Shown here in pieces: positions 1-64,000 of a stretch of DNA of 64,000 bases. The notes below the pieces were generated by a model, which saw only the letters and a list, made by a program, of their open reading frames with translations, had not been told where the DNA came from and made no database searches. The position numbers were made by a program, and so were the translations under genes. The stretch comes from an uncultured delta proteobacterium (GTDB taxonomy: Bacteria; Myxococcota; UBA727; VGSZ01): the NCBI GenBank assembly GCA_963775425.1, contig CAVZJB010000004.1, positions 96,001 through 160,000 on the forward strand, given 5' to 3'. Positions within the stretch are counted from its first letter, which is position 1. Each line of letters opens with the position of its first letter.

Positions 1-505
1 GGCCGTGAGCCCCTTTCAGCTCACGGACATCCTGCGCCGCCTCGTGGAGGAGGAGATCTCCATCCGCGACCTCCGGAACATCCTGCAGGCGCTCGCGGAG
101 TGGGGCCCCGTCGAGAACGACACCGTCATGCTCACCGAGTACGTGCGCGCGGCGCTCAAGCGCTACATCTCGCACAAGTACACGCGCGGCCAATCCACGC
201 TCATCGTGTACCTGCTCGATCCGCAGATCGAGGAGACGGTGCGCAGCTCCGTGCAGCACACCTCGTCGGGCAGCTACCTCGCGCTCGAGCCCGAGATCAC
301 GCAGGAGATCCTCGCAGCCGTGCGCAACGAGGTGGGCAACCTGCCGCCGTCGGCGCAGCAGCCGGTGGTGCTCACCACCATGGAGATCCGGCGCTACTTC
401 CGGAAGCTCGTCGAGCTCGAGTTCCCTCACCTCGCGGTGCTCAGCTACCAGGAGCTGAGCCCCGAGATGAACATCCAGCCCATCGCGCGCATCAGCCTGG
501 GATGA
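1..505 (+). CDS. sctV: Type III secretion export-gate protein (SctV/LcrD/FlhA family), C-terminal cytoplasmic domain, 5'-truncated by the window
   Basis: ILRRLVEEEISIRDLRNILQAL, LTEYVRAALKRYI, YLALEP and LAVLSYQEL are FHIPEP-family C-terminal motifs; they read closer to injectisome SctV than to FlhA. Confidence 0.85.
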   Translation, partial: AVSPFQLTDILRRLVEEEISIRDLRNILQALAEWGPVENDTVMLTEYVRAALKRYISHKYTRGQSTLIVYLLDPQIEETVRSSVQHTSSGSYLALEPEITQEILAAVRNEVGNLPPSAQQPVVLTTMEIRRYFRKLVELEFPHLAVLSYQELSPEMNIQPIARISLG

Positions 506-518
506 CGGACGGGCTTGC

Positions 519-1463
519 GTGACCGCCGACCTCGCCGCCGCCCGCGTGCTCGTCACGGGCGCGCACGGGTTTCTCGGGCGCCGGCTCGTGAGAGCGCTCG
601 AGGCGCGCGGGGCCGCCAAGAACGTGCTCGCGCCCTCACACGCGGAGCTCGACCTGCTCGATCGCGCGCGGCTCAAGGCGTACCTCGCCGACGCCCGCCC
701 CGACGTCGTCTTTCACCTCGCCGCGCGCGTCGGCGGCATCGGCCACAACCGGGCCAACGCCGGCGTCCTGTTCCACGACAACTTGTTGATGGGCGTGCAC
801 CTCCTCGACGAGGCCATGCACGCGGGCGCGCAGAAGGTCGTCGCCGTCGCCACCGTGTGCGCGTACCCGGCGCAGACGCCGGTGCCCTTTCGCGAGACGT
901 CTTTGTGGGACGGCTACCCCGAGCCCACCAACGCGCCGTACGGGCTCGCCAAGAAGATGCTGCTCGTTCAGTCGCAGGCGTATCGCAAGCAATACGGCTT
1001 CAACTCGGTGGTGCTCTTCCCTGCCAACCTCTACGGCCCCGGTGACAACTTCGACCTCGAGTCGGGCCACGTCGTCCCCGCGCTCATCCGGAAGATCCAC
1101 GACGCGCGGCGCGCAGGCCTCGACCGCGTCACCCTGTGGGGCGACGGAACGCCCACGCGCGAGATGCTCTACGTCGACGATGGCGCCGAAGCGCTGTGCC
1201 TCGCGGCGGAGCGCTATGACGCGAGCGATCCCGTCAACGTCGGCACCGGCGAGGAGATCTCCATCCGCGCGCTCGCCGAGCGCATCGCGGCGCTCTACGA
1301 ATGGGAGGGCGAGCTGGTGTTCGATGCGTCCATGCCCAACGGCCAGATGCGCCGCAAGCTCGACGTGTCACGCGCCGAGGCTCTCTTCGGCTTCTCCGCG
1401 AGCACGCCGCTCGACGAGGGGCTCGCGCGCACCGTGGCGTGGTGGCGCGAGAGGACGGCGTGA
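519..1463 (+). CDS. fcl: GDP-L-fucose synthase
   Basis: VLVTGAHGFLG, HLAARVGGI, PEPTNAPYGLAK, NLYGPGDNFD, GHVVPALIRK, WGDGTPTRE. Confidence 0.93.
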   Translation: MTADLAAARVLVTGAHGFLGRRLVRALEARGAAKNVLAPSHAELDLLDRARLKAYLADARPDVVFHLAARVGGIGHNRANAGVLFHDNLLMGVHLLDEAMHAGAQKVVAVATVCAYPAQTPVPFRETSLWDGYPEPTNAPYGLAKKMLLVQSQAYRKQYGFNSVVLFPANLYGPGDNFDLESGHVVPALIRKIHDARRAGLDRVTLWGDGTPTREMLYVDDGAEALCLAAERYDASDPVNVGTGEEISIRALAERIAALYEWEGELVFDASMPNGQMRRKLDVSRAEALFGFSASTPLDEGLARTVAWWRERTA

Positions 1464-2317
1464 CCACGGACCGCGCGCTGCCGGTGGTCGCGGCCGCGCA
1501 GCGCGTCTTGGTGATCGAGCGCGGTCGGCGCCGCGCGTGGGCCGACGTCATCGACGTGTGGCGGTTTCGGGAGCTCGTGTACACGCTCGCTGCGCGCGAC
1601 GTGAAGGTGCGCTACGCGCAGACGGCGCTGGGCGTCGTCTGGGTGTTGCTGCAGCCGGCGCTCAGCGCCCTGCTCTTCTTCGCCGTCTTCGGCCGCCTGG
1701 CCAAGATGCCGTCCGACGGCATCCCGTACGCGGTGTTCGCCGTGACGGGCATCGTGCCGTGGCTGTTCGTCTCCAACTCGGTCGGTAACGCGTCGACCTC
1801 CGTGCTCACCGCGGCGCCGCTCATCGGCAAGGTCTACTTCCCGCGCCTCATCGTCCCCATCGCGGCCACCGCCGCGGCGCTCGTGGATCTCGTCGTGGCC
1901 ATGCCGCTCGCGATGGTGGCGGCGCTCCTGGCGGGGCTACACGTGTTCACCCCCGTCCTGCTGCTCGCGCCCTTGTTCTGCCTCGGCCTCGTCGTGGCGG
2001 CGGCGGCGGTCGGCACGCTTTTGTGCTCGCTCACCGTGGTCTTTCGCGACTTCCGCCACGTCATCCCTTTCCTCATCCAGATCTGGCTGTACGCCACGCC
2101 CATCGTCTATCCGTCGAGCCTCGTGCCCGAGCGTTGGCGGCCGGTCTTCTTTCTGAACCCTGTCGCGGGTGCGCTCGAAGGCTTCCGCGCGTCGGTGTGC
2201 GGGCTCCCCGTCCCGTGGGACGGCGTGCTCGTCTCCACGCTGTCGTCGCTGTTCCTGCTCGCGGTCGCGTTGCGCGCCTTTGCCGCCGTAGAGCGCCAGC
2301 TCGTGGATCGCCTGTGA
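1460..2317 (+). CDS. wzm: ABC-2 polysaccharide exporter permease
   Basis: RDVKVRYAQTALGVVW, KVYFPRL, FRDFRH, YATPIVYP, LNPVAG; GTG start overlaps the fcl stop (GTGA). Confidence 0.92.
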   Translation: MTTDRALPVVAAAQRVLVIERGRRRAWADVIDVWRFRELVYTLAARDVKVRYAQTALGVVWVLLQPALSALLFFAVFGRLAKMPSDGIPYAVFAVTGIVPWLFVSNSVGNASTSVLTAAPLIGKVYFPRLIVPIAATAAALVDLVVAMPLAMVAALLAGLHVFTPVLLLAPLFCLGLVVAAAAVGTLLCSLTVVFRDFRHVIPFLIQIWLYATPIVYPSSLVPERWRPVFFLNPVAGALEGFRASVCGLPVPWDGVLVSTLSSLFLLAVALRAFAAVERQLVDRL

Positions 2318-3567
2318 CGGAATGGGCCATCCGCGCCGACGGGCTCACCAAGGTCTACCCCATCGTCCAGGCCGCGACCGCGCACGGCTACGACACGTTG
2401 CGCGAGGCGCTGGTGCGGATCGCCCGGCGCCCGTTCTCCCGCCGGGAGCGCCAGGGCTCCATCACCGTGCTCGACGACGTCACATTCGACGTCGCGCGCG
2501 GTGACGTCGTCGCCGTCATCGGGCGCAACGGCGCCGGCAAGAGCACCCTCCTCAAGATCTTGAGCCGCATCGTGGAGCCCACGCGCGGGCGCGCCGAGAT
2601 CCGCGGGCGCACGTCGTCGCTGCTGGAGGTGGGGACGGGCTTTCACCCCGAGCTCACCGGGCGCGAGAACGTGTACTTGAACGGCACCATCCTCGGGATG
2701 ACCCGCCGCGAGATCCGCACCAAGATCGACGAGATCGTCTCGTTCGCGGGCGTGGAGCAGTTCCTCGACGTCCCCGTGAAGCGCTACTCGTCGGGCATGC
2801 AACTGCGCCTCGGCTTCTCGGTGGCCGCGCACCTCGATCCCGAGATCCTGTTCGTCGACGAAGTGCTCGCCGTCGGCGACGCCGAGTTCCAGAAGAAGTG
2901 CCTTGGAAAGATGGACCAGGTGGCCAGCGCCGGCCGCACCGTCCTGTTCGTCTCCCACGATCTCGCCGCCGCCGAGCGCCTCTGCAAGAGCGGCCTGCTG
3001 CTCGAGCGCGGGCGCATCGCGAAGCGCGGCACGCCACGCGAAGTGATCGACGCGTACCACAGGGCGCTCGCCGACACGCCGCCCACCGATCTCGCCGCGC
3101 GCCCGGACCGCCGCGGCGACGGCCGGGTGAAGTTCTGCGGCCTCGAGATCGAGGTGGACGGACACGTGGCGCCGGCGGCGCGCACGGGGTGCGATCTCGC
3201 GCTGAAGATCGACGTCGAGGCCACGGAGCCCTTGCGCACGGTGGTGGTCCACGTCGCGCTCTTCGACGGCGCCCGCCGCGCCATCGGCTTTTTGGGCTCG
3301 GACGTCACCGATGCACGAGGCGAGTCCCTCTCGGTGCCTCAGGGGCGCTCCCGGATCGTCGTCTCCCTGCCTCGCCTGCCGCTCCTCCCCGACACGTACT
3401 CGCTGAACCTCTTCTGCCGCGCCGACGGCGGCATCGCCGACTGGGTGCAGGACGCGGCGACGCTGCAGGTGATCGACGGCGACATCTACGGCTCGGGCAA
3501 GCTGCCGCCGCAGGGGTACGGCTCCTTCGCCATCGCCTGCTCGTTCTCCGCCGAGGACGCGGCGTGA
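2314..3567 (+). CDS. wzt: ABC polysaccharide exporter ATPase with C-terminal carbohydrate-binding (Wzt-C) domain
   Basis: GRNGAGKSTLLK, LEVGTGFHPELTGRENV, YSSGMQLRL, DEVLAVGD; ~170-aa C-terminal extension; GTGA overlap with wzm. Confidence 0.93.
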   Translation: MTEWAIRADGLTKVYPIVQAATAHGYDTLREALVRIARRPFSRRERQGSITVLDDVTFDVARGDVVAVIGRNGAGKSTLLKILSRIVEPTRGRAEIRGRTSSLLEVGTGFHPELTGRENVYLNGTILGMTRREIRTKIDEIVSFAGVEQFLDVPVKRYSSGMQLRLGFSVAAHLDPEILFVDEVLAVGDAEFQKKCLGKMDQVASAGRTVLFVSHDLAAAERLCKSGLLLERGRIAKRGTPREVIDAYHRALADTPPTDLAARPDRRGDGRVKFCGLEIEVDGHVAPAARTGCDLALKIDVEATEPLRTVVVHVALFDGARRAIGFLGSDVTDARGESLSVPQGRSRIVVSLPRLPLLPDTYSLNLFCRADGGIADWVQDAATLQVIDGDIYGSGKLPPQGYGSFAIACSFSAEDAA

Positions 3568-4217
3568 TGAGCTGGCGCGCCCGCGCCCGCGCCGCGGCGC
3601 GCATCACGCTCACGGATCCCCGCCACCTCGCCGCGTGGCTGCGCTCGAGCTTCCGCGACGACTTCCCGATGCGCGCGCGCATCCCGTGGCTCACCTTCGA
3701 CGCGGTCGACCGCCTCGCGGCGCTCGACCTGCGCGGAAAGCGCGTCTTCGAGTGGGGCTCCGGCGGCTCCACGCTCTTCTTCCTCGACCGCGGCGCCCAC
3801 GTGACCTCCGTCGAGCACGACGCCTCGTGGCAGGCGCGCCTCGCGCCCCTGGTCGGCGACGCCGTGGACCTGCGGCTCATCGAGAGCGAGCCCGGCGGCG
3901 GCGGCGACCCCGCCGACCCCGACGCGTACGTCTCGAGCGAGGGCCCGCGCTACGAGCGCTACGCGCGCGCCGCGGAGGAGGTGCCCGATCAGAGCCTCAA
4001 CGTCGCGCTCGTCGACGGGCGCGCGCGCCCCTCGTGCATCAAGCACGCGGTGCCCAAGCTGCGGCACGGCGGCCTCCTCGTCGTCGACGACGCCGCGCGC
4101 CCTCACTACCTGGCGAAGGCGGGCGCCCTCCTTTTCGGCTGGGCCCACGAGCGCCACCGCGGCGCTGTGCCCGGGCTCGCGCAGGAGGGCTGCACCGACG
4201 TCTTCGTCAAGCCGTGA
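3567..4217 (+). CDS. Class I SAM-dependent methyltransferase-like protein of glycan loci
   Basis: PWLTFDA, VFEWGSGGST, SVEHD, LVDGRARPSC, LVVDDA; ATG overlaps the wzt stop. Confidence 0.75.
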   Translation: MSWRARARAAARITLTDPRHLAAWLRSSFRDDFPMRARIPWLTFDAVDRLAALDLRGKRVFEWGSGGSTLFFLDRGAHVTSVEHDASWQARLAPLVGDAVDLRLIESEPGGGGDPADPDAYVSSEGPRYERYARAAEEVPDQSLNVALVDGRARPSCIKHAVPKLRHGGLLVVDDAARPHYLAKAGALLFGWAHERHRGAVPGLAQEGCTDVFVKP

Positions 4218-6015
4218 CGGGCCGCGCGCTCGCCCCCGGGCGCTTGAAGCACACGTAGGTCGCGGTCGCGGGCGGACCGGCGTCGACCTCGAAGCGCGCC
4301 GCTACCTTCAGCCCGTGGTCGCCGAGCGCCCCGGCGAGGTCGCCTTCGATGAGCGCCGCGCGGTGCACGACGACGGCCGCCCGGCACACCCGCGCCGCCT
4401 CCGCGAGCGCCGCGCGCCGGTCCGGGACGCGCACAGCCCCGTCAGCGACGACGACGATGTCGAAGCTCTCATCCGCGAACGGCAAGCGCGTCGGGGACGC
4501 GGCGAGCGCGCGAAGCGGCGCGTCCGCGGGCGCGCCCCCGCCGCGCTCCGGCGGGGTGGCGTCGACACGGGTGATGCGCAGCTCGTGCCCGAGCAGCGCG
4601 AACAGCGCCTCGCCCGCCGGCCCGCCCGCGCGCGAGGCGTCCGCGCCCGCGTCCAGGCCCACCGTGAGGATGGCGTCGCGCGCGTGGCCCGTGCGCGCGA
4701 CGGCTTCGGCCAGCGCGCGGAACGCGACGCCCGGCCGTCCCATGTGGAGCTCGTAGAGCGCTTCGTCGTCGCTGCCGGCGCCGAAGGCACCGCTTCGGCC
4801 CGCGAGGCGAGCGAGCGAGCGAGCGAGCCGCGCACGATCCAGCGCGGCGCGCAGCGAGTCCGGCAGGGCGCGCGCGAGGACCCGCGCGGCGCGCTCGAGC
4901 GGGGCGCGCCGCGCGGCACCGAGGCCGACGCGGCCGCGGCGCGGGGGCCGATCCGCCAACAGCCCGGTGAGGAGCGGCAACGCCTCGGCAGCGCGCCGCT
5001 CGTACGTGTGATCGCGCAGCGTCCTTCGCTGCCCGGCCGCGGCGATCGCCGCGCGCTCCGCCGGGTGGTCGAGGAGCCAGCGGGCCTTGTCCGCGCACTC
5101 CTCGGCGCTCCGCCACGTCACCACCTCCTCGTCCGGCGAAAACAGCGAAGGCAGAGAGGGCTTCCTGTCCGTCAACAGCAGCGCGCCCATGCCGGTGGCC
5201 TCGAAGAGCCTCATGTTGTTCGCGAACCCGAGGGCGAAGGGTGCGTGCCGGTTCCACGCGACGCGCGCCTCGGCCAACAACGCGTACATCTCATTGCCCC
5301 AGGCCGCTCCGCGGTACCGCGCGCGCGCCGCCGGCCCCTCCGGCGGCGCCGGACCGTACAGCTCCACCCCCGGCACGGCGGCGACGAGGGTCTCGAGCGT
5401 GGCCGCGGCGCCCCCGTGGACGCCGCGCATGCCGCCGACAAAGACCACGTCCCGCTCCCTCGGTCGTGCGCCGATCTCGGCGAGCAGGCAGGGGTCGAAC
5501 GCCAACGGCACGTAACGGGCTCGACCCCCGAGGCGCGCGAACCAATCGACGAAGTGCGGCAAGGAGCTGACGAGCGCGTCGTACGGGCCGATGTCCACGT
5601 GCCTCGAGAGCGCCGCGGCCACCTGCCCCACCACGACCGCGCCGCGCGACGAGGCGCGACGGAGCACCTCGCTGGAGACGGCCTCGATGTCCAGGACCCA
5701 GACGACGTCCGGGCCCGCCGCGGAGAGCTGGGCGTCGAGGACGGCGGCGAGCGCCTGGCGCGGTGAAGGAGGCAGCGCGACGTCGTGCTCGATGGCCCAG
5801 CGCGCCTGGAGCGGGAGGCAGTTCGCGACGACGTCGGAGGCTTCGACGTCACCCCGCTGCGAAAACGCGCGCGACATGAAGTCCGACGTCCCGAAACGCG
5901 CCGCCACGATGGCCCGCAGTTGCGCCTCGTACGAGCCGCTGCGGCGCGCGGCGCCGGACCGGTAGAGCGCGGCGAGGAACGGCGCGTAGTTGGTGTCGAC
6001 GAACACGATCTTCAT
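4207..6015 (-). CDS. Glycosyltransferase (CgeB/Glyco_trans_1_2-like) fused to a degenerate methyltransferase domain
   Basis: ANNMRLFEATGMGALLLTD, AAAGQRRTLRDHTYERR; C-terminal LPFADESFDIVV...ALAEAARV. Confidence 0.75.
   Translation of the reverse strand: MKIVFVDTNYAPFLAALYRSGAARRSGSYEAQLRAIVAARFGTSDFMSRAFSQRGDVEASDVVANCLPLQARWAIEHDVALPPSPRQALAAVLDAQLSAAGPDVVWVLDIEAVSSEVLRRASSRGAVVVGQVAAALSRHVDIGPYDALVSSLPHFVDWFARLGGRARYVPLAFDPCLLAEIGARPRERDVVFVGGMRGVHGGAAATLETLVAAVPGVELYGPAPPEGPAARARYRGAAWGNEMYALLAEARVAWNRHAPFALGFANNMRLFEATGMGALLLTDRKPSLPSLFSPDEEVVTWRSAEECADKARWLLDHPAERAAIAAAGQRRTLRDHTYERRAAEALPLLTGLLADRPPRRGRVGLGAARRAPLERAARVLARALPDSLRAALDRARLARSLARLAGRSGAFGAGSDDEALYELHMGRPGVAFRALAEAVARTGHARDAILTVGLDAGADASRAGGPAGEALFALLGHELRITRVDATPPERGGGAPADAPLRALAASPTRLPFADESFDIVVVADGAVRVPDRRAALAEAARVCRAAVVVHRAALIEGDLAGALGDHGLKVAARFEVDAGPPATATYVCFKRPGASARPVTA
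4807..4826 (+). repeat. (GCGA)5 tetranucleotide simple sequence repeat inside the glycosyltransferase-methyltransferase linker
   Basis: gcgagcgagcgagcgagcga read directly. Confidence 0.85.
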
Positions 6016-6034
6016 GCGCGTCCCACCGGCGCCA

Positions 6035-7232
6035 TCAACTCCACGTCGCGCGGACGCGGACCATCTCGTCGATGACGTCGAGGGCGCCCGCGGCGAAGTC
6101 GTCGGCTGTGAAGCGGCGCGCGCGCGCGCGGCCGCGCTCGACGAGCCCGGCGCGCTCCGCGTCGTCTTTCAGGATGCGCGCGAGGGAGGCAGCGAAGCCG
6201 CGGGCGTCGAGCGGATCCACGAGGAGCGCCGCGTCGCCGAGCTGCTCCTCGGCGCCGGCGACGCGCGCGGCGACGACGGGGCACCCGAGCGCGAACGCCT
6301 CGAGCGGCGGCAGGTTCTCGGGCCCGAAGAAGCTCGGATACGCCATGGCGCCGGCCTGGCGGTACAGGGCGACGAGAGCGCGCTGCTCGACGAAGCCGAG
6401 GAAGTGGACGCGGGCGCCGAGGCCGGCCCGCGACGCGCGCTCGCGGAGCGCCGCGCCCTGGCCGCGATCGGAGCCCGGCAACGCGGAGATCGACGCGCAC
6501 GCCGTGCTCCTCTTCGAGCAGGCGCACCGCCTCGAACAGCGTGGCGTGGTTCTTGTGCGGCCACAGTTGCGCCGGGTAGACGATGAACGGGCGCGCCACG
6601 CCGAGCCGCGACAACGCCGCGGCGTCCCCGGCGTCGTCGGCAGCGGCGTCGAGCGCGAAGCGCGGCGTCGGGTGCGGCAGCTTGCGGACCCGGTCGGCAG
6701 GCACCTGGAAGAACGACTCCACCTCGGCGGCGCCGACTGCGGTTCCGACCACGACACGCAACGCCCGCCGGAGCGTCTCCGCCGTGGTGCGCTCGCGCGA
6801 CGCGTACTCGCCGTCGGCGGACACCTCCGGGAACCACGGCTGTACGCGGTGCTGAAGGTCCCAGACCGTCACGGCGTAGGGCACGTCCAGGAGCGGGAGG
6901 AACGGCCCCGGGGAGAAGACGAGCGCGACGCCGTCGTCCGCGAGGCGCCGGTGCCACAGCGTCGACACGCGCCTCGCGACCCCTCGTCCGGCGAGCTCGG
7001 CGACGGCGCGCGCGCCGCGACGCAGCTTGCGGCGGAGCGCGCTGTCGTCGACGCGCACCACGGGGAGGGCGCCGAGCTCGCGGGTGTCGAGGGCCTCACC
7101 CCGGGTATACACGACGAGCTCACGGCCCGGCCGCGGAGGCGCGCGGCCGAGCGCCTTCACGATCTCCACGGTGATCGTGTGGCCGCCGCCGACGGCCGCC
7201 ACGAGGTCCTCCGCGTATACCGCCACTTTCAT
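6035..7232 (-). pseudogene. GT4 glycosyltransferase with a +1 frameshift near 6486 (true lesion or sequencing error)
   Basis: MKVAVYAED...YPAQLWPHKNHATL...GVRVDL in one frame continues as ALPGSDRG...YPSFFGPENLPPLEAFALGCPV in another; coding strand GAT CTC [C] GCG TTG. Confidence 0.85.
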
Positions 7233-7966
7233 GACGCGCGCTTCCTGGCGACGGCCACGAGGTGGAACGTGTCCAGGGAGGGCGGCTCGTCGGAGAAGCC
7301 GCCGGTGAGCGACGACAGCTCGAGCCCGGCGTCCTCGATGAAGCGCGCGAGCTCGGGCGCGAGAAACATGCGCCCCTGGTGGGTCTCCTCGAGCGGCGGC
7401 GCACCCGGCGCGCACAGCGTCCAGCGCACGGTGGCGACGGCCGTGCGCGCGTCGACGCTCGTCTCCGAAAAGCGGATGACGCCGCCGGGGAGCCTGCGCA
7501 GCCGCACGGGCTCGAAGTGCGCGAACATCGCCGCCGCGTGCCACACCTCCACGACGACGAGCCCCCCGGCGCGGACTGCGCCGGCCATCCCGCGCAGGGT
7601 ACTGGAGACGCCGGCGTCGGTGCGGGCGTAGCCGAGGGAGTCGAACAGGCACACGGCGGCGTCGAAAACGCCGCGCTCGTCGAGCCGCGTCATGTCGCCT
7701 ACGCGCAGCGGCGCCGAGGGGAGGCGGCGGCGCGCGAGGGCGATCATGTCCGCGGACGCGTCGACGCCGGCGACGTCGACGCCGAGGCGCGCGAGCTCTT
7801 CGGCGTGCCGCCCGGTGCCGCACGCGACGTCGAGGACGCGCGGCGCGGCGCCGACCGCCGTCACGCGCGCGGAGACGAACGACGCCTCGGCGGCGTAGTC
7901 CTTGTCCGCGTACAGCGCGTCGTACAGCTCCGCGAAGCGCCCGGAGTAGGGGACCGGGCCGGTCAC
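7229..7966 (-). CDS. SAM-dependent methyltransferase, aminosugar N-methyltransferase (TylM1/DesVI)-like
   Basis: FAELYDALYADKDYAAEA, VLDVACGTGRH, GVDASADM, GDMT, FDAAVCLFDSLGY; coupled to the aminotransferase stop. Confidence 0.8.
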   Translation of the reverse strand: MTGPVPYSGRFAELYDALYADKDYAAEASFVSARVTAVGAAPRVLDVACGTGRHAEELARLGVDVAGVDASADMIALARRRLPSAPLRVGDMTRLDERGVFDAAVCLFDSLGYARTDAGVSSTLRGMAGAVRAGGLVVVEVWHAAAMFAHFEPVRLRRLPGGVIRFSETSVDARTAVATVRWTLCAPGAPPLEETHQGRMFLAPELARFIEDAGLELSSLTGGFSDEPPSLDTFHLVAVARKRAS

Positions 7967-9069
7967 GCCACCGCCCGCGACAGCGCCGTCGCCACGACGG
8001 CGATCTGCTGGTCCGTGAGCGTCGGCGAGGACGGCAGGTAGAAGCCACGCTCCCACATGGCGTCGGCGACCGGACAGGGCGCCGACCGGAAGCCCGGCAG
8101 CGCCTGCAGGCACGGCTGCGCGCTCATGGGACAAAAGAAGGTGCGGGTCTCGACGCCGTCGCTGCGCAGCCGCTCCATCACCTCGTCGCGGGAGGCAGGG
8201 CAGCCCTCGCGGACCATCAGCGCGAACATCCAGTAGACGTGACGTGCCCACGACTCCTCGACGGGAAGCACGAGGTGCGGCACCGCCGCGAGTGCGGCGC
8301 GGTAGCGGTCCGCCATGCGCCGCTTGGCCGCGACGATCTCGTCGAGGCGGCCGAGCTGCCGGGTGCCGAGCGCGGCCTGCATCCCCGTCATGCGGAAGTT
8401 GTGCCCGAGCACGGCGTGCACGAAGCGCGGCTGCGCAAAGCCGAGGTTGCGCAGCAACCGCAGGCGCTCGGCGAGCGCGTCGTCGTCGGTGACAACGGCG
8501 CCACCTTCGCCGGTGGTGACGATCTTGTTGGCGTAGAAGCTGAAACAGCCCATGTCACCGAACGATCCCGTCATCCGGCCGCGCACCGTGGCGCCGTGAG
8601 ACTCGGCGCAATCCTCGATGACCACGAGGCCGCGCTTGCGCGCCACCGGCAGCAGAGCGTCCATGTCCACGGGGTGCCCGAACAGGTGCACGGGGATGAT
8701 GGCGCGGGTGCGCGGCGTGCAGAGCGCGTCGACGAGGGCGACGTCGATGTTGCCGGTGCGCGGCTCGCTGTCGACGGGCACGGGCAGCGCGCCGTTATGG
8801 ACCGCCGCGAGCGCGGTGGCGATATTGGTGCTGGCCGACACCAGCACCTCGTCACCGGCGCCCACGCCGGCGGCCTGCACCGCCAACTGCAGCGCCGCCG
8901 TGCCGCTCGAGACCACCACCGCGTGCTTGACGCCGACTTGCGCCGCGAGCCGCGCCTCGAACCGCGGGATGGCTTTGCCGAACGTGCCCGAGATCTCTCC
9001 GCGGGCAAGCGCACGCACGACCTCGTCCACGTCCTCCGGGCGGATGTCGGGCGAAAACACCGGGATCAA
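7963..9069 (-). CDS. DegT/DnrJ/EryC1/StrS aminotransferase, GDP-perosamine synthase-like
   Basis: SSGTAAL, IIPVHLFGHP, IEDCAESHGA, FSFYANKIVTTGEGG, NFRMTGMQAALG, LPSS. Confidence 0.9.
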   Translation of the reverse strand: MIPVFSPDIRPEDVDEVVRALARGEISGTFGKAIPRFEARLAAQVGVKHAVVVSSGTAALQLAVQAAGVGAGDEVLVSASTNIATALAAVHNGALPVPVDSEPRTGNIDVALVDALCTPRTRAIIPVHLFGHPVDMDALLPVARKRGLVVIEDCAESHGATVRGRMTGSFGDMGCFSFYANKIVTTGEGGAVVTDDDALAERLRLLRNLGFAQPRFVHAVLGHNFRMTGMQAALGTRQLGRLDEIVAAKRRMADRYRAALAAVPHLVLPVEESWARHVYWMFALMVREGCPASRDEVMERLRSDGVETRTFFCPMSAQPCLQALPGFRSAPCPVADAMWERGFYLPSSPTLTDQQIAVVATALSRAVA

Positions 9070-9515
9070 CGGGGATCACTCCGGCCGACGTCGACGATGA
9101 CCTTGTCGTTCTCGGTGCCGAGGAACGGCCCCTGCTTCACGCTGATGCACTGCATGTCTTCGAGCACGCGGATCGCGTGCACGCCGTGGATGAGGACGAT
9201 GGCGTCGCCGGCGCGCAGCGTCACCTCGCGCAGCAGGCTGCCGTCGTCGCGGTAGAGCTCCACCGCGACCACCCCGCGTTGCACGACGAACATCTGCTGC
9301 AGGTCGTCGATCTGGCGGGAGACCGCCCGGTGGTAGTGAGGCGGCTCCTGGAACCCGGCCTCGTGCGCGAGCAGGCCGAACTGAAACGACGAAGACGCCG
9401 GCGAGAAGAACGTGGTGGTCTTCACCGAGGTCCCCGCCCAGATGATCTCCGCGTACTTGGTGCCGGCGTGCTCGATGGCCTCGACTCCGTCGTGCGCAGG
9501 ACTATTCGATGTCAC
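9066..9515 (-). CDS. Cupin-fold protein of sugar-nucleotide clusters
   Basis: PPHYH...QQMFVVQRG...LRAGD...HAIRVLED...VKQGPF; in operon with the aminotransferase. Confidence 0.6.
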   Translation of the reverse strand: MTSNSPAHDGVEAIEHAGTKYAEIIWAGTSVKTTTFFSPASSSFQFGLLAHEAGFQEPPHYHRAVSRQIDDLQQMFVVQRGVVAVELYRDDGSLLREVTLRAGDAIVLIHGVHAIRVLEDMQCISVKQGPFLGTENDKVIVDVGRSDPR

Positions 9516-10434
9516 GGAGCCTCTTCCTCTCGCCGCTGACGACGTCGACGACCTGCATCTCTTCGATCGCGCGCCGGCGGGCAGCGCCGCGCAGGTACGT
9601 CAGCATACCACGGGGTCCCCGCGACTCGCGAAAGCGGGAGGCGACGAAGCCGCCGGGCACACCGGGGTCGGGGAGCGCGGCCGCGATGGCTTCGCGAACG
9701 AAGTACGCGTTGTTGCCGGCGCTGTTGCACCCGATGAACCGCATGCCCTTCTTCGCCGCGAGCGCCGTCAGCGCGGGGAGCGAAGCCCCCCAGTACAAAA
9801 ACGACGGGTGCGCCGACGCGCGCCGGAACGCGGGGTCGTACGGCACGCTCACCGTGGCGCGGGCGCCGAACACGGCGTTGTATTCGAGGATGGCGATGTC
9901 GGGAGTGACGACGTCCAACGCCTCCCACACCCAGTAGTCGTTGCCGTCGATGTCGATGTGCAACAGCCCGATGCGGCCGGTGACGCCCGCCTCGCGGATG
10001 AGGTCGTTCACGTTTTCGCGCGTGACAAACGCGGCGCGTGCGTCGAGGTCGTGACGCCATGAGATCTCGTCCGCGCGGATGCGTGCGACGTTGTTGTCGC
10101 TGCCGTCCATGACAAAGCCACGCCAGTTGTCGCGCACGAGCAGGAAGCGCGTGTTGGCCTCGCGATAGTCCTCGACGCCGAACTCGACGAAGGTGTCCAC
10201 CTCGATGGGCAGGTGGTGCGCCAGGTACTGGATGATCCCGTCGTCGCCGAACTGCGAGAAGACACGCAGCTCGACGTCACGCAGCGCCCGCACGGACCCG
10301 AGCGCGCGAATCCGCTGCACGGCTGGCTCCGCCGCGAGCACCTTGAGCGTCTCCACCTCGCGCTCGACGCGGGCCGTGAGCGCGAGCAGGTCTCTGACGC
10401 GACGAAGCCCGCGGGCGGGCGCTCTGGGCCACAT
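9502..10434 (-). CDS. FkbM-like/methyltransferase-fold conserved protein
   Basis: VFSQFGDDGII, FVEFGVEDYREANTRFLL, LLHIDIDGNDYWVW, EYNAVFG, YWGASLPAL, GNNAYFV; start may be 10452. Confidence 0.7.
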   Translation of the reverse strand: MWPRAPARGLRRVRDLLALTARVEREVETLKVLAAEPAVQRIRALGSVRALRDVELRVFSQFGDDGIIQYLAHHLPIEVDTFVEFGVEDYREANTRFLLVRDNWRGFVMDGSDNNVARIRADEISWRHDLDARAAFVTRENVNDLIREAGVTGRIGLLHIDIDGNDYWVWEALDVVTPDIAILEYNAVFGARATVSVPYDPAFRRASAHPSFLYWGASLPALTALAAKKGMRFIGCNSAGNNAYFVREAIAAALPDPGVPGGFVASRFRESRGPRGMLTYLRGAARRRAIEEMQVVDVVSGERKRLRDIE

Positions 10435-10486
10435 GTGACGCTTTTCGCACATGGAGAGAGGTGATCGAAATTGCTAGTCTGCGCCC

Positions 10487-11296
10487 GTGCGCTTCACCCT
10501 CGTCACGCCCGTCTTGAACGGCATGCCGTTCCTGCCGGCGTGCGTCGAGTCCATCGATCTCCAGCGGCGGGACGGCGTCGAGGTCGAGCACGTCGTCTGC
10601 GACGCCGGCTCCACCGACGGCACCCGCGAGTGGCTGCGGGCGCACGCGCCGCACGCCACGCTCGTGTTCGAGCCCGACCGCGGTCAGGTCGACGCCCTCG
10701 AGCGTGCCTTCGCGCGCGCCGGCGGCGAGGTGCTCGGCTGGCTGAACGCAGACGACATCCTCGAGCCCCACGCGCTGCGTCGCGCGGCGGACGCTTTTAC
10801 GGCGGCGCGCGCGGAGGGGCGGCCGGCGGTGGCGGTCACCGGCGCGTGCGTGCTCGTCGACGAGGACAACGTGCCCTTCACGGTGGTCGCGCCGCCCGCC
10901 GGTGACGTCGAGCCGCGCGCGCTGTTGTGGCGCGTGCGCAACCTGATGCAGGCCTCCACGTTCTTCACGCGCGACGGGTTCCGGGCGGCGGGCGGCTTCG
11001 ACCACAGCCTCGACCTCGCGTTCGACGCCGACCTGTTCCGCCGCCTCGCGCAGCTCGGGCGGGTGACGTCGTTGCCGTCGGAGATCCTCTCGCGCTTCCG
11101 CATCCACGCAGCCAGCAAGACGGAGCGCAACCACGCCGACTCCGCGCGCCAGGATCTGCGCTCGCGCCGCAAGCTCGGGCTGCCCTGGACGAGCCCCGCG
11201 GCGTGGACGCTCGTCAAGCGCGGCTACGTGTACCCGCTGTTGCCCGCGGGCACGCTGCGCGCCGCGCGCCGCGTCGTGGGGGCCCTGCGCGGATGA
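10487..11296 (+). CDS. GT2 glycosyltransferase
   Basis: LVTPVLNG, VCDAGSTDGT, EPDRGQVDA, WLNADD. Confidence 0.88.
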   Translation: MRFTLVTPVLNGMPFLPACVESIDLQRRDGVEVEHVVCDAGSTDGTREWLRAHAPHATLVFEPDRGQVDALERAFARAGGEVLGWLNADDILEPHALRRAADAFTAARAEGRPAVAVTGACVLVDEDNVPFTVVAPPAGDVEPRALLWRVRNLMQASTFFTRDGFRAAGGFDHSLDLAFDADLFRRLAQLGRVTSLPSEILSRFRIHAASKTERNHADSARQDLRSRRKLGLPWTSPAAWTLVKRGYVYPLLPAGTLRAARRVVGALRG

Positions 11297-12420
11297 TCCC
11301 CTTGCATTGCGTCGTCGACGCCCGCGCCGTCGTCCCCGCGGCGCTCGACGGCGTCGGCCGGCACTGGTGGCTCACCCTGGCCGCGCTCCCGGCCCTCCTC
11401 GAAGCGGACGCGCGCGACGTCCGGGTGACCCTCGTCGCCCAACCCGACGCCGTCGACGCGTTGCGGGCCCAGACCGGCGGCTGCGTCGCCGTCGTCGCGA
11501 GCGACGTGCCGGTGGCCTCCCTCGTGCAGCACTTCACCTGGCCGCGCGCCATCGCCGCGCTCCGGCCCGACGTCGTCACCTACCCGCAGTACGACATGCC
11601 CTTCGTCCCCGCCGGCGCGGCCTCCGTCGCCGCCGTATACGACTTCACCTACGTCGACGAGCCCGGCTACTTCGGCGCGCGACGCGAGCACCGGCGCCTC
11701 GCCGCCGCGGCGCTGCTGTCCTCTACGGTGGCCCGCGCCACGCGTGTGCTGACGCTCTCCGAGACCATCGCCCACGAGATTGGGCGCCGCTTCCCGCGCC
11801 GCGCGGACCGCGTGCGGGTGGTCGCGCCCGGGCCGGTGTCGCTGCCGGCGCCCGCGCCGGGGCCGCTCGCCCCTGCCCGCTTCGCCTACATCGGCAACCA
11901 CCGGCCTCACAAGCGCGTGCCCGTGCTCCTCGACGCCTTCGCGCGGCTCCGCGCCCTGCGGCCCGACGCGGAGCTCGTGCTGTCCAGCCGCGCCGATCCC
12001 CGCTTCGCCGACGTCGCCGCGCGCGCCCGCGCGACGCCCGGCGTCACGCTCCTCGAGGCGCCGTCGGACGAGCGCGTCGCGGAGGTCGTGGCCTCGAGCC
12101 GCGCGCTCCTGTTCGCCTCCGTGGGCGAGGGCTTCGGCTTCCCCGTGGTGGAGGCGCAAGCGCTCGGCACGCCCGCCATCGTGGCCGACGCCGGATCGCT
12201 GCCCGAGGTCACCGCCGACGGGGGCATCGTCATCAGCCCGCACGACGACGTCGGGGCCTGGTGCGCCGCCATGGTGCGGCTGCTCGACGACGACGAGCGA
12301 GCGCGCCTGTCCGCGCGCGCGCGTGCGGCCGCGGCCGCGCGCTCCTGGGAGCTTGCCGCGCGCAGCCTCGTTACGATCTGGCGTGAGGCGGCCGCCGAGC
12401 GCAAGAATGGCCGCACATGA
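11293..12420 (+). CDS. GT4 glycosyltransferase
   Basis: [28 protein letters not shown]; ATGA overlap with the upstream gene. Confidence 0.85.
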
Positions 12421-13418
12421 CCAACAAGCGGGCGCTCATCACCGGCATCACCGGGCAGGACGGCTCCTACCTCGCGGAGCTCCTCCTCTCCAAGGGGTAC
12501 GAGGTGGCCGGCATCGTGCGGCGGTCGAGCTCCATGGAGCGCGCGCGCATCGACCACCTCCACCTCATCGAGTCTTCGAGCGCGCGCGACGACGTCAAGC
12601 TCTACTACGGCGACCTCACCGACGGCTCGTCGCTGAACCGCACGTTGCGCGAATTCAAGCCCGACGAGATCTACAACCTCGGCGCCCAGAGCCACGTGCG
12701 CGTCTCGTTCGACGTGCCCGAGTACACCACCGACGTCGACGCGCTCGGCACCGTGCGCGTCCTCGAGGCCATCCGCGACGTCGGCATCGCGCCCCGCTTC
12801 TACCAGGCCAGCTCCTCGGAGCTGTTCGGCAAGGCGCTGGAGGTGCCGCAGACGGAGACCACGCCGTTCAACCCCCGCAGCCCGTACGCCTGCGCCAAGG
12901 CGTTCTCGTTCTTCCTCGTGAAGAACTACCGTGAGGCGTACGGGATGTTCGCGGTGAACGGCATCCTGTTCAACCACGAGTCGCCGCGCCGCAGCCCCAA
13001 CTTCGTCACGCGCAAGATCACCAAGGCCGCGGCGCGCATCAAGCTCGGCCTTCAACAGACGGTGGCGCTCGGCAACCTCGAGGCGCGACGCGACTGGGGC
13101 TTCGCCGGTGACTACGTAGACGCCATGTGGCGCATGCTCCAGGCGGAGACGCCGGACGACTTCGTCATCGCCACGGGGGAGACGCACTCCATCCGCCAGC
13201 TCCTCGACGAAGCGTTCAGCCATGTGGGCATCGATTGGACGCCGCACGTCACCCACGACCCGCGCCAGCTCCGGCCCACGGAGGTCGACATGCTGCTCGG
13301 CGACGCCAGGAAGGCGAAGCGCGACCTCGGTTGGGAGCCGACGATGCGCTTCCGTGAGCTTGTCCGCACCATGGTCGACGCGGATCTCGAGCGCGAAGCG
13401 CGCCTCCGCGGGACCTGA
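12417..13418 (+). CDS. gmd: GDP-mannose 4,6-dehydratase
   Basis: [66 protein letters not shown]. Confidence 0.96.
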
Positions 13419-13419
13419 C

Positions 13420-14361
13420 GTGCGCGTGCTCATCACCGGCATCAGCGGACAGGACGGCTCGTACCTCGCCGAGCAGCTCGTCGCCCGCGGAGACGAGGTC
13501 CACGGCGTCTCGCGGCGGGCCGGGGCGCCCATCGCGAACCTCGCCGGCGTCGCTGGGCGCGTGACGCTTCACGGCGCGAGCCTCACGGACCCCGACGCGG
13601 TCGACGCGCTCGTCGCCGCCGTCGAGCCCGAGCGCGTATTCCACCTCGCGGCGCGCAGCTTTATCGGCTCCGACGAGGCGGTCGGCATGGGCTTCAACGT
13701 CGACTCCACCCTCTGCCTCCTCGAGGTGCTCGCCCGCCGCAGACCTGGCGCGCGCCTCCTCCTCGCCGGCAGCGCCGCGCAGCTCGCCGGCGCGCAGGCG
13801 CCGCAGAGCGAGCGCGCGCGGCCGGCGCCGCTCACCACGTACGGCCTGAGCAAGCAGCTCGCCGCCGACGCCGTCGCGTTCTTCCGCGACACGCGTGGGC
13901 TGCACGCCGCCACCGCCATCCTCTTCAACCACGAGTCGCCCCGTCGCCCGCCGCGCTACGTCTCCAAGAAGCTCGCCACCGCCGCGGCGCGCATCGCCCG
14001 CGGCCTCGAGCGCTCCGTCGCCGTCGGCGACCTCGACGCGTGCCGCGACTGGGGCTACGCCCCGGAGTACGTCGACGCCATGGCGCGCATGACCGAGCTC
14101 GACGTCCCCGAGGACCTGGCGCTCGCCACGGGCGTGTCACACAGCGTCCGCGAGATGGCGGACGCCGCGTTCGCCGCCGCCGGCCTCGACGCCGCGGCCC
14201 ACCTCGTCGTCGAGCCGCGGCTCGTGCGGCCACCCGATCCCGTCCCGCTCGTCGGCGACGCCGCCCGCGCGCACGCGGTGCTCGGATGGCGCCCCCGCGC
14301 GTCGCTCGCCGACATCATGCGCGAGATGGTTCAGGCGGAGACGGCGGCGCTCGCCCGATGA
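13420..14361 (+). CDS. Second, divergent Gmd-like NDP-sugar SDR (possible reductase)
   Basis: [38 protein letters not shown]; AGSAAQL replaces QASSSEL. Confidence 0.8.
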   Translation: MRVLITGISGQDGSYLAEQLVARGDEVHGVSRRAGAPIANLAGVAGRVTLHGASLTDPDAVDALVAAVEPERVFHLAARSFIGSDEAVGMGFNVDSTLCLLEVLARRRPGARLLLAGSAAQLAGAQAPQSERARPAPLTTYGLSKQLAADAVAFFRDTRGLHAATAILFNHESPRRPPRYVSKKLATAAARIARGLERSVAVGDLDACRDWGYAPEYVDAMARMTELDVPEDLALATGVSHSVREMADAAFAAAGLDAAAHLVVEPRLVRPPDPVPLVGDAARAHAVLGWRPRASLADIMREMVQAETAALAR

Positions 14362-14388
14362 AGCGCGTGGGAAGCTGGTAGCGTCGCC

Positions 14389-15423
14389 GTGGTGCCTCTC
14401 GCCTCCTTCACGACCGTCGCGCTCGCGTTCGTGCTCGCCCTCGGCCTCGCGCTCTACATCGCGCCCATCCTCATCCGCGCGGCGCTCCGCTACGGCATCG
14501 TCGACAAGCCCAAGCCGCCGCTGAAGGTCCACGGCGATCCGGTGCCGTACCTCGGCGGGATGGTGGTGTTCGCCGCGTTCCTGGCGTCGCTGGCGATCAC
14601 GTTTCCCTTCGACAAGAGCGTGCTCGCCATCCTGTTGTCGTCGAGCCTGGTCGTCTCCGTCGGCCTCATCGACGACCTCGGCACCCTGGTCCCGAAGGAC
14701 AAATTCATCGGGCAGCTCGTCGCGGCGGTGGTGCTCGTCAAGGCCGGCGTGGCGGTGAACCTCGCGGCGCTCCCGTCGCCCGTCGACGAGGTCGTGAGCG
14801 TCCTGTGGCTGGTGACGTGCATGAACGCCTTCAACATCCTCGACGTGAGCGACGGCCTCGCCACCACCGCCGCGCTCGTCGGCGCGCTCGGGGCCAGCGC
14901 CATCGCGCTGTTGAACGGCGCGCCCATGGTCGCCGCCATGGCCGCGAGCCTCGCCGGCGCGTGCGTCGGCTTCCTGCGGGTGAACCGCCAGCCGGCGCGC
15001 ATGTACCTCGGCGACACCGGCTCCATGTTCCTCGGCGCGGTCCTGGGCGCGCTCGCCATGGTCGGGCGTTACAGCGACAGGAACGTGGTCTCGTCGTGGT
15101 TCGTGCCGCTGGCGCTCCTGGCCATCCCGCTGTTCGACCTCGTCCTCGTCGTCGTCGCCCGGCTCCGCGCCCGGCGGCCCATCTATCACGGCTCTCCGGA
15201 CCACTTCGCGGTGCGCCTGCGCCGCGCGGGTTGGAGCGCGCGGCGCATCGCGCGCACCGCGGGCTGCGTGGGCGCGTTGGTCATCGCCGCAGGCATAGGC
15301 TCCACGTTCCTCGACGACACGCACGCGGCGGCGGTGCTCGGCACGGCGACGCTCCTGCTCCTCGCCCTGCTCGTCGTTGTCCTCGTGCGCTACCCGCCCA
15401 CCCCGCCGCCAGAGGGCCCATGA
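14389..15423 (+). CDS. Undecaprenyl-phosphate sugar-1-phosphate transferase (WecA/MraY family)
   Basis: PVPYLGG, GLIDD, NAFNILDVSDGLA, PARMYLGDTGSMFLG; multiple TM segments. Confidence 0.88.
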   Translation: MVPLASFTTVALAFVLALGLALYIAPILIRAALRYGIVDKPKPPLKVHGDPVPYLGGMVVFAAFLASLAITFPFDKSVLAILLSSSLVVSVGLIDDLGTLVPKDKFIGQLVAAVVLVKAGVAVNLAALPSPVDEVVSVLWLVTCMNAFNILDVSDGLATTAALVGALGASAIALLNGAPMVAAMAASLAGACVGFLRVNRQPARMYLGDTGSMFLGAVLGALAMVGRYSDRNVVSSWFVPLALLAIPLFDLVLVVVARLRARRPIYHGSPDHFAVRLRRAGWSARRIARTAGCVGALVIAAGIGSTFLDDTHAAAVLGTATLLLLALLVVVLVRYPPTPPPEGP

Positions 15424-16865
15424 CCGGCGTCATCCACGTCGTCACGGCGCTCGAGCGCGGCGGCGCCCAGCGCGTGGTGCTGGAGACGGCGGCGCGGCTC
15501 CACCACCCGGGCCGGCCGCAGCTCGTCGTCACCGGGCCGCGCGCCGGCGGCGAGGGCGCGCTCGACGATGAGGCCGAGCGCCGCCTGGGCCGGCGCCTGC
15601 TGCGGCTCAAGAGCCTCGCCGGGCCCGTCGATCCCGTGCGCGACACCCTGTGCGTGCTCGATCTCGCGCGGCTCATCGACCGCGAGGTGAGCCGGCTCGG
15701 CTCGCCGGTGGTCGTGCACACGCACTCGAGCAAGGCCGGCGTCGTCGGGAGGCTCGCGGCCCGCGCCGTGCGCGGCGTGTATTCGGTCCACACCGTCCAC
15801 GGCTTCGGCCTCGATGCCCTCGGCGAGAAGCACCGCTGGGTCCTCGAAGCGGCCGAGCGCGCGTCGTCGGTGTGCGACGTCGCCGTGTTCGTCAGCGAGG
15901 CCGACCGCGCCGCCGCGTCACGGCTCGGTCTGTTCCGCGACGCACGCCACGAGGTCATCCGCGCCGGCGTCGACGTCGCGGCCTTCGCGGGCGTCGCCGG
16001 CGACCCCGCCCGCAGGCGCGAGGCGCTCGAGCGCTTCTTCACCCCTCTCCCCGCCCGCGGCTCGCCCGTCGACGGCGCCCGCGACCGGCTCCTGCGCGTC
16101 GGCGTCCACGACGTCGCCGTCGCCGGCGAGCGCTTGCGCGGCGCCGTCGCGAAGGGGCTGTCCTCCGAGGCCTCGCGGCGGTCGCCGTGGCCGCAGCCGC
16201 GCGGGCCCGTCGCCGTCACCGTCGGCAACCTCAAGGCGCAGAAGGACCCGCTCTTCCACCTCGAGGTGCTGCGCGCCTGGGCCGAGCGCCGCGCCTCGGG
16301 CGCGCGCGCCGCAGGCGCCGCCCGCACGCCAAGCCGAGGCGCGCCGAGGCGCGCGCCCGAAGGCTCGCCGCGCCTCCTGTTCGCCGGCGACGGGCCCTTG
16401 CGCGACGACGTCGCGGGACGCGCGCGCGAGCTCGGCCTCGACGGCGCGCTCGCCCTGCCGGGCTTCCTCGAGGATCCCCGCGACGCGCTCGCCGCCGGCG
16501 ACGTGTTCCTCCTGGCGTCGGCGTGGGAGGGGCTGCCCTGCTCCGTCGTCGAGGCGCTCGCCGCGGGGCTCCCGTGCGTCGTGCGCGACACCGGCTACGC
16601 CGCCGACCTCGCGTGGGCAAAGAAGGCCGTGCGCGCGCTCCCCCACGACGCGCCGCCCGAAGCGTTCGCCGCCGCGCTCGACGACGTCGTCGGCGCGCCG
16701 CCGCGGATCCCCAAGGTGCCGCGCGCCTTCACCGTCGCCGGCATGCTCCAGGCGCTCTCGCGTCTGTACGACGAGCTCATCGGGCCGCCGCGGCCGACGG
16801 GGCCTCTGTTCGGGCGGCGGCGCGCCGGCAGAGGAAGTGCCAGTAGGGCAAGCCGTCGGAGATGA
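15420..16865 (+). CDS. GT4 glycosyltransferase with two in-frame insertions
   Basis: HVVTALERGGAQ, VHTHSSKAG, HTVHGF, VGNLKAQKDP, SAWEGLPCSVVEALAAGLP. Confidence 0.85.
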   Translation: MTGVIHVVTALERGGAQRVVLETAARLHHPGRPQLVVTGPRAGGEGALDDEAERRLGRRLLRLKSLAGPVDPVRDTLCVLDLARLIDREVSRLGSPVVVHTHSSKAGVVGRLAARAVRGVYSVHTVHGFGLDALGEKHRWVLEAAERASSVCDVAVFVSEADRAAASRLGLFRDARHEVIRAGVDVAAFAGVAGDPARRREALERFFTPLPARGSPVDGARDRLLRVGVHDVAVAGERLRGAVAKGLSSEASRRSPWPQPRGPVAVTVGNLKAQKDPLFHLEVLRAWAERRASGARAAGAARTPSRGAPRRAPEGSPRLLFAGDGPLRDDVAGRARELGLDGALALPGFLEDPRDALAAGDVFLLASAWEGLPCSVVEALAAGLPCVVRDTGYAADLAWAKKAVRALPHDAPPEAFAAALDDVVGAPPRIPKVPRAFTVAGMLQALSRLYDELIGPPRPTGPLFGRRRAGRGSASRASRRR

Positions 16866-17881
16866 CGACGTCGTCGAAGCTGTCCCGCAGCGTGCGGATT
16901 CTGATCGCGGGTGACCCGCTGCTCGATGCTCGTGAAGAAGCGGTCGTAGACGTCCTGCTCGATCCGCCTCGTCGACATGCCGTGGTACGCGTCCCACAAC
17001 GGCACCGACGACGCCCACGCGCGCGCGTCGCCACCCGGCACGATGTGCTCCGCCGCGGCCACGGCGTCGCCGAGCGCGATGAGCGGCTTGTACACGCCGA
17101 CGGCGCCGGCGTGGGCGATGCGCCGGCGCAGCTCCTCGTCGCGCAGCCGCGAGAGCGCGCGGCGCGCGACGGTGACGCCCGCGAGGATGGCGCGCCAGTG
17201 CGCCGGCCGGTTCTCGAGCGCGTAGTACACGAAGATCAACAGCTCCGGCGCGAGGCGCCGCATGCGCCGCACCTCGTCGAGGCACGGCGTCGGGAGCGTC
17301 TGCAACACGCCCAGGCAGTAGGCGAGGTCCGCGCAGTCGTCGCGGAAGGGGAGGTCCGTGATGTCGCCGAGGAAGAAGAGGCAGTTGCCGGCGCCGCGGA
17401 GGTTGTCGCGCGCGACAAAGATGGCGTCGGAGTAGTCGACGAGCACCACCTCGCGGGCCCTGTCGACGAGCTGCATGCTCCAGCGCCCCGAGCCGCAGCC
17501 GAGGTCGAGCAGCCGCTTGTCGCCGAGGTCGTCGACATCGACGAGGTCGAAGTAGCGCGCGAGTTCGCGGCGGTGCTCGGGGAGCAGCTCGCGATAGGCG
17601 TCCCACTCCCGCCCGAACGAGCGCTGGATGTCCGGCGCGAAGCCCGCTGCCGAGGCGGGGTCGGCCGCGCGCCCGTCAGGAGCGGCGGCGTCGCGCCACG
17701 CGGCGTCGCGGCCCGACAGGCGCGCGCGCGTGTCGGCGCTGAGCCGCTCGGGCTCCACGAGGATCACGACGTCGTCGACGACCTCGTAGCGCCTGCCACG
17801 CACCACGAGCGCGCGCGCCGTGAGCGACACGTCCGCGGGAGCCACGCCGAAGAGGTCCGCGACCGCCCCGCGGGTGTCCAT
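16777..17881 (-). pseudogene. Class I SAM methyltransferase with a +1 frameshift near 16900, close to the 3' end
   Basis: SFGREW, LLDLGCGSGRWS, YCLGVL, DRFFTSIEQRVTRDQ then IRTLRDSFDDVVISDGLPYWHFLC in another frame; coding strand GAT CAG [A] ATC CGC. Confidence 0.8.
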
Positions 17882-17883
17882 GC

Positions 17884-19296
<1,413 letters not shown>

Positions 19297-19325
19297 ACGT
19301 GCCGCATCCTACACGGCGGCGCCGC

Positions 19326-20966
<1,641 letters not shown>

Positions 20967-21036
20967 CGGCGCCCCGGTCGGGACCCGCGGTGGAGGCGAC
21001 CGCGGCGACCGGGGAGCGCGACCAGGCGTGGCGGAG

Positions 21037-22242
21037 CTACTGGATCGTGGAGGCAATCGTAAAGATCGGGAGGTACATGGCGACGAGGAAGCCGCCGAGC
21101 ACGACGGCCAGGAACACCATGATGATCGGCTCGAGGAGGGACGTCAGGCCGGCGACGGCGGCGTCGACCTCTTCCTCGTAGAAGTCCGCGATCTTGTTCA
21201 GCATGGTGTCGAGCGCACCCGCGCTCTCACCGATGGCCACCATCTGACAGACCATGGAGGGGAAGATCTTGGTCTCCGCCATCGGCTCCGCCAGCGTCTT
21301 GCCTTCCGCCACGCGCTTGCGCGAGTAGGAGATCGCATCGCCGACGACGACGTTGCCGGACGCGCGCGCGACGATGTCGAGAGCGTCGAGGATGGGGACG
21401 CCGGAGCTCAGCATGGTGCCCATGGTGCGCGTGAAGCGGGCGACCGCGCTCTTTCTGATGAGCGGGCCGAAGATGGGCAAGCCGAGAAAGACCTGATCGA
21501 GCATGCGCCGGCCGCGCGGGGAGCGCCGGAACGCGTTGAAGATGACGATCAGGATGGGCGGGCCGAAGACGAACACGTACCAGTGATCCGTCGACCACTG
21601 CGACAGGTCGATGACCATCTGCGTCGGCACCGGCAGCGCGCTGCCGAAGTCGGCGAACATCTTCTTGAACACCGGGATCACGAAGAGCAAGAGCACCGCG
21701 ATGGCGCCGATGGCGACCGTCATGACGGCGATGGGATAGAAGAGCGCGCCCTTGATCTGCTTCGCGAGCTTGACGGACTTCTCCGTCTGCATCGCGAGAC
21801 GCGTCATGATGGTGTCGAGGATACCGCCCGTCTCGCCGGCGGCGACGAGGTTGACGAAGAGGGGATCGAACACCTTGGGGTGGCGCGACAACGCGTCCGC
21901 GAACGTCTTGCCTTGCTCGACGTCGCTCTTGACCTGGCCGAGCACCTTCTTGAACCAGATGTTCTCGTTTTGCGAGTGCAGGATGTCGAGGCACTGCACC
22001 AGCGGCAGGCCCGCGTCGATCATCGTCGAGAACTGGCGGGTGAAGAGCATCAGGTCGCGGGTGCTGACGCCGCTCGACCCGGGGATCTTGAAGTGGAGCT
22101 CCGCCGGCTTCTTCTTCACCTTCGTGGGCTGGAGCTGCTGCGCGCGCAGGCGCTGCTCGACCATGTCCGCGGTAGCGGCTTCCATCTCGCCGTTGCGGAG
22201 CTCTCCGGTCTTGCTCTTGGCCGTCCAAACAAAGAGGGGCAT
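21037..22242 (-). CDS. pilC: Type IV pilus platform protein
   Basis: FTRQFSTMIDAGLPLVQCL, AGETGGILD, GESAGALDTML, LLEP, MYLPIF. Confidence 0.96.
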   Translation of the reverse strand: MPLFVWTAKSKTGELRNGEMEAATADMVEQRLRAQQLQPTKVKKKPAELHFKIPGSSGVSTRDLMLFTRQFSTMIDAGLPLVQCLDILHSQNENIWFKKVLGQVKSDVEQGKTFADALSRHPKVFDPLFVNLVAAGETGGILDTIMTRLAMQTEKSVKLAKQIKGALFYPIAVMTVAIGAIAVLLLFVIPVFKKMFADFGSALPVPTQMVIDLSQWSTDHWYVFVFGPPILIVIFNAFRRSPRGRRMLDQVFLGLPIFGPLIRKSAVARFTRTMGTMLSSGVPILDALDIVARASGNVVVGDAISYSRKRVAEGKTLAEPMAETKIFPSMVCQMVAIGESAGALDTMLNKIADFYEEEVDAAVAGLTSLLEPIIMVFLAVVLGGFLVAMYLPIFTIASTIQ

Positions 22243-22375
22243 TGAATCCTCCAGCCGACGCCCTCGAGGCTAACAGGCAGCCTCGCGGGACGTGAAATCA
22301 GCGCACTTCCGACCATAACTCCGCACGGAAGTGCTCGTCCTCAAAACACTTTTCTTGTCTCACCCCGGACCGGCC

Positions 22376-23521
22376 TCAGCGCCCCCGCGCCTGGCGGCCC
22401 GCGTTCGCCGGCGGCGGCGCTCCCCCGGCGGCGATGCCGTTTTGGATGAGCATCTGGCGGAACTCGTCGATCTCGGAGCAGCGCCCGAGCGCCTCGTCGA
22501 CGGAGATCATCTTTCGCTGCACCAGGCTCAACAGCGACTGGTTCAGCGTGAGCATGCCGTAGCGGTTCTGGCCGACCTGCATCTGCGAGTAGATCTGGTG
22601 GACCTTGTCTTCCCGGATGAGGTTCCGGATGGCCACGTTGGGGATCATGATCTCGAGCGCGAGCACGCGGCCGTTGCCGCCGAGCTTGGGGATGAGCTGC
22701 TGCGACAGCACGGCCTCGAGGACGAAGCTGAGGTTCGCGCGGATCTGCGCCTGCTGATACGGCGGGAAGACGTCGATGATGCGGTTGATGGTCTGCACGG
22801 CGCCGTTGGTGTGCAGCGTGGCGAACGCGAGGTGACCGGTCTCCGCGATGATCAGCGCCGCCTCGATGGTCTCGAGGTCGCGCATCTCGCCGATGAGCAC
22901 GACGTCGGGGTCCTGGCGCAGCACGTACTTGAGCGCCTTCTTGAAGTTGTCCGTGTCGGCACCGACCTCGCGCTGGTTGACGATGGAGCTCTTGTGCGGG
23001 TGCAGGTACTCGATGGGGTCTTCGATGGTGAGGATGTGGTAGTGGCCCTCCTGGTTGATCTTGTCGATGATCGACGCGAGCGTCGTCGACTTGCCCGACC
23101 CCGTGGGCCCCGTGCACAACACCAGTCCGCGCGGGCGATCGGCGATGTCGTTGACCACCGGCGGCAGCCCCAGCTCCTGGAACGTGAGGATCTTGAACGG
23201 GATGGTCCGGAACGCCGCGGCCACCGCGCCGCGCTGCATGAACAGGTTGGCGCGGAAGCGGGCCAGCGACTTCACGCCGAAGGAGAGGTCGAGCTCGTTT
23301 TCCTCCTCGAACTTGTGCTTCTGCGCGTCGGTGAGGATGGAGTAGCACAGCTGCTTGGTGTCCACCGGCGACAGCGGCGGCACCTTGAGCGGCACCAGGT
23401 CGCCGTCGATGCGCAACTGCGGCGGTGTGCCGGTGGTGATGTGGAGGTCGCTGGCCCCCTTTTCGATCATCGCCTTCAGCAACTGGTGCAGATTCACCGG
23501 GGGCGCGGGCTGGCTCATCAA
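22376..23521 (-). CDS. pilT: Type IV pilus retraction ATPase
   Basis: GASDLH, GPTGSGKSTT, TIEDPIE, LRQDPD, GEMRD, AETGH, AIRNLIRE. Confidence 0.97.
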   Translation of the reverse strand: MMSQPAPPVNLHQLLKAMIEKGASDLHITTGTPPQLRIDGDLVPLKVPPLSPVDTKQLCYSILTDAQKHKFEEENELDLSFGVKSLARFRANLFMQRGAVAAAFRTIPFKILTFQELGLPPVVNDIADRPRGLVLCTGPTGSGKSTTLASIIDKINQEGHYHILTIEDPIEYLHPHKSSIVNQREVGADTDNFKKALKYVLRQDPDVVLIGEMRDLETIEAALIIAETGHLAFATLHTNGAVQTINRIIDVFPPYQQAQIRANLSFVLEAVLSQQLIPKLGGNGRVLALEIMIPNVAIRNLIREDKVHQIYSQMQVGQNRYGMLTLNQSLLSLVQRKMISVDEALGRCSEIDEFRQMLIQNGIAAGGAPPPANAGRQARGR

Positions 23522-23582
23522 TGTCCTCTCACGTCGGCGCAGAGTGGCACGGGGGCGCGCTCGAAGTCACGCCGGCCCAGGG

Positions 23583-25307
<1,725 letters not shown>

Positions 25308-25360
25308 ACGGGGCTCCTTCAGACGTCTTTCGGTTCGGGCATCCTAGACCAGATCCTGCG

Positions 25361-25984
25361 TCACGTGCGGCGGCGGACCAGGAGGCGCGCACCGTACGCT
25401 CCCTCGTCACGCGCGACGTCGAGGCTCGGTGTGCGAGCAAGCGCTTCGGCGGCCGCGGGGTGCGCGTGCGCCGGGTAGGTCCACGCCGGAACCCACACGC
25501 GGTCGCGGCGACGTTTGAGGTGCACGATCCCACGCTCCTTCGCGGGATCGAGGCGCGCCGCCGACGCGAACCCCGCGAGCGCGGCGCCGATGCGCTCCGG
25601 CAACAGCGCGGGGCCGCACGACGTGGGCACGCCGTCGAACCGGACGAGCAGCACCTGGCTGCCGAAGCCGCCGTCGAGGAAGGACACGGCGACGTCCGCG
25701 GCTCCCGCGCGAATGACGCCGGCCGCGGCCCGCGCCCGCAGGTGCGCTTCGAGCGGCGCGTGCACCTTGCGCGGCGGCGACATCACCTCGCGCCACGTGC
25801 CGTCGATGCGGTACCAGACCAGCAGCTCGCGCGGCCGCGGCTCGATGAGCGCCTCCGCCGCGTCCTGCAGACGCATGTCGGTGAGGATGAAGCCCACGAG
25901 CTCCGCCATCGGGCCGCGGCTCCGGCGCGGCCGCAGCCCGTCGCCGACGAGGTTCGGACGAACGAGGAGCTCACCACGGCGCAT
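25361..25984 (-). CDS. Truncated PilB-like protein (N-terminal motif plus N2 domain, no ATPase)
   Basis: Strong RBS AGGAGGT before the ATG; RRGELLVRPNL, LIEP...YRIDG...EVM.PP and VS...FG..V segments align with the adjacent PilB. Confidence 0.7.
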   Translation of the reverse strand: MRRGELLVRPNLVGDGLRPRRSRGPMAELVGFILTDMRLQDAAEALIEPRPRELLVWYRIDGTWREVMSPPRKVHAPLEAHLRARAAAGVIRAGAADVAVSFLDGGFGSQVLLVRFDGVPTSCGPALLPERIGAALAGFASAARLDPAKERGIVHLKRRRDRVWVPAWTYPAHAHPAAAEALARTPSLDVARDEGAYGARLLVRRRT

Positions 25985-26119
25985 GCTCACCTCCTGTGCG
26001 CTGACGCTAGCCCCTGTGACCGAGATCACGCGATGCCGGCTCAAAGAGAGACAAGACGCGCGAAGAAGCGTGATCGAACAAGCACTTGCGCGACGAGCCT
26101 CCGCGGCGGCGGGCGCGGC

Positions 26120-26944
26120 TCAGACCCGCGCGGCGAGCGCGCGGCGCATGGCGCCGGCGGCGGCGTCGGGGAGGGGCGCGTTCAAGAACAGCGACAGCGC
26201 GGCCTGCGCCTGCGCGAGCAGCATCAGGGTGCCATCGACGAACAGGTGCCCCGCGCCGAGCGCCGCGTCTCGGCTCGGCCGCGCGGCGGCCCCGTAGCGC
26301 AGCTCGTGCACCGCGCCCGGTCCGGCGAGCGCGCGCGCGATGGCGGCGGCGGGGTCGTCGAGGGCGGACGCCGCGAGGACGGCCACCGACGCGCCGCAGG
26401 GCTCGTCGGCGGCGATGCCCTCGAGGCCCAGCGACGCGGCGAGGGCAACGAGGCCGTTGGCCCGCGCCGCGGAGCGGGCGTGGACGACGACGCCGCGGGC
26501 GCCCGCTTGCTGTGCGGCGACGACGACGGCGCGGGCCGCGCCGCCGGCGCCGACGACGGCGACGGTGCGCCCCTCGATGTGCAACGCCGATCGCTTCCAG
26601 GCGAACAGGAGGCCGCCGACGTCGGTGTTGGCGGCGAGCACGGCGTGACGGCGCGCGTCGTCGCCTTCGGCGAACACCACGGTGTTGACCGCGCCCGTCG
26701 CGCGCGCGTCGTCGTCGAGGACGGCGGCGAAGCGGGCGGCGGCGGCGACCTTGTACGGTGCGGTGACGTTGATGCCGCCGCAGCGGGCCTCGGCCTCGTC
26801 CAGGACGACCGCGAGCTCGTCGGCGGTGCACGGCTGCAGCAGGTAGCGCGGCGGCTCCCCCATGGCGGCGAGCGCGGCGTTGTGCATCGCGGGCGACGGC
26901 GAGCGCGCGATGTCGTCGCCGACGAGCCACAGCGGCGCGGTCAC
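26120..26944 (-). CDS. aroE: Shikimate dehydrogenase
   Basis: SPSPAMHN, NVTAPYK, GAVNT, NTDVGG, GAGGAARA, DGTLMLLAQA. Confidence 0.88.
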   Translation of the reverse strand: MTAPLWLVGDDIARSPSPAMHNAALAAMGEPPRYLLQPCTADELAVVLDEAEARCGGINVTAPYKVAAAARFAAVLDDDARATGAVNTVVFAEGDDARRHAVLAANTDVGGLLFAWKRSALHIEGRTVAVVGAGGAARAVVVAAQQAGARGVVVHARSAARANGLVALAASLGLEGIAADEPCGASVAVLAASALDDPAAAIARALAGPGAVHELRYGAAARPSRDAALGAGHLFVDGTLMLLAQAQAALSLFLNAPLPDAAAGAMRRALAARV

Positions 26945-27855
26945 GCAAGGGCCCGGCGCGCGTCGACGATGTCGCGCGCGATCTGCGCCTTCAGCGCGTC
27001 GATGCTCGGGAAGCGCATCTCATCGCGCACGCGCGCCACGACGTCGAGATGCAGGCGCGTGCCGTAGAGGTCGCCGTCGAAGCCGAGCAGGTGGGCCTCG
27101 ATGTGCACGCCGGTGACGCCGGCGAAGGTGGGGCGCAGGCCGATGTTCGTCACGCTGTCGAAGGTGCGCCCGTCGTGAACGACGGCCCGCGTGGCGTACA
27201 CCCCGAGGCGCGGCAACAGCTCGCGCGCGGTGCGCAGGTTGGCGGTGGGCACGCCGATGGTGCGGCCGCGGCTGTCGCCGTGCACCACCTCGCCCTCGAG
27301 CCAATAGGGCCGGCCGAGCAGGCGCGACGCCGCGTCCACCTTGCCCGCGAGCACCAGCTCGCGGATCTTGGACGAGCTGCACACGAGGTCGCCCTCGCGC
27401 ACCGGCGGCACCACCTCGACGACGGAGAGCGCCGCGCGCAAGACCTCGGCGGTGCCGGTGGCGCGGTGGCCGAAGCGGAACCCCTCGCCGACCACGGCAC
27501 CGGCGGCGCCGAGGTGCGAGACGAGGACGCCGTCGGTGAAGTCGTCGGCGGACATGGCCGCCAGCGCCGCGTCGAAGCGCAGCACCCGCAGGACGTCGAT
27601 GCCGGCGGCGGCGATGCCCTGCTCCTTCTCCTCCTCGGTGAGGATCAACTGCGGCGCGAGCGCGGGGTTCAAGACGCGCGCGGGGTGCGGCGAGAAGGTA
27701 AGCACCCCCGACATCGCGCCGCGCGCCGCGGCGACGTCGCGGGCGCGGGCGAAGAGCGCCTGGTGCCCGCGGTGCAGCCCGTCGAAGTTGCCGATGGCCC
27801 ACACCGCGCCGCGCGCGTCGTCGGGGAAGGCGTCCTCATCGCGGAAGGTGCGCAT
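26941..27855 (-). CDS. ribF: Bifunctional riboflavin kinase/FAD synthetase
   Basis: IGNFDGLHRGHQ, TFSPHP, SSSKIR, GRTIGVPTAN, NIGLRPTF, EAHLL. Confidence 0.95.
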   Translation of the reverse strand: MRTFRDEDAFPDDARGAVWAIGNFDGLHRGHQALFARARDVAAARGAMSGVLTFSPHPARVLNPALAPQLILTEEEKEQGIAAAGIDVLRVLRFDAALAAMSADDFTDGVLVSHLGAAGAVVGEGFRFGHRATGTAEVLRAALSVVEVVPPVREGDLVCSSSKIRELVLAGKVDAASRLLGRPYWLEGEVVHGDSRGRTIGVPTANLRTARELLPRLGVYATRAVVHDGRTFDSVTNIGLRPTFAGVTGVHIEAHLLGFDGDLYGTRLHLDVVARVRDEMRFPSIDALKAQIARDIVDARRALA

Positions 27856-27950
27856 GCGCTTGCGTAGCGGTCCACGGCAGCAAAGCAACCCCGGCCCCGC
27901 GGTGACGGGCGGGCGCCGGCGCGGGTGGGTTTCCGGCTACACTCCGCGCC

Positions 27951-28547
27951 ATGCGCACCCCGCTCCTCCTCGCCGCCCTCGCGCTCGCCGCGTGCGGCAC
28001 GCTGCAAAACGGCGCCGAGAGCATCCTCAAGCCGTCGATGGTCTCGCCGCAGTTCAAGGACCTCGACGCCCCCAAGAGGAACCCGTTCGCGCAGGCCCGC
28101 TCGCGCGTCCAGGTGCTGAAGGTGGGCATCCGCAACTACGACACGTTCTTCCAGGACTCCTCCGAGGTGAAGGGCACCGTGGTGCTCGCCGACGTCGTCC
28201 TCAACGAGTCGGACACGTTCATCGCCAACACCAAGAAGTCGGTGAAGCAAAAACGGGAGCTGTCTCCCGCGCAGCAGGCCGCGGTGAAGAAGGAGCAGCA
28301 GCGGGTGGCGGCGCTGCAACAGCTCCTCACGGGCCTGCCCGCGCGCTCGGGCAAGCTCATCGGCGACGGCAACGGCCTGAGCAAGAACGCGGCGAGGACG
28401 TTCGTGGGGCCGAACGCGCTCAAGCTCCCGGGCGTGGTCAAGGGGCTCGAGCAGTCGCTGGCCGACCTGCGCTCCGCCACCCAGAAGGCGCCCGGTCTCC
28501 TCTCTCACGCCGAACGGACCAGCGCGGCGCTCACGACGCTGCGCTGA
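27951..28547 (+). CDS. Hypothetical lipoprotein
   Basis: Signal peptide with lipobox LAAC; coding-like GC3 codon usage. Confidence 0.7.
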   Translation: MRTPLLLAALALAACGTLQNGAESILKPSMVSPQFKDLDAPKRNPFAQARSRVQVLKVGIRNYDTFFQDSSEVKGTVVLADVVLNESDTFIANTKKSVKQKRELSPAQQAAVKKEQQRVAALQQLLTGLPARSGKLIGDGNGLSKNAARTFVGPNALKLPGVVKGLEQSLADLRSATQKAPGLLSHAERTSAALTTLR

Positions 28548-28563
28548 GCGCCGCCGCGCCGGC

Positions 28564-30195
28564 TCACGCGCGCAGGCCGGGGGCCTCGTGCCCGCTGGCC
28601 GTGACGTACTCGGCGTAGCCGCCGGGGTAGGCGCGCGCGGCGCCGGCGCCGACCTCGAGCACGCGGTTCGAGAGCGCGGCGAGGAAGCGCCGGTCGTGGC
28701 TCACGAAGATCATCGCGCCCTCGAACGACTTGAGCGCCTCGACGAGCACGTCCTTGGTGCCGACATCGAGGTGGTTGGTGGGCTCGTCGAGCACCAACAG
28801 GTTCGGCGGATCGAAGAGCATGCGCGCGAGGACCAGGCGCGCCTTCTCACCCCCTGAGAGCACGCGGCAGGGCTTCTCCACGTCGTCACCGGAGAAGCCG
28901 AAGCTGCCGGCGAGCGTGCGGAGCGTGCCGATGGACGCCGTGGGGAAGGCCGCCTGGAGCGTCTCGAACACGGTGGCCTTCTCGTCGAGCAGCTCCATGG
29001 AGTGCTGCGCGAAGTAGCCGAGCTTCACGGAGGCGCCGACGACGACGCTGCCGCCGTCGGGCGCGGCGCCGCCGGCGATGAGCTTCAACAGCGTGGACTT
29101 GCCGGCGCCGTTTTCGCCCATCACGCACCAGCGCTCGCGGCGCCGCACGAGGAGGTCGAGCCCGTCATAGATGGTGCGCTCACCGTAGCGCTTCTCGAGC
29201 CCGGCGATCTTCACCACCTCCTCGCCGCTGCGCGGAGGCGACTTGAACTCGAAGCGCTGCGTGACCCGGCGGCGCGGCGGCGCGAGCTTCTCGATCTTGT
29301 CGAGCTTCTTGATGCGGCTCTGCACCTGGGCGGCGTGGCTCGCGCGCGCCTTGAAGCGCTCGATGAAGCGCTGCTCTTTCTCGAGCATCTTCTGCTGGCG
29401 CTCGAAGCTCGCCTGCTGCTCCCGCTCGCGCAGCGCGCGCTGCTGCTCGTAGAAGTCGACGTCACCGGAGTAGGTGGTGATGTCGCCGCCGTCGATCTCG
29501 AGCACCTTCTTGACCACGCGGTTCATGAACTCGCGATCGTGCGACGTCATCACGAGGGCGCCCTCGTAGCGCTGCAGGAACCCCTCGAGCCAGATGATGG
29601 ACTCGATGTCGAGGTGGTTGCTGGGCTCGTCGAGGAGCAGCATGTCGGGCGCCATGAGCAGGATGCGCGCGAGCGCGACGCGCATCTTCCAGCCGCCGGA
29701 GAGCTTGCCGACGTCGTCGTCGACCTGCTCCCCCGACAGGCCGAGCCCCGCGAGGATCTCCCGCGCCTTGCCCTCGAGCGCGTAGCCGCCGAGGGCGTCG
29801 AAGCGCGCCTGCACCTCGCCGAACCGGTCGACCGCCGCGGTCATGCGGTCCTCGTCGGCGAGGACGTCGGGGTCGGCGAGCTCGAGCTCGAGCCCCTTCA
29901 GCTCCGCCATGAGCTCGGCCGCGGGGCCGGCGCCGTCGAGGGTGGCGGCGAGCACGGTCTTTCCGACCAGCTCGCCCGTGTCCTGCGAGAAGTACCCGAC
30001 GCGCACGCCGCGCTCGACCGCGACCTGCCCCGCGTCCGGCTCCTCTTCGCCGGTGATGAGCCGGAACACCGTGGTCTTGCCGGCGCCGTTCGGGCCCACG
30101 AGCCCGATCTTCTCGCCGCGGTTCACCGTGGCCGACGCCTCCATGAAGAGGATCTGTCCGCCGTACTGCTTGCTGACGCCGTCGAGGGAAATCAC
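28564..30195 (-). CDS. ABC-F family ATPase
   Basis: Two NBDs (GPNGAGKT, LSGGWKMR, LLDEPSNHLD; GENGAGKST, LSGGEK, LDEPTNHLD), no TM segments. Confidence 0.93.
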   Translation of the reverse strand: MISLDGVSKQYGGQILFMEASATVNRGEKIGLVGPNGAGKTTVFRLITGEEEPDAGQVAVERGVRVGYFSQDTGELVGKTVLAATLDGAGPAAELMAELKGLELELADPDVLADEDRMTAAVDRFGEVQARFDALGGYALEGKAREILAGLGLSGEQVDDDVGKLSGGWKMRVALARILLMAPDMLLLDEPSNHLDIESIIWLEGFLQRYEGALVMTSHDREFMNRVVKKVLEIDGGDITTYSGDVDFYEQQRALREREQQASFERQQKMLEKEQRFIERFKARASHAAQVQSRIKKLDKIEKLAPPRRRVTQRFEFKSPPRSGEEVVKIAGLEKRYGERTIYDGLDLLVRRRERWCVMGENGAGKSTLLKLIAGGAAPDGGSVVVGASVKLGYFAQHSMELLDEKATVFETLQAAFPTASIGTLRTLAGSFGFSGDDVEKPCRVLSGGEKARLVLARMLFDPPNLLVLDEPTNHLDVGTKDVLVEALKSFEGAMIFVSHDRRFLAALSNRVLEVGAGAARAYPGGYAEYVTASGHEAPGLRA

Positions 30196-30318
30196 GCGTG
30201 CGTCCTATCATGTGGAGACCCGGTCGGGTGTCATGACTGTCCGGTCAACACACCGTGACCGGGGTACGGCGCCCGCGGCGCGGGGCGGCCGATATGCTGG
30301 TTTCCTCAGGAGGCAGCT

Positions 30319-31668
30319 TTGGTGCGCATCGGGCTCCGCAATCCAACGACGACGTCGCGCGGCGCCGTCACCGGCGAGAAGGTCGACGGCGGGCCGGTCA
30401 TCGACGAGCAGACGACGCCCGGCGGCCGGCCGGCGCCGCCGCCCACCCAGGAGCAGCCGGCCGCCACCGCGGTCACGCAGGAGTCGAAGGCCGCCGCGCA
30501 GGCGCGCTTCAAGAACGATCCGCGGGCGCGCTTCGTCGAGCACACGCTGCGCTCCGGCGAAGCCGACGTCGACAGGTCGAGCGCCACCGGCGCAGGCAAG
30601 GTGCCGGCGCCGCCGGCCGTGACGTACAAGACCGTCGCGGACGCCAAGGCCGCCATCGAGAAGAAGTACGGCGTCACCATCGACACGAGCGGGAAGCCGT
30701 GGACCGCCGAGGAGCTCACCCGCGTCGACGGCGCGTGGTCGAAGATGAGCGCGACGGATCGCGAGGCGCTGCGCGGCCTCACCGTCAAGCGCGCGGCGGA
30801 GGCGCCCGACGACCTGCAGGCCGCCGAGGGCACCGACGTCGTCGCCGGTGTCTACAACGGCAACGTCGAGACCACGAACGGCACCCGGGACCAAAGCGCG
30901 TCCATCACCTACTTCGACGCCGCGTTCCCGCCGGGCAACGGCGACGCGTCGCGACGCACCTCGGAGCACGTGATCCTGCATGAGGCCGGACACGCCGTGG
31001 AGGGGCGCAAGCTCGACGAGGCCGTCGCGGCGCACAACGCCGCCGTCGACGACGAGCAGCAGCCCTCGCGCGACCTGGACCACGCGTTGAAGGCGATGCG
31101 CGAGTCGTTCTACGACGTCGACCACGCCCGTCGCGGCCTGTCGCGCGCGCAGCAGGGCGAGGTGAACGACTTCTACCGCGCGCAACGCGACGTCGACGCC
31201 GCGTCCCACAAGATCAAGGGCGCCAAGGACGCCGCGGCGCTTGCCAAGGCGAACGCGCAGATGGACAGCGCGCTCGCGCGCCTCGACAAGGCCGCCGCCG
31301 GCGTCTCCTCCGACAACCCCGCCGCCGCCGCCATCGCGACGAGCGCTCAAGCCGTGCGGGGCTACGGCGCCGCGTGGGTGGCGTACGGCGGGCCCGCGCT
31401 CGACGAGCGCACGACGCAAAAGACGCAGAACGCCCTCGGCAAGGCGCACAAGGTCCGCGTCGACGGAAAGACCGTCACGCGCTTCACCAGCAACGAGCTC
31501 GCGAGCTTCGAGCGCGGCACCCGCGGTGACAAGGCCGTGTCCGCGTACGGGGCCACGGCACCCGCGGAGAACTACGCCGAGGCGCACGCGCTCTACCGGC
31601 GCGATCCGGCGTACCTGAAGAAGCACTTCCCGAAGACGTATGCATGGTTCGCCAAGCATCATCCGTAG
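30319..31668 (+). CDS. Hypothetical protein with zincin metallopeptidase motif
   Basis: VILHEAGHAVE and distal VSAYG...ENYAEA; RBS AGGAGG; disordered N-terminus. Confidence 0.65.
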   Translation: MVRIGLRNPTTTSRGAVTGEKVDGGPVIDEQTTPGGRPAPPPTQEQPAATAVTQESKAAAQARFKNDPRARFVEHTLRSGEADVDRSSATGAGKVPAPPAVTYKTVADAKAAIEKKYGVTIDTSGKPWTAEELTRVDGAWSKMSATDREALRGLTVKRAAEAPDDLQAAEGTDVVAGVYNGNVETTNGTRDQSASITYFDAAFPPGNGDASRRTSEHVILHEAGHAVEGRKLDEAVAAHNAAVDDEQQPSRDLDHALKAMRESFYDVDHARRGLSRAQQGEVNDFYRAQRDVDAASHKIKGAKDAAALAKANAQMDSALARLDKAAAGVSSDNPAAAAIATSAQAVRGYGAAWVAYGGPALDERTTQKTQNALGKAHKVRVDGKTVTRFTSNELASFERGTRGDKAVSAYGATAPAENYAEAHALYRRDPAYLKKHFPKTYAWFAKHHP

Positions 31669-32138
31669 CGCTCGTCGTCGTCGTCGCCGCCTGTGCTTCG
31701 GCGACCGGCCCGAGGGAGAGCACCATGACCGACGCAGCCGGCGCGCACGATGAGGAGGTCGGCCCTGCCCTGGGCCGGCCCGTGCTCCTCGCGGTGAAGC
31801 AGATCGTCGGGCCGCCGTCGATGCCGCTGCCCGAGGGTGAAGCCGACGGCCTCGAGGCGTTCGACGACGCGACGCGCGCGTACGACGACGGCCGCGACGT
31901 CGACGCCGCCCGCGGCTTCGTGCGCGCCGCCGCCGCGTTCGCCGCCGAGCGCCCCGCGCGCTACGCCGCAGCCATGGCCGAGCAGTCGGCGGTCGCGTAC
32001 GAAAACGCGGCCATCGCCTTCGGCGCCGCCGGCACCGCCGAGGCCCGCGACGAGGGCCGCGCCGCGCTCGCCGCGGCGAAGGCCGGAGACCCCGCGAACG
32101 CCGCGAAGCTCGACGCGCTCGTCGCGCAACTGCGGTGA
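31644..32138 (+). CDS. Hypothetical lipoprotein with helical/TPR-like body
   Basis: Hydrophobic stretch plus VAAC lipobox; overlaps the upstream gene. Confidence 0.55.
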   Translation: MVRQASSVALVVVVAACASATGPRESTMTDAAGAHDEEVGPALGRPVLLAVKQIVGPPSMPLPEGEADGLEAFDDATRAYDDGRDVDAARGFVRAAAAFAAERPARYAAAMAEQSAVAYENAAIAFGAAGTAEARDEGRAALAAAKAGDPANAAKLDALVAQLR

Positions 32139-32302
32139 AGCGACCCGTTGGGCCGTGAGCTGCGCCGCGCGGAGCGAGTGGCTCCGGTGTGAACGTCGAC
32201 CGCCGCCGTGTGAAGCGGACCGCGCCGCCGCGCGCCGGCGCGCCAGCGACCCTGGCCCGCGCCTTGCGTTCCAGCACATGAACGCTCGCGCTGGAGGGGT
32301 GC

Positions 32303-33274
32303 ATGCTCGTTGTCGTCGTCGCGGTCTCGGTTGCGTGCGCAGGAGCTTCGATGCCGGACGGCGCTGCGACGACGACGGCGATGACGGCGACGACGGCGAT
32401 GACGGCGACGGCGACGATGACGCCGACGACGACGACGGCGACGGCGCCCGCGACGGCGGCGACGGCGCCCGCTACGGCGGCGACGGCGCCTGTTGCGACG
32501 ACGCCTGCTGCGACGGCGCCTGCTGCGGCGACGACGGCGACGCCAGCGACGACGGCGACGCCAGCGACGACGGCGACGGCGCGTGCTGCGGCGACGCCAA
32601 CGACGACGGCGACGGCGACGGCTGCGGCGACGCCAGCGACGTCGGCGACGGCGCCCGCGACGGCGGCGACGGCGCCCGCGACGGCGGCGACGGCGCCCGC
32701 GACGGCGGCGACGGCGCCTGCTGCGGCGACGCCAGCGACGACGGCGACGCCAGCGACGACGGCGACGCCAGCGACGACGGCGACGCCAGCGACGACGCCG
32801 ACGCCAGCGACGACGGCGCCTGCTGCGGCTGCGACGACGACGACGGCTGCGCACGAGCCCGTGACGGTGGCGCAGAGCGTGCTTGCGGGCGCGGGCGCCG
32901 CGGTCGGTGTCGCCGTGGGCGAGGCCCTGGGCCTGGCCGCGTTCTACGCGCTGTCGTCCGGCATGTCGCCGATCCAGGGGTTCTTGTTCCTCCTCGTCGC
33001 CGGGCCGCCGGCGCTGACATTGCCCGCGCTCGCCCTCGGCACCGCGGGCGCGTCCCTCGGCGCCGCGATCGCCGGCTCGCAGGCGCCGGTCGCCGCGCTC
33101 GCGGCCGGCGCCGTGGGATCGATCGCCGGCGGCGTCGCCACAAGCGCCGGCCTCGCCGCGCTCATCGTCACGAGCTCGGGCTCCGAGACGTCGGTGGCCG
33201 CCGTGGTGGCCGTCGGCGCGGTGGTGGCCGGCGCCGTGACCGCGCTCGGCTTGCCCGTCGTGGCCGGCGACTGA
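32303..33274 (+). CDS. Membrane protein with Thr/Ala/Pro low-complexity stalk
   Basis: Signal-like N-terminus, ~160-aa TAPATAA/TATPAT repeats, several hydrophobic C-terminal helices. Confidence 0.6.
   Translation: MLVVVVAVSVACAGASMPDGAATTTAMTATTAMTATATMTPTTTTATAPATAATAPATAATAPVATTPAATAPAAATTATPATTATPATTATARAAATPTTTATATAAATPATSATAPATAATAPATAATAPATAATAPAAATPATTATPATTATPATTATPATTPTPATTAPAAAATTTTAAHEPVTVAQSVLAGAGAAVGVAVGEALGLAAFYALSSGMSPIQGFLFLLVAGPPALTLPALALGTAGASLGAAIAGSQAPVAALAAGAVGSIAGGVATSAGLAALIVTSSGSETSVAAVVAVGAVVAGAVTALGLPVVAGD
32366..32850 (+). repeat. Imperfect tandem repeats with 18-bp and 21-bp units (e.g. gacggcgacgccagcgac; gacggcgcccgcgacggcggc)
   Basis: Seen directly; encodes the TATPAT/TAPATAA stalk. 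Confidence 0.85.
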
Positions 33275-33371
33275 CCGCTCGTCGACGCGCGGCATCGGAT
33301 GAATGCCCTAGGACATGGGTTGTATCGGGGCGCCGTGCCGCTAGGGTCCGCGGCTTCCGCTCGAGGTGCCC

Positions 33372-36300
33372 ATGCGTCCGTTCGCGTCCCCGCTCGTCCC
33401 CCTCCTCGCCGCGCTCGCCTCCACCGCCGCCGTCTTCACGGCGTCGCCGGCGCGCGCCGCGGTGCACCTCGCGCAGAAGGACAACGCCTTCGATCGCTCC
33501 TTCGAGCGCCTCCCGGACCTGCGGCTCATCCGCGGCGCCAAGCACAAGGACGTGCCCCTCGTCGTCACCGCGGACGCCGGCGAGGCCTGGACCCTCGCCG
33601 TCGACCAGCCGTGGATGGAGGTGACGCCGTCGTCGGGCACCGGGCCCGGCGAGGCCGTGCTGCGCTTCGACGCCGCCCAGCTCAACGCCGGCGAGTCCAC
33701 CGGCGGCCACGTCACCGTCACCGGCGCCGACGGCGGCACCAACACCGAGACCCTCGACGTCAACTTCGACATCTGGCCCATCCTGTCCACGGCCCACACC
33801 CCGGAGGAGCTGCGCGCCTACGCCAAGGATCCCGCGCACTGGCCCCACGACGGCTTCGGCGGCTCGTGGGAGCTGTGGGGCTTCCTCCCCGACGACACCA
33901 CGCACCCCGGCACCGGCGCCGGCCAGAACATCGACGCCTGGGAGAAGACGCCGTGCCCCGCGGGCGCCGACGCCTCCCGCGACGACTGCGTGCACCCGGG
34001 CCAGGCCGGCCTCACCGCCGGCATCGCCGCGGACCAGGCCTGGCTGTTGTCCACCGGCGACCCGCGCATCGTCATCGGGGAGCTCGACAGCGGCATCAAG
34101 TGGAGCGAGCGCTCGCTCAACACCAAGTTCTACCTGAACGCGCGCGAGCTCTCGTCGTGCCCGCCGCCGGGCGCGCCCCTCGTCGGCGCCGGCGACGACC
34201 CCTTCGTCGCCTACGACGTCAACGGCGACGGCGTGTTCAACATCCGCGACTACGACGACGCCGACTGGCTCACCGACGTCAACGAAAACGGCCTGCGTGA
34301 CCCGGAGGACCTCATCTGGGGCACGTTCACCGACGGCACCGCCTGCAGCGACGGCATCGACGCCGACGGCAACGGCTACGTCGACGACATCTCCGGCTGG
34401 GACTTCTTCTGGAACGACAACGACCCGTCCGACGACGCCGACTTCGGCCACGGCACCGGCGAGGCCAACGACTCCACCGCCGAGGCCGACGACGACTCCG
34501 GCACCCCCGGCGTCTGCCCGCGCTGCCTCGTGATGCCCGTGCGCGTCGGTGACAGCTTCGTCGTCGACGTCAACCAGTTCGCCGACGGCGTCGTCTTCAC
34601 CGTGCAAAGCGGCGCGTCGATCGTTCAGGAGGCGCTCGGCTCGCTCAACAACACGCCCTACTCGCAGGCCGCCGTGAACTGGGCGTACCAAAACGGCGTC
34701 CCCGTCATCGCGTCCGCCGCCGACGAGACGAGCTTCCACCACAACTACCCGGGCTCGCTCGAGCACACCATGTACGTCCACGCCATCGTCTGGGACGACG
34801 ACGGCGACAACAACGAGCTGACGGCGTCGACGTTCCTCAACTTCAACAACTGCACAAACTTCGGGCCGCACCTGATGCTGTCCACGCCCGGCACAGGCTG
34901 CTCGTCGGAGGCCACCGGCAAGACGGCGGGCCAGACCGGCCTGTTGATGTCGTACTTCAAGCAGCTCCAGGACGCGCACGCCGCCGGCGCCGACCCGTAC
35001 TACGCGACCCCCCTGTCGGCCGAGGAGGTCTACCAGGTGCTGGTGGCGTCCGCGGAAGACATCGACGTGCCCGGCGCCGAGAAGGATCCGGAGGCGGAGG
35101 CGCTCCTCAAGTACCCGTCGAACCCCGGCTGGGACCTCCACTTCGGCTACGGCAGGAACGACGCGCGCAAGGCGCTCGAGCTGCTGCGCGACGAGCAGAT
35201 CCCGCCGGCCGCGGACGTGTCCGCGCCGCGCTGGTTCGAGGTCTTCGATCCCGAGCGCACCGACGGCATCGAGGTGCGCGGCACCGTGTCGTCGCCGCGT
35301 GACACCGAGATCCACTGGGAGCTGCACGTGGCCGAAGGGGCCGTGGGCAAGGACTTCACCAAGGTCGCCGAGGGCGACGGCCCCGTCGACGGCGTGCTCG
35401 GCACCATCGACCTCAGCCGCCACGGCCCGCTCGCGACGCTGGTCGCGCGCGCGGCGGACCCCGCGGGCAGCAATCCCGATCAGTTCACCGCCACCCTCGA
35501 GCTGCGCGTGTTCGCCAAGGGCGGCCACGGTGACGACGTGCGCGGCGTGTTCCGCAAGGCCTTCGGCGTGCGCAGCGACCCCGACGTGCACAAGGGCTTC
35601 CCCCTCTTCCTCGGCGCGTCGGGCGAGAGCTCGCCCAAGCTCACCGACCTCGACGGCGACGGCCACGAGGAGATCGTCGTCGCCACCGCCGACGGCCTCA
35701 TCCACGCCATCTCCGAGGACGGCAGCGAGATCCCCGGGTTCCCGACCGCGGTCGGCCAGTACCAGCCGTTCTCGGACGCGTTCTGCGCGCCGTCGGCGGG
35801 CGCGCCTTCGCCCAAGTGCCACCGCACCGCGGGGCCGTACGCGGACGGCGTCATCGATCCCGGCGGGGTGCACCAGGCCGTGCTCGGCTCGGTCGCCGTC
35901 GGCGATCTCAACGGCGACGGCTCGCCCTGCCGCGACGTCGTCGCCGCCAGCGTCGACGGCTTCGTCTTCGCGTTCAGTTGCGACGGCGCGCCGCTCGACG
36001 GCTTCCCCGTGGAGATCCACCGCGACACGCTGCGCGACGGCCTCGACGGCGCCCGCCGCTGCACCGACGGCAACGGCAACGAGGTCATCGGCTGCCGCAG
36101 CGAGCAGAGCCACGGCGAGAGCGGCTTCTTCGCGGCGCCGCTGCTCGTCGACCTCGACGGCGACGGCAGCCTCGAGATCGTCGACGGCGGCATGGACGCG
36201 CGCGTGTACGCCTGGCACCACGACGGCACCGAGGTGAACGGCTGGCCCGTGCACCTCGTCAACGAGGCCGTGCCCGCGTTCGACCCCGACGGCTCGGTGC

Positions 36301-37427
36301 GCCGCTTCGACGGCCGCATCGTCAGCTCGCCGGCCGTGGGCGACCTCTTCGGCGACGGCACCCCGATGCTCTTCTTCGGCAGCAACGAGCGCGTGGCCAA
36401 CTCCACGGGCGTGTTCCTCTACGCCATCTTCCCCGACGGGGAAGCGCACCCGGGCGGACCGTTCCCGCCGCACTGGCCCACCACCGTGAGCGGCTTCATC
36501 CCCGACGAGATCCTGCCGTTCGTCGGCCGCGGAAATCCCAACTCCCCCGCCGCCGCAGACATCGACGGCGACGGCAAGGACGAGGTCATCAACGCGGGCA
36601 TGGGCGGCCTGCTGCAAGCCTTCAACGAGGACGGCACCAGCACGGTGTCGATGCGCGCGGACAGCTCGAGCTACGGCGAGAACGCCACGTCGCACGAGCA
36701 GCTCTCGCTGCCGGTCATCAACAACCCGTCGGTGGGCGACCTCGACGGCGACGGCCTGCTCGAGATCGCGAACGGCACCGCCGGCTCCGGCCTCATCCAG
36801 GTGGCCAACGAGGGCGGCCGCCGTCACGAGTTCGATCACTCGGTGGGCGCGTGGGTGGCGGGGTCGGGCTTCTTCGACCGCGGCTTCCCGCAGCGCATCT
36901 GGGACTACCAGTTCTTCATGAACTACTCGATCGCCGACCTCGCCGGCACCGGCCGCTTCAACGTCATCTCCGGCGACGGCGGCTACTTCGTGTACGCGCC
37001 CGACGTCGACGGAAAGAGCGCGCCGGGTTGGCCCAAGTGGACGCAGCAGTGGGACATCGTCACGCCCGCCGTGGGTGACCTCGACGGCGACCAGAACATC
37101 GACGTCGTCGCCAACACGCGCGAGGGCTGGCTGTGGGCCTGGAAGACCAAGGGCCACGTGGGCGGCCCCGCGGCGTCGCCGGTGCCTGCCATCCAGTGGG
37201 AGAGCTTCCACCACGACGACCACAACACCGGCAACTACAACCCGAGCACGCTGAAGAGCTACCCGCGGCTCGGTCCGCCCGACGACGCCTGCGCCGGCGG
37301 CTGCTGCTGCTCCGCCGACAAGGAGAACGCGGATACCTCTCCGATGTGGGGAGCGCTGGCGCTCGCGTCGCTGCTCGGTACATTGGGGATCACGCGCCGC
37401 CGCGGCAAGGGACGGCGCCAGGGTTGA
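33372..37427 (+). CDS. Secreted S8-family peptidase with FG-GAP/VCBS repeats and MYXO-CTERM-like anchor
   Basis: Signal peptide; ELDSGI, NGYVDDISGWDF, GHGTG, CSSEATG; repeated DLDGDG; C-terminal GGCCCS...hydrophobic...RRRGK. Confidence 0.8.
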   Translation: MRPFASPLVPLLAALASTAAVFTASPARAAVHLAQKDNAFDRSFERLPDLRLIRGAKHKDVPLVVTADAGEAWTLAVDQPWMEVTPSSGTGPGEAVLRFDAAQLNAGESTGGHVTVTGADGGTNTETLDVNFDIWPILSTAHTPEELRAYAKDPAHWPHDGFGGSWELWGFLPDDTTHPGTGAGQNIDAWEKTPCPAGADASRDDCVHPGQAGLTAGIAADQAWLLSTGDPRIVIGELDSGIKWSERSLNTKFYLNARELSSCPPPGAPLVGAGDDPFVAYDVNGDGVFNIRDYDDADWLTDVNENGLRDPEDLIWGTFTDGTACSDGIDADGNGYVDDISGWDFFWNDNDPSDDADFGHGTGEANDSTAEADDDSGTPGVCPRCLVMPVRVGDSFVVDVNQFADGVVFTVQSGASIVQEALGSLNNTPYSQAAVNWAYQNGVPVIASAADETSFHHNYPGSLEHTMYVHAIVWDDDGDNNELTASTFLNFNNCTNFGPHLMLSTPGTGCSSEATGKTAGQTGLLMSYFKQLQDAHAAGADPYYATPLSAEEVYQVLVASAEDIDVPGAEKDPEAEALLKYPSNPGWDLHFGYGRNDARKALELLRDEQIPPAADVSAPRWFEVFDPERTDGIEVRGTVSSPRDTEIHWELHVAEGAVGKDFTKVAEGDGPVDGVLGTIDLSRHGPLATLVARAADPAGSNPDQFTATLELRVFAKGGHGDDVRGVFRKAFGVRSDPDVHKGFPLFLGASGESSPKLTDLDGDGHEEIVVATADGLIHAISEDGSEIPGFPTAVGQYQPFSDAFCAPSAGAPSPKCHRTAGPYADGVIDPGGVHQAVLGSVAVGDLNGDGSPCRDVVAASVDGFVFAFSCDGAPLDGFPVEIHRDTLRDGLDGARRCTDGNGNEVIGCRSEQSHGESGFFAAPLLVDLDGDGSLEIVDGGMDARVYAWHHDGTEVNGWPVHLVNEAVPAFDPDGSVRRFDGRIVSSPAVGDLFGDGTPMLFFGSNERVANSTGVFLYAIFPDGEAHPGGPFPPHWPTTVSGFIPDEILPFVGRGNPNSPAAADIDGDGKDEVINAGMGGLLQAFNEDGTSTVSMRADSSSYGENATSHEQLSLPVINNPSVGDLDGDGLLEIANGTAGSGLIQVANEGGRRHEFDHSVGAWVAGSGFFDRGFPQRIWDYQFFMNYSIADLAGTGRFNVISGDGGYFVYAPDVDGKSAPGWPKWTQQWDIVTPAVGDLDGDQNIDVVANTREGWLWAWKTKGHVGGPAASPVPAIQWESFHHDDHNTGNYNPSTLKSYPRLGPPDDACAGGCCCSADKENADTSPMWGALALASLLGTLGITRRRGKGRRQG

Positions 37428-37464
37428 CGTCGAGGCCGACGGCACCAGGAAAGGGACACCAAAG

Positions 37465-38067
37465 ATGAAGTCGGCAAACACACCGCGGCCGCTCCCTCCG
37501 CTCGCGCTCCTCCTCGCGCCCCTCGCGGCGCTCGCGCTGGCGACGGGCTGCCCGCCCATCGAGACCGACATCCCCTCGAGCCAGGACATCGACGTCCCGG
37601 GCCAGGGGATCCTGGGCGGAAACCCGCTGGCGCCCGCGCAGGCGTTCCCGGCCGACCTCGTCGGGCAGGCGCTGGCGCAGTCCATCCAGTCGAGCTTCGA
37701 CACGAGCGGCTACGACAAGTCGCACGTGTCGTCGCTCGTCCTCGACAAGCTGACGCTCACCGTGCAGAGCCCCGAGGAGGGCGGGCAGCAAGTGCGCGAC
37801 CTCAGCTTCCTCAGCAAGCTCACCATCTTCCTCGGTGCCAGCGGCGACGACACCGGCAAGATCAAGGTGGCCGAGAGCGGCGACGGCGACTTCGACTCCA
37901 AGCCCGTCACCTACGAGATGCCGCTCACCAAGGCCGAGCTCGCCGACGTGTTCAAGGCGAACGACCAGCTCGAGATGACGTCGGACGTGGAGCCCGGGCC
38001 GCCGCCGCGCTTCGAGACCACCGTGACCGTGGACTCCAACATCCACGTCGCCATCTCGGTGTTCTGA
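37465..38067 (+). CDS. Hypothetical lipoprotein
   Basis: Signal with LATGC lipobox; beta-rich body. Confidence 0.7.
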   Translation: MKSANTPRPLPPLALLLAPLAALALATGCPPIETDIPSSQDIDVPGQGILGGNPLAPAQAFPADLVGQALAQSIQSSFDTSGYDKSHVSSLVLDKLTLTVQSPEEGGQQVRDLSFLSKLTIFLGASGDDTGKIKVAESGDGDFDSKPVTYEMPLTKAELADVFKANDQLEMTSDVEPGPPPRFETTVTVDSNIHVAISVF

Positions 38068-38069
38068 CC

Positions 38070-39221
38070 GTGGTGGTGTCACCGCCCTCGCCGGACGATC
38101 TGCTCGAGGAGCTGCGGCGCCCCGTCGCCGGCGTCGACAAGCTCCACCTGAACAACGCCGGCGTCTCGCCCATGCTGCCGCGCGCCCGCGACGCGGGCGT
38201 GCGCGTGCTCGAGCGCATGCTCGACGGCACCCTGTCCATCGGCGCCGCCCTCGTCGACTACGAGGGCGCGCGCGAGACGTTCGCGCGCCTCGTCGGCGCG
38301 GTGCCCGGCGACGTGAGCTTCTTTCAGACCTGCGCCTCGGCAATCTCGCAGGCGGCGTTCGGCCTGCCGCTCTCCGCCGGCGACGAGGTGCTCATCTCCG
38401 ACGAGGAGTACCCGTCGAACGCGTACCCCTGGTACCGCGCGGCCGAGCGGGCGGGCGCGCGCGTTCGCGCGGCGCCGGTGGCCAAGCTCGTCGAGTCCGT
38501 GGGGCCAAAGACGCGCGTCGTCGCGGTGAGCTGGGTGCAGTACTCCACGGGCGCCACGGTCGACCTGCGCTCTTTGGGTGACGCCGTCCACGCCCGCGGC
38601 CGCGGCGGCGGCGGCGGCTGGCTCGTCGTCGACGCCATCCAGGGCCTCGGCGTCATCCCCTTCGATCTCACCGCGTCCGGCGCCGACGTCGTGTGCGGCG
38701 GCACGCAGAAGTGGTGCCTCGGCCCGGTCGGGCACGGGTTCATGGCGTGCGCCCCCGGCCGCGCCGAAGAGCTGCGCCCGCTGATGCACGGCGCGATGAC
38801 CTACGGCGGGCCCGACGACGTCCCCGATCCCAACAAGCCCCCGCGCACAGACCCGCGGCGCTTCGAGCCCGGCACGCCGCTCCTCGTGGGCGCCGCCGCG
38901 GGCGCCGCGTCGATCGAGCTGCTCCTCGACATCGGCGTCGCTCGCGTCTACGCCGAGGCGCTCGCCGTCGCCGACCTCGTCGCCGCCGGCGCGCGCGAGC
39001 GCGGCGTCGATGTCGTGGCGCCGGCGGGTCCGGTGCGCAGCCCCATCACCACCCTCAAGCCGGCGAAGGGCGATCCGAAGGCCATCGTCGAGGCCATGCG
39101 CGCCCGCGGCTGCTCCGTGTCCCCGCGCGGCGGGGGCGTCCGCGTGTCGCCGCACGCGCACAACGGCAAGCAACACATCGATCGGTTCTTCGCGCTGTGG
39201 GACGAGCTCGACCGCGCTTGA
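38070..39221 (+). CDS. Class V PLP-dependent aminotransferase (cysteine desulfurase/isopenicillin epimerase-like)
   Basis: HLNNAGVSP, EYPSN, VSWVQYSTG, VVDAIQGLG, QKWCLGP, RFEPGT, VRVSPH. Confidence 0.88.
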   Translation: MVVSPPSPDDLLEELRRPVAGVDKLHLNNAGVSPMLPRARDAGVRVLERMLDGTLSIGAALVDYEGARETFARLVGAVPGDVSFFQTCASAISQAAFGLPLSAGDEVLISDEEYPSNAYPWYRAAERAGARVRAAPVAKLVESVGPKTRVVAVSWVQYSTGATVDLRSLGDAVHARGRGGGGGWLVVDAIQGLGVIPFDLTASGADVVCGGTQKWCLGPVGHGFMACAPGRAEELRPLMHGAMTYGGPDDVPDPNKPPRTDPRRFEPGTPLLVGAAAGAASIELLLDIGVARVYAEALAVADLVAAGARERGVDVVAPAGPVRSPITTLKPAKGDPKAIVEAMRARGCSVSPRGGGVRVSPHAHNGKQHIDRFFALWDELDRA

Positions 39222-39239
39222 TCAGCGACCGGAGGGAGG

Positions 39240-39773
39240 TCAGCGCGCGCGCCGCGGCGCCGACACCACCACGGCGCAGCGCGCGCCGCGCGCGAGCGGC
39301 ATCGCGGCGGGGCGCACGGGCGGGGTCCACTCGCCGGTGTCGTCGAGGATCGCCGGCGCCGCGCGCTCGGGGACGAGGCCGCCGAGGACGAGCGCCCCCT
39401 TGGAGGCGAGGAGCGCGACGGCGACCTGGACATCATCGGTGGTGACCCCCGCGAGCTTGCGGATGCGGGCCACCGGGCGCTGTCCGTTCACGAGGAGCAG
39501 CACCTTGCGCTCGAGCGCCGTCAGCTCCGGCAGGAGCGCCTCGGCGTTCGACGTCGCGAGCAGCACGGCGTCGGGCCGAAGGAGCGCGCGCACGCTGTCG
39601 TGCGAGGCGAGCGGCGCGGGCACCACCGGGCGGCTCACGCCCGCGGTGTCGGCGCTGAGGGAACTGACGAACGAGGTGACCCACGGCAGCTCCTCGTCCG
39701 TGCGCAGCGCGAGGCAAGGCAGGCGCGTGGTGTCTTCGTCGAACCCGGAGCCTGTCGTCGGTGCTGTCTGCAT
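39240..39773 (-). CDS. Hypothetical protein with winged-helix-like segment (DUF4388 C-terminal type)
   Basis: LTALERKVLLLVNGQRPVARI...VALLASKGAL. Confidence 0.5.
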   Translation of the reverse strand: MQTAPTTGSGFDEDTTRLPCLALRTDEELPWVTSFVSSLSADTAGVSRPVVPAPLASHDSVRALLRPDAVLLATSNAEALLPELTALERKVLLLVNGQRPVARIRKLAGVTTDDVQVAVALLASKGALVLGGLVPERAAPAILDDTGEWTPPVRPAAMPLARGARCAVVVSAPRRAR

Positions 39774-39967
39774 GCGCCGGGAGATGCACCGGCCGTGCCC
39801 CGCGACGACCCCGCGGCGCGACGCGGCCGCCGCCGCCGCCGCCCTATGCGCGCCGGGCCGCACGCGGGCGCGCACGCCGCCGGCGCGACCGACACCGGCA
39901 CACATCCGCGTGTCGACGCTCCGGCGCGCGCCACAAACGCACAGGGGAGCGGGGCTCCGTCAGCCTG

Positions 39968-40918
39968 TCAGGGGAACCCCGCGGGCCCCGCGTCGTCGGG
40001 CAGCGGCAGGTCGACGGCGACGCTCGGGTCGAGCGGCAGCGCGCCGTCGATGGGCTCGACGTCGCGGTCGACGGCGGCGAGCTCCTCGCGCAACGCGCCC
40101 GCGGCGGCGGCCCGAGCGGGGAGCAGCCCCGCGAGGAAACGGGCGACGTCGGGCGCGGGGCGGCCGGCGGCGCTCCTGTCGACCGCGGCGCGGGCCGCGG
40201 CGAGGGTCGGCGGGCGCGCCGCGGCGTCGATCTCGGTGAGGACGAAGGCGAGCGCGCCGACGACGTCTCCCCGCGCCGGCGCCGCGCGCTCCCGCTGCGG
40301 GACCTCCGCCGGCTTGCGCCACCACAGCGCGTAGGGCTCGATGCCGTAGAGCAGCCGATAGAGCGCGACGCCGACGGCGTACACGTCGTCGGCGACGCGG
40401 TCTTCATCGGGCGTACGCGGCGGGACCCGCTCGAAGTGGCGGTCCCGCCCGAGCGCGCGCCGCCGGTGAAGGGTCGGCAGCGGCGCCACGGAGCCGTCGA
40501 AGCCGAGCCAGACGAGCGCCGCGCGCGAGACCGCCGGTCCGTCCGCGTACGCGGGCCCTGCGTCGACGAGCGCGCGGGCGACGGCGAGCGCGACCTCGTC
40601 GGTGGGCCGGCGCCGCGCACCGTCGAGCTCGTCGAGGATGTGCTCGAGGCGCACGCCCGGCGCGGCGCGCCGGACGGTGAGCGCGACGCCGCCGCGCTGC
40701 CACGCGCGGACGTCCCCGCGCGCCGCGCGCTCGACGATCTCCTGCAGGAACAGCTCGCGCACCCACTCCGTCAACGCCGGCGCGCCGGCGACGTCCTCGA
40801 CGATCACGCTGCGCCCTTCGCCGTCGACGCCCCAGCGGGCGCGCACCGAGCCGCCGTTCTCGCCGGTGACGAGCGCGTCGGTGACGACGACGTCTTCGAG
40901 GCGAAACAGCGCGCGCAC
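39968..40918 (-). CDS. Pseudokinase-like protein (degenerate Ser/Thr kinase fold)
   Basis: GVRLEHIL...ALAVARAL, VWLGFDGSV, DDVYAVGVALYRLLYGIEPY; HRD/DFG absent. Confidence 0.55.
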   Translation of the reverse strand: MRALFRLEDVVVTDALVTGENGGSVRARWGVDGEGRSVIVEDVAGAPALTEWVRELFLQEIVERAARGDVRAWQRGGVALTVRRAAPGVRLEHILDELDGARRRPTDEVALAVARALVDAGPAYADGPAVSRAALVWLGFDGSVAPLPTLHRRRALGRDRHFERVPPRTPDEDRVADDVYAVGVALYRLLYGIEPYALWWRKPAEVPQRERAAPARGDVVGALAFVLTEIDAAARPPTLAAARAAVDRSAAGRPAPDVARFLAGLLPARAAAAGALREELAAVDRDVEPIDGALPLDPSVAVDLPLPDDAGPAGFP

Positions 40919-40922
40919 GTGG

Positions 40923-41903
40923 CTACTCGAGGACGAGGAGCGCGTCGACGCCCGCCAGCAGGAGGCGCATGTCCTCGCGCAGGCGCGCGATGCGGCGCCC
41001 TTCGCCGAGCGCGACGACGCTGCCCGCGCCGGCGAGCGAGGTCCCTCCGGTGGACGCCGTGTCGACGGCCCAGAGGGCGTCGTCGCGGGCGAAGACGAGG
41101 CAGTGGACGCGGCTGACGCCGACGTCGTCGGCGAGCGCGGTGGTGCGGTGGCAGCGGGGATAGCGGCCGAGGACCACGCCGTGCTCGAGCTCGTCGCGCG
41201 TGATGCGCACCGCGATGGCCTCCTCGGGCACCGCGGGCGCCGGCAACCCCGCGATCCGCGTGCGCACGATGACGCTGCGCTCCCAAGGCGCCGACGGCGA
41301 CGGGGCGATCGACGAACGCGAGCGGCCGGGCTCGGGAGTGGAAGCGGCGATCGGCGCGTCGACGAGGGCGCCGCTCAGCTCGGCGTCGAGCTGATCCACC
41401 CAGCGCACGGCGAACGGCGCGTCGGGCTGCGCCACGAGCGCCATGACCTCGGCGGCGCCGGCGGAGAACGCGAAGGCGCGGGTGGACGACACCTGGCGCG
41501 CGAGCTCTCCGCGGCGGGTGACGAGGCCGTCCTCGGAGCGGAGGTCGACGGCGGCGGCGCGCGCCTCGCCTTCGGGCCAGAGGATCACGGCCGCGTGGCG
41601 GAGGCTCGCGCCGCTGGCGTCGTCGAGGACGACGTCACAGCAGGTGTGACGGCCGACGATCAACGCGAGCGGAGCGCCGCGATCCGCCTGCTTGACGACG
41701 ACGTCGACGCCCGAGGGCCGGCGCACGATCAGCGCGAGCGCGGCTCCCTCTGGGTGCTCCGCCCGCCAGCCGTGTATGCGCTCGAGCAGCTCCTGCACGT
41801 CGACGGGCGGCGCGAGGACCTGCGCCCGCGGCGGCCGCGCCACCCGCGTCCCCTCGTTTCGCCATGCGACCTCGACGTCGACAATGCGCGTGCGCGCGAC
41901 CAT
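40923..41903 (-). CDS. FHA-domain protein (two FHA-like domains)
   Basis: IVGRHTCCD...ASLRHA and VLGRYPRC...VSRVH...VDTASTGGT. Confidence 0.7.
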   Translation of the reverse strand: MVARTRIVDVEVAWRNEGTRVARPPRAQVLAPPVDVQELLERIHGWRAEHPEGAALALIVRRPSGVDVVVKQADRGAPLALIVGRHTCCDVVLDDASGASLRHAAVILWPEGEARAAAVDLRSEDGLVTRRGELARQVSSTRAFAFSAGAAEVMALVAQPDAPFAVRWVDQLDAELSGALVDAPIAASTPEPGRSRSSIAPSPSAPWERSVIVRTRIAGLPAPAVPEEAIAVRITRDELEHGVVLGRYPRCHRTTALADDVGVSRVHCLVFARDDALWAVDTASTGGTSLAGAGSVVALGEGRRIARLREDMRLLLAGVDALLVLE

Positions 41904-41964
41904 CGCCCGATCCTACGGACCCGGGATCGCCCCGTCACCGCTGATCCTCGCGGCGCGGCTCAGC

Positions 41965-43779
41965 TCAATGCGCCGCGCCCTTGGGCTTGGCGTTCCAGAT
42001 GCGGGTCAACAGGAACGTGCCCACCACGCCGAACGGCAGGAGGAACCACGGCCACGCCGCCCACGAGTGGGTGGTGATGTAGCCGAGCGCGAACGCCTGG
42101 ATGGCCGTCCCGAGGTAGACGGCGCCGTCGATCATGCCGACGGCGGTGGCCGCGGCCTTGCGACCGCCGAAGTCCATGGTGGCCGTGCCGGACAACAGCC
42201 CGTGAACGCCTATCACCGCGAGGCTGATGAAGAACACGATGACGCCGAGCACCCACGGCGACATCGGCAGCTCCGGGCGCGCGCCGAGGACACGCTTGTC
42301 ACCCGCGCGCTGCGTGGCCGCCGGATCCGGGACGGCGACCTCGAGGCTCTGGCCGTGGCGATCGATCTTGAGCGTCAGCGGGCCCTGGTGCGGCGCCGCC
42401 GTGCGCGCCGCCGCCTGCGTGGAGCACACGCAGGTCTTTGGGTTCCACGTCGAATCCACGCACGTCGGCTCGATGCACGCCACCGCGGGGCCCACCGCGG
42501 CCCAGCCCTCGATGGGCTTGTCGTCGATGGCGAGGATGCGGTCGCCGGCCTGAAGTCCCGTGCCGTCCTTGGCCCACGACACGACGTTGGTGGCCGGCGC
42601 CAGCGCGAAGGCCATGGCGATGACGCACACCGTGAGGAGCACGTACAGCCCGAAGGCGGCCGGCGCGCGGCGCGACTGGAAAAACAGGTCGCTCACCCAG
42701 CCGCCGACGTTGCCGCCGATGACGCCCGCGACGAACAAGAGGCCGCCCCAACCGGCGAGGAAGAACGGTGAGAGCGCCGCGAGCGTCACCGCCGAGATGA
42801 GCGCGCGCCGGATGTTGCCGCCGGCGACGCGCGCGATGACCGCGTTCAGCACGACGCCGAGCGCCACCGCCAGCGCCAGCGTCGAGAAGTGCCAGTCGCC
42901 GTTGATGAGCGGGTGCGAGTGCGGGAGGACCCAGACCTCCTTGGCGTAGATGGGGAACCACTGCATCACGCCCTGGCGCAGGATGCCCGTGCACAGCTCG
43001 ATGCCACCGACGGTGAGCAGGATGGGGTTGGTGAACAGGCGCTTGAACACCTGGAGCGTCGGCAGCGGTACGTCGTCGTCGCCGCTGCTGGCGTCGGCCG
43101 TGTCGAAGTCCTCGTGGCCGGCCTCGCTCGGCTTGTTCCGGAGGAGGAAGACCTCGATGACCAACATGATGGCCAGGAGCGCCGCCGGCGTGAAGAAGAC
43201 CACCCAGGTGGACTTGACGCCCGGGAACATCTGCTTGCCGACGTCGAGCAGCCAGAAGTTCACCGAGAACGCGAGGAAGATCCCCGACGAGATCATGGTG
43301 CCGAAGATGCCGGAGAAGCCGCCGCGCTCGCGCACGTGGAACCAGTTCGAGTTGACCTTGACGATGGAAGCGGCGCCGAAGGTCTGAAAGAACATGTTCG
43401 TGGCATACAGCACGCTGAACACCGTGCGCAGCGGCGCCGTGGCGGCGTCGGGGAGCCCGAGCACGTGGTGCAGGTAGAGGCCCATGGCGAGGTTGGCGCT
43501 GCAGGCGCCCGTGAGGCCGATGAGCATCCCGCGGCGGCCGCCGAAGCAATCCACGAACGGCCCCGTGACGAAGTACGACGTGGCGTACACGACGGTGCCG
43601 ATGCCGAAGATGACGCCGAAGTCCTCTTTGGTCATCAGGTCGCCGAGCGACGTCTTGGCGACCGTGAGGTTGTACCGCCCCATGTAGAGCATGGCGTAGG
43701 AGAGGCCGAGCGGGAACCAGTTGAGGAAGCGCCGAGTCCTGAACGCCTGGCTGTGGGTGACGATGGCTTCAGGAGGCAT
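41965..43779 (-). CDS. MFS transporter (GlpT/UhpC organophosphate type) with inserted PDZ-like domain
   Basis: YMGRYNL, WFHVRERG, SDLFFQSRR, DFGGRKAAATAVGMIDGAVYLG; insert GLQAGDRILAIDDKPI. Confidence 0.85.
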   Translation of the reverse strand: MPPEAIVTHSQAFRTRRFLNWFPLGLSYAMLYMGRYNLTVAKTSLGDLMTKEDFGVIFGIGTVVYATSYFVTGPFVDCFGGRRGMLIGLTGACSANLAMGLYLHHVLGLPDAATAPLRTVFSVLYATNMFFQTFGAASIVKVNSNWFHVRERGGFSGIFGTMISSGIFLAFSVNFWLLDVGKQMFPGVKSTWVVFFTPAALLAIMLVIEVFLLRNKPSEAGHEDFDTADASSGDDDVPLPTLQVFKRLFTNPILLTVGGIELCTGILRQGVMQWFPIYAKEVWVLPHSHPLINGDWHFSTLALAVALGVVLNAVIARVAGGNIRRALISAVTLAALSPFFLAGWGGLLFVAGVIGGNVGGWVSDLFFQSRRAPAAFGLYVLLTVCVIAMAFALAPATNVVSWAKDGTGLQAGDRILAIDDKPIEGWAAVGPAVACIEPTCVDSTWNPKTCVCSTQAAARTAAPHQGPLTLKIDRHGQSLEVAVPDPAATQRAGDKRVLGARPELPMSPWVLGVIVFFISLAVIGVHGLLSGTATMDFGGRKAAATAVGMIDGAVYLGTAIQAFALGYITTHSWAAWPWFLLPFGVVGTFLLTRIWNAKPKGAAH

Positions 43780-44551
43780 TCGGTGTCTTCTCGTTGCTGC
43801 GACCGGAGGGATCGGCCGCCAGGTTGTCGGTGAGGTCGGGGATGCGGCGCACCACCGGCAACAGCGAAGGAGGGTCGGGCGCGTGCGCGGTCTCGACGAA
43901 GAAGTGGTGCGCCTGCGGCCAGCGGGCCGCGAACAGGTTGCAGTTGGCGGGCTCGTTGTCGAACGTGCCCGCGACGTCGCCGAGCTCGTCCATGAAGTGC
44001 AGGGCCTCGCGCTTGAAGTCGAGGTCCGTGTCCTCCCAGGCGTGCTTGAGCACCACGGCGGTGCGCGGGATGCCGACGGGGAAGCCGTGCGTGCGCAGCG
44101 AGGACACGCAGCCCACGAGCATGTTCGGGGCGTCGCGCCCGCTCAGGTACACGAGGCTGGCGCCGGCGCGAAACAGCTCGTCGGCGAAGCGGACGGCGCC
44201 GGGCAGAGGCTCGTCGAAGCGCTGGTAGTCGTCGGTGAAGAAGCGCTCCCGCCAGAACTTCTGCGCGCGCTCGACGATCACGGCGTCGTCGACGCCGCAG
44301 CGGGCGAGGGTGTCGGTGAGGAGGTACGGCAGGTTCTTGCGCGGCAGGCCGTCGAGCGAGCGGCGCAGCGCGGGGCCCTGGCCGCCGGCGAGCGTGGACT
44401 CCGCGAAGTCGACGAGGATCTGCCAGGTGCGCGGGCCGTTGTCGAAGAGCGTGCCGTCGAGATCGAACACCACCACCGCCCGCCGCGCCCCCTCACCGGC
44501 CGAGGCGGTGGGCGTGCGGCAGCGCTCGATCACGTCGCGGAGCGTCGCCAT
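43769..44551 (-). CDS. HAD-superfamily hydrolase/phosphatase
   Basis: VVVFDLDGTLFD, YLSGRD, FDNEPAN. Confidence 0.8.
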   Translation of the reverse strand: MATLRDVIERCRTPTASAGEGARRAVVVFDLDGTLFDNGPRTWQILVDFAESTLAGGQGPALRRSLDGLPRKNLPYLLTDTLARCGVDDAVIVERAQKFWRERFFTDDYQRFDEPLPGAVRFADELFRAGASLVYLSGRDAPNMLVGCVSSLRTHGFPVGIPRTAVVLKHAWEDTDLDFKREALHFMDELGDVAGTFDNEPANCNLFAARWPQAHHFFVETAHAPDPPSLLPVVRRIPDLTDNLAADPSGRSNEKTPNAS

Positions 44552-44632
44552 GAACGCGTGTTCGCACGTGTGGCGTCGACGTCAATGCGGGGCGGATCAG
44601 CCACCCGAGGGGCAACCGCGCCGGACCGGGTG

Positions 44633-46288
44633 TCAGGAGCCCTCGCCGAGGAACACGCCGACGAGGCTGGCGTCCTGGCGGAACCAGCCGGGGCTGCCGG
44701 CGACGCCCGTGAACAGATCGGTGCGGCCTCCGACGTACATCCCGAACACCGGCAGGATGTAGCGAAGCTCGGCGGACACGAGGAGATCGGGCTGCAGCAC
44801 CCCCGCCTCTCCCCGCACGCGCCAGTGCATGCGCTCGTCGAGCAGCGACCCGCCGACGACGGCGCCCGCGGCCACGCGGTGCACCTGGCGCGCGTTTGCG
44901 TCCTCGATGTTGCTCAGGGGCTCCACGCCCCAGAGGATGGAGCCCGCGGGGACGCGATCCCACACGACGTCGAACAGCTCGAGCGAGCCGTCGACGAAGC
45001 GGCCGAGCTGCCCCTCCACCGCGAGCGCCGCCGCCGCCTGCGTCACCTTGATGGTGCGCAGGCCGAGATCGTCGGCGAGGATGGCGCTCTTCCCGCCGAG
45101 GCCGCCGGCGTTCGGGTACGCCACCGCCTCCGCGCGCACGACGACGACGCCGAGGCCCCACGACGCGTCGAGCGAGAACGACGTCGTGCGATCGTGGGCG
45201 AGGGTGCCGCTGCCGCCGACGCACCCGAGGCTGATGTCGTCCCCGCACGGCAGCGGCAGGTCACCGACCGCGCCGGGTCTGATCGCGAGCAGCTCGGACG
45301 CCAGCGCGCGCGCGACGTCGGGGCGCAGGTGCAGCCGCGGCGTCTCGTCGTAACCCCACACGACGCTGCCGCTGATGTCGACGTCGCCGACCCGGCGCCA
45401 GGCGCGCGCCGCCAGGGTGGACGTCTGCACGAACACGGGGGCGTCGAGCAGCGAGCTCGTGTCGTCGTCGGCGAGCAGGCCGCCCGCGCGCGCGGGGCTC
45501 CGCACGAGCGCGGTCTGGTACCGCGCGATGCGCACGCCGCCCTGGTTGGCGGCGGCGAGGCTGCCCTCGGTGTCTTCGTATTGCGTGAGGACCACGCCCT
45601 CGACGCCGAGGGAGCCCACCGAGGTGCGCAGCAGGCCGCCCCACATCGGCTGCTTCTGGCGCGCGGGATCGGGGAACGGCTCGCCGCGCCTGTAGTCGGG
45701 TGGGTTGACGCGATCGCCGAGCGCCGCGCCGAGCGTCCGCCCCCAGGGGACGACGACGCGCCCGAGGTTCACCGCGGCTTTGCCGACGTTGATCTTCGCG
45801 TACGCCTCGTAGAGGTCGACGATGGGGACCAGGCGCCCGCGGGGGGTGCCGTCGATGGCGACGCGGCCGAAGCCGTTCGAGTAGAGCTTGAGGTTCGGCG
45901 CGGGCAGCAACCAGCTCTCGAGCCACACGCTGCCGAGCATGCGAAACGGGCCGTCCGCCGGGTCCACGAGCTGGACGCCGCCGAAGAGCGCGGAGTCGGC
46001 GCCGACGTGCCACGTCTCCCAGAGGCGGCCCAGCGCGCCGGTGACCGGCGGGGTCTCCGGGCGCGGCCCCTCGTCGGGGTCCTCGATGACGATGATGTCG
46101 CCCTCGCCGGACTTCGCGTCGCCGCCTTTGTCGCCGGCGACCTCGGCTTTCCTGGCTGACGGGGGAGGCGAGTCATCACCGTCGTCGATGATGATGATCT
46201 CGTCCGGCTCAACCGGCCGCTGGGCGTCCCGTGCGGCAGAGGCCACGTCGGAGCAAAAGAGCAACAGGACGGCGAGCGGGGCCGCCAT
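44633..46288 (-). CDS. Hypothetical exported, probably outer-membrane beta-barrel protein
   Basis: Signal peptide, DLYEAY...VNLGRVVVPWG...DRVNPPD pattern, amphipathic beta strands. Confidence 0.55.
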   Translation of the reverse strand: MAAPLAVLLLFCSDVASAARDAQRPVEPDEIIIIDDGDDSPPPSARKAEVAGDKGGDAKSGEGDIIVIEDPDEGPRPETPPVTGALGRLWETWHVGADSALFGGVQLVDPADGPFRMLGSVWLESWLLPAPNLKLYSNGFGRVAIDGTPRGRLVPIVDLYEAYAKINVGKAAVNLGRVVVPWGRTLGAALGDRVNPPDYRRGEPFPDPARQKQPMWGGLLRTSVGSLGVEGVVLTQYEDTEGSLAAANQGGVRIARYQTALVRSPARAGGLLADDDTSSLLDAPVFVQTSTLAARAWRRVGDVDISGSVVWGYDETPRLHLRPDVARALASELLAIRPGAVGDLPLPCGDDISLGCVGGSGTLAHDRTTSFSLDASWGLGVVVVRAEAVAYPNAGGLGGKSAILADDLGLRTIKVTQAAAALAVEGQLGRFVDGSLELFDVVWDRVPAGSILWGVEPLSNIEDANARQVHRVAAGAVVGGSLLDERMHWRVRGEAGVLQPDLLVSAELRYILPVFGMYVGGRTDLFTGVAGSPGWFRQDASLVGVFLGEGS

Positions 46289-46300
46289 CGCAGCGCCGCG

Positions 46301-46513
46301 TCAGACGGCTCCCTGGCTCATCGCCAGGCGCTTCTCCCGCTTGCGCGCGCGGGCCTCGGCGGCACGGGCCTTCAGCTTCGCCTTGACGGACGGCTTCAGG
46401 TAGTGCTCGCGCTTGCGGACCTCTTTGAGGATGCCCGCCTGTTCGACCTTGCGCTTGAAGCGCTTGATCGCCCGATCCACCGTCTCACCGTCGCGAACCG
46501 TCACCTTGGTCAA
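46301..46513 (-). CDS. rpsU: 30S ribosomal protein S21
   Basis: [19 protein letters not shown]...[13 protein letters not shown]. Confidence 0.95.
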
Positions 46514-46660
46514 GACCGACTCCTGGGAAATTCACCCTCGGGGTACCGAGCCCTCGCGGGCATGTCAACGCGTGGGGGGCGTCCCCGGCGCGGCGTATCG
46601 CGGCGGGGCGCGCCCCGGGCGCATTTGAGCCGGCCTCCGCCCGCGTGTTACTCCGGGGCC

Positions 46661-47749
46661 ATGCGAAGCGCAGCCGTCGTCATCGTCGTCGCGTGCGCCG
46701 GGGCGCTGACGATCTCGCCGGCCGCTCGCGCCAGCGACATCGACGACGCCGACAAGGGCGGCGGCGACGACGCCGACAAGGGCGGCGGCGCCGGCGGCGT
46801 CGACCGCCTGGTGGACGCCTTGCGCACGTCCGACAGCTTCAAGGTGCGGGCCACCGCCGCGGTCGCCCTCGGGCACATCGGCGATCCCCGGGCGGCCCCC
46901 GCCCTCGAAAACGCCCTCCGCTCCGACGATCACTACGCCGTCCGGCTCGCCGCCGCGGCCGCCCTCGGCCGGCTGCCCACCACCGAGGGCATCCCCGCCC
47001 TGCTCGTCGCGCTGCACGACCAGGACCAGTTCGTGCGCGAGGAGGCCAACGGCGCCCTCGATCGCTTCCACACCACCGCCTCCGTCTTCGCGTTCCGCGA
47101 CGCCCTCGAGTCCGAAGACGCCGCCTCGCGGCTGGCGGCGGTGCGGGCGTACGGCGACGTGCTCCGCGAAAACCAGGAGCTCGCGCCCATCGTCGTCAAC
47201 GCCCTCGCCGACGACAACGACGAGGTCTCCCACGCGGCCGACACCGCCCTCGCCGGCATCCCCCACGAGCGCGCCGTACCGGTGCTGGTGGCGGCTTTGT
47301 CGTCGGGCGGATCGGCGGTGCGGGCGGCGTGCGCGAGGCTCCTCGCCAAGCGGGCCGACCAATCCGCGGTGGAGCCGCTCATCGTCATGCTGATGGACAT
47401 CGACGACGTCGACGACGTCCACGCCGCGGCCAAGGACGCGCTCAAGGCGCACCGCGACTACCTCGATCTCCCCGCGCGACGGGCCGCGGCGGCCGACACC
47501 TCTCCCGAGGCCAAAGACAAGCGTATCGAGGCGCTGCGGGTGCTCGCCGCCGTCGGTGACGCGAGCGCGGCCGGCCTCGTCGAGACCGCGCTGAAGGACA
47601 AGGACCCCACCGTGCGCGTCGCCGCGGCGCGCGCCGCCGTGGACCTCGGCGGCGACGGCGCCCGCCGCATGCTCCTGGCGGCCAAGGCCAAAGAGACCGA
47701 CGCGCGAATGCAAAAACAGCTCGAGCTGTTGCTCAACACCCTGCGCTGA
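46661..47749 (+). CDS. Exported HEAT-repeat protein
   Basis: Signal peptide; repeated VRATAAVALG, VRLAAAAALG, VRAACARLL; 24-bp duplication at 46742-46789. Confidence 0.8.
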   Translation: MRSAAVVIVVACAGALTISPAARASDIDDADKGGGDDADKGGGAGGVDRLVDALRTSDSFKVRATAAVALGHIGDPRAAPALENALRSDDHYAVRLAAAAALGRLPTTEGIPALLVALHDQDQFVREEANGALDRFHTTASVFAFRDALESEDAASRLAAVRAYGDVLRENQELAPIVVNALADDNDEVSHAADTALAGIPHERAVPVLVAALSSGGSAVRAACARLLAKRADQSAVEPLIVMLMDIDDVDDVHAAAKDALKAHRDYLDLPARRAAAADTSPEAKDKRIEALRVLAAVGDASAAGLVETALKDKDPTVRVAAARAAVDLGGDGARRMLLAAKAKETDARMQKQLELLLNTLR

Positions 47750-47751
47750 CG

Positions 47752-48603
47752 GTGAACCACCCCGGGATCGTCGTCGACGAGAGCCGTCAGTCGCCGGACC
47801 ATCCGCGCCGCTTGCCGCTGGTCTACGGACGCACGCTGTCGTTCACGGAGACCGGCATGAGCCTCCTGCCGGGGCCCTCGCGCGCCAGCCTCGACGTCGA
47901 CGTGGACGGCGCGCGCCTGTTCACGGCCAAGGGCCCCGAGCACATCGGCTTCGGCGACCAGTTCCGCGTGCGCCGGCACCCGTACCACCTCGACCCCGCC
48001 GACGAGCTGCTCGTCGACGTGCGCGCCATCGGCACCTGCATCGCCTTCAACTGCTTCCACGCCGGCGAGGCCGACGTCCGTTGGCGGGGCTTCGCGGTCG
48101 CCGATCCCGAGCGGCTGCCCCTCGACGTGCGGACCGGGCGCGACGAGGTGCGCTACGCCCCGTCGACGACGGGCATGCCCCTCGAGCACCTGATCGCGGC
48201 GACGGAGGCGCAGGGCGCGCGCATGGACGCCGGTGTCGCCCTCGCGCTGGCGATGCCGCTGTTGACGGCGGCCATCGACCGCGCCCGCGTCACCGCGCTC
48301 GACGTCGTCGCCACCTGGGAAGGCGGCGCGGTGCTCTCGGTGCGCAGCTACCGGCGTCGGCCGCGGGACGAGCCGATCGCGCACGCGGTCGCGCGCGCGG
48401 TGACGACGTTCTGGCGCCTGTCCGGCCGCGAGCCCGCCGACGCGATCGTCGACGCGCACGTCGAGGAGATGCGCGCCATGAAGCAGGCGCCGCCGGCGGA
48501 GGTCGCGAGCGTGGTGAAGGCGCTGTTCCCCGACGCGTGGGCCGTCGAGCGAGCGGTGCGGGAGCAGGCGGGGATGCTCGACGTCGACGCGTTCCTTGCG
48601 TAA
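47752..48603 (+). CDS. Hypothetical protein with possible degenerate kinase C-lobe fragment
   Basis: GMPLEHLI...GVALALA...VVATWEGGAVL...VASVVKALFP. Confidence 0.45.
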   Translation: MNHPGIVVDESRQSPDHPRRLPLVYGRTLSFTETGMSLLPGPSRASLDVDVDGARLFTAKGPEHIGFGDQFRVRRHPYHLDPADELLVDVRAIGTCIAFNCFHAGEADVRWRGFAVADPERLPLDVRTGRDEVRYAPSTTGMPLEHLIAATEAQGARMDAGVALALAMPLLTAAIDRARVTALDVVATWEGGAVLSVRSYRRRPRDEPIAHAVARAVTTFWRLSGREPADAIVDAHVEEMRAMKQAPPAEVASVVKALFPDAWAVERAVREQAGMLDVDAFLA

Positions 48604-48644
48604 CACACGGTCGCCGCTATGCTCGCCGCATCAGGGAGGTGGGC

Positions 48645-49847
48645 GTGAAGCGGGTGCTCGTCACCGTCGCCGGCAGCGACGCCCCGGGCATCACCGCGTC
48701 CCTCACGGGCATCATCGCGCAGGACGGCGCCGAGCTCCTCGACATCGAGCAGGTCGTGGTCCAGCACCACCTCACCCTGTGCGTCGTCGTGGGCGTCGAC
48801 GCCGAGCAGGGCCACGGCGCCGTCGTCAAGGACCTGCTGTTTCGCGCCAAGGAGCTCGGCCTCGACCTGGACTTCGAGATCCTCGATGACGCGTCGGACA
48901 CGCCCGCCATCCCGCGCGCCTCCTACGCCGTGACCGTCATCGGCGACGGCGTCGACGCCGCCTGCGTCCACGAGCTCACCGCGTGCCTCGCCCGCCTCCA
49001 CGCCAACATCGACGCCATCGAGCGCCTCTCGGACCGCGCGCTGTCGTCGTTGGAGATCGTCATCTCGCTGGAGCGCAACGAGGACAAGGCAGCGATCCTG
49101 CGGCGCGAGCTGATGACCATCGCCGCCGCGCGCAACGTCGACCTCGCCATGCAGCGCGAGACGCTCACGCGCAGGGCCAAGCGCCTCGTGGTCATGGACA
49201 TGGACTCCACGTTGATCCGCGTGGAGATCATCGACGAGCTCGCGCGCGAGTACGGCGTCCACGATCAGGTCGCCGAGATCACCCGGAACGCCATGCGCGG
49301 CAACATGCCGTACGAGGAGAGCCTCAAGCAGCGCGTGGCGCTGTTGAAGGGCATGCCGTGGGCGTCGGTGCTCAAGGTGGCCGGCGATCCGCCCATCACC
49401 GACGGCGCCGAGCAGCTCCTCAAGGTCCTGCGCGGCCTCGGCTACAAGACCGGCGTCATCTCCGGCGGCTTCTCCGTCGCCGCGGAGTCCCTGCGCGCGC
49501 GCCTCGGCCTCGACTACGCGTATTCGAACACGCTCGAGGCCAAGGACGGCAAGCTCACCGGCCGCGTGCTCGAACCCATCGTGGGGCCGCAACGCAAGGC
49601 CGACCTCCTCGACGCCATCGCCCAACGGGAGGGAATTCCCCTCGAGCAGACCATCGCCATCGGCGACGGCGCCAACGACCTGCTGATGCTCGAGAAGGCC
49701 GGCCTCGGCATCGCCTTCCACGCCAAGCAGAAGCTCCGCGACGCCGCGGACACGTCGCTGTCGCAGGGTGGCCTCGACCACATCCTCTACCTGCTCGGCC
49801 TGCGCGCCCGCGACATCCGCGAGTTCCTCGAAAACGGCGGCGGCTGA
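48645..49847 (+). CDS. serB: Phosphoserine phosphatase with ACT domains
   Basis: VTVAGSDAPGI, VMDMDSTLI, ISGGF, AIGDGANDL, GLGIAFHAK. Confidence 0.95.
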   Translation: MKRVLVTVAGSDAPGITASLTGIIAQDGAELLDIEQVVVQHHLTLCVVVGVDAEQGHGAVVKDLLFRAKELGLDLDFEILDDASDTPAIPRASYAVTVIGDGVDAACVHELTACLARLHANIDAIERLSDRALSSLEIVISLERNEDKAAILRRELMTIAAARNVDLAMQRETLTRRAKRLVVMDMDSTLIRVEIIDELAREYGVHDQVAEITRNAMRGNMPYEESLKQRVALLKGMPWASVLKVAGDPPITDGAEQLLKVLRGLGYKTGVISGGFSVAAESLRARLGLDYAYSNTLEAKDGKLTGRVLEPIVGPQRKADLLDAIAQREGIPLEQTIAIGDGANDLLMLEKAGLGIAFHAKQKLRDAADTSLSQGGLDHILYLLGLRARDIREFLENGGG

Positions 49848-49851
49848 GAGC

Positions 49852-50997
<1,146 letters not shown>

Positions 50998-51050
50998 CGG
51001 AAACCTCCGCGGCCGTTGTTCGTCGACGTGGGAGCGCCGTCAACCGGGCG

Positions 51051-52370
51051 TCAGGGGAACGTCGCCGTGACGACGAGACCGGCGCCGCCGCCGCCGCCGC
51101 CCCCGCCGTGACGGTTGTTGCCGTCCTCGCCGGCGCCGCCGGGGCCGGAGCCGGAGCCGTCGCCGCCGCGGCCGCCGCCGCCGCTGCCGCCGGGGGCCGT
51201 GAGCCCACCGTCCGTGCCGGCAGCGCCCCCGCCGGAGTCCGACCCGCCGCCGCCGCCGCCGCCGCCGAGCGCGAAGACGAGCTCCGCGGTCACCTGCCGC
51301 GCCTCGAGGAAGAGCGTGCCGCCGGCGCCGCCGCCACCGCCGCCGCCGGCGTCGTTGCCGGCCGCCGCGCCCCCGCCGCCCCCGCCGCCCGCGCTGAGCA
51401 CGCCGGTCGCGCCCTCGAGGGTGATGCTGCCGGTCGCCGAGATCTGAAGCGCGCCGCCGCCGCCGCCCCCCGCCGCGAGCGTGCCGGCGCCGTTCGCACC
51501 GCCCCGCCCGCCGGCGCACCCACCCTCGAGCACGTCGGCGCCCGGGGGCACGCCGCCCGGCGTGCGGGCGATCGCCGAGCCCCGGCCGCCCTCCCCGCCT
51601 TCGGCGGCGTTGCCGCCGCCGCCGCCGCCGGCGCCCGCGATGCTGCCGTCGCTGCCGTCGGGGGCGGCGCACGACGCGGCGCCGGCGCCGGGCTGCGCGC
51701 CGCGGCCGCCGACGTCGACGATGCCGGTGATGTCGACGTCGCCGAGCGCGACAATCACGGGGACCCGCGCGCCCTGGAACACGACAGTGCCCGTGACGCT
51801 GAGGTTGCGGACGCCGATGACGAGCAGGCTCGGGCCCCCGCTCTGCGGGAGCACCTGGAACGGCAACGCCTGGCCACAGATGCCGCCGGCGAACGCGTCG
51901 GTGTCGACGACGGCGGTGCAGTCGAGCGCGACGTCGGGCACGTCGACGGCAGAGAACGGAGAGGCGCCGAGGTGCGAGGGGAGCCCGGCGGGGAACCCGC
52001 CATCTCCCTCTCCTTCGCCCTCTCCTTCGCCCTCCCCTTCTCCTTCTCCCTCGCCCTCCCCTTCTCCCTCTCCCTCGCCTTCCCCTTCGCCTTCGCCTTC
52101 GCCTTCGCCCTCTCCCTCTTCGCCTTCTCCCTCTCCTTCGCCTTCTCCTTCGCCCTCTTCGCCTTCGCCCTCGCCCTCGCCTTCGCCTTCGCCCTCGCCC
52201 GTGGCGACGACGGCGCAGGTGCCGGCGATGCACGCGCTGCGGGCGGCGCAGTCGGCGTCGTTGGCGCATACGAAGCCGGGCTCGTCGCAGCCCGAGAGGG
52301 CACCGAGGAGCGCGCCGACAAGCGCGCCGGGGAGCGCGAGGAGGAGCGCGGCTGCGATGCGCGGGGGCAT
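51051..52370 (-). CDS. Lipoprotein with Cys motif, (GE)n linker and Gly-rich domain
   Basis: Lipobox LSGC; CANDADC...CIAGTC; ~65-residue GE run; GGGGGGA/G repeats. Confidence 0.75.
   Translation of the reverse strand: MPPRIAAALLLALPGALVGALLGALSGCDEPGFVCANDADCAARSACIAGTCAVVATGEGEGEGEGEGEGEEGEGEGEGEGEGEEGEGEGEGEGEGEGEGEGEGEGEGEGEGEGEGEGEGEGDGGFPAGLPSHLGASPFSAVDVPDVALDCTAVVDTDAFAGGICGQALPFQVLPQSGGPSLLVIGVRNLSVTGTVVFQGARVPVIVALGDVDITGIVDVGGRGAQPGAGAASCAAPDGSDGSIAGAGGGGGGNAAEGGEGGRGSAIARTPGGVPPGADVLEGGCAGGRGGANGAGTLAAGGGGGGALQISATGSITLEGATGVLSAGGGGGGGAAAGNDAGGGGGGGAGGTLFLEARQVTAELVFALGGGGGGGGSDSGGGAAGTDGGLTAPGGSGGGGRGGDGSGSGPGGAGEDGNNRHGGGGGGGGAGLVVTATFP
52004..52201 (-). repeat. 6-bp codon-pair repeat encoding (Gly-Glu)n
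   Basis: + strand pyrimidine tract of tcgcct/tctccc/tcgccc units. Confidence 0.9.
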
Positions 52371-52400
52371 GAGGCCATGATAGTGCCGTAGAGTGCGCGT

Positions 52401-52859
52401 GTGTCTTCCTGGCGCGCCACCGGGCCCAGCGACCACGACGTCGTCGTGCGCCTGATGCGCGCGCTCTACACGGAGGACCCCTCACCGTTCGGGATGGCGG
52501 AGGACAAGGCGCGGCGCACGCTCGCGCGCCTGGAAGCGGAGCCCGCGCGCGGGTGCGCGGTGCTGTTCGAGCACGCGGGCGCGCCCGCCGGCTACGCGCT
52601 CCTCGCCAGCGTCTGGAGCAACGAGCTCGGTGGCGTCATCTGCGTCGTCGACGAGCTGTTCGTCGAGCCGGCGCTCCGGGGCCGCGGCCTCGCGTCGGGC
52701 TTCCTGCGCGCGCTGCTCGAGCGGCGCGCGCCGTGGTTCGGCGACGCCGTGGCGGTCGAGCTCGAGGTGACGCCGGGGAACGCGAGAGCGCGGACCCTCT
52801 ACGAGCGGCTCGGCTTCGCGACCAAGAAGAACGCCACGCTGCGCGCTCAGCCGAGATAG
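52401..52859 (+). CDS. GNAT acetyltransferase
   Basis: VDELFVEPALRGRGLA, LEVTPGNARARTLYERLGF. Confidence 0.85.
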   Translation: MSSWRATGPSDHDVVVRLMRALYTEDPSPFGMAEDKARRTLARLEAEPARGCAVLFEHAGAPAGYALLASVWSNELGGVICVVDELFVEPALRGRGLASGFLRALLERRAPWFGDAVAVELEVTPGNARARTLYERLGFATKKNATLRAQPR

Positions 52860-53260
52860 CTCTCGAACACGGCGCGGAGCTCCTCGGTGAGCGGGAGCGA
52901 CTTCTGCGTGTCGAGGTCGATGAAGACGGTGGTGATGCGCGCGGTGAACGACAGTGCGGAGTCGCGCTTGCGCCGGATCTCGTAGCGCATGTCGACGGCG
53001 GAGCGGCCGACCCGGGTGACGGCGAGGGTGACGATGGCGGTGTCGCCGTAGCTGAGGGGCGCGGTGAAGTCCGCCTCGATGTGCACGGTGGGGAAGCCGC
53101 GGCGCTTCTTCTCGATGAGGTCCGGGTACGAAAACGGCGCGGCCGCGTCGAAGAAGTCCTCGAAGGCCGCGTGGCACAGGTGAAGGAAGCGGGGGTAGTA
53201 GACGATGCCGGCGCCGTCGACGTCGTCGAACCGGATCTTCTGCACGCTGGTGTAGGCCAT
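52847..53260 (-). CDS. Acyl-CoA thioesterase (4HBT/YbgC family)
   Basis: IRFDDVDGAGIVYYPRFL, DFTAPLSYGD, VGRSA. Confidence 0.88.
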   Translation of the reverse strand: MAYTSVQKIRFDDVDGAGIVYYPRFLHLCHAAFEDFFDAAAPFSYPDLIEKKRRGFPTVHIEADFTAPLSYGDTAIVTLAVTRVGRSAVDMRYEIRRKRDSALSFTARITTVFIDLDTQKSLPLTEELRAVFESYLG

Positions 53261-53268
53261 GGCGACGG

Positions 53269-54063
53269 CTACTGTGCCAGACTGCTCGGCGGCGGTCGCC
53301 GATGAACTTGTGCGTCGTGCCGACGAGGCCGCGGCGCTGGCCGGGTGAGCGCGAGGCGCGCCTCGACGGCGCGGTGGTCGGACAGCTCCGGTTGGACGTG
53401 GACGCGCGCGCCGCGGGGCTCGAGGCCGCGCACGAAGATCCGATCGAAGCGCTCGCGCTCGCCCGCGCGGTCGTAGGTGGGCGTGACGTCGAAGGGGGCG
53501 ACGGCGTCGACGAGGCCGGCGCGCTCGATGCGCGCGAGGGTCGCCCGGTCCTCGGGGCTGTCGTCGTAGAAGTTGAGGTCGCCGGCGAGCACGGCGGGGG
53601 AGCAGCCCTCGAGCTCGTCGAGGACGACGTCGACCTGCTCGGCGCGGAGCATGGCGTCCTCGCGGGCGGGCCACGCGTGCAGGTGGGTGACGACGACGTG
53701 GATGTCGTCGACGCCGGCGACGACGGCGTGGAGCACGCCCTTGTTCATCACGAGGCGCTCGACGCCGCGGGCGCTGCGGACGAAGGGTCGGTGGAGCGCG
53801 CGCAGGACGCGCAGGTGGGGCGCGACCGCGAGCGCGAGCCCTGTGTTCGGCTCGCCCGGCCCCGGAGCGACGCACCGCGTCCGGGAGGGGAGCACCCGGG
53901 CGAACGGGCGCGGCGTCGGGCGCCAGAGCTCCTGCAGCGCGACGAGGTCCGAGCGCCCCGCGGCCAGCCAGCGGCGGGCCCGCGGGAACCTCAGGCGGCG
54001 CGGCGGCCACGCCCACGGCGGCGGCAACCCCCAGAGGTTCAGCGTGAGGACCGACAGCTCCAC
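53269..54063 (-). CDS. Endonuclease/exonuclease/phosphatase (EEP; sphingomyelinase-like) protein
   Basis: VLTLNLWG, LVALQELW, THLHA, LAGDLN, FDRIF, SDHRAV. Confidence 0.85.
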   Translation of the reverse strand: MELSVLTLNLWGLPPPWAWPPRRLRFPRARRWLAAGRSDLVALQELWRPTPRPFARVLPSRTRCVAPGPGEPNTGLALAVAPHLRVLRALHRPFVRSARGVERLVMNKGVLHAVVAGVDDIHVVVTHLHAWPAREDAMLRAEQVDVVLDELEGCSPAVLAGDLNFYDDSPEDRATLARIERAGLVDAVAPFDVTPTYDRAGERERFDRIFVRGLEPRGARVHVQPELSDHRAVEARLALTRPAPRPRRHDAQVHRRPPPSSLAQ

Positions 54064-54152
54064 GGGGCACACTCTGCCACGCGCGCGCGTGCGAGCACGT
54101 TGCCGTCCGCGCGGTGCGCCACAGAAGTGATCCGCATAGCGGAATAGGGTCA

Positions 54153-54596
54153 GTGCCGGCACGCGCGGTGGTCCCGCCGCCGGTGCGCTGGCACCGAGAC
54201 GTCGAAGCGGAAGATGGAGCGGTGTCGCTGTGGCGACTTCGCAGCGGTGTGGGTGCGCACCGGCGGCGGCGACAACCGCGGGGAGGGGGGATCGCGTTGC
54301 GCCCGTCGGCGTGAGCACAAGCTCGCTCGCGTCGACGCCGTGCAGGGTCGCGCCCGTGACAAGGGCGTGCGCAACAACGAGCTCGACCTGAACCGCGCCG
54401 CGGCCGTGATCAACCTGCAAGAGATCGCCAAGCTCCGCCGCGCGGCGTAGCAGAGCCCGCGCCCGGTCCCGTCGCCGGTGCGCACGAGAGCCCTGCACAT
54501 CGCCACGAAGCCGCCACAGCGACACCGCTCCAAATTCCGCGTCCGGACGTCTCGGTGTCAGCGCACCGGCGACGGGCCTGGCTCGCGTGCCGGCAC
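54153..54596. mobile_element. Degenerate element: two ~115-130 bp self-complementary repeats in inverted orientation flanking an IS1182-like transposase C-terminal remnant
   Basis: Arm 1 (54153-54269) matches the reverse complement of arm 2 (54468-54596); between them EHKLARVDAVQGRARDKGVRNNELDLNRAAAVINLQEIAKLRRAA*. Confidence 0.65.
54313..54450 (+). pseudogene. Transposase C-terminal fragment (IS1182/DDE-like)
   Basis: EH+LA...QG.RARxxGxRxN..DL.RAAA+.NL pattern recalled for IS1182-family C-termini; no start or catalytic body. Confidence 0.6.
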
Positions 54597-54682
54597 GCCC
54601 GCCGCTTCGTGCACATCCACGATGTGCGGGCGGCGCTTCGCGCCGAGTGCTTGGCCGACCCATTTGTTTTTGCGGTTCAACT

Positions 54683-55345
54683 CTAGCGGCGACGCGCGCG
54701 GATCACCGTCGCCCGCCCCCACGAAAATGCCGCGGGCGCGCGCCGCTCGACGTCGAACGCGCCGGCGGGCGGGTCCCACGTGAGGGCGATGACGCGCGTC
54801 CCGGGGGGGAGCGCGGCCAGGCGCTCGCCGAGCGCCGCGCGGACCTCGTCGGGCATGCAGGTCCAGGCAACCCAGACGTGGGTCGCGCCGTCGAGCGGGA
54901 ACGCGCGGGCGTCGCCAATCTCGAGAGCGGCGCCGGCGGCGGCGACGACGGCGCGCGCGGGATCGGCGCGGAGCGGATCGAGCTCGACGCCCCGGGCCTG
55001 CGCGCCGAGGAGCCGGGCCGCGAGCAGGACGGTGCCGCGGCCGGCGCCGAGGTCGACGACGGTGGAGCGGGCGTCGACGCCCGCGGCGCGCAGGACGTCG
55101 ACGGCGGTGGCGAGCGGCGTCTCTCCCCACGTGAGCGCCTCGCGCGGCAAGCCCGCGGCCGCGGCGGCGGCGACGCCGGCGGGGCTCGGCCGGTGCGGCG
55201 GGAGCGCCCGGTCAAGCCGCCACAGCGCGAGGCACGCGCGGCGCACCGCGCGGTGACGCGCGGCGACGGCGAGGTCACGCGCGCGCAGCAGGGGGCGGAC
55301 GGCGAGGCCCCAGCCGACGCCCCGGGCCGTGTCGACGAGGCTCAT
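54683..55345 (-). CDS. Class I SAM-dependent methyltransferase
   Basis: TWGETP, VVDLGAGRG, ARGVELD, IGDA, LPPGTRVI. Confidence 0.7.
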   Translation of the reverse strand: MSLVDTARGVGWGLAVRPLLRARDLAVAARHRAVRRACLALWRLDRALPPHRPSPAGVAAAAAAGLPREALTWGETPLATAVDVLRAAGVDARSTVVDLGAGRGTVLLAARLLGAQARGVELDPLRADPARAVVAAAGAALEIGDARAFPLDGATHVWVAWTCMPDEVRAALGERLAALPPGTRVIALTWDPPAGAFDVERRAPAAFSWGRATVIRARRR

Positions 55346-55361
55346 CGGCCGCGGAGGCGCC

Positions 55362-55793
55362 TCATGCCGCGGGATCGGCGTCGCCGCGCAGCCCGTACAC
55401 GAGGAGCGAGATGGCGGCGAGCATCGCGAGGATCATCACGATGAGGCCGGCGTCGATGACGTTTTCCTGCCACGACGCCGCGTCGTAGCCCGCCCCGGCG
55501 ATCGGCGTGAGCTTCTTGGTGCCCCACGCGGCGCCGAGGAGCGTGAGCGCCCAGTTGGCGTAGGTGCCGAACAGGAGGAGCCACATGGTCGCGGCCCGGA
55601 GGGCGTCGCCGAGCCGGAGCCGCGGCCACAGGAGGCCCACGGCGAGCAGGAACATCCCGTTCAGCAGCCCCTCGAGGTGCCCCGAGAGCGCGAGCCGCGG
55701 GTTGTGGAAGAGCTGCGCGGTGGCGCCGCTCACGATGCCGATGAGGAAGAGCAGCATCCCCGCGAACAAGATCATGCGCGGACGATTGGGCAT
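55362..55793 (-). CDS. Hydroxylaminobenzene mutase (HabB)/styrene-oxide isomerase-like membrane protein
   Basis: NPRLALSGHLEGLLNGMFLLAVGLLWP, GTYANW, four TM helices. Confidence 0.75.
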   Translation of the reverse strand: MPNRPRMILFAGMLLFLIGIVSGATAQLFHNPRLALSGHLEGLLNGMFLLAVGLLWPRLRLGDALRAATMWLLLFGTYANWALTLLGAAWGTKKLTPIAGAGYDAASWQENVIDAGLIVMILAMLAAISLLVYGLRGDADPAA

Positions 55794-55910
55794 GGCGCGC
55801 TCTCGCACGGCGCGGCGCAAAACGAAACGGGCCGACGACGCACGACAAGGGCCGCGATCGTCCACCCTGCGGCGGCCGAGCGCGGCCCTGTCACCGATGC
55901 GAGACGGCGC

Positions 55911-56294
55911 TCAGTCCGAGTCGCCGGAGATCGGCTTCTCCGACCCCACCAGCTCGAGGATCGAGATGGTGGCGTTGTCACCGCGGCGGATTCGCGACTT
56001 GGTGATGCGGGTGTAGCCGCCGTTCCTCGTCTTGAACCGGGGCGCGATGTCGGAGAAGAGCTTCCGGAGCACTTCCTGGTCGCGGATGTCCCGGTGCGCG
56101 AGCCGCCGCGAGTGAAGATCGCCGGCCTTTGCCAGCGTGATCAGCTTCTCGGCGACGATGCGCAGCTCCTTGGCCTTCTGGTCGGTGGTCTCGATGCGCT
56201 CGTGACGGAACAGCGACGTGGCCATGTTGCGAAACATCGCCTGCCGGTGCGCCGACGTGCGCGAGAACTTACGACCTGCTTTCAAATGACGCAT
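55911..56294 (-). CDS. rplQ: 50S ribosomal protein L17
   Basis: [31 protein letters not shown]. Confidence 0.98.
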
Positions 56295-56319
56295 GGGGTG
56301 GTCCTTACAAAGGAGAGGT

Positions 56320-57411
<1,092 letters not shown>

Positions 57412-57502
57412 CTTGCTTCTTGCCTTTCGAGCAGCCCCCTCGGAACACCCCGGCCGCATGCCGGTGAGCCCCATGGGGACGACAGGAGAACGGTTCTAAC
57501 GA

Positions 57503-57886
57503 CTAGACGCGGCGCCGCTTGGGCGGCCGGCAGCCGTTGTGCGGGATGGGGGTGACGTCGCGGATGAGGGTGACCTTGAGGCCGCTGTTGGCGATGGCGC
57601 GCAGGGCGCTCTCACGACCGGCGCCGGGGCCCTTCACGCGGACCTCGACGGCCTTCATGCCGTGATCCATGGCCTTGCGGCAGGCGTCCTCGGCGGCCAC
57701 CTGCGCGGCGAACGGCGTGGACTTGCGCGAGCCCTTGAAGCCGCGGGCGCCACAGGTCGACCACGACACCGTGCCGCCCGTGGGATCGGTGATGGTGACG
57801 ACGGTGTTGTTGAAGGAGGCGAACACGTGCGCGACGCCGATGGCGACGTTCTTCTTGACGCGCTTTTTGCCCTTGGGAGTTGCCAT
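57503..57886 (-). CDS. rpsK: 30S ribosomal protein S11
   Basis: [35 protein letters not shown]. Confidence 0.98.
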
Positions 57887-57932
57887 ATGAGGAGCTCTTC
57901 TTTTTCAGCGAGGGAAAGGGATGGCGACGGTG

Positions 57933-57983
57933 GCGGTTCGTGAAGCGGTTCGTCGTGACGCGGTTCGCGAAGCGGTTCGCGAA
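57933..57983. repeat. Four imperfect ~12-bp tandem repeats gcggttcg(c/t)gaa
   Basis: gcggttcgtgaa gcggttcgtcgtgac gcggttcgcgaa gcggttcgcgaa. Confidence 0.85.
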
Positions 57984-58007
57984 GCGGGGGACAAGCCCCC
58001 GCCCTAC
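57984..58007 (-). repeat. GTAG-type REP-like hairpin overlapping the rpsM stop codon
   Basis: Minus strand GTAG-G-GCGGGGG-CTTGT-CCCCCGC. Confidence 0.6.
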
Positions 58008-58384
58008 TTGCCGGCCGAGGGGGCCTTGCGGGCGACGCTCTTGCGCGGACCCTTGCGGGTGCGGGCGTTGGTGTGCGTGCGCTGGCCGCGGACCGGGAGG
58101 CCCTTCCTGTGCCGCAGGCCGCGGTAGCAGCCGAGGTCCATCAGGCGCTTGATGTTGAGCGCCACCTCGCGGCGCAGATCGCCTTCGACCTTGTTGGCGG
58201 ACTCGAGGACGTCACGGATGCGCGCCACCTCGTCCTCGCCGAGGTCGTCGGAGCGCTTGTTGGGGTCGACGTTCGCCTTGCTCAACACGCGCTGCGACGT
58301 CACCGGCCCGATGCCGTAGAGGTACGTGAGAGCCACGCCCATCTTCTTGTTGCGGGGAAGGTCGACACCAGAGATTCGAGCCAC
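58004..58384 (-). CDS. rpsM: 30S ribosomal protein S13
   Basis: [45 protein letters not shown]. Confidence 0.98.
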
Positions 58385-58587
58385 GATCAGCCTCCAGAAA
58401 CCAACTGCGACCGGGGAAGCGGCCGCTTGAGTGCTTTGCGGAGAATGAACGCACGCCGCTCGAAGAGCGGGACGACCCCCTCGGGGTCCGTGCGCTCCAC
58501 CGCTCCCCGAAGGGAGCGATCTCTTCGCGCACCGCCGGCGGTTGTCTCTCCGCCGGCGGACATGAAACATCCGAGGTCAGCCCGCCA

Positions 58588-58701
58588 TCATCCCTGCCGC
58601 TGCTTGTGGCGGGTGTTGGAGCAGATCACGCGCACGATTCCCTTGCGCTTCACGATCTTGCACTTGTCGCAAATGGTCTTTACCGACGCGCGCACCTTCA
58701 T
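58588..58701 (-). CDS. rpmJ: 50S ribosomal protein L36 (zinc-ribbon form)
   Basis: [37 protein letters not shown]. Confidence 0.97.
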
Positions 58702-58894
58702 GACCGACCTCAGCCGCCTCTCGGCGGGTTGACGACGGGGCCTGCGTAGCAGCCGGTCCGTGTGGTGACAAGTGGTCTTTGTCGGGGTCCCTCCGAAAGA
58801 CGGCCGACGTCGGGGGCGCTCCCGGGCGTCGGTCGAACGCCCCAACGGGCCGTCCGGGGCGGGCCCCGGGGCGGATACTCCCCCCGAGGTGCGG

Positions 58895-60736
58895 ATGGGA
58901 GTGCTCGGGGCGCTGCGTGAGGAGAGCCGGCTTCGCTGGGACGCGAACCTTCGCGCGGGCCAGTGGATCGCGGTGGCCTGCGCGCTGTTCTCGGTGCCCT
59001 GCGGCGACGTCCGCACCATCCTGGCGTCGTTTTCGATGGCGGCGGTGGCGTTCACCTGGTTCACCATGGCGCGGCGCACGCACGGCAGGGCCCGCGCCGT
59101 CGCCACCGCCGTCACCCCGGGCTTCGCGCTGCTCCTCGGCCCCGCCGCCACCGTGCTGCTCGCGCGCGTGAACGCCGACATGGCCTACACGCAGTGGTTC
59201 ACCCCGCTGATCAGCATCTTCGTGATGGCGCTCTCGGTGCAGCGCCTCGAGCCGTGGCGTCCCGCGGTCTACGGCGCCGTCGCCGGCGCGCTCTACATCC
59301 TCGGCTACGACGCTTCGACGTGGGACATGGCCGCCACGCACCGCGTGGGCTTCGCGCTGCGCCCGACCACGCAGATCGTGCGCACCCTGCTCTTCCTCGG
59401 CGCCGGCGGCGCCTTCTCGATGCTCACGCACTCGCTGCGCCGCTCCCTCGTCCGCGCCGACGAGCGCTCGCGCGATCGCGAGTTCTCGTCGCGCTACCGG
59501 CTCGGCCGGCCCATCGCGAGCGGCGGGATGGCGTCGGTGGTGCACGCGACCTACTGCGCCGCCGGCGGCTTCGCGCGGCCCGTGGCGCTCAAGCGGCTGC
59601 ACCCGAACCTCGCCAAGGACCCGCGCGTCGTCGACACGTTCCGCGCCGAGGCCGAGCTCGGCGCGCGCCTGATGCACGCGAACATCGTCCCCGTGCTCGA
59701 CTTCGGCCGTGTGCACGACAGCTATTACCTCGCGATGGAGTACGTCGCGGGCACCGACCTGCGCGCGCTCCTCACGCGGCTGCGCCGCGAGGAGACGAAG
59801 CTGCCGCCGCGCCTGGCGGCGCTCATCGCCTTCGAGGTGCTGCAGGGTCTGTCGTTCGCGCACACCGGCGCCCGCGACGCGCAGGGCCGGTTGCTGCGCG
59901 TGGTGCACCGCGACCTCTCGCCGGGCAACGTCCTGATCTCGACGACGGGGCAGGTGAAGATCTCGGACTTCGGCATCGCGTGCGCGCTGCGCGAGGCCGA
60001 GCAGCACCGCGCGCGCCACGTCGCCGGCAGCATGGCGTACCTCGCGCCCGAGCAGGTGCGCAAAGACGGCTTCGACGCGCGCGCCGACCTCTTCGCCGTC
60101 GGCGTGCTCCTCTGGGAGATGCTCACGTGCGAGCGCCTGTTCAAGCGCGACAGCACCGCCGCCACGCTGCGCGCCGTCGTCGACGGTGAGGTGCCGCCGG
60201 TGGCCGGCGTGTCGTCGGCGTGGGACGCGCTGTTGGCGCGCGCGCTCGCGCAGAGGCCCGAGCGCCGCTTCGAGAGCGCGGCTGCGATGGCGGACGCCAT
60301 CGCCGAGCTCCTGCGCGCCGAAGGCGAAGCGTTGCCGCGCCCGGAGGAGCTGGCGGCGTTCCTGGCGTCCCCCGCGTCCTTGGTGCGCTCCTCGAGCCGC
60401 GATCGCCCCCCGAGCCGGTCCCGCACCCCGAGCCGCCCTTCGGAGCGCCTGCGCCGCAAGGTCGCGGAGGCGGCGCCGGCGCCGGCGCTCGAGCCCACGC
60501 AGGAGGCCACGCCGCCGACGGGCTCGCGGCCCCGCCGCCGCTGGCGCGTGGTGCGCAACGAGGAGCCGCCGCTGCGGGCCGCGCCCGAGCCGCATCGGCT
60601 GCCGCCGACGCACCGCGACGACGACGACGGGTACGGCATCGGCTCCCTCTCGACGGAGATCGAGGTCCACCTGCCCACGCCGCTGCCGGCGCACGCGACC
60701 GCGGGCCGGGGTCGCCGCCGCCGCGCCCGCCGCTGA
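58895..60736 (+). CDS. Membrane-anchored Ser/Thr protein kinase
   Basis: N-terminal TM helices; [36 protein letters not shown]; start approximate. Confidence 0.9.
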
Positions 60737-60778
60737 GCGCGATGTGCGCCCAGGGTTGGACTTCGAGGCGACGCGGGG

Positions 60779-61426
60779 TCAGGACAGGTCGAGCACGCGC
60801 AGGACCGCGGCGAAGACCTCGTCGGGGCTCCTGGTGCCGTCGACGTGCTTCAGGATGCCGCGCGGGCCGTAGAGCTCCTTGAGCGGCGCGGTGTCCCGGT
60901 GGAACTTGGCGAGGCGCTCGCGCACGGCGGTCTCGTTGTCGTCGCCGCGCTGGACGAGGTCGCTGCCGCAGGCGTCGCACTTGCCGGCGACCTTGGGCGG
61001 CTTGGTGCTCACATGGTAGACGCTGCCGTCCGCGGGGCACGAGCGGCGACCGGCGACGCGCCCGACGATGACGTCGTCGGGGACGTCGATGCCGACGACG
61101 ACGTCGATCTTCTGGCCCTTGGCCTCGAGCATCTTGTCGAGGGCCTCACCCTGAGGAATGGTGCGCGGGAAGCCGTCGAGCATGAAGCCGTCTTTGCTGT
61201 CGGGCTTCTCGATGCGCGAGGCGATCATCCCGATGACGATGTCGTCGGAGACGAGGCCACCCTTGTCCATGATCTCGGCGGCTCTCCGGCCGAGCTCCGA
61301 GCCCGCCGCGCGCTCCGCGCGCAGCATGTCGCCCGTGGAGAGCTGAGGGATCTTCAGCTTCTCCTCGAGGCGCTTGGCCTGGGTTCCCTTGCCCGCCCCG
61401 GGGGGCCCGAACAGGATCATCCTCAT
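60779..61426 (-). CDS. adk: Adenylate kinase
   Basis: LFGPPGAGKGTQA, STGDMLR, LDGFPRT. Confidence 0.97.
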   Translation of the reverse strand: MRMILFGPPGAGKGTQAKRLEEKLKIPQLSTGDMLRAERAAGSELGRRAAEIMDKGGLVSDDIVIGMIASRIEKPDSKDGFMLDGFPRTIPQGEALDKMLEAKGQKIDVVVGIDVPDDVIVGRVAGRRSCPADGSVYHVSTKPPKVAGKCDACGSDLVQRGDDNETAVRERLAKFHRDTAPLKELYGPRGILKHVDGTRSPDEVFAAVLRVLDLS

Positions 61427-61468
61427 GGCGATGGCGATGCCCCGCATTGCCGTCCGGGGGAAGGGGGG

Positions 61469-61584
61469 ATTTCCCGAAGCACTTCCCGAAGCCCCAGTTC
61501 CCGAAGCCCCACTTCCCGAAGCCCCACTTCCCGAAGCCCCACTTCCCGAAGCCCCACTTCCCGAAGCCCCACTTCCCGAAGCCC
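61469..61584. repeat. 15-bp tandem repeat acttcccgaagcccc, ~7 copies plus a 12-bp partial, in the secY-adk spacer
   Basis: Seen directly; each unit contains the dyad CTTC-cc-GAAG (one unit has GTTC). Confidence 0.95.
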
Positions 61585-61601
61585 AGCCCCGGACCGTGTG
61601 C

Positions 61602-62990
61602 TCAGCCGGCCGTGACGAGGTCGGCGTTCTGCGTCTGCGTCGAGCCGCTCGTGCGCGCGCGGCCGCGGATGCGTGGGCCGCTCGGGCCCGCGAAGCCGTC
61701 GTAGTGCCGCGTGATCAGGTGACCCTCGATCTGTTGCGCCGTATCGAGGGCGACGCCGACGACGATGAGGAGGCCGGTGCCGCCGAAGTAGAACGGCACG
61801 CGGTTGGACACCGAGGACTGGATGATGGTCGGCAGCAAGCACACCGCGGCCAGATAGAGGGCGCCGGCGAAGGTGATGCGGGTGAGCACGCTGTCGATGT
61901 ATTCGGCGGTTTCCCGCCCGGGTCTGACGCCTGGTACGAAGCCGCCGAATTTCTTCAAGTTGTCGGCGACGTCGACCGGGTTGAAGACCATGGATGTGTA
62001 GAAGAACGAGAAGAACACGATGAGCAGCACGTACAGGGACATGTACTGCCACGTCCCCGGCTGCAGCGCGTGCTGGACAGGGATCATCCATTCGGCGTTG
62101 ATGAAGCTCGCCAAGGTGGCTGGGAACATCAGCAGCGACGACGCGAAGATGGGCGGGATGACGCCGGAGGTGTTCACCTTCAAAGGCAGGTGCGTGGCCT
62201 GGCCTCCGTACTGTTTGTTGCCGACGATGCGTTTGGCGTACTGCACAGGGATGCGGCGCTGGCCGCGCTCCATGAACACGATGGCGGCGACGACGACGAA
62301 GACGACGGCGACGAGGACGATCATCTCGGTGGGGCGGTAGGTGCCTTCCTTCACGCCCTCGGCGGTGGAGTAGATGGCGGTGGGGAGGCGGGAGACGATG
62401 CCGGCGAAGATGATGACGCTGGTGCCGTTGCCGATGCCCTTTTCCTGGATGCGCTCGCCGAGCCACATGATGAAGCTCGTGCCGGTGGTCAGGGTGATGA
62501 TGGTCATGGCCACGAAGGCGTAGCCGTGCCACGCCGTGGCCCAGTCCGCGCTCACCACGCTGGTGCCGTTGCTGTTGATGCCCTTGAGCCAGTTCGAGAG
62601 CATCACGCCCTGGACGACGGAGACGATCACGCAGCCGTAGCGCGTGTACTGGTTGATCTTCCGGCGGCCCTGCTCGCCTTCCTTGTTCAGGCGCTCGAGC
62701 GAGGGGACCACCACCGTCATGAGCTGCATGATGATGGAGGCGGTGACGTACGGCATGATGCCGAGCGCGAAGACGCTGAGCTGGTTGAGGGCGCCGCCCG
62801 AGAAGAAGTTGAAGAGGCCGAGGAAGCCGCCCTTCGACTGCGTCTTCAGGTACTCCTGCATGACGCCGCGGTCCACGCCGGGGGTGGAGACGAAGATGCC
62901 CACCCGGTACACGGCGAGAAGCGCGAGCGTGTAGACGATCCGCTTCCGGAGCTCCGGGATGCGGAACATGTTGAACAAGCCTGACGCCAT
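61602..62990 (-). CDS. secY: Preprotein translocase SecY
   Basis: [58 protein letters not shown]. Confidence 0.98.
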
Positions 62991-63116
62991 CGGAGCTCCT
63001 CTTCGCGTTACGGACTAGGCGCCGTCGAGCGTAGCGACAACCCCCGTCGGCGCCAATGTCGACGCTTCAGGGGCAGCCGCGAGCCCGCCCGCGGCGCCAT
63101 GCTGCGCCGCCCGACG

Positions 63117-63617
63117 TCAGCCTGCGGCGGGCGCGGCGGCGGCGGGCTCGGCCCCGACGATCTCGACGGTGCCGCCCTTGGCCTCGATCTTCGAGCGCGC
63201 GGACGCCGAGATCGCGTGGACCTTGACCGACAGCTTGTGCGCGAGCTCGCCGGTGCCGAGGACCTTCACGCGATCCGACGGATGGGCGAGGCCCATGCCG
63301 ACGAGCGCGGCGTGATCCACCACGGCGTCGGCCGGAAAGCGCTCCGAGAGGCGGTCGAGGTTGACGACGGCGTACTCGACGCGGAAGCCGTAGTTCCTGA
63401 AGCCGCGCTTGGGCAGGCGGCGGGACAGCGGGAGCTGCCCACCCTCGAAGCCGGGGCGAACGTTGCCGCTCTTGGTCTTCTTCTGGCCCTTGTGGCCGCG
63501 CGCCGCGGTCTTGCCGTGGCCGGTGGCCCGCCCACGCCCCAGCCGCTTCTTGCGGTGACGGGCGCCGATGGGCGAAGGCAGGTTGTGCAAGCCGGTCGTG
63601 GTCGTCTCGGTGGTCAT
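63117..63617 (-). CDS. rplO: 50S ribosomal protein L15
   Basis: RLGRG...GKTAARGHKGQK, GFEGGQLPL, KIEAKGG. Confidence 0.97.
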   Translation of the reverse strand: MTTETTTTGLHNLPSPIGARHRKKRLGRGRATGHGKTAARGHKGQKKTKSGNVRPGFEGGQLPLSRRLPKRGFRNYGFRVEYAVVNLDRLSERFPADAVVDHAALVGMGLAHPSDRVKVLGTGELAHKLSVKVHAISASARSKIEAKGGTVEIVGAEPAAAAPAAG

Positions 63618-63621
63618 CGCG

Positions 63622-63903
63622 TCACCCCTCGCCCTTGGCGGCGGCGGCCTTCTTGGCGGGGCGCTTGTTGCCGCCCGCGCGGTGGCGGGCGCCGAACAGC
63701 GGCGCCTCGCCGGTGTGCACCTCGACGTCGACGAGGTGCTGGACCTTCACGATCATCCCGCGGATGGCGGGCGTGTCGCGCAGGGTCACGGTGTGGCCGA
63801 TGCGGCGCAGGCCGAGGCCCTGGAGGATGAGGCGCTGCGCGCGCGGCTTGTGCGACAGGCCGCGGCGTTGCGTCACGAGGATCTGGGTCTTCTGCTCAGG
63901 CAT
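63622..63903 (-). CDS. rpmD: 50S ribosomal protein L30 with basic C-terminal extension
   Basis: [13 protein letters not shown]...[16 protein letters not shown]. Confidence 0.93.
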
Positions 63904-63913
63904 CGGGTGCTCC

Positions 63914-64000
63914 TCACGCCTCGGCGGCGGTGGCCGCCGGGTCCATGCCGCGGCGCTTGGCGTGCTCGTCCGCCGAGCGCAGCCGCTTGAGGCCGGCCAC
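63914..64000 (-). CDS. rpsE: 30S ribosomal protein S5, C-terminal end (truncated by window)
   Basis: [18 protein letters not shown]...*; canonical position upstream of rpmD. Confidence 0.8.

Follow-up and report, generated by a model that had tools for sequence, protein, structure and literature searches.

An ATPase-less relative of the pilus extension ATPase PilB with a predicted tandem of N2-type domains, encoded directly upstream of pilB

The main inter-chain contact in the hexamer of the type IV pilus extension ATPase PilB is, according to the accessible text of McCallum et al. (PMC5424180), that of the N2 domain (N2D) of one chain with the C-terminal domain (CTD) of the adjacent chain. 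This contact buries about 1,600 A2 and forms a "packing unit", and arginines of the N2D detect which nucleotide is in the neighbouring packing unit (PMC5424180). The phage protein Aqs1 binds PilB N2 and breaks the hexamer, and phage Tip, which disables PilB, also maps to the N2 domain (available parts of PMC13436744 and PMC11656802). Extension-motor control is known via second messengers, PilZ/FimX, CpiA and phage peptides, as set out in the available portion of a 2024 review of PilB regulators (PMC11656802), in which the terms "decoy" and "dominant negative" have 0 occurrences each. No truncated or ATPase-less PilB paralogue is described in the titles or abstracts returned by a full-text literature search. 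Within the literature searched, at the level of those titles, abstracts and accessible portions, the N2 domain is known and an ATPase-less tandem-N2 architecture directly before pilB is not described.

The locus reported here lies in a window of 64,000 nucleotides, the whole stretch of DNA that was analysed. A 207-aa open reading frame (ORF) is found ahead of the pilus genes in the one-strand order ribF-aroE-ORF-pilB-pilT-pilC-pilS-pilR, with 53 nt separating its stop codon from the pilB ATG:

26941-27888, minus strand: ribF.
26120-26944, minus strand: aroE (shikimate dehydrogenase), the upstream neighbour; Pfam Shikimate_dh_N, 1.8e-16; syntenic in 6/7 of the relatives' loci.
25990-25995, minus strand: Shine-Dalgarno sequence AGGAGG, 5 nt before the ATG of the 207-aa ORF, as read from the sequence.
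25361-25984, minus strand: coding sequence of the ATPase-less PilB relative (207 aa), with its stop codon at 25361-25363; the only positive-scoring frame of six.
23583-25307, minus strand: pilB, full-length extension ATPase of 574 aa; Pfam T2SSE, 5.4e-137, and MshEN, 3.1e-26.
22376-23521, minus strand: pilT.
21037-22242, minus strand: pilC.
19326-21143, minus strand: PilS-like kinase.
17884-19308, minus strand: PilR-like sigma-54 activator.

Long spurious ORFs are common in DNA of high G+C content. The G+C of the window is 72%, and the coding signal of the 207-aa ORF was therefore tested. A codon log-odds score trained on 917 long ORFs from this genome gave +0.316 bits/codon for the frame of the ORF and -0.12 to -1.50 for the other five frames; the plus-strand ORFs that overlap it have a shadow pattern, with high GC1 or GC2. 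Scored by part, the first N2 domain (see below) reaches 0.615, the tail 0.12 and the first 23 codons -0.14, for comparison with 0.580 for aroE, 0.627 for ribF and 0.901 for pilB. GC3 is 0.90 over the whole ORF; in 90-nt windows it runs at 0.9-1.0 from ~25970 to ~25520 (residues ~5-155) and drops to ~0.8 past 25520, over the last ~50 codons. The AGGAGG in front of the ATG bears out the strong ribosome-binding site that a first-pass annotation of this DNA had reported. The minus-strand stretch 25361-25984 is a genuine protein-coding gene, with codon adaptation weaker at both ends. A longer, 227-aa version starting at TTG 26044 was rejected, GC3 being only 0.57-0.70 upstream of 25984. Promoter and terminator scans of 25000-26400 gave 0 and 0 sites.

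These coding signals bear on a reading that is considered rather improbable: that the gene is a functionless or near-neutral relic, either an N1+N2+N2' gene or a partial pilB duplicate beside pilB, which has lost N1 and drifts, expressed or silent, with no pilus role. The lower codon scores of tail and N-terminus, and the GC3 of the last ~50 codons, are what such a relic might have. The intact frame and the consensus ribosome-binding site tell against it; so does the frame-specific GC3 of 0.9-1.0, kept over ~150 codons despite divergence to 39% identity from PilB, because neutral decay to that level should have erased codon periodicity.

Elsewhere in the window, ribF and the gene of an ABC-F ATPase enclose a 198-aa ORF at 27951-28547 (plus strand); its N-terminus (LAAC) resembles that of a lipoprotein, and it matches no Pfam family. 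A 449-aa ORF at 30319-31668 (plus strand), with a GC3 of 0.94, a strong coding signal, a HEAGH motif of the HExxH type and no Pfam match, may encode an unclassified metalloprotease. At ~32300-33300, on both strands, long repeats are Asp/Gly-rich in one frame and Arg-rich in others; no frame there passes the coding filter.

The architecture of the 207-aa protein is a 12-aa remnant of the PilB N-terminus followed by N2 and then N2':

25946-25981, minus strand: codons 2-13, what is left of the PilB N-terminus, corresponding to the first half of a single MshEN_N motif; 9/12 residues identical to PilB residues 4-15.
25634-25915, minus strand: N2 domain, residues 24-117; alpha-3beta-alpha-3beta, lacking the RRLPQDGR loop; pLDDT 83-95.
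25364-25609, minus strand: N2' domain, residues 126-207, the former "unrelated tail"; predicted degenerate N2-type domain, alpha-3beta-alpha-2beta in both models.

A real gene with this double-N2 architecture is very probable. The first-pass annotation had described a divergent, open, ATPase-less relative of the N-terminal half of PilB, directly upstream of pilB and matched to it in three ordered blocks, and BLASTP, profile and fold comparisons uphold this description. Block (a), the N-terminal remnant, matches PilB with a pairwise E=0.02 (BLASTP), and its DNA (25946-25981) is 81% identical to 25263-25298 over 36 nt. Block (b), residues 25-86 against residues 187-248 of the neighbouring PilB, has 24/62 identities (39%) with E=3e-11 (BLASTP). 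Block (c) gave no BLASTP match but is paired with PilB DYRVSV...FGEKIVMR in the alignment of the family profile (see below) to the PilB profile.

The predicted fold of the protein spans the whole N2 domain. In the AF2 model (17-row alignment; mean pLDDT 76.2) residues 24-116 form a helix, three strands, a helix and three strands. The structural likeness to the PilB N2 domain that was anticipated was found for this first domain: a Foldseek search of the PDB with the model gave 23 matches at E<=0.001, and the 17 matches listed are all EpsE/GspE/PilB/PilF chains, the best E being 1.7e-7 and the identity to Geobacter PilB 34-36%. The closest ESM Atlas clusters are T2SSE-labelled proteins of ~130 aa (score 0.90), which is a lead only. 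The N2 fold is present twice in the model (Foldseek; VIA-align), and both N2-type domains are predicted with a pLDDT of 67-95, which argues against a decaying relic.

The absences noted at first pass are borne out as well: the protein has neither N1 nor the ERRLPQDGR loop nor a Walker/ATPase core. The alignment of the family profile to PilB ends where PilB Walker A starts, and the protein itself stops at residue 207. Pfam at E<=1 lists T2SSE (PF00437) as the sole family, at 17.2 bits against a cut-off of 24.9 and over profile positions 4-69 of 370, with no PilZ; the NCBIfam models TIGR02538 and TIGR02533 score 26.7 bits (cut-off 630) and 20.9 bits (cut-off 676). Tblastn of PilB against the six frames of 25200-26200 found no ATPase remnant and no out-of-frame remnant with E<0.3, and a frameshifted pilB pseudogene was rejected on that ground. 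The arginine of the PilB DYR position is replaced by alanine in the first N2 domain, and the arginine aligned with the PilB "MRLL" stretch is retained. We infer that the N2D arginine numbering in the accessible text of PMC5424180 would map onto these DYR and MRLL columns.

A further hint of the first-pass annotation was c-di-GMP binding, and it proved weak. Residues 2-13, with the N-terminal motif RRGELLV, resemble the first half of the MshEN_N motif RLGxx(L/V/I)(L/V/I)xxG(L/V/I)(L/V/I), which by the accessible text of PMC5013675 binds c-di-GMP through two 24-residue motifs, 53 residues in total. The 207-aa protein has the first 12 of these 53 residues and no tandem motifs; the conserved leucine of RLG is arginine, the LxxxLxxQ part is missing, Pfam MshEN (PF05157) has no match at E<=1, and residues 1-19 have a pLDDT <50 in the AF2 model. 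The 12-residue remnant is accordingly predicted to be disordered, c-di-GMP binding by the protein is unlikely, and a sensor role through RRGELLV is thought extremely improbable.

The C-terminal tail had been taken as unrelated to PilB; it has instead an N2-like fold and is conserved in a small protein family. In the full-length AF2 model residues 125-205 form a helix, three strands, a helix and two strands, a near-repeat of the N2 order. The tail folded alone reaches a pLDDT of 63.9, a modest confidence, and Foldseek with this tail-only model ranks PilF/PilB/EpsE first (E 1.1e-3 to 3e-2). VIA-align superposes residues 20-101 of the tail-only model on the N2 ranges of known structures (for instance Geobacter PilB 182-289 and EpsE 103-228). 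Its first nine rows, all PilB/PilF/EpsE/GspE N2 domains, have Z 8.1-9.6 and rmsd 2.4-3.2 A over 79-84 residues, and the best 13 rows (Z 7.4-9.6) are all extension or secretion ATPase chains over their N2 ranges; PilT N-terminal domains also match, at Z 6.0-6.3. Echoes in sequence are weak. N2' and N2 share 12/36 identities as an internal repeat (E=0.009, BLASTP), and hhalign of the tail alone falls on PilB 204-255 with a probability of 1.3% and E=0.04, a match that is not significant alone. From the VIA-align match to N2 ranges and these echoes, the reading of residues ~126-207 as a second, degenerate N2-type domain is well supported at the level of models. The tail was also considered, on the prompting of a MAFFT alignment, as the degenerate start of an ATPase core (beta strand, P-loop, Asp box); this was rejected, as hhalign misses that region and the fold is that of N2.

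An exhaustive HMMER search of 1.84 billion representative proteins with the 207-aa protein gave 31 proteins at E<=0.001. The alignment runs over residues 24/26-205/206, tail included, for two of these: P0003 (316 aa) with E=1.2e-14 and P0004 (357 aa) with E=3.4e-10. P0024, a fragment of 166 aa, has its match in the tail only; P0033 (332 aa) was added by a search restricted to the tail. A tail-profile search of longer proteins returned just these four entries and the query. All four are metagenomic and uncharacterised, each entry being one sequence on one contig. P0003 shares 61/184 identities with the 207-aa protein (pairwise E=5e-23). In the five-sequence alignment 16 columns are invariant and spread over both domains, with the relatives at 30-34% identity, another point against a relic; the invariant tail residues are F139, R144, P147, W164, T169, A196, G198, R200 and L201. 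Pfam finds MshEN (N1) in P0003, P0033 and P0004 (4.4e-17 to 3.8e-26) and no ATPase core, and P0003 and P0033 also match the first ~69 T2SSE positions only. The family profile aligns to the PilB profile with a probability of 100% and E=9.1e-43 over 289 columns covering N1 and N2.

Judged from these sequences, the 207-aa gene falls into a very rare family, in which every other full-length member has the order N1+N2+N2'. Because the tail is common to these proteins, the gene is part of a small family that existed already, and is more than a fresh truncation of pilB. The N1 of P0004 is very like that of the PilB of this genome, which makes the family a descendant of a PilB of such a kind. The N1 region of the family is replaced in the 207-aa protein by a gap between residues ~13 and 24, and this deletion relative to the other full-length members is among the observations that favour a relic.

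The aroE-pilB spacer records how the gene came to its place. In the seven relatives' loci upstream of pilB, tblastn finds the order ribF-aroE-pilB in six, with ~90-160 bp between the aroE and pilB matches. In the exception, L014 (genome G004, contig C56, ~4677-4990), aroE is missing between ribF and pilB, leaving a gap of ~313 bp, and the distal pilB spacer elements are nonetheless retained. Two stretches on either side of the 207-aa ORF correspond to the two halves of this spacer:

26003-26030, minus strand: left half of the spacer that ancestrally separated aroE and pilB, today lying upstream of the inserted gene; palindrome GTGATCTCGGTCAC at 26016-26029.
25309-25351, minus strand: right half of that spacer, which has kept its place before pilB; TAGGAT element and pilB ribosome-binding site GAAGGAG.

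The left half aligns to positions 20-48 of the L013 spacer and, joined with 25988-26002, to positions 20-61 of the L016 spacer. The right half aligns to L016 spacer positions 78-124 and to similar ranges in L013, L014 and L018. Since the spacer halves flank it, the ORF is an insertion of ~650 bp that replaces the middle of the aroE-pilB spacer. The palindrome, with the spacer consensus GTGAYC-N4-GRTCAC, and TAGGAT (25334-25339) are conserved in L013 and L016, and TAGGAT also in L014 and L018; the two are a possible operator and a possible -10 element of pilB, which the inserted gene now splits. At 81% DNA identity to pilB, the 36 nt of the N-terminal stretch point to gene conversion, or to a local duplication, as the origin of that part.

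A syntenic homologue between aroE and pilB was looked for and is absent at that position in the relatives examined. The gene occurs in one of 41 related genomes; in the other 40, all non-self matches lie in open frames of at least 375 aa and cover only about residues 15-129. Within its own genome (G000) the protein has two matches, itself and PilB. A tail-profile search of 400 further genomes of the phylum gave no convincing tail match: outside the own genome, the 401 genomes yielded 12 weak matches, with 18-23 bits and a per-genome E of 4e-4 to 0.01, and these were treated as noise. A search for homologues of near length returned the protein itself only. Pattern scans were equally sparse: 172 pattern matches in 185,579 species genomes, none convincing; 211 in each of two metagenome contig scans, none confirmed; and 36 in a viral contig scan, none confirmed, with no match by tblastn against phages. 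One match from the species genomes passed, a 32-residue stretch on a Hymenobacter contig, and was judged due to chance. Presence in a single genome, together with database relatives that are all singletons, suggests that any role is narrow or recent; this restricted occurrence also fits the relic reading.

A role at the motor can be proposed in outline; the first-pass annotation had named a decoy subunit, an inhibitor or a chaperone of the extension motor as candidates. The 207-aa protein would be a mimic of a PilB subunit, with one or both of its N2-type domains docking on the PilB CTD or, alternatively, on a partner surface that normally sees N2. As N2-on-CTD is the main contact of the PilB hexamer, an N2-only, ATPase-less protein would be well suited to occupy the N2 site and to terminate or loosen the ring; as it brings no ATPase domain, the ring could not grow past it, and it would cap, destabilise or tune the assembly of the extension motor. 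Action on PilB or the type IV pilus motor through N2-type contacts is a real possibility that falls somewhat short of an even chance. The specific form of the proposal, in which a cell-encoded motor-subunit mimic made of N2 domains only enters or caps PilB rings and so sets the rate of pilus extension, is held tentatively and is on balance doubtful. The linkage supports action on the motor: the gene is on the same strand as pilB-pilT-pilC-pilS-pilR and 53 nt ahead of them. Counting against such action, the first N2 domain is 39% identical to PilB N2, compared with 81-91% among PilB orthologues across genera, so that the PilB contact surface may not be preserved; in addition, linkage of the family to pilB is known for one case, that of this genome. 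A complex prediction of PilB residues 180-574 with residues 20-207 of the protein gave a score of 0.00, with the mark at 0.32, and speaks neither way.

The N2-type domains of a real protein might also act elsewhere, on PilT, on the PilC/PilM platform or on another secretion ATPase paralogue, or the protein might be a stabilising adaptor or chaperone; this is regarded as unlikely. Potential N2-compatible partners are many, there being 17 T2SSE-family matches in the genome, and the PilT N-terminal domains do match the tail model. N2 pairs are also found fused to unrelated modules in ATPase-less proteins (P0005, T2SSE x2; P0006, Biotin_lipoyl + T2SSE x2). The immediate linkage to pilB points the other way, as do PilB being the only match in the genome besides the protein itself and the 81% DNA identity of its N-terminal 12 residues to pilB. 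P0005 (640 aa) carries two canonical N2 domains after a long hydrophobic and zinc-ribbon-like region, and P0006 (447 aa) carries two behind a Biotin_lipoyl-like N-terminus; these tandem fusions suggest that N2 is a reusable interaction module.

If the 207-aa protein acts on the motor, a natural N2-only protein encoded before pilB would offer a direct handle on N2-CTD packing in hexamer assembly and would serve as a template for N2-based inhibitors. [quoted passage not shown] If it is inert, the gene is still a clean example of domain-level birth and loss beside a highly conserved motor gene.

Compared with known systems, the 207-aa protein stands closest to the N2 domains of PilB/GspE-type ATPases (Geobacter metallireducens PilB, 5TSH; Vibrio EpsE, 1P9R; Thermus PilF, 5OIU). 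Residues 24-117 share fold and sequence with these (Foldseek E 1.7e-7 to 1e-5, ~103-106 aligned columns), and residues 126-207 share the common fold (Z 8.1-9.6). Unlike the ATPases, the protein has tandem N2-type domains and lacks the ATPase domain, N1 and the RRLPQDGR loop. The family entries P0003, P0033, P0004 and P0024 resemble it in having an N2 domain without this loop followed by the conserved N2' tail; P0003, P0033 and P0004 differ in that they keep the full MshEN/N1, of which the 207-aa protein keeps only the 12 N-terminal residues.

The best non-self match among the genomes is P0010 (L002 802-2412, minus strand), a degenerate PilB paralogue of a related genus, with 33% identity over residues 22-129. 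It too is missing the RRLPQDGR loop. Unlike the 207-aa protein it retains N1 and an ATPase core that is full-length and altered (T2SSE 8e-46), lacks N2' and does not neighbour pilB. This P0010-like gene of L002 (genome G002, contig C124) has an altered Walker A with a stretch of the ...GGGRSTT type, and its neighbours on the two sides are an AraC-like regulator and an aminopeptidase-like gene; it may be a pseudo-ATPase.

In function, the likeness would be to Aqs1, Tip and Acinetobacter CpiA, small proteins that disable the extension motor; the 207-aa protein may act alike, the likeness being functional and inferred (PMC13436744; PMC11656802). Those three are not described as PilB-derived in the accessible text of these two sources. 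The 207-aa protein differs from them in that it is itself built of N2 domains, is chromosomal and has no match in the phage collections.
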